Shown: in pieces, positions 1 through 64,000 of the stretch
Numbering within the stretch: position 1 is the first letter of the stretch
How the letters are laid out: each line of letters starts with the position of its first letter
Origin: Dehalococcoidia bacterium
GTDB lineage: Bacteria > Chloroflexota > Dehalococcoidia > Lucifugimonadales > UBA3495
Assembly (NCBI GenBank): GCA_965197565.1
Contig: CBDANK010000002.1
Coordinates: 841,403-905,402 of the forward strand
DNA: 64,000 nucleotides
Direction: 5' to 3'
Notes under the pieces: generated by a model
What the model was told of the DNA's origin: nothing
The model's database searches: none
The model's input: the letters and a program-made list of their open reading frames with translations, nothing else
Position numbers and translations under genes: made by a program

Positions 1-21
1 ACAGGCGAGCTCTCCAAGTTC

Positions 22-426
22 CTACTGGGCCAGCCAGCCGAACCCGTACCGCCCACCGTGCTCCTCGTCGGCGCCCGAGGCCAGAATCAAGCCGTCCTGC
101 AGGTCGACGCCATTGCGCTTGAGCAGGCGCATAGCTATGAGCTGGCAAGTCAACAGCTCCTTGCAGTCCGAGGAGCCTCGGCCGTAGACCCGCTCGTCGG
201 CCACCGTGGCGCTGAAGGGCGGAAAACGCCACTTGCTCTCATCTTCCTCCGGGACCACATCGGTGTGGGACATGAACATCAGGCCGGACTTCCCGGAATG
301 ACCCTCTAGCCTGGCGATGATGTTCCCCCGTTCCGGTGTCACCCCAAGGATTTCGGCCCTAATACCGTCCTGGGCCAGCCAATCTCTTACATATTCACAC
401 ACACGGGTCTCGTTTCCCGTGGGCAT
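22..426 (-). pseudogene. M20 family metallopeptidase (ArgE/DapE/acetylornithine-deacetylase-like), N-terminal fragment
   Basis: The ORF shows the M20 metal-site region (MSHTDVVP, YGRGSSDCK, SGADEEHGG). Only ~135 aa of an expected ~380-400 are present. The frame is open upstream to ~600 (LDQVEASRDDILALEQALVRIATVNTG) but has no ATG. It ends at an in-frame TAG (19-21), and the frame is open again to the window edge. Confidence 0.55.
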
Positions 427-658
427 GAATCCGGTGTTAACTGTTGCAATTCTTACCAGCGCCTGTTCCAGGGCGAGGATGTCGTCACGAGAGGCTTCAA
501 CTTGGTCCAGGAGAATATCAAGCTCCGGCTTAGTTCGCTCCCTTAGATCTTCTCTTTCCGGTTGTCCCGAAAAGCGTGTGCGAGACGTGGTTTCTCCCCC
601 TTACCAAGGGGGTAATATGCCCATAATACTTGGAAGACTAGCCCCTCCTAGTAGAGCC

Positions 659-1294
659 TCACTGTTGTATTGATGGGTATAGGGACTTGAGCTTGATGCG
701 GGCGTCCTCGGTTGTGAAGCGCCAGTCCACCTGAATTACGTCCCGGTTCCGTTGGTCCTGCCATGCGCCTGTTTCCCGTTCCAGGACTTCCTGGCTGGGT
801 ATCCGGCGATCCAAGCACTGCCGCGCCAGCACCCCCAGTTCGATCTCGGCCATATTAAGCCAACTCCCGTGCTTCGGGGTGTAATGTATCTCCAGCCGTT
901 GGGCAATGCGCCGTGCCTCCGCCGGCTCGAAAGCCTGGTATAGGGATGCCGGATGATGGGTGTTCAGGTTGTCCATCACCAAGACTATCCGCTCCTTGTC
1001 GACATAGTCCTCGTCCACCAGTTTCTTGACCACCCGTGCCCAGTCGGCCTTGGTGCGCCGGTCCGTGACCTCCACCCGCCGCCATCCCTCCAGGGGCGCG
1101 AACAGCATGAACAGGTTGCTCACTCCGTTGCGTTGATATTCGTAATCGTATGCCATGGCTGCCCCCGGCCGCGACGGACGGGGTTGGCGGGTCTCCTGCA
1201 CCAGTTGCTTGCTGGTCTCGTCCAGACACACCAGCACCTCCCCCTCTCCGTAGGGACGGTGATAGACCTCCAACACGTCCTCCATGGCGCACAC
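659..1294 (-). CDS. IS630 transposase orfB (DDE catalytic part)
   Basis: VCLDETSKQL, VLVMDNLNTHH and HYTPKHGSWLNMAEIE are present. A -1 slip on A7 joins orfA to ...LKKNELKPWLKECWCLPP... in this frame. Confidence 0.85.
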   Translation of the reverse strand: MCAMEDVLEVYHRPYGEGEVLVCLDETSKQLVQETRQPRPSRPGAAMAYDYEYQRNGVSNLFMLFAPLEGWRRVEVTDRRTKADWARVVKKLVDEDYVDKERIVLVMDNLNTHHPASLYQAFEPAEARRIAQRLEIHYTPKHGSWLNMAEIELGVLARQCLDRRIPSQEVLERETGAWQDQRNRDVIQVDWRFTTEDARIKLKSLYPSIQQ

Positions 1295-1335
1295 AAAGTC
1301 CGCGCTCCCTTGGGGCGGGAGGCACCAGCATTCTT

Positions 1336-1737
1336 TCAGCCAAGGCTTGAGTTCGTTTTTTTCAGAGTCCGGCGCACCGTCTCTGTGCTGATGCTATCCA
1401 CTATCTCCTGCGCCACCAATCCATCGGCCAGCATTTGCAGCGTCCAACTGACCCGTCCCTCCGGCGGTTGAGAGCAGGCCAAGGCTACCAGGTGGGCCTC
1501 ACCCTGACCATCCAGCTTTTTCTTGCGGCGCTTTAGCTGCTGTTTGCGTCCCAGGGCTGCCTCCAGGCCCTCCTCCACGCACCGGCGGCGCACCCGTTCC
1601 ACCGTGGCGCTGCCCACCTTCAGGACCCAGGCTATATCCTCGTCCCTCATTGCGCCATCAACCTGGTTCTCATCGCTAAGCAGCAGAATGCGGGCGTGAG
1701 TCTGCTTGTAAGCCGCCGCCCAACCCTTGGACACCAA
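1336..1737 (-). CDS. IS630 transposase orfA (HTH part), N-terminus out of frame
   Basis: ARILLLSDENQ and ATVERVRRRCVEEGLEAAL resemble orfA at 8578-9033. The expected N-terminus MMKKYRVGLTEEEQEE starts at ~1792 but is put out of frame by a 14-bp tandem duplication (1747-1774). Confidence 0.8.
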   Translation of the reverse strand: MVSKGWAAAYKQTHARILLLSDENQVDGAMRDEDIAWVLKVGSATVERVRRRCVEEGLEAALGRKQQLKRRKKKLDGQGEAHLVALACSQPPEGRVSWTLQMLADGLVAQEIVDSISTETVRRTLKKTNSSLG

Positions 1738-1936
1738 TCCCTTCAGTTCCTCCTGTTCCTCTCCTCCTGTTCCTCCTCCGTAAGTCCCACTCGGTATTTC
1801 TTCATCATCACATCCATCCCCGCTTCCCGATTTTCTTTTTTGACTGCTAACCCATCATATCTCACCAGCCATCATTTCAATGATGGTCAGCTACTAGCCT
1901 CCCCTTCGTAAGGGGGCGGAACTTCCCCCACAATAT

Positions 1937-3386
1937 CTAAGCACCTTCGGGTGGAAATTCCTGTTCCGCCTCGCCGATTGCCCTATCCAGGATGTCGATG
2001 ACCTCGTCAATAAGCGCCCGGTCTATGGTCAACGGGGGTGACAGGATGATTGACTCACTGGCTCGGGTGGCCAGACCATAGCCACGTATCTTTTCGGTCA
2101 GGAACTTTGCGAATTCCCCCTGCGGTCCACCGGGATAGGGATCTTTGGTCTTCCGGTCCTTCACCAGTTCAATGGACATGAGCAGGCCCAGCCCTCCCCC
2201 AACATGCCCAACCGAGGGGTGGTTTTCCTGAAGCACGGCCATGGCTCGCTCGTAGAGGTAACTGCCCATCAGGTCCGCGTTATCCACCAGGTTCTCGCGC
2301 TCGATGATCTCCAGGTTTTTTACTGCCGCCGCCATGACCGCCGGATGTCCACCATAGGTGACGCCGTGCTGGAACACCCCGTTGGGGCCTTCGGTGTTGT
2401 CGAAGGTCTCCGCAATCTTCTGGCTGGCCACCACTCCGCCGATTGGTAGCTCGCCCCCGGTGAGGGCTTTTGCGACGGTCATGATGTCCGGGTTAACGCC
2501 GAACCGTTGCATGCCGAACCAGGTCCCCAACCGGCCGAACCCGCAAATGATCTCGTCGGCGATCAGCGTCACATCGTACTTGTCGCATATCTCGCGGACC
2601 GCCGGCCAGTACTCGTCGGCCGGGATTTGGGTGCCGTTGGGTATTGGCGTAGCGATGAAGGCCGCGACAGTATCCGCCCCTTCGCCTTTGATGATGTTTT
2701 CCAACGCCCGGGGGCTTTGCATGCAGCAATTTCCCCTGTCGCGGTCCTCGAAGCCCCAGGGGCAACGGTAGCAGTAGGGCGGGTCAACCTGGGTGGCGCC
2801 CCCGGGCAGCGTGGAATCGAAAATGCCGGACCCTCGGCGCCCGCCGGTGCCTATGTTCATGGTCCCCGGGGTGGAGCCGTGATACTGCCCACGACGAGAG
2901 ATGAACTTTGTTTTTTGCGGATGGCCCGAGATGAACTGGTACTGTCGGGCTAGCTTCAAAGCAATCTCCACCGCCTCCGAGCCGCCACCGCAGAAAAAAG
3001 TCCGGTTCAGGTCGCCTGGGGCCAGCTCGGCCAGTTTCTTGGACAGCAGTATCCCCGGCACGCTGCTGTAGGCGCCGGAGTTGGTATAGGCCAAGGCCGC
3101 CATCTGCTCCGCGACGGCGCTGGCTACTTCGGGATGGTGATGGCCGATGTTCTTGAGAAAGAGGCCCGCCATGGCGTCGATGTACTTATTACCTTCGATG
3201 TCATAGAGGTAACAGCCCTCGCCTTTCACCATGATGTTGTAACCCCCCCGGCGCCACCAGGTCGGCCATCTGGTGGTTTTGGGTCCAGAAGTGGTCCAGG
3301 CCCCACTGCACCAACTGGTCAATCTCCTCCCGGGGGTAGCTGTCTTTGATCCACCAGGCGCTCATATCAGGGTTCGGGGTTACCAT
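1937..3386 (-). CDS. class-III PLP aminotransferase (omega-transaminase-like), frameshifted in a G7 run
   Basis: GEGCYLYDIEGNKYIDAMAGLF, FFCGGGSEAVE, LIADEIICGFGRLG and DIMTVAKALTGG (PLP Lys) are present. The first ~48 codons (MVTPNPDMSAWWIKD..., from ATG 3386 with RBS AAAGGAGAGG) are in another frame. The switch lies in C7 at 3243-3249 (+ strand), and one G fewer restores ...LVAPGGYNIMVKGEG.... Confidence 0.85.
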
Positions 3387-3404
3387 ATCCTCTCCTTTCC
3401 CAGG

Positions 3405-4622
3405 CTAGTGGTGTGTCACTCCTGAACTGAGGGGTATAGGTGCTTCAACTTGATACGAGCATCGGCGGTGGTAAAACGCCAGTCCACCGGGTTTCCCTGG
3501 GCATTGCGCGCCTCCTCCCAGGCAACCACTTCCCAGACCAGGGTTTCTTCGTCCGGGATGCGCCGGTCCAAGCACTGGCGGGCCAGCAGGCTCAACTCAA
3601 TCTCCGCCATGTTCAACCAACTGCCATGCTTGGGGGTATAGTGAATTTCCAGTCTCTGGGCCAGCCGCCAAGCCTCTTCAGGAGAGAACACTTCCTAAAG
3701 GGAGGCGGGAGTATGGGTATTGAGGTTGTCCAAAACCAATACCACCCGCTCCGCTTGCGGATAATGTTCCTCCAACAGCTCTCTAATGCACCAGGCCCAG
3801 TCAGCCTTGGTGCGCCGCTCCCGCACCATCACCCGCCGCCGCCCGGCCAGGGGTTCATAGCACATGAACAGGTTGGCTACTCCGGCGCGCCCATATTCAT
3901 AGTCCTGACGGGCCGGCCGCCCCGGTTGGGGTGGCTGGGGAGGTCGGCCATGGGTCAACAACTGGGTGCTGGCCTCATCCAGGCATACCTGGGGGAATCT
4001 GGGGTCATAGGGACGGGTGTAGACCGCCAGCACGTCCTCCATCCGCCAGACAAACTCCCCGTTGGCTTTGGGAGGAATAACCCACTGCTTCCTCAGCCAG
4101 GGCTTGAGACGGTTTTTTTGAGCACCCGGCGCACCGTCTCATACGATAGGGAGTCCAGGTGTTCCAGTTCCACCATTCGATCAGCCAGCAACCGCAGGGT
4201 CCAGCGGCCCTGGCCTTCCGGTGGCGTGCCACAGGCTACCGCCACCAAGTGGGCTTCCTGGCGTCCATCCAGCTTCCTCTGGTACAGGCGATCAGGTGGA
4301 AGCCGGTATAAGGCTGCTTCCAGGCCAGCGCTGGCGAACCGCTGGCGGACCCGGCCAACGGTGGGGCAGCTAACCTCCACCGCTGCCGCAATGTCTTTAT
4401 CTTTCCATCCGTGGCCTTGGTCCCCTTGGTCAGCCTTGAGCAGGATTCGGGCCTGGGCCAATGCCCTGGCTGGCCCAATACCCGCAGAAATCAAGTCTTG
4501 GAGTTGCCCCCGTTGCCCCTGAGTAAGAGCTACTGAGTAAGAGCTACAATGTATCCCTTCTTCATGCAACCAGGTTACACTCTGCCAGCTCATATATCAA
4601 ACCACTAGTGACTCACCACTAG
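3405..4622 (-). mobile_element. IS630-family insertion sequence, copy 2 (divergent subfamily, ~1.22 kb)
   Basis: TIRs are CTAGTGGTGTGTCAC (3405-) and GTGACTCACCACTAG (-4622), both ending on TA. The element sits 19 bp upstream of the aminotransferase ATG. Confidence 0.85.
3416..4593 (-). pseudogene. IS630 transposase, copy 2 (A7 frameshift site plus internal TAG)
   Basis: The pieces are 4093-4593 (HTH), 3695-4042 and 3416-3691 (DDE; HYTPKHGSWLNMAEIE). The A7 slippery run is T7 at 4113-4119. An in-frame TAG at 3692-3694 sits where paralogs have Tyr (PASL*EVF versus PASLYQAF / AASLYEAF). Confidence 0.8.
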
Positions 4623-4879
4623 GTTGATTGGTCGCAACCGTAAGGCGGCATGATTCCCCTTGCGAGGTCGTCGGAACCGCCGGCTCATTATAGGTCATGT
4701 CCCGGGGCCACAGTGTGAAAACGCGGCCAAAGAGTAATCACCAACAGTATATCAGCAGTGGACAAGGCGTCCGTCCCGAACCTTTGCTCACAATGGTCAG
4801 CGACCGATTCCAGCGACGAATAAACCCCCTGATGGATCAGATCGAAGAGGCGGCCGACCAGCGGGAATGGGAGCGAGTG

Positions 4880-6274
4880 CTAGCAGGCTGCTGAAAAACC
4901 CTGGCACGGACCTGACAGACGTCATGGGGAGAAGATAGCTGGGGTACAATATAGGAAACAGGTGGGGAGGTGGCTGCGGTGCGCGGACGACATGATCCAC
5001 AGGTAAGCATGTTGGCCTTCATTGACCTGGAGACGCGAGTACCAGACGATCATCCCTTGCGGCTGATCAAGGCAGTGACCGATAAGGCCTTAGTGGCGCT
5101 GTCGTCGGACTTGGACCGGATGTACGCTGAGGTAGGCCGGCCTTCGATTCCGCCCGAGAGACTACTGAAGTCTTCCCTGCTGATCTCCCTGTACTCGGTG
5201 CGCAGCGAACGGGCCTTCTGCGAGCAACTGGATTACAACCTCCTCTTCCGCTGGTTTCTGGGTATGAACCTGGTTGAGCCCAGCTCTGATGCCACCACCT
5301 TCACCAAGAACCGGGAGCGGCTCCTGAAGCATCGGGTGGGCCAGGCTTTGTTCGACGAAGTGGTGCTGGATGCGGACCGGCGGGGCCTGCTGTCGGACGA
5401 ACACTTCACCGTGGACGGAACATTGATTGAAGCGGCCGCCAGCCTGAAGAGCTTTAAACCCAGGGACGGCGATCCGCCCAAGACGACAGACGATGACCCG
5501 GGCAATCCCTCAGTGGACTTCCAGTGGACTTCCATGGAGAACGACGTAGCAATACCACCCACCAGAGCACCACGGACCCGGAGGCCCGGCTGCTGCGCAA
5601 GGGGAAAGGCAAAGAAGCCAAGTTGGTCTTCATGGCCCATGCCCTGATGGAAAACCGCCACGGTCTGCTGGTGGACTTCCAGACTACCCAGGCAACGGGC
5701 ACGGCGGAGCGGGATACGGTGCCGGTGCTGGTGGACCAAGCCAAGGAGCGAGGCTTTCATCCCAGAACGATGGCCGGGGACAAGGGCTATGATACCGGGA
5801 CTGCGTGGCAGACCTGCGGCGGCGCGGGGTGACGCCTCACGTAGCTCAGAACACCAATGGCCGGTCCAGCGCCATTGACGGCCGGACCACTCGCCACTCA
5901 GGGTACGCTATCAGTCAGCGGATTCGGAAACGGGTTGAGGAGATCTTCGGGCGGATGAAGACGGTGGGCGGGTTCCGAAGGACACGGTATAAGGGGCTGG
6001 ACCGAACCGGTCTAGCTGGGTACCTGGTAGCTACGGCCTACAATCTGGTCCGCATGGCCAAGCTCCCGGGGCTGGCAAAGGAAGCGCCAGAAACCAAGGT
6101 GGCATGACCTGACATTGGGCTACCCATGCCCAGCATCCCCGGAGGACCCGACAGAGGTAGCAGCAGACGCCAAAAACCCCGTTCCAACGCCCCATTTTCC
6201 TCCACGAGGACCAAGGGTCAGCGACTTGATGCTCTGAACTCGGTCTCGGACCCTATTCTTCAGCAACCTGCTAG
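4880..6274 (+). mobile_element. IS5-family insertion sequence (~1.39 kb) with CTAG target duplication
   Basis: Terminal inverted repeats CAGGCTGCTGAA (4884-4895) and TTCAGCAACCTG (6259-6270) are each flanked by CTAG (4880-4883 and 6271-6274). Confidence 0.8.
4970..6107 (+). pseudogene. IS5-family (DUF772 + DDE_Tnp_1) transposase, two frameshifts
   Basis: The N-terminus matches the InsH-like domain (RPSIPPERLLKSSLLISLYSVRSERAFCEQLDYNLLFRWFLG) and the C-terminus has ...GDKGYDT / RKRVEEIFGRMK. Shift 1 is an 11-bp tandem duplication at 5513-5534. Shift 2 is a 1-bp loss near 5795-5800 (DT-RDCVADLRRRGVTPHV). Confidence 0.85.
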
Positions 6275-6350
6275 AGAACTAAACCAGTCTTGACCACTTT
6301 CTCCATTATCCCTTCTCAATGAATGGAGTAAACTCCATATATAATGGAAA

Positions 6351-6551
6351 TTATTTCGGCCTCCGCGGCGATTTGGCTCGCCAATCCGTTACCACCATCG
6401 CGCCGTACAGCAGGCTCAGGAGGGGCACCACGACCACAATCCCTAGCCACTCCCAGGGTGAGAGCGCCATACCCATCAGCTTGCCGACCCCTGCGCCCAC
6501 CCCGATGGCGACCATCTGGGCCAGTCCGGCCTCAATGACGGCAGTTTTCAT
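6351..6551 (-). CDS. small membrane protein (66 aa), unknown function
   Basis: The ATG at 6551 is preceded by a strong RBS, AAGGAGG. The product MKTAVIEAGLAQMVAIGVGAGVG...LGIVVVVPLLSLLYGAMVV has two hydrophobic segments. Confidence 0.5.
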   Translation of the reverse strand: MKTAVIEAGLAQMVAIGVGAGVGKLMGMALSPWEWLGIVVVVPLLSLLYGAMVVTDWRAKSPRRPK

Positions 6552-6584
6552 CGCGCCTCCTTGACAAAGCACATTGCTCACATA

Positions 6585-6620
6585 CTACACTCCGTATGAC
6601 AATCCACATACGGAGTGTAG
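6585..6620. repeat. perfect 14-bp inverted repeat (hairpin or operator candidate)
   Basis: CTACACTCCGTATG (6585-6598) and CATACGGAGTGTAG (6607-6620) are separated by an 8-nt spacer. The repeat lies between two divergent small ORFs, and no U-tract follows it. Confidence 0.6.
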
Positions 6621-6626
6621 GCAAAC

Positions 6627-6782
6627 GTGGTGACACCCGAAAGGCTCCCCCGGTACGAGTGCCGATGCGGGCACCGATGGATCCCACGGCAGGAGGGACG
6701 CCCCCGGACTTGCCCGAAGTGCAAATCCCCCCGGTGGGACTTGCCCCGGGTCCGGCCGCCTCACCCCCGGAGGACAGGATGA
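6627..6782 (+). CDS. small zinc-ribbon protein (51 aa, GTG start), not in the ORF track
   Basis: The translation is VVTPERLPRYECRCGHRWIPRQEGRPRTCPKCKSPRWDLPRVRPPHPRRTG. The CxC...CxxC spacing is typical of small YxCxxCGHxW...CPxCKSxxW ribbon proteins. The frame opens after TAG 6618-6620 and ends at TGA 6780-6782. Confidence 0.45.
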   Translation: MVTPERLPRYECRCGHRWIPRQEGRPRTCPKCKSPRWDLPRVRPPHPRRTG

Positions 6783-7351
6783 TCGTGCTTAATTAGCAGA
6801 GGGACCGCCCACCCGGGCGGGTAATGCGGGGGAGGCCGTCCCAAGTCCGGCTTCAACTCCGAAGGGGCAGTGACGATAAGAGCCTTCATCTGGTTGATGG
6901 CCTGGGTGCGGGCCTTGATGGCCGAGTCCTTGACGATCTTCAGCATCCGGATCATCTCCACCTTGTCGAGACCCGACTTGGGCTGGTCCCTGGCTACTCC
7001 AGCAAGGACAGAGCGTGCCGCCATATCGGCATCTACGGGGTCGCTCTTTCCCACCCTGCGGCGTGTAGACCTGTCTGGCCGGTTGACCTCGATGACAGTC
7101 TGGCCAAGTCCGGCCAGGTACCATGTCAGTCCGGCTCCGTAAGAGCCAGTACCTTCGATTCCGAAGGCAACGACCTCGCCCAGCCCGGACGCCCAGCAAT
7201 GGAGACTCTCGTAACCCCTAGGTGCAGTGGGCAGCCGGCGCTGACCCAGCCGGGCGCCAAGGCAATCAATTGCCACGGCTACATGTTCGTCTCTGTGTGT
7301 GTCGACTCCGACAATTACCCTGGTAACGCCTATGGGGTTGGTACTTGTCAC
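6761..7351 (-). pseudogene. IS110-family transposase, N-terminal domain only (different clade from 10729 and 14696)
   Basis: DEDD_Tnp_IS110 motifs are present (VGVDTHRDEHVAVAID, GIEGTGSYGAGL, DPVDADMAAR). Homology ends around aa 170 (~6835) and the Transposase_20 C-domain is absent. Confidence 0.8.
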
Positions 7352-7588
7352 AGCTGTCTCCTTATGCTCGACGGAATTAGCTCCAGCCGGCCGGGAGAGC
7401 GGACAGGACTGCGAGAGGGTCTATGGCCAAGCTCCTATCAGGTTACTGCTCATCCGATCGGTGGGCTTAGTGGGCCGCCTCGAGAACAAGTCGACAGATC
7501 ACAAGGAAGGCATTGCGCCGGTCCCATTATGGGTCAGGCCCGAGCCGAGGAGGCCCGGGTGGGATTATCGCAGTCCCATTATCGCTGA

Positions 7589-7750
7589 CAATCTACAGAT
7601 GACTACTCACGGGAGTGTCCAGCCATCGAGGTAGATATCTCTCTGGGGGGCGCCAGGGTGGTGGGAGTCCTGGAGAGACTAGAAGATACACGGGGACTAC
7701 CTGAGGTGATCACTGTAGACAACGGGCCGGAGTTCGCAGGCAAGGTGATG
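7589..7750 (+). pseudogene. IS3-family OrfB (rve) internal fragment
   Basis: The fragment reads DDYSRECPAIEVDISLGGARVVGVLERLEDTRGLPEVITVDNGPEFAGKVMD. It has no start and no end. Confidence 0.6.
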
Positions 7751-7879
7751 GACGACTACTCCCGCTTCATCCTGGCCCACAGGCTTCAGAGGGACATGAC
7801 CTCCGACTCCTTCATAGAGGTGGTGCAGGAGGCCGTGGACAGGACCGGCATGGATCAGGTCCCGATAACGGACAGGACT
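7751..7879 (+). pseudogene. rve-type (IS481-like) transposase, middle part, cut by IS630 copy 3
   Basis: DDYSRFILAHRLQRDMTSDSFIEVVQEAVDRTGMDQVPITDRT ends at the TA where IS630 copy 3 begins. Confidence 0.65.
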
Positions 7880-7885
7880 AGTAGC

Positions 7886-8812
<927 letters not shown>

Positions 8813-9106
8813 CGCCGGCGCACCCGCTCCACCGTGGCCCTCCCCACATTCAGGGACCGGGCTATCTCCTCGTCCTTCATCGGGCCTTCAGTCTGGTTCT
8901 CATCGCTTAACAGCAGAATTCGGGCATGGGTCTGCCGGTAAGCTGCCGCCCGCCCCTTGGATACCAGCGCCTTCAGTTCCTGCCGCTCCTCCTCCCCCAG
9001 CCCTACCCGGTATTTCTTCACCATCACTCCCACCTCACTTCCTCCAGTTTACCCTCGACTGACCATTATACCCTATCGCCCATCAATGCAAGTGGGTTAG
9101 TCCACT

Positions 9107-9500
9107 AGGTTGTTGAGCGACAACGGCACGGGCTATGTATCAAGAGCCTTCAGGGACTACCTGGGGATGGTGGGCATTAGGCACATCCTGGCAGCCCCTT
9201 TCCATCCTCAGACCAACGGCAAGCTGGAGCGATACCACCAGACCCTCAAGCGGGACGTAAATCAACTACCCTACGAGATGCCGTCAAACCTGGAGGCGGC
9301 CATCGTGGCCTTCGTCAAGCTACTACAAATACCGCCGCTATCACAAGGCCCTGGGAAACGTGATGCCCTCCGATGTGATCAAGGGAAGGCGGCAGGAGAT
9401 CTTACGACGCAGAAGGGAGGTGCAGGCCCAAACAATCCAACGACGAAGACAGCACAACAGGGCACTCAGGGAGCTTGCGAGACCTCAATCAACCCTCTGA
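9107..9500 (+). pseudogene. rve-type (IS481-like) transposase, 3' part (continuation of 7751-7879)
   Basis: LLSDNGTGYVSRAFRDYLGMVGIRHILAAPFHPQTNGKLERYHQTLK is present. A further frameshift lies near 9316, after which ...YYKYRRYHKALGNVMPSDV... runs in another frame to TGA 9498-9500. Confidence 0.75.
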
Positions 9501-9674
9501 TATCTCGGGTCTCAAAATGTCCCAATTTTGCTGGTTGGCAACAGTTAGTTTCATCTGGGGAGTTCGCCGTATTGGCCACAATAGCGGATTGACCCGCAAA
9601 CAGGAGATGGGGCAAGGTAGAGGTATGTCAATTCTAGTAAGGATAGGCTAGGAAATAGGGGGTTCAAGGATCGG

Positions 9675-10409
9675 ATGGCAAATCAGCACGGTAGCTTTCA
9701 AGCCCGCTCTCGGATGCGTGTTATGGACAGCATGCTTCCGGTTTTACACCAGATTCATGTGATAAGGGCGATCACTCGCCACCACGAAATCGACAAGGAA
9801 GGTCTCTATGGCCAGGCTCTGGCAGACTTTACTCATGGGGACAACGCAGAAGCCTTCTCTGCTCTTGGCGAATTCGTCCATAGGGTGACGTCAGGAACAC
9901 TGCTAGATGACAAAGGCGACGCACCTGTAGGAACGTTGTTGAGCATAGATCTACGTGACGTCGAAGAACATACCTGCTCAAATATCCGTGAATTCAACCA
10001 TAGGTACCTGAACAATAAGGGCATATCCGCTCTGCTGACCCTTCTCGCAATTGATGCGGCAGGCCTGGACCTGGCAGCCATCGACGTCTTGAGGGGAGGA
10101 GAAGCTCTCAGCGCTGCCTACGGACCCCGGAAGACTCGACGACACAAGAATCTGGGTAAACAAATGCAAAGTTGGCTCAAGGACTTAAAGTCAGCGGACG
10201 AACCTGCGACGATGGAAGCGGCAGACCGCTATGTCGAGTATCGCTATCTTGACCACGGTAATTTGCCTAACTACAAGAAGCGCAAAGAACTCGAAGGCGA
10301 TACACCTAGCGAGCGGTATTACAGAGAATGGTTTCGAGACTTCAACAAGGCACTCGGGTTTTGGCAGCCGGGCCCCGGGCGACCAAGTAACACGCCTGAC
10401 CATCACTGA
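9675..10409 (+). CDS. hypothetical protein (244 aa), no recognisable domain
   Basis: This is a long ORF in a visibly lower-GC patch inside the IS graveyard. I recognise no family motif. Confidence 0.45.
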   Translation: MANQHGSFQARSRMRVMDSMLPVLHQIHVIRAITRHHEIDKEGLYGQALADFTHGDNAEAFSALGEFVHRVTSGTLLDDKGDAPVGTLLSIDLRDVEEHTCSNIREFNHRYLNNKGISALLTLLAIDAAGLDLAAIDVLRGGEALSAAYGPRKTRRHKNLGKQMQSWLKDLKSADEPATMEAADRYVEYRYLDHGNLPNYKKRKELEGDTPSERYYREWFRDFNKALGFWQPGPGRPSNTPDHH

Positions 10410-10458
10410 AATGACCCTGCCCCATTTGCCGTACAAGCCGGAGTGCGAGCTTTGTGGC

Positions 10459-10714
10459 TCAATCTACCATTCCTGCCAGTGCGGCAAGCCTCCGCGGAGA
10501 CAGGTTGCCTAGGGCACTGCGGGGTCTTTCCCCATTGTAATATCTTCGTAATATCTTCGCCAAGATTCCATCTTCTTCTGATCCCCCTCCATGGACAGGA
10601 ACTAGTCTTAGTTCAGGCACTCTTGCCGAAGTCTCCCATTGAACGACCCAATGAAGGCGTTGTCAGCAGGTTCGTTTGCACGACCGAGGTCCAATTCCAC
10701 GCCGTTTGTCAAGC
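10459..10714 (-). pseudogene. IS3-family OrfB C-terminal remnant
   Basis: ...NGVELDLGRANEPADNAFIGSFNGRLRQECLN* is followed by ...MESWRRYYNGERPRSALGNLSPRRLAALAGMVD*. The second part is readable only after removing one copy of an 11-bp tandem duplication (10537-10558). Confidence 0.7.
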
Positions 10715-10728
10715 AACTGTCTTGAAAG

Positions 10729-11889
<1,161 letters not shown>

Positions 11890-12013
11890 GGCGGTGACAG
11901 AGTGGGCCACTGGGGCGGCGGAATCGTGTACCACCGACATGAACGCCTGACATCAGTAGATCAGACAGAGGGTCGACAATGGAGGAGTAGGAACGGACAG
12001 CGTTGTCAGCGCG

Positions 12014-12796
12014 TTATGCGTTGTCCGGGTCTTCGGGAGCTTGGGGCACGGCGTTCTCGCGGCTGCGCTTGAGGCGGTAGCTGTCGCCGTTCATCTCGAG
12101 GATGTGGACGTGGTGGGTGAGCCGGTCCAGCAGCGCTCCAGTCAATCGTTCTGAGCCAAATACCCCGGTCCATTCGTCGAAGGGCAGGTTGGTGGTGACC
12201 AGGATGGAGCCCCGCTCGTAGCGCTGGCTGAAGACCTCGAAGAGGAGTTCCGCGCCGGTGGGGGACAGGGGGACGAAGCCCAGTTCGTCGATGATCAGCA
12301 GGTTCAGGCGAGAGAGTTGTCTCTGTAAATTCAGCAGCCGTCTTTCGTCCCGGGCCTCCATGAGTTCATGGACCAGGGCGGCGGCGGTGGTGAAGCCCAC
12401 GGACAACCCCCGCTGACAGGCGGCCAGGCCCAGCCCCAGGGCCATGTGGGTCTTGCCGGTGCCGCTGTTGCCGATGGCGATGACGTTCTCCCTATGCTGG
12501 ACGTATTCGCAGCGGGCCAGCTCCATCACCAGGGCTTTGTTCACCGAGGGGATGGCCAGGAAGTCGAAGGTGTCCAGGCTCTTGACCGCCGGGAAGCGGG
12601 CAGCGCGGATGCGGCGCTGCACCATGCGCTGGTGGCGGTCGATGAGTTCCAGTTCGGCCAACCGGAGCAAGTACTGGGGATGGTCTGCGCCCTCGGCGGC
12701 ACACTGGGCGGCCAGCTTGCCGTATTCCCGCAGGAAGCTGGGCAGCTTGAGTTCCTTCAGATGATGCTCCAACAGCAGCGTCGACCTGTCGCTCAT
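12014..12796 (-). CDS. istB: IS21 helper ATPase IstB
   Basis: The product starts MSDRSTLLLEHHLKELKLP. The Walker A is GNSGTGKTH and the Walker B is LLIIDELG. The ATG overlaps the istA stop (ATGA at 12793-12796). Confidence 0.9.
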   Translation of the reverse strand: MSDRSTLLLEHHLKELKLPSFLREYGKLAAQCAAEGADHPQYLLRLAELELIDRHQRMVQRRIRAARFPAVKSLDTFDFLAIPSVNKALVMELARCEYVQHRENVIAIGNSGTGKTHMALGLGLAACQRGLSVGFTTAAALVHELMEARDERRLLNLQRQLSRLNLLIIDELGFVPLSPTGAELLFEVFSQRYERGSILVTTNLPFDEWTGVFGSERLTGALLDRLTHHVHILEMNGDSYRLKRSRENAVPQAPEDPDNA

Positions 12797-14349
12797 GCCG
12801 CCCTCCCCGACAGCAACGTCATGTAGTCCCCAGCCGAGGTAGTGTTCACCCGCACTCGGGGCAGATAGGGGTACAGCTCCAGGTCGAGGCGGGGCGGCCG
12901 TCCCTCCATCCGGCACATCACCAGGTGCTTCACCGCGTCGAAGCTAAGCGCCCCCAGCCGGAGGGCGTCCCTGATGGCTGCGTGCACCTCTTGCAGCCTG
13001 AAGCTTTCCAACAGCCGGAGCACCTGGACGAACTCCCGCTTGCCCCGTCGTCCCATCCGGGACTCCAGCAGGCGGCGCAGGGTGGCGAACTCCTCGGGAA
13101 GGCCCCAGCCCTGCATGGGCGCGGCCTGGTCCAGGGCGCCCGTCTTCTGCTCCAGCAGGGGCAGGTAGTGGACGGGATCGTAGACGAAGTCGTCCCGCTC
13201 ATATGAGCGTGGGTGCCGGGCGATGACCTCGGAGCCGCAGCTGATGACCACCTGATCAACGTAGCCCCTGGCCATGACGTCCCGATACCCGTAGGCCACC
13301 GGCACCGAGTAGTCGTTGGTCCGGTACCGCACCAGGGACTGGGAACTGACCCGGCCCGCCTGTTTGTCGCAGGCGTCGAAGGGCGCGGCCGGCAGGGGCA
13401 ACAGGGCCTCCAGGTCCCGCTCCATCCGCTGACCAATGCTTTCGGCGTGCCCTCGGAGCCGGGCGTCCATCCGTTCCAGGCAGCGCCCCTCCAGGTGGGC
13501 GTTCAGCGCCTCAAAGCTCTCGAAGGACGGCACCGGCACCAGGAAGTTCCGCCGCACGTAGCCCACCATGCCCTCCACCTTCCCCTTGTCGTTGCCCTTG
13601 GCGGGACGGCCGAACCGGTCATCGAAAAGGTAGTGGGACTGAAGCTCGGTGAAGGCCCGGGTGCGCTGGCGCCGGCCGTCCCCCAGGATCCTGGCCACCG
13701 CCAGCTTGGTGTTGTCGTACAGGATGCTCTGGGGCACCCCACCCAGGAAGGCGAAAGCGGAGACGTGGCCGTCCAGGAAAGCCTCGGTGGTCTCCGCCGG
13801 ATAGGCTTTGACGAAGCAGCCGTCGCTGTGGGGCAGGTCCAGGACGAAGTAGTGGGCCTTGCGCTCCACCCCGCCGATGATCACCAGGGCTTCGCCAAAG
13901 TCGCACTGGGCGTGCCCCGGGGCATGGGACAGCGGCACGAACATCTCCTGCGTCCGCCGCCGATGTTCCCTCACGTAGTCCTTCATGATGGTGTACTGGC
14001 CGGCGAACCCGTGCTCGTCCCGCAGGCGCTCAAAGATGCGCTGGGCGGTGTGGCGCTGCTTCCGGGGAATCCCGAGGTCGTCTTCCAGTATCCGGTCGAT
14101 GACGCCGGTAAAGGGCTCCAGCTTGGGACGGCGGGGCGGGTTCTGCCGCCGGTAGCCCGGTGGGACTGAGTAGGCGGTCATCTTGCGCACCGTGTCCCGG
14201 TGCAACCCGAACACCCGGGAGGCCTCTCGGATGCTCATGCCCTCCACCATTACGGCCCGGCGGACCCGCAGATACACTTCCACTTGGTACATCCGTCGCA
14301 CCATCCATAGGCTCAACTTCAAACCTATGGATGGCGGCGGACGGTCCAT
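12793..14349 (-). CDS. istA: IS21 transposase IstA
   Basis: The HTH is MSIREASRVFGLHRDTVRKM and the rve core follows (…CDFGEALVIIGG…, AKGNDKGKVEG). The true start may be the internal Met at 14304 or 14292. Confidence 0.9.
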   Translation of the reverse strand: MDRPPPSIGLKLSLWMVRRMYQVEVYLRVRRAVMVEGMSIREASRVFGLHRDTVRKMTAYSVPPGYRRQNPPRRPKLEPFTGVIDRILEDDLGIPRKQRHTAQRIFERLRDEHGFAGQYTIMKDYVREHRRRTQEMFVPLSHAPGHAQCDFGEALVIIGGVERKAHYFVLDLPHSDGCFVKAYPAETTEAFLDGHVSAFAFLGGVPQSILYDNTKLAVARILGDGRRQRTRAFTELQSHYLFDDRFGRPAKGNDKGKVEGMVGYVRRNFLVPVPSFESFEALNAHLEGRCLERMDARLRGHAESIGQRMERDLEALLPLPAAPFDACDKQAGRVSSQSLVRYRTNDYSVPVAYGYRDVMARGYVDQVVISCGSEVIARHPRSYERDDFVYDPVHYLPLLEQKTGALDQAAPMQGWGLPEEFATLRRLLESRMGRRGKREFVQVLRLLESFRLQEVHAAIRDALRLGALSFDAVKHLVMCRMEGRPPRLDLELYPYLPRVRVNTTSAGDYMTLLSGRAA

Positions 14350-14370
14350 TTTTCAACCGCCAATTGTCAG

Positions 14371-14527
14371 CTGGTCAATCCGCCCGCATGGTCCACTTTA
14401 ACTCCGCCTTTTACAACCCGAATGGTCCCGGGCAGGCGATGTTGCTCCATCAGGTGATACAGCACCTCCACGACTCCCTGGCCTCCAATGCTGGCTGCCA
14501 CCTTGATGGCCATACTCTCACGAGTAA
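14371..14527 (-). pseudogene. possible IS3-family OrfB fragment
   Basis: TRESMAIKVAASIGGQGVVEVLYHLMEQHRLPGTIRV resembles the ...AIEVDxSLxGxRVVxVLExL...PxxIRVDNG region seen at 7589-7750. Similarity is weak past that point. Confidence 0.35.
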
Positions 14528-14528
14528 A

Positions 14529-14679
14529 GCAACCGTCTTGAAAATCAAGATGTGACCACGGGTATGATCCAGCGCTGACCGTTCTTGACCATGCTGTTCA
14601 GAATGGTCAGCAGTTGGCGCATGCAGGCAATCAGGGCCACCTTCTTGGCCTTGTCGGCGGCCAGCAGCCGTAGCTAAAA
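14529..14679 (-). pseudogene. IS110-family remnant C (3' end only)
   Basis: The remnant encodes ...F*LRLLAADKAKKVALIACMRQLLTILNSMVKNGQRWIIPVVTS* and carries the conserved 3' tail TTCAAGACGGTTGC. It is split by IS110 copy B. Confidence 0.75.
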
Positions 14680-14695
14680 GCAACTGTCTTTGATG

Positions 14696-15836
<1,141 letters not shown>

Positions 15837-15846
15837 ACCCTAATAT

Positions 15847-16054
15847 GAGACCTTTGCGTAACTGGTCGCTTAACTTGTCATTCCGACCGGAGGGAGGAAT
15901 CTAAGGCGTTGGGCCGGAGTCGTCGCGCCGGTCCAGCTACGGACCCAGTACTTGCTGACATAGGTTTGAGATTCCTCACGGAGTTTATCCTGAGCGCAGC
16001 CGAAGGGCTTCGCTGCGTTCGGAATGACAGGGATGGGGGTTATGCAGAGGTCTC
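15847..16054. repeat. MITE-like repeat, family B (TIR GAGACCTTTGCRTAAC), copy B1
   Basis: It is about 90% identical to 53250-53478 and, in inverse orientation, to 31248-31455. It contains GTCATTCCGA...GGAATCTAA hairpin modules. Confidence 0.8.
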
Positions 16055-16161
16055 AAATATATAGTATTGACCTGGCCCAAAGCCCGGTGGATAATTGTTG
16101 CTGTTATGAGGCAGGTATCCCACTACTACCGTTGCTATAGTGGTAAAAGGGAGTGTGAAAC

Positions 16162-17289
16162 ATGGCTGATTACAGAGTTATATCCTCGGACAACCACGTA
16201 TTCGAGCCGGTGGACCTGTGGACCAGCAGGACCGAGCCGAAATTCAGAGACCGGATGCCCCACATCGAGCACTTGGAAGACGGTGATTGGTGGTACTGCG
16301 ACGGCCACAAAGTCACCGGGACCAGTGCCGGCACCCAGGTTGGAGTGAGGTTTGAGGACCAATCGAAGCTGGAACGCACTAGGCCGGTGGAAGAGATCCG
16401 ACCGGGGGGCTGGATTCCTGAAGAACATGTGAAAGACATGGACGCCGACGGGATAGACGCCGGCATCATCTTCCCCAGCGTCGGTCTGGACCTCTATCAA
16501 AATATCCCGGACAGCGATCTGTTGACGGAAATATTTAGAATCTACAACGACTGGCTGGCCGAGTTCTGCCGGGCCTTCCCCGACCGGCTCAAAGGCATTG
16601 CCATGATCAACATTGACGAGGTGAAGCCCGGTGTGAAGGAGTTGGAACGCTGCGCCAAAATGGGGCTAATAGGGGGAATGATTACGGAATACCCCACACC
16701 GGACCGGCCGTACAGCTTGCCGGAATACGATCTCCTCTGGGCGGCGGCTCAAGACCTACAAATGCCCTTGGCGCTGCACTTCACCACCAACCGGCCGGGA
16801 CCCGGTCAAGAGGCCGTCGGCGGCATGGATAACCTTAGCCCCGCTTTCATGTGCAACATGGACCACTGGGTGCGGATGTCGCTGGCTCACATCATCTATG
16901 GCGGGGTGTTCCAACGCTTCCCCGAACTTCAAATAGGCGCGGTGGAGAATGAGCTGGCTTGGGCCCCCCACTTCCTGGAGAGGTTGGACTACACCTATAC
17001 CCAGCGGGTGCCCAGGTCGGAATGGTGGGACCGGTTTACCGGAGACAAGCTACCCAGCGAGTACTTTCACAGCAACGTCTTCCTCGGCTTCCAGGAGGAC
17101 GCCCTGGGCATTGAGTTGCGCGACCGCATAGGAGTGGACAATCTAATGTGGGGCTCGGACTATCCTCACACCGAGTCCACCTTCCCCAGAAGCCGGCAGA
17201 TACTGGAGGAGATCCTGGTGAACTGCACCGAGGAGGAAAAAGCCAAGATCGCTGGCGGCAACGCCGCCAGAGTATATCGTATGGATTAG
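16162..17289 (+). CDS. amidohydrolase-2 family protein (ACMSD/LigW-like metal-dependent hydrolase or decarboxylase)
   Basis: SSDNHVFEP, DADGIDAGIIFPS, the ...ALHF... region and WGSDYPHTES are typical of PF04909. Confidence 0.8.
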   Translation: MADYRVISSDNHVFEPVDLWTSRTEPKFRDRMPHIEHLEDGDWWYCDGHKVTGTSAGTQVGVRFEDQSKLERTRPVEEIRPGGWIPEEHVKDMDADGIDAGIIFPSVGLDLYQNIPDSDLLTEIFRIYNDWLAEFCRAFPDRLKGIAMINIDEVKPGVKELERCAKMGLIGGMITEYPTPDRPYSLPEYDLLWAAAQDLQMPLALHFTTNRPGPGQEAVGGMDNLSPAFMCNMDHWVRMSLAHIIYGGVFQRFPELQIGAVENELAWAPHFLERLDYTYTQRVPRSEWWDRFTGDKLPSEYFHSNVFLGFQEDALGIELRDRIGVDNLMWGSDYPHTESTFPRSRQILEEILVNCTEEEKAKIAGGNAARVYRMD

Positions 17290-17373
17290 AAACCGGCACT
17301 CCGCCGGACCAAACCTTGGCTCTCAGCAGGCGCTCCTTAAGGGAGCGCCTGCCGTTTGTTATCCGGAATTCCC

Positions 17374-17720
17374 CAGGGTCTTTTCATTGTCATCCCCGGC
17401 CTACACCAGGGCAGGCTCTGAGCCACTCTTCATTGTCACCATGAACGGAGTGAAGTCTAGGGCCTGTTGACGCTAATGGCTGGGGGCCGGGCAACCACAA
17501 GGGTTGCCCCTACGAAATCCCGTAGCACACCGGTTGTAGAGGCGCCCTTTGTGGGAGGCTGGACTACCAATCCCTATATAGGAAATTGGTAGTGTCAACA
17601 GGCCCTAAAATCCTTGACTGTATTCTCTTTCTTAGATACTCAAACCACATTCTTGCTGAAGAGTTTTAGATTCTTCGCCTACGGCTCAGAATGACATTTT
17701 CCGAGAATGAAAAGACCCCG
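17374..17720. repeat. MITE-like repeat, family A (TIR CAGGGTCTTT...), copy A1, carrying a nested element
   Basis: The ends CAGGGTCTTTTCATTG... and ...GAATGAAAAGACCCCG are homologous to A2-A5. It is 137 bp longer because of the insert at 17460-17605. Confidence 0.75.
17460..17605. repeat. nested palindromic element with TA target duplication
   Basis: The TIRs are GGGCCTGTTGAC... and ...GTCAACAGGCCC. Host MITE copies read GTCTAAAGTCC where A1 reads GTCTA[insert]TAAAATCC. Confidence 0.65.
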
Positions 17721-17762
17721 GAGGTTACCGGCCTGCTATGGGGTAGTATCCCTTGTCCCAGG

Positions 17763-18638
17763 CTAGACCTGGAGCATCGACTTGGGAACGCAGACCCGCA
17801 TGGTGTAGGGAGGATTCCCGGCCAGGCTGGTCCGCACATCGGCAGCACAAGCGATCAGCATGGCGGCGTCGGTGACATCAATGCCCAGCTTGTCCACCAT
17901 CAGGTCCGCCATGGCGGATATGGCCATCTTGCTGGCCTCCTCCATGGTCTCGCCTTCTCCGGTGGTCATCACTTCGGTTTCGTTGGCAACCACCGGGCGG
18001 GAGACTTTGAAACTGTCCTCGATGGACACCCTGAAAGTAGCATCCAGTGCGCCCTCGACGGCCGAGGCTGTGGCCTCGCCATCGCCGACCGCCGCGTGAC
18101 AATCGCCGAGGGTTAGCAGGCCGCCCGGATGAAACACCGGCAGGTAGACGGTGCATCCTTTGGTGATCTGGGTGTTGCCCATAGAGCCGCCAAAGTCGCC
18201 CTTTTGACCGCTGCCCGCCGGTCCATCCTTGGGCGCCACTCCGAGCCGGCCTATATTCGGGCGCAACGGCATGGTGATTTCATCATTGAAGACCACGTCC
18301 TTGTCAGTGATGTTCACCCGAGTCTTGCGGAACTCTGGGATACGATCCCCCAGAGGGCCTCGGCCCGGTGTTGCTCCGATCCAGCCATAATCCTGGGGCA
18401 AACTAACATCCAACACATCTATCTTAAGGGTATCTCCCGGCTTGGCCCCCTCTATATAGACAGGTCCCGCCATTGTCATTAAAACTTGCATGGCTTCCGG
18501 CGAAGAGTTGGGGCCTTCCCAATCAAGGAACCGGTCATTGGTTTCCATCACGAAAGTCTCTCCGGGCTCAACCCGCAGCACGGGTTCGTTGTCCGCGCTG
18601 AAGCTGGTGCAGAGTTGGTCTTTGGTGACTCGTTTCAT
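17763..18638 (-). CDS. acetamidase/formamidase family protein
   Basis: GPVYIEGAKPGDTLKIDV, GNTQITKGCTVYLPV and LLTLGDCHAAVGDGE match the FmdA/AmdA family. Confidence 0.85.
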   Translation of the reverse strand: MKRVTKDQLCTSFSADNEPVLRVEPGETFVMETNDRFLDWEGPNSSPEAMQVLMTMAGPVYIEGAKPGDTLKIDVLDVSLPQDYGWIGATPGRGPLGDRIPEFRKTRVNITDKDVVFNDEITMPLRPNIGRLGVAPKDGPAGSGQKGDFGGSMGNTQITKGCTVYLPVFHPGGLLTLGDCHAAVGDGEATASAVEGALDATFRVSIEDSFKVSRPVVANETEVMTTGEGETMEEASKMAISAMADLMVDKLGIDVTDAAMLIACAADVRTSLAGNPPYTMRVCVPKSMLQV

Positions 18639-18815
18639 GTTCTTACTCCTGCGAAAGTGTATTTAGCCGGGGCCGACGGTGCGGCTGAGTTGGCGGCCAA
18701 GCTCTCAACTGTTGCGCTGGGCCGGAATGTCCCGGCGTGGGGAGATTATAAGATGCGCTCCAATATTGGGTCAACGAGGCGCCTTCGCTAACCGGCGTCG
18801 CATTAGCCCCCGTCC

Positions 18816-19676
18816 CTAACGGCCCCGAAAGTTTGGCTGCCGTTTTTCCAGAAAGGCTTGGACCGCCTCCTTGTGGTCCTGGGTGCTCCTAGCTTGTTCC
18901 TGGGCAACGTCGGCTATCTCCAGGCTCTCTTCCAAGTTGGTCTCCAGGCTCCGGTGTACCAGGTACTTTATCAAGGACAGGGACACCAGCGGCCCCTTGG
19001 CCAGCCGGGCGGACAGTTCCATTGCTTCTTGCATCAGGGACTCGGCAGGCAGCACCTTGCTGACTATACCCAGCCGGTAAGCCTCATTCCCATCAATGCG
19101 GTCGCCGGTGTATTGCAGCAACAGGGTGTTGCTCAGGCCAATCAGGCGCGGCAGTTGCCAACTGCTGCCGTCGCCGGGGACCAACCCCATTCGTGAGAAG
19201 GCTTCGGAAAACACCGCCTTTTCCGAAGCGTAGCGTATGTCGCAAGCCAGGGCCACCCCCATGCCCACACCCATCGCAAACCCATTGACCGCCGCGATGG
19301 ACGGCTTTTGCAGATTGTGGATGCGTAAAGGCAACCGGCTGGCTTGTCCGCTAAAGCCGACTTTCTCTTGCCGGCGGCTCAAGCGGGCCTCCATTTTCCC
19401 CCAAGGCAAAGTAACCGGCTGTTCTCTTGGCCGGCCTTGGTCTTCCTGCTCTTGGATTTGCCGGTTGAACCCGCGAACGTTGGCTCCGGAGCAAAAGGAA
19501 GGCTCGGCGCCGGTTAGCAGCAACACCCGCTGTTCCGGATCGTCCTCGAACCGGTCCAAGGCATCCATCATCTCATCAGCCATTTCCCGACCCAAGGCGT
19601 TTCGGGTCGGGGGGTCATGCATGGTTAAAATCAGTACGTTGTCCTGAGCCTCGGTCTTGATGTATTGATATTCCAT
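18816..19676 (-). CDS. enoyl-CoA hydratase/isomerase (crotonase) family protein
   Basis: The likely start is MEYQYIKTEAQDNVLILTMHDPPTRNALG. FCSGANV and AAVNGFAMGVGMGVALACD are present. Confidence 0.85.
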   Translation of the reverse strand: MEYQYIKTEAQDNVLILTMHDPPTRNALGREMADEMMDALDRFEDDPEQRVLLLTGAEPSFCSGANVRGFNRQIQEQEDQGRPREQPVTLPWGKMEARLSRRQEKVGFSGQASRLPLRIHNLQKPSIAAVNGFAMGVGMGVALACDIRYASEKAVFSEAFSRMGLVPGDGSSWQLPRLIGLSNTLLLQYTGDRIDGNEAYRLGIVSKVLPAESLMQEAMELSARLAKGPLVSLSLIKYLVHRSLETNLEESLEIADVAQEQARSTQDHKEAVQAFLEKRQPNFRGR

Positions 19677-19899
19677 AGATGTCCCCAAATAGTAAGCATT
19701 GGGTGATTCAGCGGCCGGCCGTCCAACCGAAAAGGAAGGGTGGATGAACACCTGAGCCGGTTATGGTGACATGCCAGGGGTCTAACCGGTATAATCTGTG
19801 GCGTTGCCCAAGTCCAAATATCCTAGCCCGTGGTCCCTCCCAGGGCCACAGGTTAGCACAACTGTGGGAAGCCAGACAACACACGCGGGAGGCACGGGG

Positions 19900-20328
19900 A
19901 TGCAACAAGGCACCATCGTCAATCTACATCTGGCCAAGAAAAGCCGCACGCCGGTGCAGCCGGTGCAGGAAGCCACGGCCATCTCCGGCAAGGGGCTGGA
20001 GGGTGACCGCTATTGTAATGAACGCATTGTCCGCCAAGTGTTAATTATGGACAAAGAGACTCTGGACGAGTTGGCCCTTGTGCCGGGCATAATCAAGGAG
20101 AATATCACCACCACCGGCTTAGACTTGTCTCAAACCAAGGCGGGCCAAGTGGTCTTTCTCGGCGATGAGGTGACCATGGAGCTTGTGGGGGAATGCGAAC
20201 CCTGCGAGAGAATGGACGCCATCCGGTCCGGCCTACGGGAGATACTGGACCACCGCCGGGGGATGCTGGCTGTAGTCGTCAATGGCGGCCCCATCAAGGT
20301 GGGAGACTCCATCCGGGTGGAGCCTTAG
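19900..20328 (+). CDS. MOSC domain-containing protein
   Basis: The start MQQGTIVNLHLAKK follows the RBS GGGAGG. GLEGDRY and ...CEPCERMD... are typical of MOSC. Confidence 0.7.
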   Translation: MQQGTIVNLHLAKKSRTPVQPVQEATAISGKGLEGDRYCNERIVRQVLIMDKETLDELALVPGIIKENITTTGLDLSQTKAGQVVFLGDEVTMELVGECEPCERMDAIRSGLREILDHRRGMLAVVVNGGPIKVGDSIRVEP

Positions 20329-20341
20329 GCTCCCCTTCGAT

Positions 20342-20493
20342 GTCATTCCGAGCGGGGCGAGGAATCTAAAGCCCATGTCAGCAACGCTACGTCGGCAATT
20401 CCGACGACCTTCCATGATGGAGGGGTCTGTCGCCGGAATAGCACGATGACTGTGAAGGACCGCTTTAGATTCCTCACTCCGTTTCGGAATGAC
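20342..20493. repeat. palindromic repeat unit (GTCATTCCGAGCGGGGCGAGGAATCTAAAGC arms)
   Basis: The ~31-bp inverted arms lie at 20342-20372 and 20462-20493. It belongs to the same module family as the cores of the B-type MITEs. Confidence 0.7.
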
Positions 20494-20668
20494 AGGGAAG
20501 GACCCGCCTTTTAGCTACCTTCTCAGAGGGTGTTCAAAAGGCCGGCCCTTATCTTTAGACACGATTGGGACGGGACCCGTATTTGTGCAAACCAAATGCG
20601 GGTCTTCCAGTTGCCCCGCCAGTGGCGGTCGGGACCGGAGGGGGCGGCTATAGCCAGTTGGCGGGGGC

Positions 20669-22033
20669 CTAGCCGCCGTTCTTAACCAACGTCCGCTTGA
20701 TGGTCTCGGCCAGGTCGATCACCTGCGGAATGTCGGACCACGCCTCGACTGCTTCATCCGCTTCCAACTGGGGAAGCGCCATCCTAGCGTTGACCTGGAA
20801 TTTGCTCTTTATATTGTCAAACCCCCAAGGGTTCTTTTGTCCGCCTAAGATGTCCTCCCGCCCGGTGGTATGCTCAATTACCCGCCCATCCTTCAAGGTG
20901 ATCTTAACCGGGACTCCCAGAAGAAAGTCGGTTGAGCCTGACTGGGACTTGGCCAAGACGCGGGTTCGCACCTTATCCATGGTCTCTTGGACCGTCTCTT
21001 GGGCGATTTTCTCATCGCGGAAGGTCTCAATCCCTACCTCACCGTCAACGAGGGCCGCCGCTACGTTGTATTTGGCGCTGAACTTGCTTTTCAACGAGCT
21101 ATCCGGCTCCAGCATTACCACGGAATAGTAAGACTGGTCGAATTCAGCGTTGACCACGTCCTGGTAGGTGAAGTTATGTTCCCGCATCAGGCTAAACAAG
21201 CTGTCCAATATGGCGTGGTTACCGCCGCAACAGGGGTACTTCTTGATGATCAGAGCGTCCTGGATGCGGTAGGGCTTGCCCAGTTCCTCGGCCATTTCGT
21301 TTAGGTCATAGATGCCCTCGCCCAGCACCGTGGCAGCGAAGCCGAAAGGGTCCTCTAGCACCCGGTCGCCGGCAGTAAGACCACGCTGCGCCAGTTGCGC
21401 CGCCATCACGCCATCGCGGCAGGTCAAACCGGCGTGCAAAGGCTTGGTCATAGTGCCGAAGTTATGGATCAATCCGCTGGACATGGACCCGGCAATGCCC
21501 AGGGCGGTGACCGTCTGTTTTTCGTCCAGCTTGAGCAATTTGGCGCAGGCTGCGGCGCCGGCCAGCCGCCCGATGACCGCGGTGCTGTGAAAGCCTTTCT
21601 CCATCTGGTTGTATTTGGTGGTGTGCTGGATGGCCAGACCTACTTCGCAGCCGATGACGTAGGCTTCTATCAGGTCCCGGCCGGTGGCGCCGATATGCTC
21701 GCCAAGGGCCAATAGAGCAGGGAAGACAGCTACCGTAGGGTGTCCAAAGCCGCCGAAGTCGTCATAGTCCAGAGCGTGGCCCATAGTGCCGTTGGCCAGG
21801 GCGGCATTGGACATGGAAGTCCGTCGCCCCGAAGCTAATATAGTAGCCTCGGGGACGGACCCTTGGTCGTTTACGTATTCTTGGATGATTTCCCCTACCG
21901 GCTCGGTCGATCCGGCCAGAATCACTCCCAGCAGGTCAAAGCAGGACTCGTTTGCGACGCGAATGGCGTCGGGGGGGATGTCTTCATAATCCGTGTTGAC
22001 AATCCAACTGGCGATGGTCTCGGTAGCGCCCAT
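20669..22033 (-). CDS. MmgE/PrpD family protein (2-methylcitrate-dehydratase-like)
   Basis: The start MGATETIASWIVNTDYEDIP follows the RBS GGAGG. The protein has PrpD-like architecture throughout. Confidence 0.85.
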   Translation of the reverse strand: MGATETIASWIVNTDYEDIPPDAIRVANESCFDLLGVILAGSTEPVGEIIQEYVNDQGSVPEATILASGRRTSMSNAALANGTMGHALDYDDFGGFGHPTVAVFPALLALGEHIGATGRDLIEAYVIGCEVGLAIQHTTKYNQMEKGFHSTAVIGRLAGAAACAKLLKLDEKQTVTALGIAGSMSSGLIHNFGTMTKPLHAGLTCRDGVMAAQLAQRGLTAGDRVLEDPFGFAATVLGEGIYDLNEMAEELGKPYRIQDALIIKKYPCCGGNHAILDSLFSLMREHNFTYQDVVNAEFDQSYYSVVMLEPDSSLKSKFSAKYNVAAALVDGEVGIETFRDEKIAQETVQETMDKVRTRVLAKSQSGSTDFLLGVPVKITLKDGRVIEHTTGREDILGGQKNPWGFDNIKSKFQVNARMALPQLEADEAVEAWSDIPQVIDLAETIKRTLVKNGG

Positions 22034-22234
22034 TTTGCCGCCTCCAGTGCGTAATATTTCAGTAATAATCAATGGCCTCCGGGAACGCCTAACACCGCTA
22101 TTATATACACCATTCCGATAGGGGCAAGGGGATATGGACAGATACGATAGCCGTGGGGCAAACGACGTTGATATGCCGGACCGGACCGGGGCCATGCTAC
22201 AATGGTCAATACGCCCAGTGGAGGCTATAAAGCT

Positions 22235-23476
22235 ATGCCGGATGTAAAGATCAACGCCTCCCGCCTAAACCGGTCCCTGGTAGAGTTGGGCCGCATTGGC
22301 GAGACCCCGCAAGGGATGCAACGCATTGCTTTTTCTCCGGCCGATGTGGCCGGCCGTGAATACGCCGTCTCTCTAATGCGGCGCGCCGGCCTGGAAACCA
22401 GGGTCGACGCCGCAGGCAATATCATCGGTCGCAAGGCCGGACCGGCTCCGCACCTGCCCGCTATAGTAATGGGTTCCCACACCGATACCGTGCCCAGCGG
22501 AGGAAAATATGACGGGGCCCTGGGGGTGTTGGGGGCCATCGAATGCCTTCAGACTCTGGCCGAAACGGATTCGGCGTTACGCCACCCGGTGGAAGTCGTC
22601 ATCTTCACCAATGAAGAGGGCACCCGGTTTCACCGGTGGTTAATCGGCAGCCGCGCCATGTCCGGTCTACTTGAACCCGAGGACCTGACCGCGGTGGACA
22701 GCGAGGGGGTGCATCTGAGGGACCGCATGGCGGATATTGGAGGCGACTTCTCCCGCTTCGAAGAAGCGGCCCGAAGGCCCGGGGACCTGGCTGCGTATCT
22801 GGAACTCCACATCGAACAGGGGCCGGCCTTGGAGCAGTCGGGGACACCCATCGGGGTGGTTACGGGCATCACCGGCAGAGCATTGTTCGATGTGGAAGTA
22901 AAAGGCACGGCCAACCACGCCGGCACCACGCCCATGCCAGCCCGCCGCGACGCCTTGGTCAGTGCTTCCAAGCTGGTCCTAGCCGTGGAGCGGGTGGCCG
23001 GAGAGCTGGAGACCTGCCGGGTTGCGACAGTGGGCAGCATACAGGCCCACCCCAATGCCGTTAACGTCGTGCCGGGCAGCGTCCGCCTAGGGCTGGAGTT
23101 CCGCGACATCAGCATGGACGCCCTAAGCGCCGCGGAAAGGGAGCTGCGGCAGGCCGTGGCAGCCATTGCGGAGTCGGACGGTGTCGACATGGAAATCGAG
23201 CGTCACCGTTTCAGCCAGTCGGTGCCCATTGCTACTCGAATGCAGGACTTGGTCGAAGAAGCGGCGGACAGGACGGGGCTGACCCACATCAGGCTGCCCA
23301 GCGGCGCGGGCCACGACGCCCAAGCCATTGCCGCCGTCACCGACATGGCCATGATCTTTGTTCCCAGCGTCAACGGCATCAGCCACTCGCCCCAAGAGTA
23401 TTCCACTCCTCAAGATTGCGCCAACGGGGCCCAAGTACTCTTGGAGCTGCTCTTGCTGGCCGACCAACGGATGTAA
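22235..23476 (+). CDS. Zn-dependent M20 amidase, hydantoinase/carbamoylase family (allantoate amidohydrolase / N-carbamoyl-L-amino-acid hydrolase-like)
   Basis: GSHTDTVPSGGKYDGALGV, FTNEEGTRF and PSGAGHDAQ are present. Confidence 0.85.
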   Translation: MPDVKINASRLNRSLVELGRIGETPQGMQRIAFSPADVAGREYAVSLMRRAGLETRVDAAGNIIGRKAGPAPHLPAIVMGSHTDTVPSGGKYDGALGVLGAIECLQTLAETDSALRHPVEVVIFTNEEGTRFHRWLIGSRAMSGLLEPEDLTAVDSEGVHLRDRMADIGGDFSRFEEAARRPGDLAAYLELHIEQGPALEQSGTPIGVVTGITGRALFDVEVKGTANHAGTTPMPARRDALVSASKLVLAVERVAGELETCRVATVGSIQAHPNAVNVVPGSVRLGLEFRDISMDALSAAERELRQAVAAIAESDGVDMEIERHRFSQSVPIATRMQDLVEEAADRTGLTHIRLPSGAGHDAQAIAAVTDMAMIFVPSVNGISHSPQEYSTPQDCANGAQVLLELLLLADQRM

Positions 23477-23523
23477 CGAGGGCTTGCGCGCCGCTCCATA
23501 GCCGGCCCGAGTAGGGGAAAATA

Positions 23524-23958
23524 ATGAAGGTTTCTGCAAGTTATCAATTCAATGCCCCAGCCCCCAAAGTGTGGGCGGTGTTGACCGACACCAAAGCCCT
23601 GGCCCGTTGTATCCCCGGCTGCGAGGGCCTTGACCCCCTGGGCAACGACGAGTATCAAGCGGTGATGACCGTGGGGATCGGCCCCATCAAGGGCCGTTAC
23701 AAAGCCAAGATCTCCATGCGGGACCAAGTGCCTCACCAGTCTTACCGGTTGGCTATACAGGGCACCGGGGCCGGTGGATTCATCAACGGGGATGCGGCCG
23801 TTACTCTCGTGGAGGCCGACGGAAAGACCACGGTAACAGTGGACGGAGATTCCCAAGCAGGGGGGCCGGTGGCCAGGGTCGGGCAACGCATGATGGATAG
23901 CGTCGCCAAGACGATGATCGACCGGTTCTTCGGCTGCCTTACGGAGGCCGCTGCTTAG
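23524..23958 (+). CDS. SRPBCC / CoxG family protein
   Basis: F.APAPKVWAVLTD...L..CIPGCE and GPIKGRYKAKI are typical of CoxG. Confidence 0.8.
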   Translation: MKVSASYQFNAPAPKVWAVLTDTKALARCIPGCEGLDPLGNDEYQAVMTVGIGPIKGRYKAKISMRDQVPHQSYRLAIQGTGAGGFINGDAAVTLVEADGKTTVTVDGDSQAGGPVARVGQRMMDSVAKTMIDRFFGCLTEAAA

Positions 23959-24030
23959 TCCACGGCGAGTAGCGGGCGAGACCGGGCCGCCGCCCTTGGG
24001 ACCAAGGCGGACGGCTGAACTGCAACTAAT

Positions 24031-24792
24031 TCAGGCGAGAATCTGAGATAGGAACGCTTGGGTTCTCTCTTGCCTCGGGCTGCCCAGGAACTCATTGGGC
24101 GGGCCTTCTTCGATGATAATTCCGTCGTCGAACATTATCATGCGGTCGGCCACTTCTCTGGCGAATCCAATTTCATGGGTGACAATTAGCATGGTCATTC
24201 CGGAAGTAGCCAGCTCCCGCATAACATCCAGCACTTCTTTGATCATCTCCGGGTCCAAGGCGGAAGTCGGCTCGTCAAAAAGCATGATCTTGGGTTGCAT
24301 GGCCAGTGCCCTGGCGATAGCAACCCGCTGCTGCTGGCCTCCGGAAAGCTCGGAGGGATATTTATAGGCTTGCTCCGGGATGCCAACTCTTTCCAGCAGG
24401 GCGCTGGCTACTTCTTCCGCTTTTTCCTGAGGCCATTTCCTGACCTTGGTTGGGGCCAGCGTGATATTACGCATTACGGTAAGGTGGGGGAACAGATTGA
24501 AGGACTGGAACACCATGCCAACCTCACGCCGGATGGCGTCGATGTTCCGCACATCGTTGGACAACTTGACGCCGTTGACTACGATGTCGCCTCTTTGGTG
24601 TTCCTCAAGCCGGTTTATGGTGCGGATAAATGTCGATTTGCCGGAGCCGGACGGGCCGAGAATCACCACTTTCTCCCCCTGCCGCACCGATGTGGTGACG
24701 CCCTTGAGTACGTGAAACTCGCCGAACCACTTCTGGACGTCCCGGCAAATGATGATTTCCTCGAGCACCTCCGCTCCTTCCCCAGTAACCAT
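24031..24792 (-). CDS. amino-acid ABC transporter ATP-binding protein
   Basis: The Walker A is GPSGSGKST, the signature is [15 protein letters not shown], and the Walker B is [11 protein letters not shown]. Confidence 0.95.
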
Positions 24793-24836
24793 AAGAACCT
24801 CCTCAGTATTCCTCGCTATTGCCGGCGCCGACGGGA

Positions 24837-26096
24837 CTAGCGTTGGCCGACGCCCTGGTATTCCTCGATGCGCCTGCTGACGTATGACATGCTATAGGTG
24901 AAAACCCAGAAGACCAGTGCTAGGAAGACGAACAGCTCCGGCGCGTTGCCCAAGTATTCCGGGTTGCCCAAAATGAAGGCCCGGCCGATTGCCACCACGT
25001 CCAACATACTGATGATGTACACCAAGCTGGTGTCCTTGAACAACGCAATGAACTGCCCCGCGATTGCCGGTATGACGTTTCGGATGGCTTGGGGTAGGGA
25101 GATGAGCAGCGTAGTTTGCCAACCCGGCAGCCCCAACGCCCGCGCCGCCTCCGCTTGGCCTGGGTGCAACGCTTGCAGCCCGCCGCGGATGTTCTCCGCC
25201 ATATAAGCCGCGCTGAAGAGGGTAATGACGATGGCGGCCCGAAAGAGCGCGTTTAGAGGGAAATCTTCCGGAAACGCCAGCGGCACCAGCACCTGCGACA
25301 TGAAGAGCAGCGTAATTAGCGGTACGCCCCGGAACACTTCGATAAACACCACGCACAGTAGCCTTACCACCGGCAAATGGCTGCGGCGGCCCAACGACAG
25401 GGCAATGCCGATGGGCAGGCTGAGGGCAATGCCGCCCACCGCCAGCAGCAGGTTGAGCATCACGCCGCCCCAGTAAATGACGGATACCGGCTGCAAGCCC
25501 GGCACCCCTGGCAACCCGTGCAGCAGTATCAGGGTCAACAGGAACGCCGCAATCCACAGGATGACGACCCAGCGGGTAGCGCCCAGCGGTGTGTAGCGGG
25601 CCAGTGCCCAACCCAGTGCTACCGCCGGCAGATTTGCCAGCAGCAGCAGGCGCACGTCCAACCCCATCTTATCCAGGTTGTAAGGGAGGAAGGCGAAGGC
25701 CGCCGACGCCAATGCAGCCAAAAGGGCGATGCCTCGGACAAGGCCGTTTCCAGCAACTCCCCACGACATTCCCAATAACGCTGTCACCAGCAGCAGGGAG
25801 ACTTGCGGCCGCCAGAAGCAGTTCTGCTCGGGGCAGGCTAGGTCGGTGTTGTACTGGCCGATAACAATCCGGCCGTCCAGTATGGCGATGATTTCCCAAT
25901 CGGCCTCGCCAATGACCCAGCCCAGGCCGAACCAGAGGACCAGAGCCAGGGCGGCGGCGGACACCACGGTAAGCAGGCTGTTGTACCAGGTGTTGAACAA
26001 GTTGGACCGGACCCAACCTCCGACACCCACGCTCATGCGCGGCGGCGGCAGTGACAGTGGCGGTGTTATAGACGAGCGGCTGCTATCTCCTGCCAT
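24837..26096 (-). CDS. amino-acid ABC transporter permease (AapM-like, long N-terminal extension)
   Basis: It has multiple TM segments and the EAA-loop region [21 protein letters not shown]. Confidence 0.9.
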
Positions 26097-27302
26097 CTAA
26101 CCCCCGGTGAAACGGATGTGCCGGTTGTACAGGTTGCCGACAATAGAGTAGGTCAGGCTCATCGCCAGGTAGGCCAGCATAATAAGGATGAATATAGACA
26201 CCGCCGGGGCGGTCTGGGTCATGGTTATAGCCACATTGGTCAAGTCGGTATAGCCTATGGCGCCGCCCAGGCTGCTGTTTTTAGTCAGGTTCAGGAATTG
26301 ACTGATCAGAGGGGGGATAATGACCCGCTTGGCTTGGGGAAAGGTTACGTGGCGCAGTGCGCCTAGCGGCGACAGCCCAAGGGCGCGGGCCGCTTCGACC
26401 TGGCCGCGCCTAACTGATTGGATCCCGGCCCGCACGATTTCGGCGATGAAGGCCGAAGTATAGATCACGAGCCCAATCAGCAGCACCAGCAGACCGGCGC
26501 GAATAGTAAAGCCGCCGCTGATGCGTCCAAACCGGCCCTGGGGCTCCGGCGACGAAATGATGTAGGGCGCGTCGCCGTAGAACGCGCTTACGGCCAGCCA
26601 GGCCACAACCCCAATGACCACCGTCGCGGCGCACCTCCCCAGCAGGGGATACGACACCTGTCCGGTGCGGGTCTCGCGCCTGGTCAGCCACCGGTGGACT
26701 GCCCAACCGGCAATAACCGCAATGGGGAGCGCCAGCCAGATGAACGCCGCCCCTTGGTCGGTCCCCGAAGGCCAAGGCAGCGATACGCCCCCGTTGTTGA
26801 TGTAGAACCCCCCGCCAATTACATAGCCTTCTCGGACTGCCGGCAGGGCCAAAACGATGTAGAACCAGAAGTAAAGTTGCACCAGCAGCGGTATATTACG
26901 GAAAACCTCGATGTATACCAACGCCAGCTTGGCGACAATCCAGTTGCTCGACAGACGGGCTATCCCAATGGCAATGCCCAGCAGTGTAGCCAGAATGACG
27001 CCGGAGATGGAAACTACAACGGTGTTGACGGCGGCTACGCCAAAAGCATATAGAAAAGTATCCGACGACTCGTAAGGTACGAAATGCTCGCCTATCGGGG
27101 TCTGATACTCCCGGGACAGGAAGCTGAAGCCGTGGGGGATTTCCCGGTCCTGTACCGCGTCAGCGATGTTGATGAAGAACCAGGCTACAAGAAACACTAC
27201 CAGAAAGGCGGACACAACCTGCACCACCCACTGGATAATCAGGGTGTGTCGCCAGACTGGTACGTCCTGATAAGTTAGAATCCGGCGTATTTGAGCCACC
27301 AT
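26097..27302 (-). CDS. amino-acid ABC transporter permease (AapQ-like)
   Basis: [22 protein letters not shown] is present. It is adjacent to the second permease with no gap (stop and start abut at 26096/26097). Confidence 0.9.
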   Translation of the reverse strand: MVAQIRRILTYQDVPVWRHTLIIQWVVQVVSAFLVVFLVAWFFINIADAVQDREIPHGFSFLSREYQTPIGEHFVPYESSDTFLYAFGVAAVNTVVVSISGVILATLLGIAIGIARLSSNWIVAKLALVYIEVFRNIPLLVQLYFWFYIVLALPAVREGYVIGGGFYINNGGVSLPWPSGTDQGAAFIWLALPIAVIAGWAVHRWLTRRETRTGQVSYPLLGRCAATVVIGVVAWLAVSAFYGDAPYIISSPEPQGRFGRISGGFTIRAGLLVLLIGLVIYTSAFIAEIVRAGIQSVRRGQVEAARALGLSPLGALRHVTFPQAKRVIIPPLISQFLNLTKNSSLGGAIGYTDLTNVAITMTQTAPAVSIFILIMLAYLAMSLTYSIVGNLYNRHIRFTGG

Positions 27303-27370
27303 ACTATTAGCGAAGCGATTGCCGAAGAGGGCAATCGCTTCGCCGTAGTCTTACAGGCCGGTGGAGGCCC

Positions 27371-28501
27371 TTATCGCAGGGGCGCGGCGTAAACCTGACC
27401 GCCCTTGGGACAATCGGCGCAAGGGGCGCTGGACCACAGGGCGTTGCGGCTGCCTTCCCTCACCAACCCCAGCGGGGTCAGGTGACGGTCGTAAATCTCG
27501 CCGTAGTTGCCTACCGCCCGGATTACGTCCTGCGCTACCGTATCGTCCAACCCCATGGTCTCCTGGCCGTAGGACCCTTCCAGACCAAAGAGCCGGTCAA
27601 CGGCGGTGTCGCCGGTAACGGAGGTGGGGATATTAGTCGAGGTTATCCCGTAGGCTTCGGCGTAGATGAGGATGGCCATAACCGTCTTCACCACGTCGTA
27701 CCACTGCTCATCGCCGTGGGGGACCACCGGACCCAGCGGCTCCTCGGAGATGGTGCCGGGCAGGATTACGTGGTCCTCCGGGGTGTCAAAACCGGCCCGG
27801 GTGCTGACCAACCCGGAACGGTCGGTGGTGAGCGTATCGCATTGACCGGCCTGATATGATTCCCTGGCTCCGACGTTGTCGGGGAAGGTCACTACGTCGA
27901 AGTTCATGTTGTTCTGGTTGTCGAAGTCCTGTAGGTTCAACTCGGTGGTGGTGCCCTGTTGCACACATACCTTGGCGTCCTTAAGTTCCAGTAACCCGGA
28001 AACCCCCAGGCTCTCCGGCACCATGAACCCTTGGCCGTCATAGAACATCGTCTGGGCGAAATTGCCCCACTGGGCATCCCGGGAACTGGTCCAAGTAGTG
28101 TTGCGAGACATTATATCCACTTCGCCGGACTGCATGACCGGCCCACGCTCGGCAGCCGTGGTGGGACGGAATTCCACGGAGTCGGGGTTGCCCAAGACAG
28201 CGGCGGCGACGGCGCGGCAAAGGTCGATGTCAAATCCGGCAGTATTCCCGGCACTGTCAATAAAGCCGAAACCGGCCAGACTATTGTTGCTGGCGCATAT
28301 AAGCTTGCCGCGGTCCTTCACGTCCTGGAGTCTGTCGCCGCTGGCCGCCATCATCTCACGGGCCATTTCTTGGGCCATACCTTCCGCCATTTCCTGGGCG
28401 CGTTCCTCAACCGTAGCCGCGTCCGGCTCCGAAGAGCAGGCCCCCAACGCCAAGAGCCCGACCATTAAGCCTATAACCAAGACAGCCAGTTTAGCCTTCA
28501 A
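27371..28501 (-). CDS. amino-acid ABC transporter substrate-binding lipoprotein (AapJ-like)
   Basis: The signal peptide carries the lipobox LLALGAC. The SBP_bac_3-like body includes GFDIDLCRAVA. Confidence 0.85.
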   Translation of the reverse strand: MKAKLAVLVIGLMVGLLALGACSSEPDAATVEERAQEMAEGMAQEMAREMMAASGDRLQDVKDRGKLICASNNSLAGFGFIDSAGNTAGFDIDLCRAVAAAVLGNPDSVEFRPTTAAERGPVMQSGEVDIMSRNTTWTSSRDAQWGNFAQTMFYDGQGFMVPESLGVSGLLELKDAKVCVQQGTTTELNLQDFDNQNNMNFDVVTFPDNVGARESYQAGQCDTLTTDRSGLVSTRAGFDTPEDHVILPGTISEEPLGPVVPHGDEQWYDVVKTVMAILIYAEAYGITSTNIPTSVTGDTAVDRLFGLEGSYGQETMGLDDTVAQDVIRAVGNYGEIYDRHLTPLGLVREGSRNALWSSAPCADCPKGGQVYAAPLR

Positions 28502-28626
28502 CTGTTATCCTCCTTACGGTTGTGCCGATGCGGACCGGTGTTGTCCGCACTGTAGTTATCCATATAGCCGGTTTTGCAGCAGCCCGTATACATTACTGAA
28601 TTCGATACTATCCCGCCTCTTCAGCC

Positions 28627-28851
28627 TTACGAGCCATTCTGCGCGCCGCGCCGTCGCAACTCCCTTAGCACCTCAGTAACCATTATGATCAGAAACGCTA
28701 TTGCCAGCGGGGTTATGAAGCCCAATAGGAAACTCCAGAACCCGTCGTAGGACACCGCCGCCTTGACGCTGTAGACGAAACTAAACACGATTATGATCCC
28801 CGCCAGTATCCTCCCAATCAACACCGCGTCTACATTGGCTTTGATTTCCAT
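28627..28851 (-). CDS. small membrane protein (74 aa)
   Basis: It has two hydrophobic helices (LIGRILAGIIIVFSFV and FLLGFITPLAIAFLIIMV). No family was recognised. Confidence 0.4.
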   Translation of the reverse strand: MEIKANVDAVLIGRILAGIIIVFSFVYSVKAAVSYDGFWSFLLGFITPLAIAFLIIMVTEVLRELRRRGAQNGS

Positions 28852-28990
28852 GGGATACCTCTCTCTATAAACTTCAGAATCGAAAAACTAGGGACCGGCG
28901 CCGTTACCGGCTCAAAGCCGGGCTTAAGCAGTAAGGACCTGACGGTTCATCCGTTATTTAGTTCCTCGGGAACCCCAGACAGCATTACTC

Positions 28991-29114
28991 AGAAACTATC
29001 TCAAAAGGCGGTTCGATAAGCTTTACCGCCAGCAGGTCAAAACAGTAGGCTCGATAGTCCTGAGTTCGTCGAAGTACAGGGCCAACCAAATTCGACCGCT
29101 TTGAGATAGTTTCT
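28991..29114. repeat. 124-bp element bounded by ~25-bp inverted repeats
   Basis: AGAAACTATCTCAAAAGGCGGTTCGA (28991-29016) pairs with TCGACCGCTTTGAGATAGTTTCT (29092-29114). It lies just downstream of the DUF11 gene stop. Confidence 0.65.
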
Positions 29115-29133
29115 AAGGTTTCCTATTTAATTT

Positions 29134-30975
29134 TTATGATATTGGCACTACCAGGGTGTCCAACTCCGTGGCGAAGGCCGGGAAGGTTATGTCTCCGCCC
29201 AGCCGGTCGGTGCCGTGGCCGGTGGCCTGGAAATTAACCTCTTGGGCGTCACTGCCCAAGAACACGCCGTCTCCGGTCAACGATACGGTTACCAACCGCC
29301 ATTCCCAGGTCTCACCGGGACTCAAGACACCATCGCCCAAGGTGTCGCCGCCGATAAACTCCTTAGAGTTGATGTTGAGGCGGACGTTTGCCGGCTCCAC
29401 GTCAACGTATACGTTAGTAAGCGGGGAGTCGCCGGTGTTGGTCTCGGTAATGGTTAGCACTTGGACTACCAGCCTGAGCACCATGGTGTCGACCTCGGAG
29501 AGGGCAACGACGCTGTTAGGATGGATCACTCTGACCAAGGCGGTGTCGCTGTCCTGCACCGGATTACCGTCCGGGGCAGTACCGGTCACGCTGGTTACGC
29601 TTTCCGTGTCTTCAGTCAACGGTGGGGAGCTACACTCGTAGGTTACTTCATCTTCGGATGCAATCGTACCCAGAGGCCGGGAGCAGTCCGGCGAAACACT
29701 GTCCGCAACCACCACGTCGACAAGCTCGGTGCTCCCGTAGTTGCTTACTTTTACGATATAGGTGGCGATTCCCCCTTCTCTTACGATATCTTCCTTCGGA
29801 GTCACGTCGATGGCTAGGTCTAACTCGAAGACGACCACCTCGACTTCAACCGAATCAGTCAGCGTGCCCACGGCTACCACTCGACCCTGAGCAGTGGCCA
29901 TTACCAAGGTGCGCCCGGAAGCATGGGTGCTGGTACAGTCGTAGTTAAATGAAGCGTTGGGCGCCATGACGCCAATAGACTGGTCGCAGTCGGGGGCTTC
30001 CGGCACCGTAACAGTCACGTCCACCAACTCGGTGGTATTGGGGTTAAAAACGGTAACTTTGAAGTCCGAGGGATTCTCGATTCGCACTCGCTGCAAACGC
30101 GGGGTCATATCGATGGATATGGCTATGGCTTCAATAGTGATGGAGGCACTGGCGCTGTCCTGTACCGAGGACAGTGCCTCGGGTACCCCGCCAATCACGT
30201 CGGCCGTCACGGTAGCGGTGTTGATGGCTTCCTGTGCGGGGCTCATCTCACAATCGAAGCTAGTGGACTCACCCACTGACAGTGACCCGACATTCCGCTC
30301 GCAGCCGGTCTCGAGTGAATCAATGACCTGAATGTTAGACAACTCGAAACCACCGGTATTGGCAATGACGATTCTAAAATCGGCGCTGCCGCCCTCGTAA
30401 ACGACCTGCTCAGCGGGGCTGATGCCAAGTTCAATCCCCGGGGGCGCTATTTTAATCTGAGATTCCACGGACGACGAAGCTGGCGGATGTTCTACGGCTT
30501 CAGCAACGGTGTGAGAACTGCCCCCGCCATAGACTGCCCGGGCGGTCAACACCAGGTTTTCAGCATCGTTTTGGTTGACGGTGTAAGTGGCGGCGGGCGC
30601 CTCGTAGACGGAACCGACCTGGATCAGAGGAATGTCGGGAGTCCCATCAACGCCGGCAACCTCTACTGTTGTGCCGTTGGGCAGGATAATCGAAAGCTGA
30701 CCGCCGCTGTAGTTACAAGCGGTGTTTCCAGCAGGCAACTCGGGAATCGAAAGGATGGCTTTGTAGAAGACCCGCATTCCATCAGAAACCTGGGTTACCA
30801 CAACACCGTTTTCATCTAAGGTGCTGACGGACAACCCGACAGTGGAAACATCGCATTCCGCAGGGTCTTCATGACCACGCACCAACTGGGTGCCAAACAT
30901 GAGGGAAACTACGACGGCTGCAATTATCGCCGCCAGGATTACCAGATGGATCGACCTGCTTTGAGTCAACTTCAT
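29134..30975 (-). CDS. secreted or surface protein with repeated DUF11-type domains
   Basis: The signal/anchor is MKLTQSRSIHLVILAAIIAAVVV. Modules of type NxGxxELxNVxVxDSxxxxCxxxxGxLxxxxSxxxxC recur (GCERNVGSLSVGESTSFDC, PDCDQSIGVMAPNASFNYDC, PDCSRPLGTIASEDEVTYEC). Confidence 0.75.
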   Translation of the reverse strand: MKLTQSRSIHLVILAAIIAAVVVSLMFGTQLVRGHEDPAECDVSTVGLSVSTLDENGVVVTQVSDGMRVFYKAILSIPELPAGNTACNYSGGQLSIILPNGTTVEVAGVDGTPDIPLIQVGSVYEAPAATYTVNQNDAENLVLTARAVYGGGSSHTVAEAVEHPPASSSVESQIKIAPPGIELGISPAEQVVYEGGSADFRIVIANTGGFELSNIQVIDSLETGCERNVGSLSVGESTSFDCEMSPAQEAINTATVTADVIGGVPEALSSVQDSASASITIEAIAISIDMTPRLQRVRIENPSDFKVTVFNPNTTELVDVTVTVPEAPDCDQSIGVMAPNASFNYDCTSTHASGRTLVMATAQGRVVAVGTLTDSVEVEVVVFELDLAIDVTPKEDIVREGGIATYIVKVSNYGSTELVDVVVADSVSPDCSRPLGTIASEDEVTYECSSPPLTEDTESVTSVTGTAPDGNPVQDSDTALVRVIHPNSVVALSEVDTMVLRLVVQVLTITETNTGDSPLTNVYVDVEPANVRLNINSKEFIGGDTLGDGVLSPGETWEWRLVTVSLTGDGVFLGSDAQEVNFQATGHGTDRLGGDITFPAFATELDTLVVPIS

Positions 30976-31077
30976 CGACTTACCACCCATAAACATAGGA
31001 TGCCCAGATTTCGGGCAAAGCCGCAGATTAGAATAATACCATCTTTACCAAATAGCAAGCACTTTTTGGGTATTGAG

Positions 31078-31240
31078 CAGGGCTATCGCATTTGGACTGA
31101 ATTGTCCTGTCATTCCTGCGAAGGCAGGAATCCAGGCCCCTAATTCGCCAATGCTGTCATGGCAATCGGCCACATAGTGGCCTCTGGACTCCGGCTTTCG
31201 CCGGAGTGACGGATGGGTTGTTTCTAATGCGATAGCCCTG
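31078..31240. repeat. MITE-like repeat (TIR CAGGGCTATCGCAT) with a 10-bp target duplication
   Basis: The 14-bp TIRs are flanked by GGGTATTGAG on both sides (31068-31077 and 31241-31250). Confidence 0.8.
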
Positions 31241-31247
31241 GGGTATT

Positions 31248-31455
31248 GAGACCTTTGCATAACCCCCACCCCGGTCATTCCGAACGCAGCGAAGCCCTTC
31301 GGCTGCGCTCAGGATAAACTCCGTGAGGAATCTCAAGCCTATGTCAGCAAGCACTGGGTCTGTAGCTGGATCGACGCGATGACTCTGGCCCAACGCCTTA
31401 GATTCCTCCCTCCGGTCGGAATGACAAGTTGAGCGACCAGTTACGCAAAGGTCTC
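31248..31455. repeat. MITE-like repeat, family B, copy B2 (inverse orientation)
   Basis: The ends are GAGACCTTTGCATAAC... and ...GTTACGCAAAGGTCTC. It is homologous to 15847-16054 and 53250-53478. Confidence 0.8.
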
Positions 31456-31732
31456 GGGTATTGAGCACCGGTCGGAATTTCCCGGAAGACCTTCGGCCTC
31501 ATACCCGGATTCAAGCGGTGAAGGGCTGAGGCCGCATTGCCAGACGGCTTATATCCAGGGGTGTGGTGGTGAGAGAAGAAACTGCGGCAGCGGACGATTG
31601 ACGAATGAGCCTTTCTAGGACGGGGAATTCACTTTTGCAGCCGTCCAAGTTACTGGTATGCCCTGTCTGCCGAGGCGTATGTGTGCGCCGGGGCAGGCGG
31701 ACAGGCCGGAAAATAGCTGTACATCGGGTTAG

Positions 31733-32074
31733 CTAAAGGACTTGGTCGCCCGTTTCTCCGGTGCGGATCCGGATAGCATTGGACACAGGCGTAATGAATA
31801 TCTTGCCATCGTCGCTGCTCCCGGTCCGTGCATTAGCAACAACGGCATCAATGGCTTTCTGGGTATCTTCGTCACTGACCACCACCTCGAGCTTGAGTTG
31901 GTGCAGCATGTTCATCACGTAGCTCTGAGTTCCCCTACCACCGGTGCGTGTTTCTTTTTGGACTCCCCGCCCGGTTACTTGGATCACCGTCAAACCAATG
32001 ATGCCTTCGTTGGCTAGAGAATCCTTTACGCTGTCCAGTTTTTCGGGCCGGATGAATGCTTCGATCTTGTTCAT
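31733..32074 (-). CDS. P-II family nitrogen-regulatory-like protein
   Basis: MNKIEAFIRPEKLDSVKDSL..., the T-loop region GRGVQKE...SY, DDGKIF and RIRTGE are present. The RBS is GGAGG. Confidence 0.85.
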   Translation of the reverse strand: MNKIEAFIRPEKLDSVKDSLANEGIIGLTVIQVTGRGVQKETRTGGRGTQSYVMNMLHQLKLEVVVSDEDTQKAIDAVVANARTGSSDDGKIFITPVSNAIRIRTGETGDQVL

Positions 32075-32330
32075 TTTCCCTCCTTGAGTACTTTGGCTTA
32101 CTGTACAGGACCGAATGACCGACAACAAATTCGCGAAGAAAGGCCGCTATTAAAGTATAGCTCAAAGCTGCGCCCCCATCCTACCATTGGATGACAAGTA
32201 AGCGTGAGGCACTTCGGCCTTGTTAAGGGACCATACCTTATGTGGAGAAGGGACAGGCGGGGTTGAATCTTATTTTGGTCAACGGCGGCCCCCACTTGTG
32301 AGAGGGCGGGGGTTGTGGATGAGGCGAGAC

Positions 32331-33701
32331 CTAGGAAATGTCGAGCCGGTCGCGGTAGTCCGGGTCCCAAGCGGCCAGCAATCCACGTTTAATCGCCTGC
32401 TCCGGCGGAATCCGGGGGCTGGCTTCGCCGGTCGTGGGCACGGAAGCAATGACTGCGTCCTGTACCAGGGCCTCGTAAGCGGCTTTGTCAACACCCAGCA
32501 GGTCCCGCAGAAGCGATTCGTTGTCTTGACCGAATGTAGGCGAAGGGCCCCGGATTCGCAGCGGGCTGCGGGAGAGCTTGTAAGGCCGGCCCATAAAGAG
32601 CCGGGTCCCTATTTCCCGCTCGGGCGGATAATCGACCCGTTCCAAAAAACCCCGGCTCTTGTATTGGGGGTCAAAGTGAATGTCTTTACCGGTGAGGACC
32701 GGCCCAGCGGGGATACCCTCCTCTTGCAACCGGTGCATCAACTGGTACTTGTCCAGCCCTACGCTCCAAGTGTTGATGGCCTCATCTATCCGGTCGTGGT
32801 TGCGCTGACGGGCCAAAACATCAGCAAAGTCGGCGTTCCGGGCAAGTTCCTCCCGGCCCATCAACCGGCAGAGGGCCTGCCACTGCTCGTCGCTGCCCAC
32901 CGACAGGGTGATCCACTGGTCGTCACCCTGGGCCCGATAGCAACCCTGCGGCGCACGGTGGGGGTGCCGGTTGCCGATGCGGCCTCCTTGCCGGCCGTTG
33001 GCGATGGCATCCATGATGTACTCGGAAGCAAACATCACCCCCGCTTGGTACATGCCGATGTCCACCCACTGGCCGCGGCCGGTCCGGTTGCGGTAGCGCA
33101 GCGCGGCGCCGATTGCGAACAGGGCGGTCCAGGTAGAGAGAAAGTCGACAAACGAGGCCCCGGCCTTAGCCGGGAGCCCGCCGGAGTACCCGGTAATCCA
33201 GCAATGGCCGTGGGTCCCTTCTTGCGTGGTCGCTTGAGCCGGGTATCCCGAGTAAGGCCCATCGCCGTGGCCGTAACCAGTGTTGGAAACCATGACGATG
33301 TCCGGCTTGATTCGTCGCAAGTTGGGGTAGTCCAGGCCCCAACCGCGCATCACCCGGGGCGTAAAGTTCTCCATCACCACATCGCTTACCCTCACCAACC
33401 GGCGGAACAAGTCCCGGCCCCGTTCATCGGTCATATCCAGGGTCAACGAACGTTTGCCCCGGTGGATCAGGTTGTAAGTCGAGGGGCGATTCCACCAGTC
33501 TTCCCCAATGTCGCGCTCAGGAAAGGCTCCGGCGTAACCTCCGGTGCGGGTAACGTCGGGGCGGCCTGGCCCCTCGACCTTAATCACCTCCGCTCCCATA
33601 TCGGCCAAGAGGCCGCCGGCATATGGCAGAGCGAACACGTAGCTCGAGTCCAGGACGCGGATTCCCTCCAACGGTAATGGCAACTTTTCTTGCGTACTCA
33701 C
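32331..33701 (-). CDS. CaiB/BaiF family III CoA-transferase
   Basis: GIRVLDSSYVFALPYAGGLLADMGAEVIKVE and the family-III architecture are present. Confidence 0.9.
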   Translation of the reverse strand: MSTQEKLPLPLEGIRVLDSSYVFALPYAGGLLADMGAEVIKVEGPGRPDVTRTGGYAGAFPERDIGEDWWNRPSTYNLIHRGKRSLTLDMTDERGRDLFRRLVRVSDVVMENFTPRVMRGWGLDYPNLRRIKPDIVMVSNTGYGHGDGPYSGYPAQATTQEGTHGHCWITGYSGGLPAKAGASFVDFLSTWTALFAIGAALRYRNRTGRGQWVDIGMYQAGVMFASEYIMDAIANGRQGGRIGNRHPHRAPQGCYRAQGDDQWITLSVGSDEQWQALCRLMGREELARNADFADVLARQRNHDRIDEAINTWSVGLDKYQLMHRLQEEGIPAGPVLTGKDIHFDPQYKSRGFLERVDYPPEREIGTRLFMGRPYKLSRSPLRIRGPSPTFGQDNESLLRDLLGVDKAAYEALVQDAVIASVPTTGEASPRIPPEQAIKRGLLAAWDPDYRDRLDIS

Positions 33702-33719
33702 TATTGGGATAGCAGACAG

Positions 33720-34943
33720 CTAGATCACGTCTAGCTGCCGCAGCCGGCAAAATTCTTCCTGGGTGTAACCCAGACCGTCGACGTAGACCTCGCGGTTGTG
33801 CTGGCCCAGGGTAGGCGCCGGGTCGGTCCGGGTGTATGGAGTCAGACTCAGGTTGAACAGCACCGCCGGGACTTTGATTTTGCCGATCACCGGGTGTTCG
33901 ACTTCCCGGTAGAAACGGCGGGCCTCCAGTTGAGGACACTCGGCTAACTCGGTTGGGGTCTGCACCAAGCCGAACAACATCCTCGCTTGGGCTGCTTTGT
34001 GGAACAAGTCCCACTTGTTTTGGTCTTTGATGGCCTCGGTGACCAGCCGGTCCAACTCCTCGCCGTGCAGCGGCCGCTGGGCTTGGTCTGCAAAGCGGGG
34101 CTCCAGCATCTCGGGCGTCTCAAAGAACCCGGCGATATCCTCCCATGAAGCCCCTCCTCCCGGCTGGACGATGATCCAACCATCGGCGCAGGGCATGGGG
34201 TGGCCGAACATGCTGCCGCTGGGGCGTCGCCGGGCCTGGGTGCCCCCCATGAAAGGATACATGGTCTGAGTAGCCAGCATGGTGGAGGCGACGCACTCGG
34301 TAATGGACACGTCGATATGCTGACCCCGGCCGGTGTTGTCCTGCATGAACAGAGCCATAGCGGTGGCCGCGGCGCCGTTCAAACCGCCTTCGTACTGGGC
34401 CTGGAACCCGCCGTGCTTCAGCGGTTCGCGTCCTTGGACGCCGCTAATGCTCATTATCATGCCCATGGCGTAGTTGACGATCTCCTCTCCTTGGTACTGG
34501 CTGTAGGGACCCTCTTGACCAAAAGGGGTGATGGAGGTCAGGACCAAGCCAGGATTGAGCTGCTCCAAGACTTGGTAGCCTAACCCGAGAGAATGTAAAT
34601 AGCCGGGCCGATAGGTCTCGATGGCGACATCGACATGGGGAACTAGCCGTTTCAGTATCTCGCGGCCGGCAACCGTATTCAGATTGAGGGTAGCTCCCTT
34701 TTTGTTGAGGTTCATAACCAGGAAGAAGAGGCTCTTTTCCGGATGGGGATCGTCGCCGAAGAACGGCCCCATCCGGCGGAGGGAGGCCCCGCCGGGCGGC
34801 TCTACTTTAAGCACCTCGGCCCCGTAATCGGCCAGCAAGCGGCCGCAGAAGGAGCCGGCGATATCCTGGCTCAGGTCCAGTACCTTTAGGCCGGCTAACA
34901 CACCCATGGGTATGGTGCCTGGCCCCTGTTCTTCCAAAGTCAC
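33720..34943 (-). CDS. CaiB/BaiF family III CoA-transferase
   Basis: GLKVLDLSQDIAGSFCGRLLADYGAEVLKVEPPGG is present. Confidence 0.9.
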   Translation of the reverse strand: MTLEEQGPGTIPMGVLAGLKVLDLSQDIAGSFCGRLLADYGAEVLKVEPPGGASLRRMGPFFGDDPHPEKSLFFLVMNLNKKGATLNLNTVAGREILKRLVPHVDVAIETYRPGYLHSLGLGYQVLEQLNPGLVLTSITPFGQEGPYSQYQGEEIVNYAMGMIMSISGVQGREPLKHGGFQAQYEGGLNGAAATAMALFMQDNTGRGQHIDVSITECVASTMLATQTMYPFMGGTQARRRPSGSMFGHPMPCADGWIIVQPGGGASWEDIAGFFETPEMLEPRFADQAQRPLHGEELDRLVTEAIKDQNKWDLFHKAAQARMLFGLVQTPTELAECPQLEARRFYREVEHPVIGKIKVPAVLFNLSLTPYTRTDPAPTLGQHNREVYVDGLGYTQEEFCRLRQLDVI

Positions 34944-35416
34944 TGTGAGGCCCTAATCCTTTGGTTGTTGCAAACAGCGCCGCCCATTAATTGTTCAATT
35001 CCCCGTGCCCAGCGAAGAGGTAAGGGCCGGAATGGCCCTCTGGGGTTGCCCGTCGTCGGCCGTAGGCAGGCCGAAAGCGATTGTAGCGGAAGGAACAGGG
35101 CAAGGCAAACGGGAGGTTGGGATCCCTGGCTTGTCCACCGGAATAATCCCCTCCCCCAACACTTTGCTCTACTGCTTCGGAGGAGGCTCCGTCCGAACAT
35201 CCGACTTGGCTAATTGCTTGATCCGTGGAATAATTCCCACACTCCCACCCAGCCGCTCGAAGCGAATTGGAGGCCGCCCAGCCTATTGTCTTGAGCAGCC
35301 TCCAAATCCTTCTTACCCGGAGGAGATTCCTTAGTGCTGGAGAGACCGCCTACAGGCTTTCCCAGGGAGTTGCCGAGAGACACTGCGAGCTTGAAACGCA
35401 CAGAAAAGGAGGGGAC

Positions 35417-36283
35417 ATGAGCGAGACCAACCTAAGCAATTGGGGCAGGTGGGGGCCCGAGGACCAAATAGGAGTGCTGAACCTCCTTACCCCGGAGGTG
35501 ATACTCAGGGCATTTAAGCTGGTAAAAAAGGGTAAGGTTTACAGCTTGGCGGTCCCCTTGGAAAAGGACGGGCCCCAGATGCCCACTTTCCACAAGACCT
35601 GGCGGGTCTCCCATGTTGCCCGCCGCCAAAACCCCGACTTGCACATCATCGATGACGTGATAATGATGGAGACCCATTCGGGCACTCACATAGACGCTAT
35701 CGGACACGTCTGGGCCGAGGGACGCTTCTACAACAATTTTTCGGACGAGCACGCCAGCAGCCAGGGAGTGGCGAGGACCGGCATAGAGAACGTGAGGTAT
35801 ATCGTGGGCCGGGGCGTGATGCTGGACATAGCCGCCTACCGAGGGGTCGACCATCTGGGCCCCGCCGAGGCAGTGACCAGGGAAGACTTGGACGGCGCGG
35901 CCTCGGCGCAGGGCATAACCCTGGAGCCTGGAGATATTGTCCTAGTCCGAACCGGCTGGTACAAGCTTTTCTACCAAGACTACGCTCTCTGGCAGACCGC
36001 GTTTCCCGGCCCCGACGCGTCGACGCTCCCTTGGTTGAAGCAGCATGACGTTTGCGCCATCGGGGCCGACCAACCCACCTGCGAGCGGCGAGACCCCCTG
36101 GCCCACACAGGCAACCTGGCTCTTCACAGGTACGCTATTCGGGACCTGGGGGTGCACATTCTGGAGAACCTGGACTTGGAAGAGCTGGCTCGGGACAAAG
36201 TGTACGAGTTCCTTTTTGTGGGGGCTCCCCTGCGCCTGACCCACGCCACGGGATCTCCCTGGAACCCCTTGGCCTTCGTGTAA
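35417..36283 (+). CDS. putative cyclase family protein (kynurenine-formamidase-like)
   Basis: The start MSETNLSNWGRWG follows the RBS AAGGAGGGG. The HxGTHxDxxxH motif reads ETHSGTHIDAIGHV. Confidence 0.8.
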   Translation: MSETNLSNWGRWGPEDQIGVLNLLTPEVILRAFKLVKKGKVYSLAVPLEKDGPQMPTFHKTWRVSHVARRQNPDLHIIDDVIMMETHSGTHIDAIGHVWAEGRFYNNFSDEHASSQGVARTGIENVRYIVGRGVMLDIAAYRGVDHLGPAEAVTREDLDGAASAQGITLEPGDIVLVRTGWYKLFYQDYALWQTAFPGPDASTLPWLKQHDVCAIGADQPTCERRDPLAHTGNLALHRYAIRDLGVHILENLDLEELARDKVYEFLFVGAPLRLTHATGSPWNPLAFV

Positions 36284-36361
36284 ACGCCTAAGCGCCGCTG
36301 AATGCTCTAACTCTCAAGTTTCAGGGAATGAATAGTAACTATGAACTATGGAGGCGCTGCA

Positions 36362-37303
36362 TTAAACATTGCGGCTAGAACCGAAATGGTCCTCTAGGAT
36401 AACGGTGAACTCATCGAGGGTGTAGCTGTAGGTCTGGGTTCCCTGGGCCTGGACGGCGTAGTAACCGCACACTGCGCCCATTTGCACGGCGCGCTCCACC
36501 GGATACCCCTCCAGCAAACCTTTGATCAAGCCGCCCCGAAAAGCGTCCCCGGCGCCGGTGGGGTCCACCACCTTCGCCGCCGGTACTGCGGGCACTTCGA
36601 TGGTCCCGGCTTGGCTGAGCACTTGGCAGCCCTGTTCAGCCTTGGTGGTTATGATGGTTTCCACCGTTTCCAGCAGTTGCTCGACGGATAACCCTGTCTT
36701 GTTGCTGATCATCTGTAGCTCGTAGTCATTGGAGACCAACATATTGGCTTGGTTGATAGTCCGGGCCAAGTCACTGCCGTCCCAAGCAGGCAGCGACTGG
36801 CCCGGGTCAAAAATCCAAAAGATGCCCAACTCCCGGCAGGTCTGGGCATACTCGGCCATATCTTGCAGGTTGCCTGGCGCCACGATGGCCATACACTGCG
36901 ACGGATCGGTCTTAGTGAAATCGTATTTCGAAGGGTACTTCATTGCGCCAGGATTAAAACCGGTGATTTGATTGTCCGCCGAGTCGGTGGTGATATAGGC
37001 GGAGGCAGTGAGTTCCTCGTCGATGATGCGTACATCATCCGTAGCGATGCCCCGCTGCTCCAACCACTGGAAATAGCGGTGATAGTCGCGGCCCAGGGTG
37101 GCTAGGACTCGCGGCTTTGCTCCCAGCAGGGACAGGGCGTAGGCGATGTTGCCGGCGGTGCCGCCGAAGTTCTCGGTCAGACTGTTGACAGTAAAACTCA
37201 CGTTGATCATGTGTATCTTGTCGGCCATGATGTGGTCAGAGAAGCGGCCGGGGAAGTCCATGATGCGATCGTAGGCCAGGGAGCCTGAGACCAAGATTTC
37301 CAT
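36362..37303 (-). CDS. PfkB-family carbohydrate/nucleoside kinase (adenosine-kinase-like)
   Basis: GGTAGNIAYALSLLG is near the N-terminus and DPTGAGDAFRGG near the C-terminus. Confidence 0.85.
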   Translation of the reverse strand: MEILVSGSLAYDRIMDFPGRFSDHIMADKIHMINVSFTVNSLTENFGGTAGNIAYALSLLGAKPRVLATLGRDYHRYFQWLEQRGIATDDVRIIDEELTASAYITTDSADNQITGFNPGAMKYPSKYDFTKTDPSQCMAIVAPGNLQDMAEYAQTCRELGIFWIFDPGQSLPAWDGSDLARTINQANMLVSNDYELQMISNKTGLSVEQLLETVETIITTKAEQGCQVLSQAGTIEVPAVPAAKVVDPTGAGDAFRGGLIKGLLEGYPVERAVQMGAVCGYYAVQAQGTQTYSYTLDEFTVILEDHFGSSRNV

Positions 37304-37362
37304 AGTTCGCAGTCCTCGTTCACCAGGGAGTTGCTTGTTCAAAAATAGGGAGTTCCGTTATA

Positions 37363-38088
37363 TCAGCAACCGTAACGGCCCGCTAGGTCTCCGGCAAATT
37401 CAACCAAGTCTCCGGGCTCGATGTCTCCGGCGACCGACTCTCCCGCGTTTATTTCCAGCACATACTGGGTGGGGCGCACCGGAGAAAATCTGGGCAACTG
37501 CTCCAAGGTCTGGTCCGGTTCCGGAATGGGGGCGCCCAGAGTCAGGTCCACCACGGTGCAATCGGCCCCGATCCACACCATGTCCAAAGGAAACCGCATT
37601 TCTTTCATCCAGAAGCTGTACTGTCTTTCCTGCTGGTACACAAACAACATTCCGGTGCCTGAAGGCAGGGTCTCCCGGCCGGAGAGGCCCTGCCTTCGCT
37701 GCTCCGCGGTCAGAGCCAACTCCACCGGGAAGACGGCCTTGCCGACCCTGACCACCGGACCTTCAATCGCCGGAGAGGATTGAACCGCAGCCGTCGCTGT
37801 TTCCGGGGACAATTCTGAGCCGGCAGCCGGCTTATCGGCCGGAGTCGCGGGGGTAGTCGGAGCCGGACTGCCGGGCGGCATCGTTGCTGCTTTGACCGCC
37901 CCGGATGTCGCGTCTGCTTGAGGCTGCTCTTCAAGTCCTCTTTCCTCATTCGGGCCGTCGCCGGGAGATTGAAGAGGAGGGGTGACGGTGGCCGCGGACG
38001 TTTCCGTGGGCGCCGCCGGGGTGCTTGCGGCGGGACCACCGCAGGCCATACCCAACATACATAGCAGCACTGCTAAGAAACGTATCAT
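37363..38088 (-). CDS. DUF192 domain lipoprotein with low-complexity linker
   Basis: The lipobox is LGMAC. A Pro/Ala/Thr-rich linker precedes the DUF192 core RRQGLSGRETLPSGTGMLFVY...FWMKEMRFPLDMVWI. Confidence 0.75.
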   Translation of the reverse strand: MIRFLAVLLCMLGMACGGPAASTPAAPTETSAATVTPPLQSPGDGPNEERGLEEQPQADATSGAVKAATMPPGSPAPTTPATPADKPAAGSELSPETATAAVQSSPAIEGPVVRVGKAVFPVELALTAEQRRQGLSGRETLPSGTGMLFVYQQERQYSFWMKEMRFPLDMVWIGADCTVVDLTLGAPIPEPDQTLEQLPRFSPVRPTQYVLEINAGESVAGDIEPGDLVEFAGDLAGRYGC

Positions 38089-38268
38089 GGGACAAGGTTA
38101 ATTGTACACTGGCGGGCCGCAAAAACCTTTCTGAGGCGCCAGCCCCATGTAAGGGACCGGGATAACCGGCGCCGCGCTTGGCCGAGCAGCCACCAAGAGC
38201 CTTCTGTATTGACGAACTTAAAGCCAAGGGAGTAGTCTGAATGGCGTCAAGTCCTACCGGGGCGAGAG

Positions 38269-38478
38269 CAGGGTCTTTGTATTGTCACCCCCGGCCTACG
38301 CCGGGGCAGGCTCTGAGCCTTTCGGCTAGGCTCAAGATAAACTCCGCGAAGGGTCTAAAGTCCTTGTCTTCAATGCCGTTTTGCTGCCGAAACATCTTAG
38401 ATTCTTCGTCGTAAGCTCCTCAGAATGACCGGGTGTGGCAGCCTGTATTCACCTAACATTGAGAATCGAAAGACCCTG
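38269..38478. repeat. MITE-like repeat, family A, copy A2, with a 10-bp target duplication
   Basis: The ends are CAGGGTCTTTGTATTG... and ...GAATCGAAAGACCCTG. They are flanked by GGGGCGAGAG (38259-38268 and 38479-38488). Confidence 0.85.
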
Positions 38479-38489
38479 GGGGCGAGAGC

Positions 38490-39041
38490 ATGACGCAAGA
38501 GACAAAGTCAGTCCTGACTCCCGAAGTCAAAGCAATGATCGGCGTCAGCGGCGAGCTAGTCGAGGCTTGGGGAGTAGTCAACGAAGAGTATTTAAGACGG
38601 TTTACCCAGGCCCTCATGGACCCCGACCCCAGGTATTGGGACCAGGAATTTGCCGAGTCGACCCAATACGGTGAAATTATAACTCCTCCTATCATGGTCA
38701 GCTACATGGCTACCCGCATCCGCCCCGACCAGGAAGACCCCATCACCCGGGCCTTCCAGGAGGACCCGGAGTCCGACGGCATCGGCCGGGTGGAACGTCA
38801 TGGGGCCTTGCCTCCGGTCCCAACCCACTTGGTGCGGGTGCTGAACGCCGGGAACGAACTGGAAATCTACCAATATCCCAGCATTGGGGACAAGATATAT
38901 TTCCAAAACAGGTACTCGGACATCCGGGAGCGGTCGGGCCGGGACGGCCGGGCTTTTCTGATAATCACCACGGAAACGACCTACAAGAACCAGGCCGGAG
39001 CATTGCTTTGCATCACCAGGGCTTCGACCATCCGCCGGTGA
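38490..39041 (+). CDS. MaoC_dehydrat_N / FAS1-like dehydratase domain protein
   Basis: It is a hotdog-fold N-type subunit and is followed by a MaoC-type partner gene. Confidence 0.65.
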   Translation: MTQETKSVLTPEVKAMIGVSGELVEAWGVVNEEYLRRFTQALMDPDPRYWDQEFAESTQYGEIITPPIMVSYMATRIRPDQEDPITRAFQEDPESDGIGRVERHGALPPVPTHLVRVLNAGNELEIYQYPSIGDKIYFQNRYSDIRERSGRDGRAFLIITTETTYKNQAGALLCITRASTIRR

Positions 39042-39118
39042 CATATTCAATAAAGTCCACCCAAGATACGACAGTCTAATTGCCGCCCCGGCCCCCAAGA
39101 GAACGAGGTAGAGAAAAG

Positions 39119-39679
39119 ATGAGCGTGCTTCTAGAAGACTTGCTCAAGATGACTCCCGAAGAGATTCTGGCCCACAATGAAAAGCCCACGGCGGAGCAGT
39201 TGCGGAGCAAACAGCAGACTTACTTCGAGGACGTGTACGAAGGAATGGAGTTGCCCAAGTACATTTATCACCCTACTCCGACCCACTTGTTCCGGTGGAG
39301 CGCAGCCATCGAAAACTTTCACCGCATCCACTATGACCTTGATTTCGGCCTCAACCACGACAAGAATCCCAGCCTGCTGGTTCACGGGTCGTGGAAACAA
39401 AGCGTGGCGCCCCAGTACCTCAAAGACTGGACCCTGCCCAAGGGGTGGCCTTGGAAAGCGCGCTTTGAACACCGCGCTATGTTGGTGCCCGGGGATATCT
39501 TGATTATGTGGGGCAAAGTAACCAACAAGCAAGAGAAGGAGGGCATGGGCCTGATTGACCTGGAACTGGGGATGACCACCCAGGACGGCACCGAAAGTAT
39601 GCCGGGCACCGCCACGGTGGTTCTTCCGCTAAAGGACGGCCCGGATATACCCTATCCCTTTGTGCCGCCTGCCGGCTGA
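39119..39679 (+). CDS. MaoC-like (R)-hydratase hotdog-fold protein
   Basis: FRWSAAIENFHRIHYDLDF...LLVHGSW is present. The start MSVLLEDLL follows a GAGG RBS. Confidence 0.7.
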   Translation: MSVLLEDLLKMTPEEILAHNEKPTAEQLRSKQQTYFEDVYEGMELPKYIYHPTPTHLFRWSAAIENFHRIHYDLDFGLNHDKNPSLLVHGSWKQSVAPQYLKDWTLPKGWPWKARFEHRAMLVPGDILIMWGKVTNKQEKEGMGLIDLELGMTTQDGTESMPGTATVVLPLKDGPDIPYPFVPPAG

Positions 39680-39734
39680 ATACTTCATCTTAGCAGTGAC
39701 CCTCACATTCCCCGAGGGGGAGTGGTTTGGATTG

Positions 39735-39959
39735 CGGGGTCTTGTCATTTTCGGAAATTGTCATTCTGAGCCGTAGGCGAAGAATCTAAAAGCCTTCAGC
39801 AAGAACCTGGTCCGAATAACGAATAAAGAGAATGTAGTCAAGGGTTTTAGACCCCTCGCGCAGTTTATCTTGAGCCTAGCCGAAAGGCTCGGGGTGACAT
39901 GGCAGAGTGGCTCAGAGCCTGCCCCGGCGTAGGCCGGGGGTGACAATGAAAAGGCCCTG
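39735..39959. repeat. MITE-like repeat, family A, copy A5 (inverse orientation), with a 10-bp target duplication
   Basis: It is flanked by GTTTGGATTG (39725-39734 and 39960-39969). Confidence 0.8.
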
Positions 39960-40088
39960 GTTTGGATTGAGGCTGTTGACGTGGGATTCTTGGGACCCTT
40001 AGGAAGATGAGTTGAGTGGCGCCAAACATTTTTAATTGGACCAGCCGAAAGTAGCCGGCAGTGTCCTGCCAAGAGGTGGATGCGCAGC

Positions 40089-40358
40089 ATGGCCCGATTT
40101 ATAGCGATTCACAAGGTGTCGGGAATCACCGAGGAAGAATTTCGAAGCAAGCTGGACGCCGTCCGCAAGTGGCGGCCGGACCGCCGCACCACGGTGCTAA
40201 AGGTCTACGGAGACCTTGAAGACGGCACCCTGGTGACCGAGTGCGAGGCTGTGGAACGCACCCATTTTGAGGACTGGATCAACATGGTGGGCTGGCCCGC
40301 TGAGTCAATTCACAAGGTCGACCTTATCTGCCAAGTAGGCAACTTTTGGAATGTGTGA
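40089..40358 (+). CDS. DUF4242-like small protein
   Basis: MARFIAIHKVSGITEEEFRSKL...ECEAVERTHFEDWINMVGWPAESIHKV has the layout of SCO4226/DUF4242-type proteins. This call rests on my memory of the family. Confidence 0.5.
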   Translation: MARFIAIHKVSGITEEEFRSKLDAVRKWRPDRRTTVLKVYGDLEDGTLVTECEAVERTHFEDWINMVGWPAESIHKVDLICQVGNFWNV

Positions 40359-40390
40359 ACCCGGGCCAACCTGGGATCGGCTCTTCCAGC

Positions 40391-40894
40391 CTAGCTCTCA
40401 GCGCGGCCCTGCTCGGAGACCCTCCCCCAAGACCGGAGCGGCCAACAACGAAACCAGACCCGGCCCACGATGAGCCGGCGGTCGACAGGCCCAAAAGCGC
40501 GGCTGTCTTGGCTGTCGCTGCGGTTGTCTCCCAGCACAAAGTATTCGTTTGGCCCTAGCCACCACTCCCGGTTATGGTCTCGACCTGCGGCAAAAGGTCC
40601 GGCCAAGTATGTTTCCTCCAACAACTCCCCGTTGAGGTATACCAGACCTTCCTCCAAGCACAGGTCTTCGTTGGGGAGGCCGACGATCCGTTTGATGTAG
40701 GTGCGGTCTTTCCATACCGGGTGCCGGAATACCACAATGTCTCCTCGGCGCAACTGGTTTTGGGAGGACTTGGCATGAACCGCCAACACCGACTCGCGGT
40801 TGGCCAACGCCGGCAGCATACTGTCTCCGTCAACTACGAACCGGGCCGAAGCGAACAGGTCTCTTAGCGTTTGCTCCAATTGGCTAGCCAACAC
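40391..40894 (-). CDS. lepB: signal peptidase I
   Basis: GDSMLP (catalytic Ser), RGDIVVF, YIKRIVGLP (catalytic Lys) and VLGDNRSDSQDSR are present. Confidence 0.9.
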   Translation of the reverse strand: MLASQLEQTLRDLFASARFVVDGDSMLPALANRESVLAVHAKSSQNQLRRGDIVVFRHPVWKDRTYIKRIVGLPNEDLCLEEGLVYLNGELLEETYLAGPFAAGRDHNREWWLGPNEYFVLGDNRSDSQDSRAFGPVDRRLIVGRVWFRCWPLRSWGRVSEQGRAES

Positions 40895-41110
40895 ATCCCG
40901 CCGTCGCCCGCCGCTACTCGGCCTATCCTATCTCCGGAATCAACCCGGGCTGCCGCATCATGCCCAGGTAGTCCTCATCATCCAACGCTGCGATAGCTTC
41001 CCGTGGGAAAAGCGGGCTTTTGGGGCTGGGTCTCTGGCCTTGAGCCTTCAATGCGGGACGGCAGTATGCAATCCTCCAGGGCCATTGTCAACCTGATGTG
41101 TTCGTTGGAA

Positions 41111-41242
41111 CGGGGTCTTTCGGTTGTTGACGCAATTGTCTGAACCGGGATTTATAGGATTAAGGGATTCGCCTGATTTCCCAATCCTGTAAATCCCGGA
41201 ATCAAAGAAATCACAGTTCAGACGAATAACCGAAAGACCCTG
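41111..41242. repeat. short MITE-like repeat related to family A
   Basis: The TIRs are CGGGGTCTTTCGGTT... and ...AACCGAAAGACCCTG, with an internal long hairpin (CCGGGATTTATAGGATT...AATCCTGTAAATCCCGG). No clear target duplication is visible. Confidence 0.6.
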
Positions 41243-41339
41243 CACCGGATTCTAGACGGTTGGCGGAGTCTCGCCTATAATCGAGCGAGCGCTGCAATCC
41301 CGGTGGTTGGGTTGCTCTAACCCGGCAAGGAGGTTTCCC

Positions 41340-42377
41340 ATGGCTAACGAAGCTGTCCGAGTTGGTCTCATCGGTGCGGGCCTCAACACCCGCGACCGCC
41401 ATATCCCCGGCTTTCGAAAGGTGGATGGCGTCGAGATCGTCGCCGTGGCCAACCGCACCCGCGAGTCCGGGCAAAGAGTGGCGGACCAGTTCAACATCCC
41501 CCAAGTGTATGACGACTGGCGAGAGTTGCTGGAAGACGACAATATCAACGCTGTATGCATCGGCACTTGGCCCTACATGCACCGAACATTGACGCTGGCG
41601 TCCTTGGAGAAGGACAAGCATGTGTTGTGCGAGGCCCGGATGGCTTCCAACGCCCGGGAAGCCCACGACATGCTGAACGCCGCCAAGGCCAAGCCCCATT
41701 TGACCACTCAGATCGTACCCTCACCCTTGACCTTCAAAGTGGACAATCTGCTACGGCAATTGATAGCCGACGGTTATCTAGGCGACCTGTTGGCTGTGGA
41801 GGTCCAAGCCTTGGGGACCGACTTTATCGACTTTGACAGCCCCCTCCATTGGCGGCACGACCGGGACTTGAGCGGGTACAACATCTTGGCCATGGGTATA
41901 TGGTACGAGGCGATGATCCGCTGGGTGGGCCGCGCCGCCAAGGTGATGGCCATGACCCAGGTCTACGTGCCCCACCGGCGGGACCAAGGGGGCAAACGAG
42001 TCGGCGTCACCATTCCCGATCATGTGGACATCATTTGCTTGTTGGCCAACGGGGCCCAAGCCCACCTACGCCACAGCAGCGTCACCGGCCTGTCGCCGGG
42101 CAACGAGGTATGGCTCTACGGCACCGATGGCACACTGCGCTTGGACCAACAGTTCAATGTATACGGCGGCCGGCGGGGCGACCAACAACTGGCGGAATTG
42201 GCGAACCCACCGGAAAAGCAGTACGCTTGGCGCGTGGAGGAAGAATTCATTGGCGCCATCCACGGCCAAGAACCGGTCACCCACACCCCCTTCGATGTGG
42301 GAGTGCATTATATGGAGTGGACCGAGGCCGTTACTCGCAGCGCACAGACCGGCCAGGCGGTGTCACTGCCTCTTTAA
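41340..42377 (+). CDS. Gfo/Idh/MocA family oxidoreductase
   Basis: The start MANEAVRVGLIGAGLNTRDRHIPGF follows the RBS GGAGG, and a Rossmann N-terminus is present. Confidence 0.85.
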   Translation: MANEAVRVGLIGAGLNTRDRHIPGFRKVDGVEIVAVANRTRESGQRVADQFNIPQVYDDWRELLEDDNINAVCIGTWPYMHRTLTLASLEKDKHVLCEARMASNAREAHDMLNAAKAKPHLTTQIVPSPLTFKVDNLLRQLIADGYLGDLLAVEVQALGTDFIDFDSPLHWRHDRDLSGYNILAMGIWYEAMIRWVGRAAKVMAMTQVYVPHRRDQGGKRVGVTIPDHVDIICLLANGAQAHLRHSSVTGLSPGNEVWLYGTDGTLRLDQQFNVYGGRRGDQQLAELANPPEKQYAWRVEEEFIGAIHGQEPVTHTPFDVGVHYMEWTEAVTRSAQTGQAVSLPL

Positions 42378-42419
42378 GCCCCGGCGATTTCGGCAGTCTC
42401 CAAGGGCTGCCCCTACATT

Positions 42420-42818
42420 ATGACAGAACACTACTTCACTTTGGAAGAAGCCAACGCCCAACTGCCTTGGTTGGCGGAAACCCTTGCCCGCTTGGACCCC
42501 TTGCGGGAGGAGTTGGCAACGGGGCACACGGCCCTGCTGGCATTGTTGCGCCAACGCAGCGGAAACGGGGCCGCCAGCAACGATCAGGAAATCCGAGTAC
42601 AGCAAGCGGCCATCGAAGGCTTGACCCGTCAGATACGCTTGGGGGTGCAGGAAATCACCGACAGAGGAATAATCGTGCGGGACTTGGAGCGGGGCTTGGT
42701 GGACTTCCCGTCCCGTCGAGAGGGACGGGAAGTTTACCTCTGTTGGATCCGAGGCGAGTTCGAGATAGAGTTCTGGCACGGGACCAACGAGGGGTTTGGT
42801 AGTAGAAAACGGCTGTAA
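42420..42818 (+). CDS. DUF2203 domain protein
   Basis: FTLEEANAQLPWL and GIIVRDLERGLVDFPSRREGREVYLCW are present. Confidence 0.65.
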   Translation: MTEHYFTLEEANAQLPWLAETLARLDPLREELATGHTALLALLRQRSGNGAASNDQEIRVQQAAIEGLTRQIRLGVQEITDRGIIVRDLERGLVDFPSRREGREVYLCWIRGEFEIEFWHGTNEGFGSRKRL

Positions 42819-42831
42819 GGCCGCTGCCCCC

Positions 42832-44328
42832 CTAAATGAACCTGGCCTGCTGCCTGGCTGAGGCGGCGTGATCGATATATACGGTGATCACCTCACTAAA
42901 GAAGTCCACCGCTTCCACTCCCTGTTCCCGCTGGCCCACTCCCGACGCTTTTAGCCCGCCGAAGGGCAGGTGCACCTCGCCGCCCAATGTTGGCGCGTTT
43001 ACGTGGACCATGCCTGCGTCCACGGTGTTGATGTAGTGGAAGGCCCGGGTCAGGTCCTTGGTGTAGACCGAGGAGGAAAGGCCGAATTTTACGCTGTTGG
43101 AAATCTGAATGGCCTCATCCAGGTCTTCCGCCTTGAACACTGTCAGCACTGGGCCGAAAATCTCCTCTTGGGCGATGCGGGTATCCAGGCCGACGTCGGT
43201 GAAGATGGTCGGCTCAATATAATATCCGTCGTCGTAGATGCCGCCGCTCAGGCTGTGGCCGCCGTAAACCAGATTGGCCCCCTCTTCCGTCCCGATGCCG
43301 ATGTACTCGGAAACCGTGTCGAACTGGGACTGGCTTGAAAGGGGAGAAACGTCCACATCGGTATCAAGGCCGTTGCCGATCTTGAGCTTGCTGGTCCGTT
43401 CGATCAACTGCTCCATGAACTCATCGTAAATGGGGGCCTCAACTATGACGCGGCTGGTGGCGGTGCAGCGTTGGCCTGTGGAGCCAAAGGCCCCCTGCAC
43501 GATGCCTCCCAAGGCTTTGTCCAAGTCGGCGTCGGCCAGCAGGATGACCGCGTTCTTGCCGCCCATCTCGCACTGCACCTTCTTCAGCAATCGGGCTCCC
43601 TGGCCGTAGATGTCGGTGCCGATCTCGGTGGAGCCGGTAAAAGAAATAGCCTTCACCTCGGGGCTTTCCACCAAGGCATTGCCCACCGACGAGCCGGGAC
43701 CGGTGACCAGGTTCAATACCCCAGGAGGTATTCCGGCTTCCTCGAACACCTGCATCAGCTTGACAGCACTCAACGGCGTTCCGGAGGCCGGTTTGAATAC
43801 CAGGGTGTTCCCGCAGATTAGCGCCGGAGCGATCTTCCAGGCGGGGATGGCGATGGGAAAGTTCCAGGGCGTAATAATAGCCACCACGCCCAAGGGCCGC
43901 CGCGTGGTGTAAGCAACGGTGCTCGGTAGCTCGGAGGGGGTGGTATAGCCGAACATGCGGCGTCCTTCCCCTGCGGCGTACTCGATGATGTTCATGGCCC
44001 GCTTGACCTCACCTTGGGCGTCGGCCAAGGGCTTGCCCTCTTCAGTGGTGATGGTCCGGGCGATGTCGTCGGCCCGCCGCCGCATGATCTCCAGGGCCCG
44101 GAACAACACGCTCGCCCGCGCCGGCGCAGGGGTCTCGGACCATCCGGGAAGAGCCTCCTGAGCGGCGGCCACGGCTTGCAAGGCGTCCTCCCCGCCAGAG
44201 GTTTGAAACTCGCCCAGTACGGTGTCTTTGCTGGCCGGGTTGGTTATGGTATAGGTTTTCCCCGATACCGATGCCACCCAATGACCTCCGATATAGTTTT
44301 TGTGGGCCGTAACTTCGGTTTTTGCCAT
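42832..44328 (-). CDS. NAD(P)-dependent aldehyde dehydrogenase
   Basis: [16 protein letters not shown] (catalytic Glu), GQRCTA (catalytic Cys) and EEIFGPV are present. Confidence 0.95.
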
Positions 44329-44430
44329 GACCTGTCCTTTCCTGTTAGTTTGAATTGCGGATTACTATGAAAATGCTTACCAGCGCGTCCACCCGGTCCA
44401 CGACATCCGTTGTTGGGCGCATGGAGAATG

Positions 44431-44880
44431 TCAAGCCAGGAACTCTATGCCCGCTCCAATGATCTCGATCTGCATCGAGCGGACATCGGGAGCGGTATCA
44501 GCGAAGGAAACTCCCAGAGTAATGTTGATCCCTTGACCGGCTTGTGGGTTGCCTGGAACATCGAACCGGGCGTCCAAGTGGTTGTCCTGGAGGTCCAAGC
44601 CGGTGTGTTCCGCAATGCGAAGTTCGCCGTCGTAGACTATTACTTCATGCACCTTGGCGTTGGCTCTGGTGCGGAAGCTCACCAGCGCGGCCCCAACCCG
44701 CATATTGGCGCCGTTAACTACCGTGGGTGTGGGCACCGGTAAGTGGACCCAAGTATTTTGCCCCGCTGATCCTTCGATGCGGACAAAGGGCCCGGTGTGG
44801 CGCACTGAGGTGATCCGGTTGGGGTACTCAACCTGCATACTGGACCCATGCACCCAGGAAACGAATTTGCTGTCTGGCAT
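44431..44880 (-). CDS. hypothetical protein (149 aa)
   Basis: This is an intact ORF in a good-looking frame. No motif was recognised. Confidence 0.5.
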   Translation of the reverse strand: MPDSKFVSWVHGSSMQVEYPNRITSVRHTGPFVRIEGSAGQNTWVHLPVPTPTVVNGANMRVGAALVSFRTRANAKVHEVIVYDGELRIAEHTGLDLQDNHLDARFDVPGNPQAGQGINITLGVSFADTAPDVRSMQIEIIGAGIEFLA

Positions 44881-45121
44881 AGCCTCGCTCCGAATAGCAA
44901 GTTACTCCCGGTCATCGGTCAGGTCAACCAGTGTGCTGCAAACGGGGGCAGCGTTTTAGTCCAAGCACGGACCGGCGGCGCTTCGGATTGTCGAAAGTGA
45001 TTATAGCCTCTGGCGAGGCAACGGTACAGCGTCAAACGCCAGATGTAATTGTTCAGACCTCTTCCTGAAATTCAACATGGAAATGTCCGACACTCTTGTC
45101 CATGGTATATATAGTATACAT

Positions 45122-45349
45122 ATGGACAGCAGAGAAGTGATACGGAGACTGCTGCGGGAAGGTTGGGTGCGTAGGAACGTCACCGGCAGTCACCACCATT
45201 TTATCCACCCAGACAAGCCGGGCCTGGTTACGATAGCGCACCCACGAAGGGATTTGCCGGTTGGCACTCTCCGTGTAGGATTTTCCGGCAAGCTGGCTGG
45301 GATTGGAGGAATCGCTGATGCAATACCCTATAGTTATTCACAAAGATAA
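45122..45349 (+). pseudogene. hicA: HicA-type mRNA-interferase toxin with an altered C-terminus (2-bp GT duplication)
   Basis: MDSREVIRRLLREGWVRRNVTGSHHHFIHPDKPGLVTIAHPRRDLPVGTLR is canonical HicA. After GTGT (45273-45276) the frame leaves the expected ...RIFRQAGWDWRNR*, whose TGA (45316-45318) would overlap the hicB ATG. Confidence 0.75.
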
Positions 45350-45737
45350 GGACACGATGTACGGGGTAACTGTTCCCGACCTGCCAGGGTGCTTCTCCAG
45401 CGGTGAGACACTGGAAGAGGCCATGTCCTCCGCTCAAGAAGCTATCGCCGGCCATATTGCCACCTTGCTTCTGGATGGTCAGCCCATTCCTGAGAGAGCG
45501 TCCCTGGATACTCATCAAGCTAACGAAGACTACGCGGACGGCATCTGGGCGCTAGTAGAATTTAATGCCTCGAAAGTGCTTGGCAAGGCAGTCAGGCTCA
45601 GTATCACAATACCGGCTCATATCCTGACCACCATTGACGCCGCCGCCGCTCGGGTCGGTGAGTCGAGGTCTGCATTTCTCACCCGCGGAGCGCTCTACCT
45701 CGCTAACCACGAGATGGAATCTCTGAAACTCCCTTGA
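45318..45737 (+). CDS. hicB: HicB-family antitoxin with a C-terminal RHH-like DNA-binding tail
   Basis: MQYPIVIHKDKDTMYGVTVPDLPGCFSSGETLEEAMSSAQEAI and ...SRSAFLTRGAL are present. Confidence 0.85.
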   Translation: MQYPIVIHKDKDTMYGVTVPDLPGCFSSGETLEEAMSSAQEAIAGHIATLLLDGQPIPERASLDTHQANEDYADGIWALVEFNASKVLGKAVRLSITIPAHILTTIDAAAARVGESRSAFLTRGALYLANHEMESLKLP

Positions 45738-45779
45738 ATAGCGGCTCTCCAACTGTAGCCGCGAAGGTTGCACACGGAA

Positions 45780-45935
45780 AGCCGCTCCTGTCGCCTTGCT
45801 CCCCACTGGGGTGACATAGTTCTGGTTGGAGTTGAAGGGAAGGTCCAAGTAAATCAGGTCCACTGACTCGCTGTTCATACACCGGGAGTATGTCCAGGTT
45901 GTCGCCAGTCTAGGCGGTCTTGTCGGCGAAGTCAG
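45780..45935 (-). pseudogene. remnant of an N6/N4 DNA methyltransferase (N-terminal motif only)
   Basis: GDNLDIL...(frameshift)...SVDLIYLDLPFNSNQNY is the degenerate form of the SVDLIYxDPPFNS motif. The rest of the gene is missing. Confidence 0.45.
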
Positions 45936-45955
45936 GGGGCATGGCCGTTCAGTCC

Positions 45956-46512
45956 CTATTCGAGGTAGTCGTCACCCGACGTTGGACGACTCTCACAATC
46001 TGCCTTGAAAGGTCCGTATGTCTCCTCGAATCCTGCTAGGTCAAACTTTGCCTCATACCAACCCTTGTCACCCTCAACAGCAAATTCCAGGTGGTCATGT
46101 TCAAGGAGTCCGTCAATGAACTTCTGGTCTAACTGCTTACGTCTCGGGGAAACGTTATTCCCTTCCGTACTCCCATCCCATGTTTCAAAAACCGTGCTTT
46201 CGGAGTCCCACTTCAGTCGAACACTCAGGTCATAGAGTACAGATACGTGGGAACCCCAAGCAATATCGGAGCTAATGTATGGCCTACAGGGGGAGAATTG
46301 AAACAGGTTACAGTCAACCGGGCGTCCCCTTCGCCCTCTCCAGTCTCGTGGGTCTCGTAGGCCCACAAACTGATGGAAAGCCCGTCGGCGTTGTCGGATT
46401 GAACCCAGTCTCCCACAGCCGGCTCTTTCACCGCAATTGGTTGGGACGCTTCGGACCCGCAGGCCACCGTAATTAGCAACAATACAAAACTGGCTGCCAC
46501 TAAAGCGCGCAT
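45956..46512 (-). pseudogene. lipoprotein of unknown function, frameshifted
   Basis: The N-terminal part (46225-46512) has the lipobox LITVACG. The C-terminal part (45956-~46290) is in another frame, and the switch lies near a C5/G5 run at ~46285-46295. Confidence 0.5.
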
Positions 46513-46585
46513 TAATCTTTCTTGTATATAGGGCTGCTTTTCGTGGTATTTTGTTCCGACAGCTATGTGCGCAGGCTGTTCAAAT

Positions 46586-46660
<75 letters not shown>

Positions 46661-46744
46661 TTTCAGTGTTTCTTCCTTAGCTAAGTCGGCAAAATGCCGG
46701 CATTCGCGCTGGTAAACAGGAAGCTTAGCCACAATTTTGGGCGC

Positions 46745-46820
46745 TGGTGCCGAGGGACAGAATCGAACTGTCGACACCGGCATTTTCAGTGCCGTGCTCT
46801 ACCAACTGAGCTACCTCGGC
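46745..46820 (-). tRNA. tRNA-Phe (anticodon GAA), CCA encoded
   Basis: The hand-folded cloverleaf is GCCGAGG-TA-GCTC-AGTTGGTA-GAGC-A-CGGCA-CTGAAAA-TGCCG-GTGTC-GACAG-TTCGATT-CTGTC-CCTCGGC-A-CCA. Confidence 0.9.
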
Positions 46821-46879
46821 AGGCCGCTTTTATCTTAATTCCAGACGAAAGAGACTGTCAAGAAATCCTGTTGGGGGAG

Positions 46880-47088
46880 CAGGGTCTTTCTATTGTCACC
46901 CCCGGCCTACGCCGGGGCAGGCTCTGAGCCACTCTCCAATGTCACCCCGAGCAGAGCGAGAGGTCTAAAGTCCTTGTCTTCAATGCCGTTTTGCTGCCGA
47001 AACATGCTAGATTCTTCGTCGCAAGCTCCTCAGAATGACCGGGCGTGGTAGTCTGTATTCACTTAACATTGAGAATAGAAAGACCCTG
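46880..47088. repeat. MITE-like repeat, family A, copy A3, with a 10-bp target duplication
   Basis: The ends are CAGGGTCTTTCTATTG... and ...GAATAGAAAGACCCTG. They are flanked by GTTGGGGGAG (46870-46879 and 47089-47098). Confidence 0.85.
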
Positions 47089-47127
47089 GTTGGGGGAGCG
47101 AGTGGGCAAGTGAATAAGTGCACTCGA

Positions 47128-47157
47128 TTGATAATGGGCGCGCCGGTAGCGTATAAT
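47128..47157 (+). promoter_or_regulatory. sigma-70-like promoter candidate for pdxST
   Basis: TTGATA (47128-47133), an 18-bp spacer and TATAAT (47152-47157) lie about 35-45 bp upstream of the pdxS start. Confidence 0.5.
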
Positions 47158-47191
47158 ACTGGCGGTCACAACTTTCGATCTAACTTGGAGG

Positions 47192-48091
47192 ATGGCCGCA
47201 ATGGTTGATATTTTGACAGGGACGGCTATGGTTAAAGAGGGCCACGCCCAGATGCTCAAGGGCGGCGTCATCATGGATGTGGTCAATGCCGAACAGGCCC
47301 AAATAGCTGCAGAAGCCGGGGCTGTGGCGGTTATGGCCTTGGAGAGGGTGCCGGCTGACATACGCGCCCAAGGCGGAGTCGCTCGTATGACCGACCCGTC
47401 CATTATCCGCGCCATTATGGATGCAGTGAGCATACCGGTCATGGCCAAATGTCGTATCGGCCATTTTGTTGAGGCCCAAATATTGGAGGCCCTGGGGGTG
47501 GACTACGTGGACGAGTCCGAGGTGTTGACCCCCGCCGACGAAGTACACCATGTCTGGAAGCACGACTTCACCGTTCCCTTTGTTTGCGGGTGCCGGGACT
47601 TGGGTGAAGCCCTTCGCCGAATTTCCGAGGGAGCCACCATGATTCGCACCAAGGGCGAGGCTGGCACGGGCGATGTGGTGGAAGCGGTCCGGCACATGCG
47701 AGCGGTGCAAGACGCTATCCGAAAGCTACAGACCATGCCCGATGACGAGTTGGTTGTGGAGGCGCGGAACCTGGGGGTCAGCTTGGAACTACTCACTAGG
47801 ACCAAGGAAATGGGACGGCTGCCTGTGGTCAATTTCGCCGCCGGCGGCGTGGCCACCCCGGCGGATGCTTCACTGATGATGCAATTGGGCGCCGACGGAG
47901 TATTTGTCGGCTCCGGCATATTTAAGGCGGGAAACCCTGCCGAACGAGCCTATGCCATTGTTCAGGCGGTCACTCACTATAAGGACCCGAAGATCCTGGC
48001 CGATGTGTCGACAAACCTTGGCGAAGCGATGGTTGGCATCAGTGCTCGGAGCATACCCGAGGCAGAGCTCTTGGCCCCCCGCAGTTTCTAG
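47192..48091 (+). CDS. pdxS: pyridoxal 5'-phosphate synthase lyase subunit PdxS
   Basis: [25 protein letters not shown] and the (beta/alpha)8 PdxS signature are present throughout. The RBS GGAGG at 47187-47191 favours the second ATG (47201). Confidence 0.95.
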
Positions 48092-48225
48092 TCTGGCTTT
48101 CTTGACCGGGACAATACGGTCCGGGCTCGTTGATTATGGCACAGGGGCGCTCCGCTCTATTTAGGACGAAGCCAACCGGAGAATACATCGAGTTCGAGGC
48201 CAAAATAACGAGGCAGCTAGCCGAA

Positions 48226-48807
48226 TTGAAAGTAGGGGTCCTCGCGGTACAGGGAGATTTCGCCGAACACATAGCCATACTCAAGGGGCTCGGGGTGGAG
48301 GGCCGGGAGGTGAGGCTCCCCCAGCATTTGGAAACGTTAGACGGCCTCATCATTCCTGGCGGAGAGAGTACTACTCTGAGCAGGCTGATGAGTATCTATG
48401 GCCTGCGACAGCCGATTGCGCGGATGGCCCAGGAAGGCAAAGTGTTGTGGGGCACCTGTGCCGGCATGATAATGTTGGCGCACGAAATCACCGAAGAGGA
48501 TCCGGTCCCGCTGCAATTAATGGATATAGGGGTCCACCGTAACGCTTTTGGCCGCCAGGTAGACAGCTTCGAACAGGACTTGGACGTCGTAGGCTTCGAG
48601 AAAACTCCGTTTCATGGAGTGTTTATACGGGCGCCGGTTATTGTGCGCGTCGGCAAGGATGTAGACGTACTGGCTTCGTTGTCCGATGGCCGGCCGGTGG
48701 CGGTCCAGCAAACTAATCTGCTGGCCACCGCGTTTCACCCCGAACTTACAAAGGATGACCGATTTCATCGCCTTTTTCTGGACCTCATCACCATTCCGGC
48801 TGAATGA
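48226..48807 (+). CDS. pdxT: pyridoxal 5'-phosphate synthase glutaminase subunit PdxT
   Basis: (L/M)KVGVLAVQGDFAEH, GLIIPGGESTT, GTCAGMI and FHPE are present. A TTG start at 48226 gives the canonical N-terminus. The ORF-track ATG at 48130 adds 32 non-conserved residues. Confidence 0.85.
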   Translation: MKVGVLAVQGDFAEHIAILKGLGVEGREVRLPQHLETLDGLIIPGGESTTLSRLMSIYGLRQPIARMAQEGKVLWGTCAGMIMLAHEITEEDPVPLQLMDIGVHRNAFGRQVDSFEQDLDVVGFEKTPFHGVFIRAPVIVRVGKDVDVLASLSDGRPVAVQQTNLLATAFHPELTKDDRFHRLFLDLITIPAE

Positions 48808-49014
48808 TGCAGACTTTCCGGTTAGGTGACTTCTTTCGGTGTCTCCTCCTCAATGCTCCCAAGAGGCCCAATATGGGAGTCCCGCTGTTTCGATGGCTGG
48901 GGAGGCGGGCTTCTTCTCTTGCTTTGAGGAATTATTCCGTGAAGTTGCTTGATACAGCGTTATAATCAAGAAAGCGGCCGTTTCAGTATTGACCCGGATG
49001 TCCCCTGAGGAGGC

Positions 49015-50628
49015 ATGAGATTGACGACGGTGCCGGAAATGGTGCGGCACGAGCTGGACCAGCTTCTTAATGTTTTGCCCCAAGGAATAATAGACGCACT
49101 GCGCAGCCGTGAGGACCAAGGAGAGCTTCTGGAAGTAGTCTTGGACTTGGGCCGGCTGCCGGAGGCCCGCTTCTCCACTTTCGACGTCTACTTGGACCAA
49201 CGGGAAGTATCCCAGGAAGACTTGGACCAAGTCACGCAACGAGTGGGTGACTTTGGCGACGATCACCGTGCCGGCATTGAAAGGACCTTACACCGTATAT
49301 CGGCTATTCTCAACCGCAAAGGGAAGGTTGTCGGCGTTACTTGCCGAGTAGGCCGAGCGGTGTTCGGCACTATCAAGATTATCGAGGACCTGGCTTTCTC
49401 AGGCAAGAACATTCTTTTGTTGGGCCGTCCCGGCGTGGGCAAAACCACCATGCTGCGGGAGATGGCGCGGGTTTTGTCCGAAGGGGCTAGGAAACGAGTT
49501 ATCATCGTTGACACTTCCAACGAAATCGCCGGTGACGGCGACGTGCCCCATCCGGCCATCGGGCGGGCTCGGAGGATGCAGGTAGCAACACCGGCGGAGC
49601 AACATGCGGTAATGATCGAGGCGGTGGAGAACCACATGCCCGAGACTATCGTTATCGACGAAATGGGGACCGAACAAGAGGCCGCCGCCGCTCGGACCAT
49701 CGCCGAGCGGGGCGTGCAACTCATTGCCACCGCCCACGGCAACACGTTGGACAACCTGATTATGAATCCTACTTTGTCCGACCTAGTCGGCGGCGTTCAA
49801 ACCGTCACGCTGGGCGACCAGGAAGCCCGTTACCGGGGCACCCAGAAGAGCGTCCTGGAGCGAAAAGCGCCCCCAACTTTCGATGTGGTAGTGGAGATTT
49901 TGAGTTGGGAGCGGTTGGCGGTCCATGACGGTGTGGCCCGAGTGGTGGACCAGTGGCTCCGGGGGTTTCCGATAACTGCGGAAGTACGTTGGCTGGATGA
50001 AAACGGGCAAGTCAACCGGAACCGCGAGCAGGCCGGAGGCAATGACAACACTCCAACGCCGTGGGACCTTGAATATGCGCAGCCGTCTTTGGAGAAACCC
50101 GAGGAAGCCGCCGCCGGCGCCACAACAGCACGGGATGTGGACGTCAAAGTTTTCCTATTCGGCATAGGCCGGGATAAGCTGGAGGCCGCGGTGGATGACA
50201 CCGGCATTACGGTCCAAGTCGCCAACGAGCTGCGCAAGGCCGACTTGGTCTTGACCACCAAGACCCACTACCGTCGGGGGTCCCAGTTGGTAAAAATCGC
50301 CGAGGCCAGCGGCAAACCGGTTTACGTCATGCGCAAGAACACCATGCCCCAAGTCCAGGATTTTCTCCGTACAGTAGCCAAAGAGTGGGGCTTGGGCCGA
50401 GGACGGCCCCTAGAGGAAAAAGAGGAGCCCCAACAGGTGCTGGAGCAAGCGATGGGGGAAGCCGAAGAGGCGGCCAACCGGGTGCTCAACGGGGAGAACT
50501 CGGTAAAACTGACGCCGCAACGGCCTTACGTGAGACGGTTGCAACACCTGTTGGGCCACCGCTACAACGTGGCTACGGTAAGCCACGGCCGGGAACCGGA
50601 CCGGTCCGTCATGTTCTACCGGACTTGA
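49015..50628 (+). CDS. AAA ATPase with a C-terminal R3H nucleic-acid-binding domain (Ycf45 / SpoIIIAA-like)
   Basis: The Walker A is GRPGVGKTT and the Walker B is IVIDEMG. ATAHG is present. The C-terminus ...LTPQRPYVRRLQHLLGHRYNVATVSHGREPDRSVMFY is R3H-like. Confidence 0.8.
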   Translation: MRLTTVPEMVRHELDQLLNVLPQGIIDALRSREDQGELLEVVLDLGRLPEARFSTFDVYLDQREVSQEDLDQVTQRVGDFGDDHRAGIERTLHRISAILNRKGKVVGVTCRVGRAVFGTIKIIEDLAFSGKNILLLGRPGVGKTTMLREMARVLSEGARKRVIIVDTSNEIAGDGDVPHPAIGRARRMQVATPAEQHAVMIEAVENHMPETIVIDEMGTEQEAAAARTIAERGVQLIATAHGNTLDNLIMNPTLSDLVGGVQTVTLGDQEARYRGTQKSVLERKAPPTFDVVVEILSWERLAVHDGVARVVDQWLRGFPITAEVRWLDENGQVNRNREQAGGNDNTPTPWDLEYAQPSLEKPEEAAAGATTARDVDVKVFLFGIGRDKLEAAVDDTGITVQVANELRKADLVLTTKTHYRRGSQLVKIAEASGKPVYVMRKNTMPQVQDFLRTVAKEWGLGRGRPLEEKEEPQQVLEQAMGEAEEAANRVLNGENSVKLTPQRPYVRRLQHLLGHRYNVATVSHGREPDRSVMFYRT

Positions 50629-51245
50629 TGCTTGGTTCCTGCGCGCCGTTCATCGTATTTGAAGGTCTAGACGGCTCGGGGAAGAGCACTCAGGCCCGGC
50701 TCCTATTAAGACGTTTACGGCGGAGAGGCCGGCCGGTCTTGTTGACCCGCGAGCCCGGCGGGACGCCTTTGGGAGAGGCTCTACGTCGTTGGCTAAAAGG
50801 CCGCCGGCATCTTCCACCCATCGCCGAATTGTCTCTATTTATCGCAGCTCGAGCCCAGTTGGTTAATGATGTTGTCGGTCCGGCTTTGCAAGGCGGCGTA
50901 ACAGTCGTCGCCGACCGTTACGCCGCATCTACTGTGGCCTACCAGGGCTATGGGCGGGAATTGGGCTTGGAATTGGTCCAAGAACTGAATCAAGCAGCCA
51001 CCGGCGGCTTGACTCCTAGCCTGACGGTGTTGTTGGACCTTCCGGTGGAGGCGGCCCTGGGCCGGAAGGGTAGTCCGGAGACGGACACTTTTGAAGCGGC
51101 GGCCTCTGAGTTTCACCTCAGAGTGCGAGACGGTTACCTCGCTCAAGCGGCCCAAGGCCAAAGCCACTGGCTGGTATTGGATGCCACGCAGCCTCAAGCA
51201 GTGCTTTCGAGGCAGATTTGGTCAAAAGTACAGCCCCTCCTGTAA
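50628..51245 (+). CDS. tmk: dTMP (thymidylate) kinase
   Basis: FIVFEGLDGSGKSTQ, LTREPGGT and DRY are present. The ATG overlaps the upstream TGA (50626-50630). Confidence 0.9.
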   Translation: MLGSCAPFIVFEGLDGSGKSTQARLLLRRLRRRGRPVLLTREPGGTPLGEALRRWLKGRRHLPPIAELSLFIAARAQLVNDVVGPALQGGVTVVADRYAASTVAYQGYGRELGLELVQELNQAATGGLTPSLTVLLDLPVEAALGRKGSPETDTFEAAASEFHLRVRDGYLAQAAQGQSHWLVLDATQPQAVLSRQIWSKVQPLL

Positions 51246-51293
51246 AGAAGGGGCTGTGATTTTAACGGGCTTGCGGCGCGCCAAAGTGCCTAG

Positions 51294-51578
51294 CTAATCA
51301 TCGGCTGGTGCCGGCTCCAGAACGTCGATTCTTTCTTGAATGATCTCCCGCATGGCGCGGACCCGTTTCAGGTCGGGGAAAATTCCTCCCTCACCCAACT
51401 TATCGAAAATCCTCTCCCCATCGACGAAGACCTCCATGATTCCCTGGCCTCTCGGGGAGATGGTCACCGAGACGTCTGGCCCAAAGTGCCGGAAAAACTC
51501 ATTCGCCATCCACGTGGCGGTGCCTAGGTGCTGTCAAGGTACGCAGTAAGTGATCTCTACTTGAGCTTTGCCTTCCAT
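51294..51578 (-). CDS. SelW/SelT/Rdx-family protein with an in-frame UGA at the CxxU position (candidate selenoprotein)
   Basis: The product is MEGKAQVEITYCVP-TGA-QHLGTATWMANEFFRHFG...VFVDGERIFDK...FPDLKRVRAMREII. The TGA is codon 15 (+ strand TCA 51534-51536). The RBS GGAGGG lies 7 nt before ATG 51578. The ORF track reports only the part after the TGA (51294-51509). Confidence 0.7.
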
Positions 51579-51660
51579 CGGGGAACCCTCCATCGGCTGA
51601 TTGTTTGGAAGCCGAAGTTTAGTATAACCTAAATCCCCGGCAAGTCAATTCACACCCGCC

Positions 51661-51870
51661 CAGGGTCTTTCTATTGTCACCCCCAGCCTACGCCGGGGCA
51701 GGCTCTGAGTCTTTCGACTAGGCTCAAGATAAACTCCGCGAAGGGTCTAAAGTCCTTGTCTTCAATGCCGTTTTGCTGCCGAAACATCTTAGATTCTTCG
51801 TCGCAAGCTCCTCAGAATGACCGGGCGTGGTAGTCTGTATTCACCTAACATTGAGAATAGAAAGACCCTG
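51661..51870. repeat. MITE-like repeat, family A, copy A4
   Basis: It is about 95% identical to A2 and A3. The flanks ACACCCGCC and ACACGGAGCC are not a clean duplication. Confidence 0.8.
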
Positions 51871-51960
51871 ACACGGAGCCCCATCATCACATGCTCGCCG
51901 GGGGCCGCCGGAGCACAACAAGCGGCGAATACGGAGCGTTGGTTCAGCGCAGCCCTATAC

Positions 51961-52779
51961 TTGGCAGCGCGCAATGGCGTACTGCTGGCAATCCTGGCAT
52001 TCAGCGCCTACTTCCTGTCTGCCATTATCCTGGAAAACGGCTATGTCCTGCTTTCCGAGGACCAACTCTTCGAGTACTGGACTGTCGCTCTCTATCTGGC
52101 AAGCGCCCTCGTTTGCTTGCTAGGCCCTTGGGTTGTAGGCGGCGCCTCCCGCGTCACTCGGTACTGGCTAGTGGGATGGGGAATACTGTTCTTATTGGTG
52201 GCCTTAGAAGAGCTAAGCTGGGGCCAAAGAATCTTTGGTGTAGACACGCCGGAGTTCCTGATATCCCGCAACCAGCAGGACGAGACCAACTTCCACAACC
52301 TGGAATCGGAAGGGGTGGACCGCTTATTTGCTTCCTTGGTTTTTGCGGTGGCTATAGCCCTCCCTTCCCTGGCCCTATTGAGCAAAAGGCTCAACTCCCT
52401 GGTCCGGCGCTACGGGATTCCTTTGCCCCAATGGGAACTGGTGGTCCCGTTCTTGTTGGCTTTCGCTTTCTTTGTGCCGGCGTGGTTTGCTTCCGCGCCT
52501 GAGACGGAGGTGCTAACCGGCCTTGCAGTGCTCTGGTTAGCCTTCCTGTTAGTAGCCAAGTGGAGGGGCGGCGAGACGGCATTTGCTGGAATTAGCATCT
52601 TTCATTTGCTGGCGGGGGTGGTGGGCCTGGTTGCGATTCAAACCGTATTGGCGGTCTTCGAAGGAAACCCGGGCCACCGCAATCATCCCACTGAAATCAA
52701 GGAGTTCCTGTTCTCCTTTTGTTTCCTAGGGTTCTCTCTCCGTGCAGCACTGCCAGGTTTAGGCAAGATAACCCTTTGA
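51961..52779 (+). CDS. polytopic membrane protein, unknown function (start uncertain)
   Basis: It has about 7-8 hydrophobic helices. The only in-frame ATG (51817) lies inside MITE A4. The first start candidate after the MITE is TTG at 51961. Confidence 0.55.
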   Translation: MAARNGVLLAILAFSAYFLSAIILENGYVLLSEDQLFEYWTVALYLASALVCLLGPWVVGGASRVTRYWLVGWGILFLLVALEELSWGQRIFGVDTPEFLISRNQQDETNFHNLESEGVDRLFASLVFAVAIALPSLALLSKRLNSLVRRYGIPLPQWELVVPFLLAFAFFVPAWFASAPETEVLTGLAVLWLAFLLVAKWRGGETAFAGISIFHLLAGVVGLVAIQTVLAVFEGNPGHRNHPTEIKEFLFSFCFLGFSLRAALPGLGKITL

Positions 52780-53249
52780 CATGCCTCCATGCCCGGTAGT
52801 GTCTCGGTTTAGGTCCATGACTAGCTCTAAGACCTTACTTCGGCTTTAATCTAACTTCAGGATAGTGTCCCAGTTCAAATTGCCGGCCTAGCTGGGCTAT
52901 AAGGATCCGGCTACTACGCCTGTCGGACCGAGTCTATAAGTTGCTGTGTAATCAAGACCCTCTCATAAGTCAACCCCTAACAGAATGTCGACCCTCTTCT
53001 GCTCAAATCTATATTCACCCAGACTATCGGAGCCTCGTCGTTCAAGCCTACCCAACCTAACGGAGTATCTAGGGAGTCTCTCTAATGCGTCGAAAAACAA
53101 ATGCAATGATGGGATGCCCCAAGCGATAGGCACATCCCATCGTTGCATTTATGAAAACCTGGCGTGCGCCGCGAAACGCCGGACGTCAGAGAATATAGTA
53201 AAAATGACGTAACATCTAGCAAAGCTTCTTGTCAAGTTTGTGACACCAG

Positions 53250-53478
53250 GAGACCTTTGCGTAACTGGTCGCTCAACTTGTCATTCCGACCCCCACCCCT
53301 GTCATTCCGACCGGAGGGAGGAATCTAAGGCGTTGGGCTAGAGTCGTCGCGTCGGTCCAGCTACAGGCCCAGTGCTTGCTGACATAGGTTTGAGATTCCT
53401 CACGGAGTTTATCCTGGGCGCAGCCGAAGGGCTTCGCTGCGTTCGGAATGACACGTGAGGGGGTTATGCAAAGATCTC
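53250..53478. repeat. MITE-like repeat, family B, copy B3
   Basis: The ends are GAGACCTTTGCGTAAC... and ...GGGGGTTATGCAAAGATCTC. They are flanked by CACCAG (53244-53249 and 53479-53484). Confidence 0.8.
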
Positions 53479-53545
53479 CACCAGTGTAACTGTTCAGACT
53501 TGAGGAAATTTCTTGGAAAATCCGTTCAAGAGGCGACAGGACGCC

Positions 53546-54727
53546 TTACCGATAGATTTTGCGGGGGCCAACGGTTTTCAAGTATCCTTCGAAGTTGCGG
53601 CGGGTTTCTTCTAGGGAGTCGCCGCCGAACTTCTCAAGAAAAGCGTCAATCAAAATCAACGCCACCATCGCTTCGCCGATGACACCCGCAGGCGGCACCT
53701 GGCATACATCGGACCGCTCGTAGTGGGCCTGGACCGGCTCTCCGGTGTCCAGGTCCACCGAAGGCAGTGGATTGACCAGTGTGGCGATGGGCTTTATACC
53801 GAACCGGGCCACCAAAGGCATACCGTTGGTCATGCCCCCCTCGGTGCCTCCCAGGCGGTTGGTCTTACGTTGCCAAGGAGCGGCGGGGTCGGTTACCGGC
53901 TCGATGATGTCATGGACCTGAGACCCGCGCAGGTCCACGGTCTCCCATCCGGGCCCGATGGAAACGGCTTTAACCGCATTAATGGACATCAACGCTTGGG
54001 CGATCCGTGCGTCTATCTTCCGGTCCCAATGGACGTGGGAGCCTAAGCCAATGGGCACGTTCTGGGCGATTACTTCTACGGTGCCGCCGACAGTGTCTCC
54101 AGCATCCTTGGCGGCGTCTATTTCCGCCATCATACGCGCAGCTGCCCCCGGGTCGGCGCAGCGCACCGGAGACTCCTCCACCGCGTCCCAATCAATATCC
54201 TCCGGCGGGTCCGCTTGTATCCCAGCTATGGAGACGACGTGGCTGTGGAGCTCAATGCCGAACTCTTGGAGGAACCGCACCGCCACCGCGCCGGCGGCTA
54301 CTCGAGCGGCCGTCTCCCGGGCACTGGCCCGCTCTAGGACGTTGCGCACATCCTCGAATCCGTACTTCATGGCACCGGGTAGGTCGGCATGTCCCGGTCT
54401 GAGACGTGTAACACGCTTGCCCCGGCCCTCGGCGTCAAGGTCGTCTACAGCCTCGACGGCCATGGCGGCCTGCCAGTTGGCCCAGTCCTTGTTCTCCAGG
54501 GTCATGCCTATGGGGCTGCCCAGGGTGTAACCGTGGCGCACACCGGACATAATGTGAGCCCGGTCCTGCTCAATGAGCATTCGGCCGCCTCGACCGTAAC
54601 CCCGCTGCCGCCGGGCCAACTGGACGGCGATGAACTCTTCATCAAGGGGCAGACCGGCCGGGACTCCCTCGACGATGATAACCAAGCCCTGACCGTGGGA
54701 CTCGCCCGCTGTGAAAAACCGGACCAT
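53546..54727 (-). CDS. aroC: chorismate synthase
   Basis: MVRFFTAGESHGQGLVIIVEGVPAG, RPGHAD and GGSS-type motifs are present throughout. Confidence 0.95.
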   Translation of the reverse strand: MVRFFTAGESHGQGLVIIVEGVPAGLPLDEEFIAVQLARRQRGYGRGGRMLIEQDRAHIMSGVRHGYTLGSPIGMTLENKDWANWQAAMAVEAVDDLDAEGRGKRVTRLRPGHADLPGAMKYGFEDVRNVLERASARETAARVAAGAVAVRFLQEFGIELHSHVVSIAGIQADPPEDIDWDAVEESPVRCADPGAAARMMAEIDAAKDAGDTVGGTVEVIAQNVPIGLGSHVHWDRKIDARIAQALMSINAVKAVSIGPGWETVDLRGSQVHDIIEPVTDPAAPWQRKTNRLGGTEGGMTNGMPLVARFGIKPIATLVNPLPSVDLDTGEPVQAHYERSDVCQVPPAGVIGEAMVALILIDAFLEKFGGDSLEETRRNFEGYLKTVGPRKIYR

Positions 54728-54769
54728 CTAGACCCGCTCACAGATGGGGTGAACTCTCCCCTGCATCAG

Positions 54770-55621
54770 CTAACGGGCCGCCATGGCGCGAGTGGCCGCT
54801 TCGAGCATGACCGCTACCGGAGCTTCCCGGCCCGTCCACATCTCCAAGGATGCCGCACCCTGATATACCAGCATGTGGATACCGCCCAAAGTGAAGGCGC
54901 CAGCATGGCTCGCCTCTTTGAGCAAGGGCGTATCCAGTGGATTGTACACTAGGTCGTTCACCACCGCCGTCGCTGGAATCTGCTCTTTGGACAAAGGAGA
55001 CCGGTGTTCATCCGGACCGTGGGTCATACCGATGGTGGTGCAGTTGACTATGAGGTCTGCGGAAGCTGCGGCAGTGACAAGAGACTGGGAGTCCAAGGAA
55101 ATAGGCTGGGCGTCCAGTCCATTGTCGCGGGCCATCTGGCTCAACCGGCGGGCCCGGGCTTCCGTTCTGTTGGCAATAGTGAGCCGCCCGGCGCCTTCCC
55201 GGATCAAGGCCAGCATCACGCCGCGGGCAGCGCCTCCGGCTCCCAGTATCAACACGCTGCGCCCTTGGGGTTCAAATCCTCCGGCCTCCCGCAAAGCGCG
55301 CAGGAATCCGGAGCCGTCGGTATTGTGCCCGGTCAGGATGCTGTTCCGGTTAACGATAGTGTTGACTGCGCCCGCGGCAGCGGCCCACTCGTCCACTTCG
55401 TCCAAGTGAGGAATAACCGCCTCTTTATGGGGCACGGTGACGTTTATTCCCAACACGTCCGGGCTGCGCAGTCCTTGCAGGAACTCGACCACTTCTTGAG
55501 GTTTTACCTCCCAAGCTTGGTAAGAAGCGTCCAAAGTCAAATGGTCCAAGGCCGCTTGCTGGAATACCGGGGATATTGAGTGGCCGATGGGAAATCCGAT
55601 GATGCCGAGTTTAGAGGCCAT
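54770..55621 (-). CDS. aroE: shikimate dehydrogenase
   Basis: GIIGFPIGHSISP, NVTVPHK, NTDGSGF and ILGAGGAARG are present. Confidence 0.95.
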   Translation of the reverse strand: MASKLGIIGFPIGHSISPVFQQAALDHLTLDASYQAWEVKPQEVVEFLQGLRSPDVLGINVTVPHKEAVIPHLDEVDEWAAAAGAVNTIVNRNSILTGHNTDGSGFLRALREAGGFEPQGRSVLILGAGGAARGVMLALIREGAGRLTIANRTEARARRLSQMARDNGLDAQPISLDSQSLVTAAASADLIVNCTTIGMTHGPDEHRSPLSKEQIPATAVVNDLVYNPLDTPLLKEASHAGAFTLGGIHMLVYQGAASLEMWTGREAPVAVMLEAATRAMAAR

Positions 55622-55632
55622 GGTTGGTCCTT

Positions 55633-58376
55633 CTACCCCAACTGCTCCAGGATGTCGTCCAAGCGTTGCTTGCGTTCACTAAGCGACCTCAGGCGCTCTT
55701 CTTCATTTTCAACCACTTCTGGCTTGGCCTTGGCTCGAAAGTTTGGGTTGGACACTAGGGCCGACACCCGGTCCAGGTTTCTCATGCAGTCGTCCCGGTC
55801 TTTGCGGAGCCGTTGTGTCTCCGCTTCCAAGTCTACCACGCCTTCCAGGGGCAACCGGACTACCAGGGGACTCACCACCAAGGCGATGCCTTTAGCAGAG
55901 CTATCCCGCGGGGAATCTTTGGCAAGGATACGCAGCGGCTCCACCCGGGAAAGTGTCCGTATGACCTCCGCTTCTTCCTCGATGGCGCGTTGCTGGCCGT
56001 TGGCCTCGACCAGGGCCTCCAAGTGTTGATTGGCCGGGATGCGAAGCTGGGCCCGCGCATTGCGCACCGCCCGAATAGCCCGCATAACCAGGGAAATCTC
56101 CTCTTCGGCCCGGCTGTCTCTGCGGACGCCGTCGGCCTGCGGGTAGGGGGCGACCATTATGGACTCCGGCAACCCCCCTTCCTGGGGTAGGACTGTTTGA
56201 AGGTTCTGCCAGATTTCTTCGGTAATGAAGGGCATGAAAGGATGCAGCAACCGCAGCGTCCGCTCCAGCACATGGGCCAAGACGGGCAATGGAGAGGGAG
56301 TGGAACCCGACCGTAATCGTATCTTGGCCATTTCGATGTACCAATCGCAGTACTCATCCCAGATGAAGTCGTATAGCTTCTGCTGGGCCTCTCCTAGCTC
56401 GAAGTTGTGCAGCGAATCATTCACCTCGTTGGTGAGCCGGTCCAACCGGCTCAATATCCAGCGGTCTTCCCGGTGTTCCACCGCGCCCAAGTGGTGCCAA
56501 CCGTCCAAGCCGGATTTGCCTTTCAAGCTGGTGTGTACGAAGCGGGCTGCGTTCCACACCTTGTTGGCGAAGTTGCGGGCCGCTTCCAGTCTGCTCTCGG
56601 TAAACCTCAGGTCGCTGCCCGGAGCAGTGCCGGTGGTCAGGGCGAAACGGAGGGCGTCGGTGCCGTAGCGGTCCACCAACTCCAAGGGGTCCATGGTATT
56701 GCCCCTGGTCTTGCTCATCTTGGCGCCCGTGCCGTCCCGGATCATCCCGTGGAGGAAGACGGTGCGGAAAGGCGCTTGGCCGGTGTTCTCGATGCCCAGC
56801 ATGATCATGCGGGCGACCCAGAAAAACAGGATGTCGTAGCCTGTCTCCAACACCGAGGTGGGGTAGAAATAGCGCAAGTCTTCGGTGTCCTGCGGCCAGC
56901 CCAGGGTTGAGTGGGGCCATAAGCCGGAGCTAAACCAGGTGTCCAACACATCCGGGTCTTGATTGAGCCGCACAGACTGGCAGGAAGCGCAACCAGTTGG
57001 GTCTTCCACCGATACGGTCAAGTGGCCGCAATCCTCGCAGTACCACACAGGAATCCGGTGTCCCCACCACAGTTGCCGGCTGATACACCAGTCCCGGATA
57101 TTCTCCAGCCAGTTGAGGTAGACTCGGGTGAACCGCTCCGGCACCACTCGGATCTCGCCCCCGGCGACGGCGGCGTGGGCCCGCCCGGCGATGCTGTCCG
57201 GTTGCTCGTGGCTGCCCAGATTCACGAACCACTGGAGGCTGACCAAGGGTTCGACCACCGAGGCGCATCTTTGACAGTGGCCCACCGAGTGGCGGTATTC
57301 CTCCACCTTTTCCAAAAGCCCCAGGGCTTCCAATTCGGAAGCGACTTCCCGCCTGACCTGGAAGCGGTCTACGCCAGCGTACTTGCCGGCGGCGCCGTTC
57401 ATATTTCCATCCAAGCCGATGACCGTGAGAATCTCCAGTTGGTGCCGCTGTCCTATCTCGAAGTCGACTTGGTCGTGGCCCGGCGTCACCTTTAGCGCGC
57501 CGGAGCCGAATTCCTGGCTGATGGCCTGATCACCGACTATCGGTATGCTGCGGCCCATTATGGGAAGCGCGGCCCGCCGCCCCAGTAGCCGCTGATAACG
57601 AGGGTCTTCCGGATGCACCGCCACTCCGGTGTCGCCCAACATAGTCTCGGGCCGGACCGTAGCGACCGTAATGTAACCCGGCTCCAAGGTTGGGTTTCAT
57701 TTGTTTGCGTGACATCGGAATTGACGGGCAGGGACTCTTCTTCGAGGGGGTAACGTATAAAGTACAGGGAGCCTTCCAGTTCTTGATAGTCCACTTCCAA
57801 ATCGGAGAGAGCCGTGGAGCAGCGGGGGCACCAGTTGATTATCCGCTCGTGGCGGTAAATAAGCCCCTTGTTGTACAGGTTTACGAAAGTGGTCCTGACC
57901 GCGCGGCTGGGACCAGGGTCCAAGGTGAACCTATGCCGGTCCCAATCGGCCGACACGCCCAGACGCCGTGATTGCTCGTGGATGATGCCGCCGTACTTTC
58001 GGACGTGTTCCCAGACCAGCCCTTCGAACTCCTCCCGGCCCAACTGGTGGCGGTCCCTTCCTTGAGCGGCCAGTTGCTGTTCCACGGCCCATTGGGTGGC
58101 GATGCCGGCGTGGTCGGTGCCGGGGAGCCACAGGGTCGGATCCCCCAACATGCGATGCCAGCGCACCAAAGCGTCTTCAGTGGCCTTCTCCAAAGCGTGG
58201 CCCAAGTGCAACTCGCCGGTGACGTTGGGCGGAGGCATGATAACGGTGAAGGGTTGCTTGCTTGGGTCCACATGGGGCGCGAAATAACCCTTGGCCAGCC
58301 AATTCCGGTAAAGTCGCTGCTCCACCGTGGCGGCGTTATAAGTGCTGGGAATTTCGGCGGAGGGCCTGGAGGTCAT
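55633..58376 (-). CDS. valS: valine--tRNA ligase, split by a 1-nt frameshift at ~57689-57696
   Basis: The N-terminal part (57558-58376) has PPPNVTGELHLGHA (HIGH). The C-terminal part (55633-57696) has TVRPETMLGD, KMSKTRGN (KMSKS) and a coiled-coil tail. The frames change within ACCCAACC. Confidence 0.9.
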
Positions 58377-58636
58377 CTTGGAGATTTTCTCCCCTCTTTT
58401 TGGATTTCGGAGGCTCATTTTGCGAGGGACTAGCAAATAATGGCTGTCAGCAAATATATCACCTAGGCTACCTAATAGTCTAATGACCGAAATTGGCCTA
58501 GCGAGTATATTACGAAGTCATATACAAATTTGGCTATGATTGGGCTAACCGATTTGTATGGGACATAAGACCATTGACAGCATAAGAGCACGTGTTCTAA
58601 CTTGTAAATTGAGTTAATAGGCCTTATGGAGGTCTT

Positions 58637-59368
58637 TTGGCACTCAAATCAGCTATTGAATGGACAGACGCAACCTGGAATCCGGTAACTGGCTGTACTA
58701 AGGTGAGCCCAGGGTGCGCCCACTGTTATGCCGAAACGATCACATTGCGGTTCAAGAGAGGTGGCCCCTTTTTGCCGGGTAAGACCACCATCAAACGACA
58801 CCCGGAAAGACTGCGGCTGCCGCTGACCTGGAAAGCTCCACGTCATATCTTCGTGAACAGCATGAGCGACCTATTCCACGAAGAAGTCCCTTTGGCATAT
58901 ATCAGGCAAGTGTTTGACGTGATGGAGCAGGCCCCGCGGCATATTTTTCAAGTTCTGACGAAGCGTCATGAGCGATTACGTTCACTAGCCAATGAGCTTG
59001 AATGGTCACCGAATATATGGATAGGTGTATCCGTGGAAAACCAATATTGGGCGGACCGACGCATACCTGCGCTGGTTCATGTCCCGGCTAAAGTGCGGTT
59101 CTTGTCAGTTGAACCAATGCTAAAGCCGATCGACTTACAGCCGTACCTACGAGACATTCAGTGGGTCGTAGTAGGGGGTGAGAGTGGTGTCAAAGCCAGG
59201 TCCCTCAGGGTTGAGTGGGTCCGGCGAATTCGAGACGATTGTGCAGCAGCCAATGTACCGTTCTTTTTTAAGCAATGGGGGGGCAGAACCAGTAAAGCCG
59301 GCGGACGTTGTTTAGATGGCGTCATTTGGGATGACATGCCTGAAATCTCGACCGGTAGGATACGGTGA
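58637..59368 (+). CDS. DUF5131 (phage Gp37/Gp68) family three-Cys-motif protein
   Basis: The TTG start follows the RBS GGAGG. WNPVTGCTKVSPGCAHCYA (C-x6-C-x2-C), SVEPML, VVGGESG and FFFKQWGG are present. GC is visibly lower than in the flanks. Confidence 0.85.
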   Translation: MALKSAIEWTDATWNPVTGCTKVSPGCAHCYAETITLRFKRGGPFLPGKTTIKRHPERLRLPLTWKAPRHIFVNSMSDLFHEEVPLAYIRQVFDVMEQAPRHIFQVLTKRHERLRSLANELEWSPNIWIGVSVENQYWADRRIPALVHVPAKVRFLSVEPMLKPIDLQPYLRDIQWVVVGGESGVKARSLRVEWVRRIRDDCAAANVPFFFKQWGGRTSKAGGRCLDGVIWDDMPEISTGRIR

Positions 59369-59377
59369 TACTTCCAA

Positions 59378-60457
59378 ATGGTCCCTGGATTCTTCGATAA
59401 CTTAAGAGATCACTCAGAAGTAAAACTTCGAATTCTTGGGAGCTTTCTTGCCCCGTGGGCGGCAAAACTCGGTTCGTTGGCCAGACGGGGTAACGGGATT
59501 ATTTGGTATGTCGATGGATTTGCCGGTGCAGGGAGATATGGTGATGGTAGGGATGGCTCACCTTTGCTTGGTCTACGGGAAGCACGACGACTCCTGAGTG
59601 TAAATAGAGATTACGCATTGGCATCTTTCTTCGTAGAAGCTAATCGGAATAATTGGCGGTCGCTCGAAGGAATAATTAGGCCGTTTAAGGCTGAAGGACT
59701 TCAGGTTCGCAATGAGCGCGGTGAATTTTCTGATTTAGTTGGATTGATTGATCAAACTACGAGTGGCTCACCTATCCTGTTATTTGTCGATCCGTTCGGA
59801 ATCAAGCCACTGGTATATACTCGTTTTAGACCACTTCTTACTCGGCGATCACCAGTAGACCTTATTCTAACTTTTCAGCACACAGCCGTACCCAGACTGG
59901 CTAAAGATCATCCTCACCTTGTCTCGCAAGCAATAGGTAGTGATGCTTGGTTAAGAGGATGGGACATGCTACAAGGCTCCGCGAACCAAACAGAGCACGT
60001 ACTTCGATTCTTTGCTAACAACCTTCGTCGCGATGGCAGGTTCTATAACGTGGTCAGCTATCCTATACGAGAACGGATCGATAAAGCTCCAAGGTACCAT
60101 TTGATGTTTGCCAGCAGGCACTACGATGCCTTTGAGCTGTGGAATGATCAGGTAGTTCAAGAGGACACACTGTTGTCCCAAAAACAATATCAGGGCCTCG
60201 CTACCCAATCTAGTTTCTTGCCGCAGTTTGATCAAGAAGTAGCCGGCGTTAACCTGTTGAATGGCATAAGGACGTTTGGTGCCTCCCACGCGCAGTTCAC
60301 CCGCAGAGACTTGGTAATGCATTTTGTCAGCAATTGGTGGGGCGCATACCATACAGGGGACATTAAGCGGGCAGTGGCATCACTGCTAGCAACTGGAGAT
60401 CTAAAAAGGGAACCCGGCCGAAGACGAGGAATTGACTTCGACTTTATGCATTTTTAA
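59378..60457 (+). CDS. tcmP: three-Cys-motif partner protein TcmP-like
   Basis: It lies 9 bp downstream of the DUF5131 gene. HSEVKLRILGSFLAPW, WYVDGFAGAGRY and LLFVDPFG match my recollection of TIGR04474. Confidence 0.7.
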   Translation: MVPGFFDNLRDHSEVKLRILGSFLAPWAAKLGSLARRGNGIIWYVDGFAGAGRYGDGRDGSPLLGLREARRLLSVNRDYALASFFVEANRNNWRSLEGIIRPFKAEGLQVRNERGEFSDLVGLIDQTTSGSPILLFVDPFGIKPLVYTRFRPLLTRRSPVDLILTFQHTAVPRLAKDHPHLVSQAIGSDAWLRGWDMLQGSANQTEHVLRFFANNLRRDGRFYNVVSYPIRERIDKAPRYHLMFASRHYDAFELWNDQVVQEDTLLSQKQYQGLATQSSFLPQFDQEVAGVNLLNGIRTFGASHAQFTRRDLVMHFVSNWWGAYHTGDIKRAVASLLATGDLKREPGRRRGIDFDFMHF

Positions 60458-60475
60458 GTAAAGGCGGCTACGCTA

Positions 60476-61216
60476 TTAGCCCTGGGCCCTGGTATGGCCT
60501 CTTGAGGTCTGGGTAGCTTGCTCGAGAAGACGCAGCTTTCTGATGCCCTTTTTGGTGTCGCTAGCTACCCGGGCCGGGTCCCATATTTTGAGGCGCCGCT
60601 TGTGGAGCCAGTAAGTGAATCCCTTTATGTCGGATAGGGAGAGGTGGCGGCGCTTGGGTATGTGGGCTTGTTGGCGGTACTCCTCCAGCAACTCCGACCG
60701 AGTGGCGCTGTACAGGTGAAGGAAAGCCTCCTCGACCAAGTCCTCGGTATCGGAATAGCCGCGAGCGGTATACCGCTTGCGCACCTCCTCCTCCGCCGAC
60801 AACTGCAAAGCCTCCTCGACCACCACTCCATACCAGAAATTCAGGTAAGCCCGGTATTTATTGACACCCAAGAGATCGCGGAAGGTCTCCGGTTCCACCG
60901 CTTCCGGGAGCTGCCCCCGGAAAAGCAACGACTCCTTCTCTTCGACTGGAATGATGCCGTCCAACTCGCTGCAGAGCCGCTCCGCTAGGACCAACCAATC
61001 GAAGGCCTCGCCTTGGATCAAATACCGGTAGGTCCGGCCCAGCAATTCTTCCTGGGGTCGGGTCCAGAGTCCAACGGCCTCCAATAGAGCCCGATGCCAA
61101 GGAACGCCGGACTGGGCCGCGGCCTTCAGGTGATGCAGTGCTTCCGGTGTCTGCTGGACCAGACCGGTCGACGGCTCGGTCCCGGAGAAAGGAGAGTAGC
61201 CGGGCTCGTTTTCCAT
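60476..61216 (-). CDS. hypothetical protein (246 aa), apparently co-transcribed with polX
   Basis: It has host-like GC and starts 4 bp after the polX stop. No motif was recognised. Confidence 0.55.
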   Translation of the reverse strand: MENEPGYSPFSGTEPSTGLVQQTPEALHHLKAAAQSGVPWHRALLEAVGLWTRPQEELLGRTYRYLIQGEAFDWLVLAERLCSELDGIIPVEEKESLLFRGQLPEAVEPETFRDLLGVNKYRAYLNFWYGVVVEEALQLSAEEEVRKRYTARGYSDTEDLVEEAFLHLYSATRSELLEEYRQQAHIPKRRHLSLSDIKGFTYWLHKRRLKIWDPARVASDTKKGIRKLRLLEQATQTSRGHTRAQG

Positions 61217-61219
61217 GAA

Positions 61220-62995
61220 CTACCAGGCCCCTGCTTGAGCGGCTTGGAACACTTGGGCGCGGTCCGGCTTTGGAGTGCGGATATAGGCCAGGAATCGGGC
61301 CAGAGGCAGTGCGTTTAGAATATGCTTTGGCTCACACCAAGCCCGCCGGGCCACCGCCACGCCAAATCGCCTCTGGCTCAGGTCGGCGTAATGGTGAGAG
61401 TCGGTGCTCACCACCAGAGGCACCCCCAACTCCCGCGCCCGGTAGGCGTGAGTGTCTTTCAGGTCCAGCCGTTCCGGCGAAGAGTTGATCTCCAGGGCCG
61501 TTCCGGTGGCCCGCGCTTCTTGGAGCACTGCCTCCAAGTCGAACTCTGTTGGCTGCCGTCTCCCCAGAAGCCGGGTGGAAAGGTGACCGATAATTGTAAC
61601 CGCTGGATGCCGCATGGCTTTTATAATGCGCTGGGTCATGGTGCGACTATCCTGTCCCATGGCCGAATGCACCGACGCCACCACCACGTCCAGCTTTTCC
61701 AGCAGTTCGTCCGGATAATCCAGGGTGCCGTCGGACCGTATGTCAACTTCCGAGCCGCACAATATGCTGATGGAGTGCTCCCCTTGCAGGGACCGCAAGA
61801 GACCTATCTGGTCGAGCAGGCGCTGCGGCGACAAGCCGTTGGCTATGCCAAGGCCCGATGAGTGGTCGGTAAGAGCCATGTATTCGTAGCCCTTGGCGGC
61901 TGCCGCCGAAACCATCTTCTCGATGGAGTCGCGGCCGTCGCTCCAGTCGCTATGCAGGTGAAGGTCTCCTCGAAGGTCGGACTCTTCGACCAGCATCGGC
62001 AGGCGGTCTTCCTGGGCTGCTTCCAGCTCCCACATGCCCGCCCGCAACTCCGGCGGAATGTAGGCCAAGCCAAGCCGAGAGTAGAACGCCCTTTCGTCGG
62101 GGTACTGCTCAGCAACACCCGTATCCAGGTTGGTGACGCCGTACTCATTCAGCGACAACCCGATGCGGTTGGCATAGTCTCGCAACCTGATGTTGTGCTG
62201 CTGGCTGCCGGTAAAGTACTGGAGCAGCGCGCCAAAAGACTCCAGACCCCCCAACCGCAGGTCCACTTGAATTCCGGGCTCTACAATCACGCTGGTCTTT
62301 TTGGGGCCGTGGACCAACACCTCGCGGACCACATCCAGGGAAACCAGGGCATCGCCGGCTTGTTCCGGGTGGGTGGATGTGCCCACTAGGTCGATGTCGC
62401 CAATGGTTTCCTCCCAACGCCGCAGGCTTCCAGCGGGGAACAGGGAGCCGATGTGCGGGCACTTATTCCGCAAGTCATGAGCGATCTCCTCGGCCAAGGG
62501 CAACGCTTGGCCGATGGGAGTCCGCGTGTCTTTGGCTTGTGAACTCTGTATGTGGCGAAGAATGTTGTCCGCAGCTTTCTTTCCCATCCGGGGAAGGGCG
62601 GCCATTCTCCCGTCGCTAATTGTTTGTTCCACCTCATCGATGCTGCTGATGCCCAGTTCTTGGCTGATTAGCAAGGCAGTCTTGGGTCCTATACCGGGCA
62701 CCTCCATCAGTGTCAGCACGCCTTGGGGCAATTCCGCCAGTAGCCTCTCGTAGGTAGAAACCCGGCCGGTTTGGAGCAACTCGTGGATCTTGCCGCTAAT
62801 GGCCTTGCCGATGCCGGGTATCCGTTTCAAGTCGGCTCCGTCATCCACCGCTTGGGCCAAAGGAAAGGAAAGTTGTTCAATGGTGCGGGCCGCCCGCTGG
62901 TATGCCCGTATTTTGAACACACTGTCTCCCTTGAGTTCCACGAGAATCGCCAAGTTCTCGAAAAAGCGGGCTATGTCCTCGTTGCTTTGCGTCAT
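61220..62995 (-). CDS. polX: DNA polymerase X family protein with a C-terminal PHP phosphoesterase domain
   Basis: The start is MTQSNEDIARFFENLAILVELKG. HhH motifs (IPGIGKAISGKI, VPGIGPKTA) are present. The PHP domain has GDLHLHSDWSDG, ALTDHS and VVSTDSH. Confidence 0.9.
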   Translation of the reverse strand: MTQSNEDIARFFENLAILVELKGDSVFKIRAYQRAARTIEQLSFPLAQAVDDGADLKRIPGIGKAISGKIHELLQTGRVSTYERLLAELPQGVLTLMEVPGIGPKTALLISQELGISSIDEVEQTISDGRMAALPRMGKKAADNILRHIQSSQAKDTRTPIGQALPLAEEIAHDLRNKCPHIGSLFPAGSLRRWEETIGDIDLVGTSTHPEQAGDALVSLDVVREVLVHGPKKTSVIVEPGIQVDLRLGGLESFGALLQYFTGSQQHNIRLRDYANRIGLSLNEYGVTNLDTGVAEQYPDERAFYSRLGLAYIPPELRAGMWELEAAQEDRLPMLVEESDLRGDLHLHSDWSDGRDSIEKMVSAAAAKGYEYMALTDHSSGLGIANGLSPQRLLDQIGLLRSLQGEHSISILCGSEVDIRSDGTLDYPDELLEKLDVVVASVHSAMGQDSRTMTQRIIKAMRHPAVTIIGHLSTRLLGRRQPTEFDLEAVLQEARATGTALEINSSPERLDLKDTHAYRARELGVPLVVSTDSHHYADLSQRRFGVAVARRAWCEPKHILNALPLARFLAYIRTPKPDRAQVFQAAQAGAW

Positions 62996-63159
62996 ACTGT
63001 GCAGCGTCAAACGTTGACCATTGCTGGCTGGCCTTATTATACTACTCTTCTTGGCGGGGCTCTCCCGCATATTAGCGGCGAAGATGGGAGGTTGGCGATG
63101 GGCGACACGGTATTCTTATCCGTCCGGTCCCCGGCATACTTTCAAGACAGGCGTCAACA

Positions 63160-63804
63160 GTGGATATAACCTGGCTGGGCCACGCCTGCTTCCGCATCCG
63201 CTCCGACGACCTAGTGGTGCTTACCGATCCTTACCCCTCGTCTTTGGGCCTGAAACCCGAAACCCGGCCCGCTACGGTAGTAACGATTAGCAATTCTCAC
63301 CCCAACCATAGTTGTTGGCAGGGTGTGGCGGGCGGTCCCAAGGTGTTCAACTCCGCCGGTGAGTACGAATATTCAGGCGTCAACGTCCGGGGGGTTATGA
63401 CGTCGCTGCCTCCGGAAACTCCCCATGAACAACGCAACGTTGCTTATTCCATCGAGATGGACGGCGTGAACGTCTGCCACCTGGGAGACATAGCGCGGCC
63501 GTTGACCACGCGCCAAGTGGAGGAGTTGGCCCCGGTGGATGTGCTTTTGGTCCCCACCGGGGGCGGTTGCACCCTGAACTTGGACCAAGTGCTCCAGACG
63601 ATGCAGGACTTGGCGCCGAAGATAGCTGTACCGATGCACCACGGCAATCATGGCGCGGGGCCGTCGCTACAGGATGTGGATGTCTTTTTGCGGCGGATGG
63701 GATTGAGCGAGGTCCAGTCCCAGCCCCGGTTGGTCGCTACCGCCGCCAACCTGCCCGCAGACATGAGGATAGTGCTGCTGGCCCCCTATGCCAAGGCCGG
63801 TTAG
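63160..63804 (+). CDS. MBL-fold metal-dependent hydrolase (UPF0173-like)
   Basis: MDITWLGHACFRI, LTDPY and ...HPNHS... are present. Confidence 0.8.
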   Translation: MDITWLGHACFRIRSDDLVVLTDPYPSSLGLKPETRPATVVTISNSHPNHSCWQGVAGGPKVFNSAGEYEYSGVNVRGVMTSLPPETPHEQRNVAYSIEMDGVNVCHLGDIARPLTTRQVEELAPVDVLLVPTGGGCTLNLDQVLQTMQDLAPKIAVPMHHGNHGAGPSLQDVDVFLRRMGLSEVQSQPRLVATAANLPADMRIVLLAPYAKAG

Positions 63805-64000
63805 CCCCCGGCCCTGCGGCGGGCCAAGAGGACCAGCCCGATTCCTCCAACCACGACAACCGCCCCGATAATCAAAGCCAGTCTTGGTATGGCGGTTACC
63901 GACCGGTCTCCAGGCACCGGCAGCGAGGCTGTGGGAGTAACCGTAGGAATTGGCGTCGCCGTGGGTGTAGGCGTGGCGACGGGCAGGGGCTGGTTGAAAT
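63801..64000 (-). CDS. C-terminal end of a secreted protein with a Pro/Thr linker and TM anchor (partial, start outside the window)
   Basis: The minus-strand frame reads ...[60 protein letters not shown]. Its stop (TAA, 63801-63803) overlaps the MBL stop. Confidence 0.45.
   Translation of the reverse strand, partial: FNQPLPVATPTPTATPIPTVTPTASLPVPGDRSVTAIPRLALIIGAVVVVGGIGLVLLARRRAGG

Follow-up and report, generated by a model that had tools for sequence, protein, structure and literature searches.

The SelW-like locus and its surroundings

The window, i.e., the whole stretch of 64,000 nucleotides analyzed here, which stems from a marine Chloroflexi (SAR202/Dehalococcoidia) bacterium, carries on its minus strand a predicted selenoprotein coding sequence of the SelW-like/Rdx type (51294..51578), which comprises 94 sense codons, one of them UGA, and a stop codon. 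The frame runs from an ATG at 51578 (codon 1) to a TAG at 51296-51294 and is interrupted by a single TGA (51534..51536). This TGA is codon 15, the predicted selenocysteine and the second redox position of a C12-V-P-U15 motif. The invariant Cys12, the resolving partner in this CxxU motif, is encoded by TGC (51543..51545). The translation reads MEGKAQVEITYCVP[TGA]QHLGTATWMANEFFRHFGPDVSVTISPRGQGIMEVFVDGERIFDKLGEGGIFPDLKRVRAMREIIQERIDVLEPAPADD, where the part behind the TGA starts with QHLGTATWMANEFF. A Shine-Dalgarno sequence, GGAGGG (51586..51591), precedes the ATG with a 7-nt spacer. In consensus scans, a promoter-like TTGACT-16 nt-TATACT with 10/12 matches was found on the minus strand about 45 nt 5' of the start codon (51621..51648), and terminator-like sites were found on both strands 3' of the gene. 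One of these, a hairpin (51252-51234) that forms a minus-strand site with its T-run (51224..51252), lies 3' of the stop codon and is common to the convergent tmk. The gene is monocistronic.

The program-made ORF list opened the gene at an internal ATG, Met24 (51507..51509), and hence reported a product of 71 residues. This ATG, which lies inside a hairpin discussed below, is also the start used in public gene calls; we found no Shine-Dalgarno sequence 5' of it. A further in-frame ATG is present at 51593, five codons 5' of the ATG at 51578. It occurs in the window and in a 98.9%-identical contig (L001) and is absent from the 79 orthologues of other genomes; we rejected it as a start because it is specific to the window strain. 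The segment around it (51579-51593, minus strand) resembles a small local duplication (CGATGGAGGG / CGATGGAAGG), and this upstream ATG overlaps the Shine-Dalgarno sequence. The positions that the first-pass annotation had given for the ATG, the GGAGGG ribosome-binding site with its 7-nt spacing, the TGA, the methionine codon at 51509 and the hairpin all agreed with the sequence, as did its translation.

On one side, the gene is neighbored by the housekeeping genes pdxS, pdxT, an R3H/SpoIIIAA-like ATPase gene and tmk, and on the other side by an unknown membrane protein, aroC, aroE and valS. Many orthologous loci resemble the window in having a tRNA-Phe gene some 5 kb downstream of the gene, often with tRNA-Gly next to follow. 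A search of the IMG/VR viral contigs found no relative of the SelW-like gene, which is therefore not phage-borne. In the window, valS (minus strand, 58367..55623) is split into two overlapping frames at about 57691. Contig L001 has an intact valS (914 aa) with one extra base at the equivalent position; the split stems from an indel made in assembly or, alternatively, from a true frameshift in this essential gene.

The window also contains several repeats. A dispersed repeat of about 210 nt is present at 51661-51870, 38269-38478 and 46880-47088, with copies 89–96% identical and partial copies near 17372-17440 and 39833-39960. It has terminal inverted repeats (CAGGGTCTTTCTATT...AATAGAAAGACCCTG) and resembles a MITE. 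The copy at 51661-51870 is situated directly upstream of the promoter-like site of the SelW-like gene and overlaps the predicted start of a divergent ORF (51817-52779). A second intergenic family of about 180–210 nt with 93–95% identity (15847-16056; 31246-31455, reverse; 53250-53478) probably also represents a MITE. The first 16 kb of the window are rich in insertion-sequence remnants; here, diverged repeat pairs of about 1.1 kb (662-1764 and 7892-8995, 80%; 10763-11842 and 14715-15788, 73%) cover transposase-like ORFs. A gathering-level Rfam match to the self-cleaving type-P5 twister ribozyme (RF02684; 6795-6850, plus strand; 44 bits against a gathering threshold of 37.6, full-length model 1-58) sits in a 1.2-kb gene-poor gap beside such transposase-like ORFs.

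Conservation and family membership of the frame across the UGA

A scan of GTDB species representatives yielded at least 193 loci with a relative of the SelW-like gene. We kept the best 80, all from Dehalococcoidia, SAR202 or Chloroflexota MAGs, and 78 of these, together with the near-identical contig L001 and the window, made up our set of 80 sequences. Codon 15 is TGA in every one of them. The two kept loci outside the set (L030 and L056) had escaped the motif filter and carry the same in-frame stop at the position of codon 15. All 79 orthologues of other genomes share the same reading frame. The N-terminus MEGKVQ[IL]EITYCV[PS] is conserved, and the 15 codons 5' of the ATG are unconserved in the orthologues and often contain stops. 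In codons 3–13, third positions vary synonymously while the amino acids are near-invariant; we therefore conclude that this translated sequence is under purifying selection. Cys12 is invariant in 79 distinct coding sequences with synonymous TGC/TGT variation. All 80 sequences have a purine-rich, Shine-Dalgarno-like motif, GGAGG in most cases, at 5–10 nt 5' of codon 1, in surroundings that are divergent otherwise.

Given this conservation, a sequencing or assembly error at the TGA, or a pseudogene decaying in this particular genome, has next to no probability. At least one single-base indel is indeed probable in the window, namely the one in valS found by comparison with the 98.9%-identical contig. 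The same TGA, however, recurs in 79 other species-level genomes, which include many independent assemblies, and in short-read contigs, and purifying selection acts on both sides of it. These two observations already refute an error or a pseudogene.

Global reassignment of TGA (code 4 or 25) was ruled out as well. Among the 55 non-overlapping long ORFs of the window, 23 end with TGA, 19 with TAG and 13 with TAA. TGA is thus the most common ordinary stop in the window, hence the code is not reassigned and any read-through must be local.

We analyzed the family membership of the complete frame with U replaced by C. The 94-residue form scored 56.2 bits (cutoff 22.6) with Pfam Rdx (PF10262), where it covered positions 1-68 of the 74 in the profile, and 38.5 bits (cutoff 34.2) with TIGR02174 (CXXU_selWTH). 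The 71-residue form from Met24 reached 26.7 bits and entered the Pfam profile only at position 19. In a phmmer search of the PDB, six Rdx structures were retrieved (2OKA, 2OBK, 2FA8, 2P0G, 2OJL and 3DEX; E 9e-11 to 1e-6). Four of them were deposited as 'Hypothetical protein' (2OKA), 'SelT/selW/selH selenoprotein domain' (2OBK), hypothetical protein Atu0228 (2FA8) and 'Selenoprotein W-related protein' (2P0G). In the alignments with 2OKA, 2OBK and 2FA8, I-x-Y-C-x-x-C stands opposite I-T-Y-C-V-P-U; i.e., their ITYCTQCQWLLRAAWLAQE segments align to ITYCVPUQHLGTATWMANE, and the TGA falls on the second Cys of CxxC. The first-pass annotation had placed C12-V-P-U15 in the register of the Rdx family, and the PDB alignments agree with this placement.

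The alignments with these Cys-type Rdx structures cover residues 2-86 (E 9e-11 to 3e-9) and share the pattern I-x-Y-C-x-x-[C/U]-x-(W/H)...A-x-W-[LM]-A-x-E. With similarities at E of about 1e-10 over these residues, a thioredoxin-like β-α-β-β-β-α fold is predicted. The Cys-type proteins have CxxC where the SelW-like gene has CxxU and hence need no recoding element. More distant full-length metagenomic relatives, five Cys homologues, carry CVPC, CFHC, CLQC or CSVC at the CxxU columns, and Cys12 remains invariant in the alignment with them. The homologue alignment at the TGA column that had been suggested in the first-pass annotation thus finds Cys at this position in the metagenomic relatives as well as in the solved structures. 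C12-V-P-[TGA]15 lies directly after the N-terminal β-strand, the position of the CxxU/CxxC motif in the family. We conclude that the gene in all likelihood encodes a 94-residue Rdx/SelW-like protein with a predicted Cys12-x-x-Sec15 active site at the end of the first β-strand.

Public databases present the gene differently. A protein search listed 431 relatives. Among the best 120, almost all have 70–71 residues, and those that we read begin at Met24; some of the short relatives bear the JGI name 'predicted Rdx family selenoprotein'. Seven of the best 120 have 103–105 residues with Trp at the TGA column. We fetched the DNA of one of these Trp versions, and its codon is TGA; the Trp residue therefore stems from calling with genetic code 4.

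If the UGA were a genuine stop, the product would be the 71-residue protein from Met24, and the 14 upstream codons would be a separate short uORF or an untranslated leader. The 70–71-residue length of most listed NCBI/JGI relatives would fit this, as would the Met24 form on its own, which passes the Pfam Rdx cutoff (26.7 versus 22.6 bits). The Shine-Dalgarno-like motif, however, stands before codon 1 in all 80 sequences and not before Met24. Moreover, codons 1–14 show synonymous changes but keep their amino acids, and the upstream codons match positions 1-18 of the Rdx profile, including CxxC, and add 30 bits. A protein starting at Met24 would be left without strand β-1 and without both redox residues. 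We hence consider termination at the UGA very improbable. The first-pass annotation had named a lack of conservation in the N-terminal 23 codons as a finding that would speak against the extended gene; instead, these codons are conserved as protein, and without them the Rdx match falls from 56.2 to 26.7 bits. Met24 is not the real start. Judged from these sequences, the public proteins of 70–71 residues are gene-calling truncations at Met24, by which the active site is cut off.

A conserved hairpin downstream of the UGA

A hairpin CGCCA-CGUGGA-UGGCG (51504..51519, minus strand) with a stem of 5 bp and a loop of 6 nt, in which GU occupies loop positions 2–3, follows the UGA within the coding sequence. 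It starts 14 nt past the UGA, and its loop starts 19 nt past the UGA. The first-pass annotation had suggested that this hairpin could be a bacterial SECIS. Its loop, stem, G position and spacing, its covariation and its frozen synonymous sites speak for this proposal, whereas the folding of the single sequence is no better than chance and lends it nothing.

The 76-nt region folds worse than its shuffled versions (z = +2.2 for the single sequence). The isolated 18-nt hairpin has −7.4 kcal/mol (z = −1.8); within 48 nt it reaches −8.3 kcal/mol, and the RNAalifold consensus gives −7.67 kcal/mol, to be compared with a bSECIS threshold of ≤ −7.5 kcal/mol; the energy is therefore borderline. Because single-sequence folding gives no support, we dropped it as SECIS evidence and used covariation instead.

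Each of the 59 distinct sequences forms all five hairpin pairs, and RNAalifold predicted exactly the 51519-51504 helix and no other. The closing pair is CG in 47 of the 59 sequences, UA in 7 and GC in 5, and it is broken in none. Its two partners are synonymous sites, namely the third bases of codons 20 (Thr or Val) and 25 (Ala). On a neighbor-joining tree built without these two columns, at least four independent double changes were needed to account for it. The other four stem pairs cannot or do not vary, so that covariation rests on a single pair because only one of the five can vary without a change in the protein (Trp and Met have single codons). The 14-nt core GCCA-CGUGGA-UGGC is invariant in all 80 sequences.

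Synonymous sites point in the same direction. Out of 17 conserved four-fold-degenerate codons, 15 vary, with third-position entropies of 0.85–1.89 bits. The only invariant four-fold sites of the gene are Ala21 GCC, which is part of the stem, and Thr22 ACG, which supplies the loop G. Protein constraint cannot explain these frozen third positions, RNA constraint can. As read from these alignments, the evidence that the hairpin exists beyond chance is comparative and not thermodynamic.

We compared the hairpin with the constraints for bacterial SECIS elements given in Fig. 2 of a 2026 review, i.e., an apical loop of 3–9 nt, an upper stem of 4–16 bp, a G in the first two loop positions within N1-G-[G/U]-N-N2-N, where N1 and N2 are pairable, 16–37 nt between UGA and loop, and a minimum free energy of ≤ −7.5 kcal/mol (PMC13188914). 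The 6-nt loop CGUGGA and the 5-bp stem are both within this model. G stands at loop position 2 and is followed by U, C1 and G5 are pairable, and the spacing of 19 nt falls within the range.

Further comparison was made with the SECIS of E. coli fdhF, as read from NC_000913. It shares with the SelW-like gene a UGA-C context and a hairpin within the coding sequence, and the apical-loop G-U lies at nt 23–24 from the U of the UGA in fdhF and at nt 24–25 in the SelW-like gene. The fdhF element is an extended helix of 40 nt (−14.9 kcal/mol) with a bulged U. In contrast, the SelW-like gene keeps the 5-bp stem only (−7.4 kcal/mol), and no lower helix is predicted.

The covariance-model search that had been proposed for the hairpin region was run with Rfam on both strands of 51440-51600 and returned no family, even with E relaxed to ≤ 10. 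Since Rfam covariance models generally miss the short and diverse SECIS hairpins of bacteria, this null result weighs little. A consensus scan flagged the hairpin as an intrinsic terminator. We rejected this candidate: the U-run consists of Phe codons that vary between TTT and TTC in the orthologues, and the sequence 3' of it is conserved coding sequence.

Selenocysteine as the probable residue at codon 15

We searched for selenocysteine machinery at the locus. With E. coli SelA, SelB and SelD (NC_000913) as queries, tblastn against the window and the 80 loci (about 1.6 Mb of flanks) found nothing at E ≤ 1e-3. Neither ARAGORN nor Rfam detected a tRNA-Sec in the 64 kb of the window or within ±10 kb of the 80 loci; tRNA-Gly and tRNA-Phe were the only tRNAs of the window. 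Linkage of Sec machinery to the SelW-like locus was thus ruled out within the window and the orthologue flanks. We listed 233 TGA-joined ORFs in the window and inspected the ones that connect long ORFs or lie in gaps free of genes; none of these resembled a redox protein. When 14,668 in-frame TGA contexts from all loci were clustered, the SelW-like gene formed the only convincing cluster (81/81 sequences); the remaining clusters were discarded, since they were conserved genes translated off-frame or in antisense. A scan anchored on the hairpin (TGA, 9–18 nt, 5-bp stem, GU in the loop) likewise gave junk apart from the SelW-like gene.

The lineage as such has been reported to use selenocysteine. 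BSepDB, which admits only species with two or more Sec-pathway genes, records a Sec pathway for Dehalococcoidia bacterium UBA1141 and places it, with 49 selenoprotein genes, in the top ten of bacteria; it also lists another MAG, with 46 selenoprotein genes, from the same series as many of our orthologue loci (PMC13326102). One of our loci (L015) is a UBA1141 contig, and its orthologue has the same TGA and hairpin. Moreover, there is a description of tRNA-Sec species from Chloroflexi (PMC5389517), and a metagenome study whose scope includes SAR202 found SelA and SelB together in most sponge-symbiont bins of various phyla (PMC5649159).

The UGA might be translated with a residue other than selenocysteine, i.e., with Cys by a tRNA-Sec-like tRNA(Cys), with Trp by near-cognate read-through, or by a lineage-specific suppressor, and the hairpin would then be a generic stimulator of read-through. 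The window without Sec machinery and the minimal size of the hairpin would be compatible with this. UGA-C is a weak termination context, and it is found in 80/80 sequences, where U precedes the UGA in 79/80. Against such decoding, the TGA coincides precisely with the Sec/Cys position of a family with well-documented Sec forms (PMC1088965, PMC2398784), loop and spacing fit both the SelB-type bSECIS model (PMC13188914) and the geometry of E. coli fdhF, and the lineage is reported to be rich in selenoproteins and to have the Sec pathway (PMC13326102). In addition, a single mutation would suffice to give a Cys codon, but all 80 sequences retain TGA, which argues for a Sec-specific advantage. We therefore regard insertion of another amino acid as improbable and conclude, at a probability of roughly 90%, that the UGA at codon 15 encodes selenocysteine.

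For selenocysteine insertion we propose the following mechanism. Translation begins at the ATG at 51578 behind the conserved Shine-Dalgarno sequence, as the comparative data show. At the UGA (51536-51534), the hairpin (51519-51504) would show its loop to SelB carrying Sec-tRNA(Sec). With the loop C-GUG-G-A and its G-U at 24–25 nt from the U of the UGA, selenocysteine would be inserted instead of termination; geometry, covariation and family precedent suggest this SelB-dependent step. The product would then probably cycle between selenolate/thiol and selenenylsulfide as a small thiol-dependent oxidoreductase, as expected from its CxxU motif and family. Because no redox partner is linked at the locus, we infer any function past that of a CxxU thiol/selenol oxidoreductase only indirectly.

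The gene closely resembles the SelW-like selenoproteins known from marine bacteria (Sargasso Sea, GOS; PF10262/TIGR02174). Both have the same domain, a CxxU after the first β-strand, a length of about 90–100 residues and an N-terminal Sec-UGA that is followed by an in-frame bacterial SECIS hairpin (PMC1088965, PMC2398784). The group described here differs from them in being specific to Dehalococcoidia/SAR202, with a near-invariant N-terminus MEGKVQIEITYCV[PS]UQH and the invariant core GCCA-CGUGGA-UGGC. Mammalian SelW (SEPW1) also belongs to the Rdx family and has CxxU at the same structural position. Its SECIS, in contrast, resides in the 3'-UTR and works with SBP2/eEFSec, whereas the element found here lies within the coding region directly past the UGA, as in bacteria. 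For SelW, a thiol-dependent, glutathione-linked redox role was proposed, and from phylogenies, independent evolution was suggested for at least some of the bacterial and eukaryotic members (PMC1088965).

SelW-like CxxU proteins are already the most abundant selenoprotein family of marine bacteria. The gene is therewith very probably a genuine selenoprotein gene of a well-known type that is systematically mis-called, and it brings no new system, mechanism or family. Its novelty is modest and lies in a very compact, sequence-invariant hairpin common to the lineage. With two frozen synonymous sites and one covarying synonymous pair, the alignment shows a natural minimal SECIS with unusual clarity and could help to refine bacterial SECIS models. 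More speculatively, and with considerable doubt on our side, GCCA-CGUGGA-UGGC may be a compact SelB recognition module specific to the Dehalococcoidia/SAR202 lineage, which would work without a lower helix at the energy edge of bSECIS elements and might have co-evolved with the unusual tRNA-Sec of Chloroflexi. If so, the core module would be a minimal natural SECIS and would help to find the approximately 13% of bacterial selenoprotein genes that escape current SECIS models.

The chief value of the finding lies in annotation, i.e., in the extension of the public 'Rdx family' fragments to the 94-residue CxxU form. This correction touches a conserved gene of SAR202/Dehalococcoidia, abundant bacteria of the deep ocean and of sponges, and at least 193 species-representative genomes carry it. 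It also adds to the view of these bacteria as heavy selenium users.

What the first reader, a model, noticed from the sequence alone, without database searches (positions are those of the whole stretch)
58437..60475. Low-GC two-gene islet DUF5131 (three-Cys, phage Gp37/Gp68) + TcmP partner, inserted between valS and the polX operon: uncharacterised candidate nucleic-acid modification or defence module
Seen: two co-oriented genes lie 9 bp apart. They are visibly AT-richer than the neighbouring housekeeping genes. They sit between the valS 5' region and the convergent 3' end of the next gene, with only 18 bp between the two stops. Gene 1 has the DUF5131 hallmarks WNPVTGCTKVSPGCAHCYA (Cys20-x6-Cys27-x2-Cys30), SVEPML, VVGGESG and FFFKQWGG. 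Gene 2 has the N-terminal HSEVKLRILGSFLAPW block. It also has two motifs reminiscent of methyltransferase-fold enzymes: DGFAGAGRY (glycine-rich loop, aa 46-54) and FVDPFG (DPxG, aa 136-141). Established: NCBI/TIGRFAM names this conserved gene pairing (three-Cys-motif partner protein, TcmP) without assigning a function, and DUF5131 was first defined from phage proteins. Inference: it is a horizontally acquired two-component system acting on DNA or RNA, either a modification or an anti-phage/anti-MGE function. No nuclease, integrase or regulator is visible next to it.
Basis: partly seen in the sequence, partly recalled or inferred. Interest (0 to 1): 0.8.

Follow-up and report, generated by a model that had tools for sequence, protein, structure and literature searches.

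The report
Radical-SAM-like plus methyltransferase-like accessory gene pair
Two adjacent low-GC genes wedged between valS and the polX operon of a Chloroflexota genome are an intact copy of a widespread but uncharacterised mobile gene pair (a radical-SAM-like enzyme plus a methyltransferase-fold partner) that probably modifies DNA, and its function has never been tested.

Summary
DUF5131 lies at 58637-59368 (318 bits, cut-off 28.9). TcmP lies at 59378-60457 (TIGR04474, 126.9 bits, cut-off 53). They are 9 bp apart, and their GC3 is 0.54 and 0.43 against a window mean of 0.69.

The pair is accessory but not recent. Relatives whose flanking proteins are 66-85% identical carry it at the same site. 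Equally close relatives have only 0.3-0.4 kb of spacer there.

New here:
- The TcmP model (pLDDT 93) has a class I SAM-methyltransferase fold, near-invariant DxFAGxG and DPFG motifs, and a C-terminal winged helix.
- The DUF5131 model matches spore photoproduct lyase best, but weakly.
- 71 of 80 genomic TcmP loci and 18 of 18 viral ones have DUF5131 adjacent, in all four gene orders.
- Where DUF5131 is missing, a canonical or photoproduct-lyase-family radical SAM gene replaces it. More than 120 protein clusters fuse TcmP to such a domain.

Elsewhere the neighbours are integrases, restriction-modification genes and prophage immunity modules. PADLOC lists the pair as unvalidated defence candidates PDC-M30/M41.

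The best reading is a two-subunit nucleic-acid, probably DNA, modification enzyme of mobile elements with a possible defence role. The function is untested. This copy is a new member of a known, uncharacterised kind.

The parts
58437..58636 (.). AT-rich spacer (38.5% GC) between divergent valS and DUF5131. It presumably carries both promoters and contains an imperfect inverted repeat at 58517-58564.
   Evidence: The promoter-like hits are no more frequent than in shuffled sequence, so no promoter is assigned.
58637..59368 (+). DUF5131 / phage Gp37-Gp68 family protein, 243 aa. It is a radical-SAM-superfamily-like enzyme.
   Evidence: PF07505 318 bits. PADLOC PDC-M41B 330 bits and PDC-M30B 318 bits. 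PHROG 2045. TIGR04471 radical SAM mobile pair protein A, 71 bits, E 9e-20, below its equivalog cut-off. AF2 model pLDDT 77.6, with the best TM-scores to spore photoproduct lyase.
58694..58726 (+). Codons for the three-Cys motif C20-x6-C27-x2-C30, the predicted [4Fe-4S] ligands.
   Evidence: C20, C27 and C30 are invariant in 44 homologues. CX6CX2C is present in 120 of 120 listed homologues and none has CX3CX2C. This loop has low confidence in the cofactor-free model.
59378..60157 (+). TcmP residues 1-260: an N-terminal helix plus a class I SAM-methyltransferase (Rossmann) domain, with motif I D46-G-F-A-G-x-G52, E87, and motif IV F136-x-D138-P-F-G141.
   Evidence: TIGR04474 126.9 bits. AF2 pLDDT 93.4. 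Foldseek PDB hits are all SAM methyltransferases, with Trm1 on top at E 3e-6. The viral library also returns methyltransferases. The motifs are 97-100% conserved in 91 diverse TcmPs.
60158..60457 (+). TcmP residues 261-359 and the stop codon: a helical linker and a C-terminal winged-helix-like domain. This is the most variable part of the protein.
   Evidence: Secondary structure of the model. The equivalent region of distant TcmPs matches Pfam PF22560, the GMT-like wHTH domain. It has the lowest identity to the window protein of any region in the alignment. The window protein itself does not reach PF22560.

Best explanation
The two genes encode the two subunits of one enzyme that acts on nucleic acid, most likely DNA.

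DUF5131 is a radical-SAM-superfamily protein related to spore photoproduct lyase. It would bind a [4Fe-4S] cluster through C20, C27 and C30 and use SAM to generate a 5'-deoxyadenosyl radical.

TcmP is a class I SAM-methyltransferase-fold protein. Its DPFG catalytic motif is of the kind found in methyltransferases that act on exocyclic amino groups. Its variable C-terminal winged helix would position the complex on its target, and the Rossmann domain would either transfer a methyl group or hold the flipped base.

The module is accessory cargo of prophages, integrative elements and restriction-modification islands. In this Chloroflexota lineage it has lodged between valS and the polX operon and has been kept or lost lineage by lineage. 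Its biological role is probably marking or altering DNA in conflicts between hosts and mobile elements, that is, defence or self-protection.

Shown here: family membership, the folds, the conserved motifs, the obligate pairing and fusion, the accessory distribution and the mobile-element context. Inferred: cluster binding, radical chemistry, the substrate, and the biological role.
For: - Membership.
- TcmP fold and motifs.
- DUF5131 as radical-SAM-like: RadicalSAM.org files DUF5131 as Megacluster-5-2, next to spore photoproduct lyase at 5-3 (PMC9477430). It matches TIGR04471 at E 9e-20. Its highest TM-scores (0.42-0.46, probability 0.94-0.99) are to spore photoproduct lyase, and other radical SAM enzymes are also in the list.
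- Pairing: 71 of 80 genomic TcmP loci have DUF5131 adjacent, in four gene orders (38 co-oriented with DUF5131 first, 24 convergent, 6 co-oriented with TcmP first, 3 divergent). All 18 viral loci have it too.
- Partner swapping: in L017, L018, L019, L025 and L029 the adjacent gene is a Radical_SAM or SPL-family protein instead. L007 joins that cluster.
- Fusion: L064 encodes TcmP fused to an SPL-family domain. The best 120 of its 406 homologues are all proteins of about 650-730 aa, from several phyla; 119 cover 87-94% of the fusion and one 415-aa protein covers 52%. All 120 carry a CX3CX2C motif.
- No third conserved gene: 435 neighbouring proteins fall into 384 clusters.
- Context: integrases, Eco57I/HsdM methylases, Mrr, ResIII and transposases next to the pair. 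Type I restriction-modification genes are adjacent in two phyla. Prophage repressor, recombinase, GmrSD and Mrr genes are neighbours. In Gordonia phages Jablanski and Fairfaxidum the pair lies in the integrase/immunity-repressor region.
- Accessory status at this site.
Against: - No experiment exists for either family and no relative has a solved structure.
- The Foldseek E-values for DUF5131 are weak (0.006 or worse), and Pfam Radical_SAM (PF04055) does not match it.
- The Cys spacing is CX6CX2C, not the canonical CX3CX2C.
- The closest structural matches of TcmP are tRNA/rRNA and small-molecule methyltransferases rather than DNA methyltransferases. No Pfam methyltransferase model matches it.
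- The window protein does not itself reach the wHTH model.
- In this window there is no mobile-element or defence gene beside the pair.
- DUF5131 occurs in 181 phage records, but a tblastn search with the window's TcmP found a partner in only two records of one phage. DUF5131 therefore probably also works without a recognisable TcmP.
- The neighbourhood counts rest on crude ORF calls and include related genomes.
Confidence: 0.5

Rival explanations
1. An RNA-modification pair. TcmP methylates a tRNA or rRNA base, as Trm1 or RlmJ do, and DUF5131 performs a radical step on the same nucleoside, by analogy with radical SAM plus methyltransferase-fold steps in tRNA hypermodification.
For: The top Foldseek hits for TcmP are Trm1, TrmR, an RlmJ-like DUF519 protein and TYW2/Trm5-like proteins. 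The pair sits next to valS and has stayed there in diverged relatives.
Against: It is absent from equally close relatives that keep the same valS-polX neighbourhood. GC stays low. Elsewhere it is embedded in prophages and integrase or restriction-modification neighbourhoods, with no recurrent translation genes. The partner family is closest to a DNA-acting lyase. The C-terminal domain is a winged helix.
Confidence: 0.15
2. A nucleotide or small-molecule enzyme of the viperin type. The radical SAM subunit and the methyltransferase together make a modified nucleotide that poisons phage replication, rather than modifying a polymer.
For: Radical SAM enzymes are used in this way in known anti-phage systems (established knowledge of prokaryotic viperins). 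The pair is a PADLOC defence candidate. Several Foldseek hits for TcmP are small-molecule methyltransferases.
Against: The partner family is nearest to spore photoproduct lyase, not viperin. The winged-helix domain and the DPFG motif suggest a base within a polymer. No nucleotide kinase or transporter recurs nearby.
Confidence: 0.1
3. A DNA-repair module. DUF5131 is a photoproduct-lyase-like repair enzyme that works alongside the neighbouring PolX, with TcmP as an accessory DNA-binding factor.
For: DUF5131 resembles spore photoproduct lyase. It lies next to the polX operon. Phages carry DUF5131 alone.
Against: The polX-246aa-valS arrangement exists without the pair in many relatives. The pair's contexts elsewhere do not contain repair genes. 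The near-invariant methyltransferase motifs of TcmP would be left unexplained.
Confidence: 0.1
4. An inert remnant. The pair is leftover cargo of a long-gone mobile element and has no present function in this genome.
For: TcmP is interrupted in the 98.6%-identical relative L001 by a 1-nt insertion and a 5-nt deletion. It is split in L009 and truncated next to an IS-like ORF pair in L012. There is no mobility gene nearby.
Against: Both ORFs in the window are full length and keep every invariant family residue. DUF5131 is as conserved as valS between relatives. Many of the interruptions are in low-coverage long-read assemblies and may be sequencing errors.
Confidence: 0.1

Closest known systems
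TcmP / three-Cys-motif protein pairing (NCBIfam TIGR04474 with PF07505 DUF5131, 'phage Gp37/Gp68 family')
   Same: Both HMMs score above their curated cut-offs, the genes are adjacent, the three-Cys motif is present, and the protein lengths are typical (243 and 359 aa).
   Different: Nothing differs at the family level. This copy is chromosomal, has no mobile-element genes beside it, and sits at a site shared with diverged relatives.
PADLOC phage-defence candidates PDC-M30 and PDC-M41 (unvalidated two-gene candidates)
   Same: The B component matches very strongly (330 and 318 bits). The A component matches over most of its length, and the layout is the same two genes.
   Different: The A-component scores are low (41.7 and 31.5 bits), so the TcmP here is a divergent subtype. 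Candidate status is not evidence of defence.
Spore photoproduct lyase and the radical SAM superfamily
   Same: Both have a partial TIM-barrel fold and a cysteine triad near the N-terminus. In other genomes SPL-family proteins replace DUF5131 as the TcmP partner, or are fused to TcmP.
   Different: The motif is CX6CX2C rather than CX3CX2C. There is no PF04055 or PF20903 match. The protein is much shorter (243 against about 340 aa). Cluster binding and SAM cleavage have not been shown.
Amino-group methyltransferases with a DPxG/DPPY-type motif IV (Trm1, RsmD, RlmJ, N6-adenine DNA methyltransferases)
   Same: TcmP has the Rossmann fold, the DxFAGxG motif I, an acidic residue after strand 2, and the DPFG motif IV. 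From memory, Trm1 also has DPFG.
   Different: There is no sequence-level match to any methyltransferase family. TcmP also has an extra N-terminal helix, an insertion at residues 167-260, and a C-terminal winged helix.
Restriction-modification gene pairs
   Same: Both are two-gene modules with every relative gene orientation, carried by mobile elements and often beside other restriction-modification systems. One partner has a methyltransferase fold.
   Different: There is no nuclease. Here the methyltransferase-like partner is the fast-evolving one and the other partner is highly conserved, which is the reverse of typical type II systems.

Membership tests
DUF5131 (PF07505) | Pfam HMM score at or above the gathering cut-off | tested here: met
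   318 bits against 28.9, covering profile positions 2-243 of 243.
DUF5131 (PF07505) | N-terminal three-Cys motif C-x6-C-x2-C | tested here: met
   C20, C27 and C30 are invariant in 44 homologues and the motif is present in 120 of 120 hits.
TcmP (TIGR04474) | NCBIfam HMM score at or above the curated cut-off | tested here: met
   126.9 bits against 53, covering profile positions 1-258 of 263.
TcmP (TIGR04474) | Encoded next to a three-Cys-motif protein | tested here: met
   It lies 9 bp downstream of DUF5131. The same adjacency is seen in 71 of 80 genomic and 18 of 18 viral loci.
PADLOC PDC-M30 / PDC-M41 | Both components, A and B, match and are adjacent | tested here: inconclusive
   B scores 330 and 318 bits. 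A scores only 41.7 and 31.5 bits. PADLOC's own system rules and thresholds could not be run here.
PADLOC PDC-M30 / PDC-M41 | Protects against phage | not testable with these tools
   These are candidates only. The literature searches found no validation.
Radical SAM superfamily | Match to the Radical_SAM model PF04055 with a canonical CX3CX2C motif | tested here: not met
   There is no PF04055 hit at E <= 0.01. The motif is CX6CX2C.
Radical SAM superfamily | Homology to, or fold of, recognised radical SAM families | tested here: inconclusive
   TIGR04471 matches at E 9e-20 but below its cut-off. Spore photoproduct lyase gives the best TM-scores (0.42-0.46), but Foldseek E-values are 0.016 or worse. 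RadicalSAM.org lists DUF5131 as a subgroup (PMC9477430).
Radical SAM superfamily | [4Fe-4S] binding and reductive cleavage of SAM | not testable with these tools
   This needs anaerobic biochemistry.
Class I SAM-dependent methyltransferases | Rossmann-type methyltransferase fold | tested here: met
   The model has pLDDT 93.4. There are 119 PDB matches at E <= 0.001, and the 50 shown are nearly all annotated SAM methyltransferases. The viral library also returns methyltransferases.
Class I SAM-dependent methyltransferases | SAM-binding motif I and catalytic motif IV conserved | tested here: met
   D46, A49, G50, D138 and P139 are invariant. G52, E87, F140 and G141 are at least 97% conserved in 91 sequences.
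Class I SAM-dependent methyltransferases | Sequence match to a curated methyltransferase family | tested here: not met
   There is no Pfam or NCBIfam methyltransferase hit and no PDB sequence hit even with a profile.
Restriction-modification system | A nuclease partner | tested here: not met
   Neither protein matches a nuclease family or fold.

The most novel reading that the evidence does not exclude
The pair, together with its SPL-partnered and fused relatives, is a new class of DNA-directed immune or self-marking system. A radical SAM subunit and an amino-methyltransferase-like subunit bearing a winged helix would jointly install a previously unknown covalent DNA modification. Alternatively, the radical SAM subunit would damage DNA that lacks the TcmP mark, acting like a restriction-modification system without a nuclease.
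Probability: 0.25. Interest if true: 0.85.

Novelty: new member of a known kind. Interest (0 to 1): 0.45.

Why it matters
TcmP is a very large family, with about 13,000 clusters at 50% identity. DUF5131 returned at least 8,000 database hits. The two are spread across bacteria, archaea and phages, yet I found no study of their function.

The partner swapping and the recurrent fusions found here show that TcmP and a radical SAM enzyme work as one unit. That turns a vague 'DUF plus partner' annotation into a concrete biochemical hypothesis with two SAM-using active sites and one DNA-binding domain.

If the product is a new DNA modification or a new restriction principle, it would matter for phage-host biology and for enzymology. 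The specific copy in this window adds an intact chromosomal example with natural with-and-without relatives. That is useful for comparative detection of a modification in long-read data.

Tried and rejected
- **Literature.** Seven full-text searches (DUF5131, TcmP, PDC-M30/M41, PF07505/Gp37Gp68, 'Gp68 family', TIGR/PF accessions, radical SAM + SPL + phage defense) found only list-type mentions. One mention is that a TcmP gene sits two locus tags from the defence gene hna on pSymA of S. meliloti.
- **Solved structures.** Sequence and profile searches of the PDB found nothing significant for either protein.
- **Insertion scars.** No convincing flanking direct repeats were found. There is no tRNA within 11 kb and no Rfam match. 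Promoter-like and terminator-like hits are at the chance level.
- **Genome scan.** The 91-sequence TcmP alignment was too diverse for the genome scan, so a 36-sequence alignment was used instead.
- **A third conserved component.** None was found.
- **The GGESG loop.** I considered calling the invariant G180-G181-E182 loop the radical SAM 'GGE' motif. I dropped this because it lies near the C-terminus and I could not establish that it is equivalent.
- **The type I R-M adjacency.** I did not treat the six or seven type I methylase neighbours as independent evidence, because most come from one Acidimicrobiia lineage. Only the recurrence in Oscillochloris, with a different partner type, counts as independent.
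- **'GMT'.** I could not find out what 'GMT' stands for in Pfam's 'GMT-like wHTH'.
Full report
**1. What is there**

The region holds two co-oriented ORFs.
- Gene 1 is 58637-59368 (+), 243 aa. It starts at a TTG 6 nt after a GGAGG.
- Gene 2 is 59378-60457 (+), 359 aa, and begins 9 bp after gene 1 ends.
- Upstream lies a 200-bp spacer of 38.5% GC, and beyond it the divergent valS.
- Downstream, 18 bp separate the TcmP stop from the stop of a convergent 246-aa gene (60476-61216). That gene has no Pfam or NCBIfam match and follows polX (61220-63070) in the same orientation.

Gene 1 scores 318 bits on PF07505 (cut-off 28.9). Gene 2 scores 126.9 bits on TIGR04474 (cut-off 53).

GC3 is 0.537 for gene 1 and 0.428 for gene 2. 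The 55 long ORFs of the window average 0.694 (sd 0.077), and TcmP is the lowest of them.

The hits carry organism names from Chloroflexota and Dehalococcoidia.

**2. Is it an insertion?**

It is an insertion, but an old and polymorphic one.

A 98.6%-identical relative (L001) has the same arrangement. So do L002, L004 and L005:
- their flanking proteins are 58-85% identical to the window's;
- their DUF5131 is 70-77% identical;
- their TcmP is 55-59% identical.

In all of them the pair keeps a lower GC3 than its neighbours.

I scanned metagenomes with the 246-aa neighbour and obtained 80 loci. In about 25 loci that extend far enough, the order is polX - 246-aa gene - valS - aroE. The gap is only 294-410 bp and there is no DUF5131 or TcmP.

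On a valS neighbour-joining tree, genomes with the pair (L001, L002, L004, L005) are interspersed with genomes without it (L103, L124, L146). DNA similarity to the empty sites stops at window positions 58376 and 60519.

One marine relative (L110) carries a much more divergent, low-GC TcmP fragment at the same place.

The pair is therefore dispensable cargo at a variable site, not a core gene. The pattern fits either ancient gain with repeated loss, or exchange by recombination through the conserved flanks. I cannot tell which.

Closer TcmP relatives (61-63% identity) sit in unrelated contexts in L009 and L012. One copy (L003) lies between capsid and portal genes. Both facts argue for mobility.

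**3. What the proteins are**

*TcmP.* With a 91-sequence alignment, AlphaFold2 gives a model with pLDDT 93.4 and pTM 0.90. Foldseek finds 119 PDB matches at E <= 0.001. The 50 best, the only ones listed, are nearly all annotated as class I SAM methyltransferases. The top hits are Trm1 (E 3e-6), Rv2258c, TrmR, an RlmJ-like DUF519 protein, and TYW2/Trm5-like proteins. The viral library returns methyltransferases too.

Across the 91 diverse TcmPs:
- D46, A49, G50, D138 and P139 are invariant;
- G52, Y54, E87, F136, F140 and G141 are at least 97% conserved.

These residues form a DxFAGxG SAM-binding motif I, the acidic residue after strand 2, and an FxDPFG motif IV. A motif IV of this kind is typical of methyltransferases that act on exocyclic amino groups of bases. 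This last point rests on established knowledge of the motifs and on my recollection that Trm1 has DPFG. I did not test it here.

The C-terminal 100 residues form a helical linker plus a winged-helix-like domain. In distant TcmPs this region matches Pfam PF22560. It is the least conserved part of the protein.

No curated methyltransferase HMM and no PDB sequence matches TcmP. The fold assignment is therefore new information, not a re-annotation.

*DUF5131.* RadicalSAM.org places the family in the radical SAM superfamily as Megacluster-5-2, beside spore photoproduct lyase at 5-3 (PMC9477430).
- It matches TIGR04471, 'radical SAM mobile pair protein A', at E 9e-20, below that model's equivalog cut-off.
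- The model (pLDDT 77.6, with the Cys loop disordered) has its highest TM-scores, 0.42-0.46, to spore photoproduct lyase. Other radical SAM enzymes are also listed, but all E-values are weak.
- Pfam Radical_SAM does not match, and the motif is CX6CX2C in 120 of 120 homologues.

Membership of the superfamily is therefore likely but not demonstrated here.

**4. Evidence that the two act together**

Among 80 genomic TcmP loci from bacteria and archaea, 71 have DUF5131 adjacent, in four gene orders:

| Gene order | Loci |
|---|---|
| Co-oriented, DUF5131 first | 38 |
| Convergent | 24 |
| Co-oriented, TcmP first | 6 |
| Divergent | 3 |

All 18 viral-contig loci also have the pair. Adjacency that survives changes of orientation indicates a functional link rather than mere co-transcription.

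Of the nine loci without DUF5131:
- Six have a canonical Radical_SAM or SPL-family gene next to TcmP.
- One (L064) encodes a single 737-aa ORF, TcmP plus winged helix fused to an SPL-family domain.
- Two (L006 and L067) are unresolved.

The fusion is recurrent. A search with it returned 406 hits. The best 120 are all proteins of about 650-730 aa, from Planctomycetota, Omnitrophica, Marinimicrobia, Latescibacterota and others. Of these, 119 cover 87-94% of the fusion and one 415-aa protein covers 52%. All 120 carry a CX3CX2C motif and 113 carry motif I.

So TcmP always travels with a radical-SAM-type enzyme. That enzyme may be DUF5131, a separate SPL-like protein, or a fused SPL-like domain. 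This is the strongest argument that the three cysteines of DUF5131 do the job of a radical SAM cluster site, and that the two proteins form one enzyme.

No third gene is conserved. The 435 neighbouring proteins fall into 384 clusters.

DUF5131 is far more conserved than TcmP:
- Between syntenic relatives it is 72-77% identical, against 57-59% for TcmP.
- DUF5131 returned at least 8,000 database hits, the best 120 of them at 65% identity or more.
- TcmP drops below 40% identity after about 45 hits.

This fits a conserved catalytic subunit combined with a diversifying targeting subunit.

**5. Context elsewhere**

The immediate neighbours in the 80 genomes include:
- phage integrases (7);
- Eco57I, N6_Mtase and HsdM methylases (6-7);
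- Mrr, ResIII, rve transposases and a TrwC relaxase.

The type I methylase neighbours come mostly from one Acidimicrobiia lineage. However, the same adjacency recurs in Oscillochloris with an SPL-type partner.

On viral contigs the neighbours are cI-type repressors, M78 peptidases, serine recombinases, Dam-class methylases, GmrSD and Mrr.

In the temperate Gordonia phages Jablanski and Fairfaxidum the pair lies in the integrase/immunity-repressor region. In Fairfaxidum it is directly downstream of the repressor.

PADLOC-DB has HMMs for the pair as candidates PDC-M30 and PDC-M41. The B component matches at 330 and 318 bits, the A component at only 41.7 and 31.5 bits. The two papers that mention PDC-M30 only list it.

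DUF5131 is found in 181 phage records, mostly in Mycobacterium, Gordonia and Burkholderia phages. A tblastn search with the window's TcmP found a match in only two records of one phage, although divergent TcmPs such as Jablanski gene 43 escape that search. DUF5131 therefore probably also works without a recognisable TcmP.

In the present window none of these mobile-element or defence neighbours is present.

**6. Mechanism**

My best reading, at about 0.5 confidence, is a two-subunit enzyme acting on nucleic acid, most likely DNA.
- DUF5131 supplies 5'-deoxyadenosyl-radical chemistry.
- TcmP supplies target binding through its winged helix.
- TcmP's Rossmann domain provides either a methyl transfer or a base-flipping pocket.
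- The module is carried as accessory cargo that marks or alters DNA in host-versus-mobile-element conflicts.

The folds, motifs, pairing, fusion and distribution are shown. Cluster binding, the chemistry, the substrate and the role are inferred.

The rivals are:
- an RNA-modification pair (0.15), favoured by the tRNA-methyltransferase structural matches but contradicted by the patchy, mobile distribution;
- a viperin-like nucleotide-modifying enzyme (0.1);
- a DNA-repair accessory of PolX (0.1), contradicted by the polX-valS synteny existing without the pair;
- an inert remnant (0.1), suggested by interrupted TcmP copies in L001, L009 and L012 but contradicted by the intact, fully conserved copy here.

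**7. Comparison and novelty**

The locus is a bona fide member of the DUF5131/TcmP pairing that NCBIfam already names and that PADLOC already lists as an unvalidated defence candidate. It is a new member of a known, though functionally uncharacterised, kind.

It is not a restriction-modification system in the defined sense, because it has no nuclease. The gene-order plasticity and the company it keeps do resemble one.

- the methyltransferase fold and motifs of TcmP;
- the interchangeability of DUF5131 with SPL-type radical SAM partners;
- the recurrent fusions;
- natural with-and-without relatives at a single chromosomal site.

**8. Verdict**

Interest is 0.45. The family poses a genuine open question with a clear experimental path, but this particular copy is an ordinary member and nothing in the window itself is surprising.

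Noticed in passing
window 55633-58436 (-), frameshift near 57689: valS is split into two overlapping ORFs (57558-58436 and 55633-57687). Compared with the 98.6%-identical relative L001, which has an intact 914-aa valS, the window lacks one T in a short T run at 57689. This is most likely an assembly error in a long-read contig rather than a pseudogene of an essential gene.
   Followed up: partly
L001 10001-11006 (equivalent to window 59486 and 60044-60048): In the near-identical relative, TcmP is broken into 210-aa and 117-aa pieces by a 1-nt insertion in a G run and a 5-nt deletion (TATAA), while DUF5131 stays intact. This is either decay of TcmP or errors at 7x coverage.
   Followed up: partly
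L012 10371-11602, with a second copy at 16261-17196: In a Dehalococcoidia MAG, TcmP ends after about 131 aa, and a two-ORF cassette (99 aa and 311 aa) follows on the opposite strand. The 311-aa ORF recurs with the same first 40 residues 6 kb away. This looks like an insertion sequence that has disrupted TcmP. The ORFs were not scanned against any family library.
   Followed up: no
L003 7678-14193: In another Chloroflexota contig from the same sample as L001, the pair, together with a sigma-70 factor and a zf-HC2 anti-sigma gene, sits between an HK97-type capsid gene and an SPP1-type portal gene. This is a prophage-like or remnant element with an unusual cargo position.
   Followed up: no
L110 2366-2773 (-): A marine relative carries a very divergent TcmP fragment (55 bits, GC 0.49 against 0.57 for the locus) at the same place as the window's islet, after an S1-domain gene. 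This suggests the valS/polX junction is a recurrent landing or exchange site.
   Followed up: partly
window 60476-61216 (-): The 246-aa gene downstream of polX has no Pfam, NCBIfam, PADLOC or PHROG match. It is nevertheless conserved (40-72% identity) in all 80 metagenome loci retrieved with it, and polX lies directly upstream in most of those that extend that far. It is an uncharacterised, lineage-wide companion of PolX.
   Followed up: partly
L002 11088-12182; L110, L112, L126, L136, L137, L142, L146, L150, L153: A protein of about 360 aa is present between the 246-aa gene and valS in some relatives and absent in others, including the window. Pfam shows an S1 domain in the L002 copy; the others are grouped with it only by the similarity of their N-terminal sequences. 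This is a second presence/absence difference at this junction.
   Followed up: no
window 58517-58564: An imperfect inverted repeat (GTCATATACAAAT ... ATTTGTATGGGAC, 22 nt apart), with an overlapping palindrome, lies in the AT-rich spacer upstream of DUF5131. It could be an operator. Its conservation in relatives was not checked.
   Followed up: no
window 9675-10409 (+) and 45956-46366 (-): Two other ORFs have clearly low GC3 (0.555 and 0.518). The second lies about 220 bp from the tRNA-Gly and tRNA-Phe genes at 46586-46820. They may be further small acquired segments.
   Followed up: no
L045 7930-11065; L049 7322-11062; L038 9974-12957: Some genomes carry DUF5131 with two TcmP-like genes in a row (a weaker-scoring paralogue plus a full-scoring one), making a three-gene variant of the module. 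In L049 the longest ORF containing DUF5131 is 447 aa, with about 200 residues upstream of the DUF5131 domain, but the true start codon was not determined.
   Followed up: no
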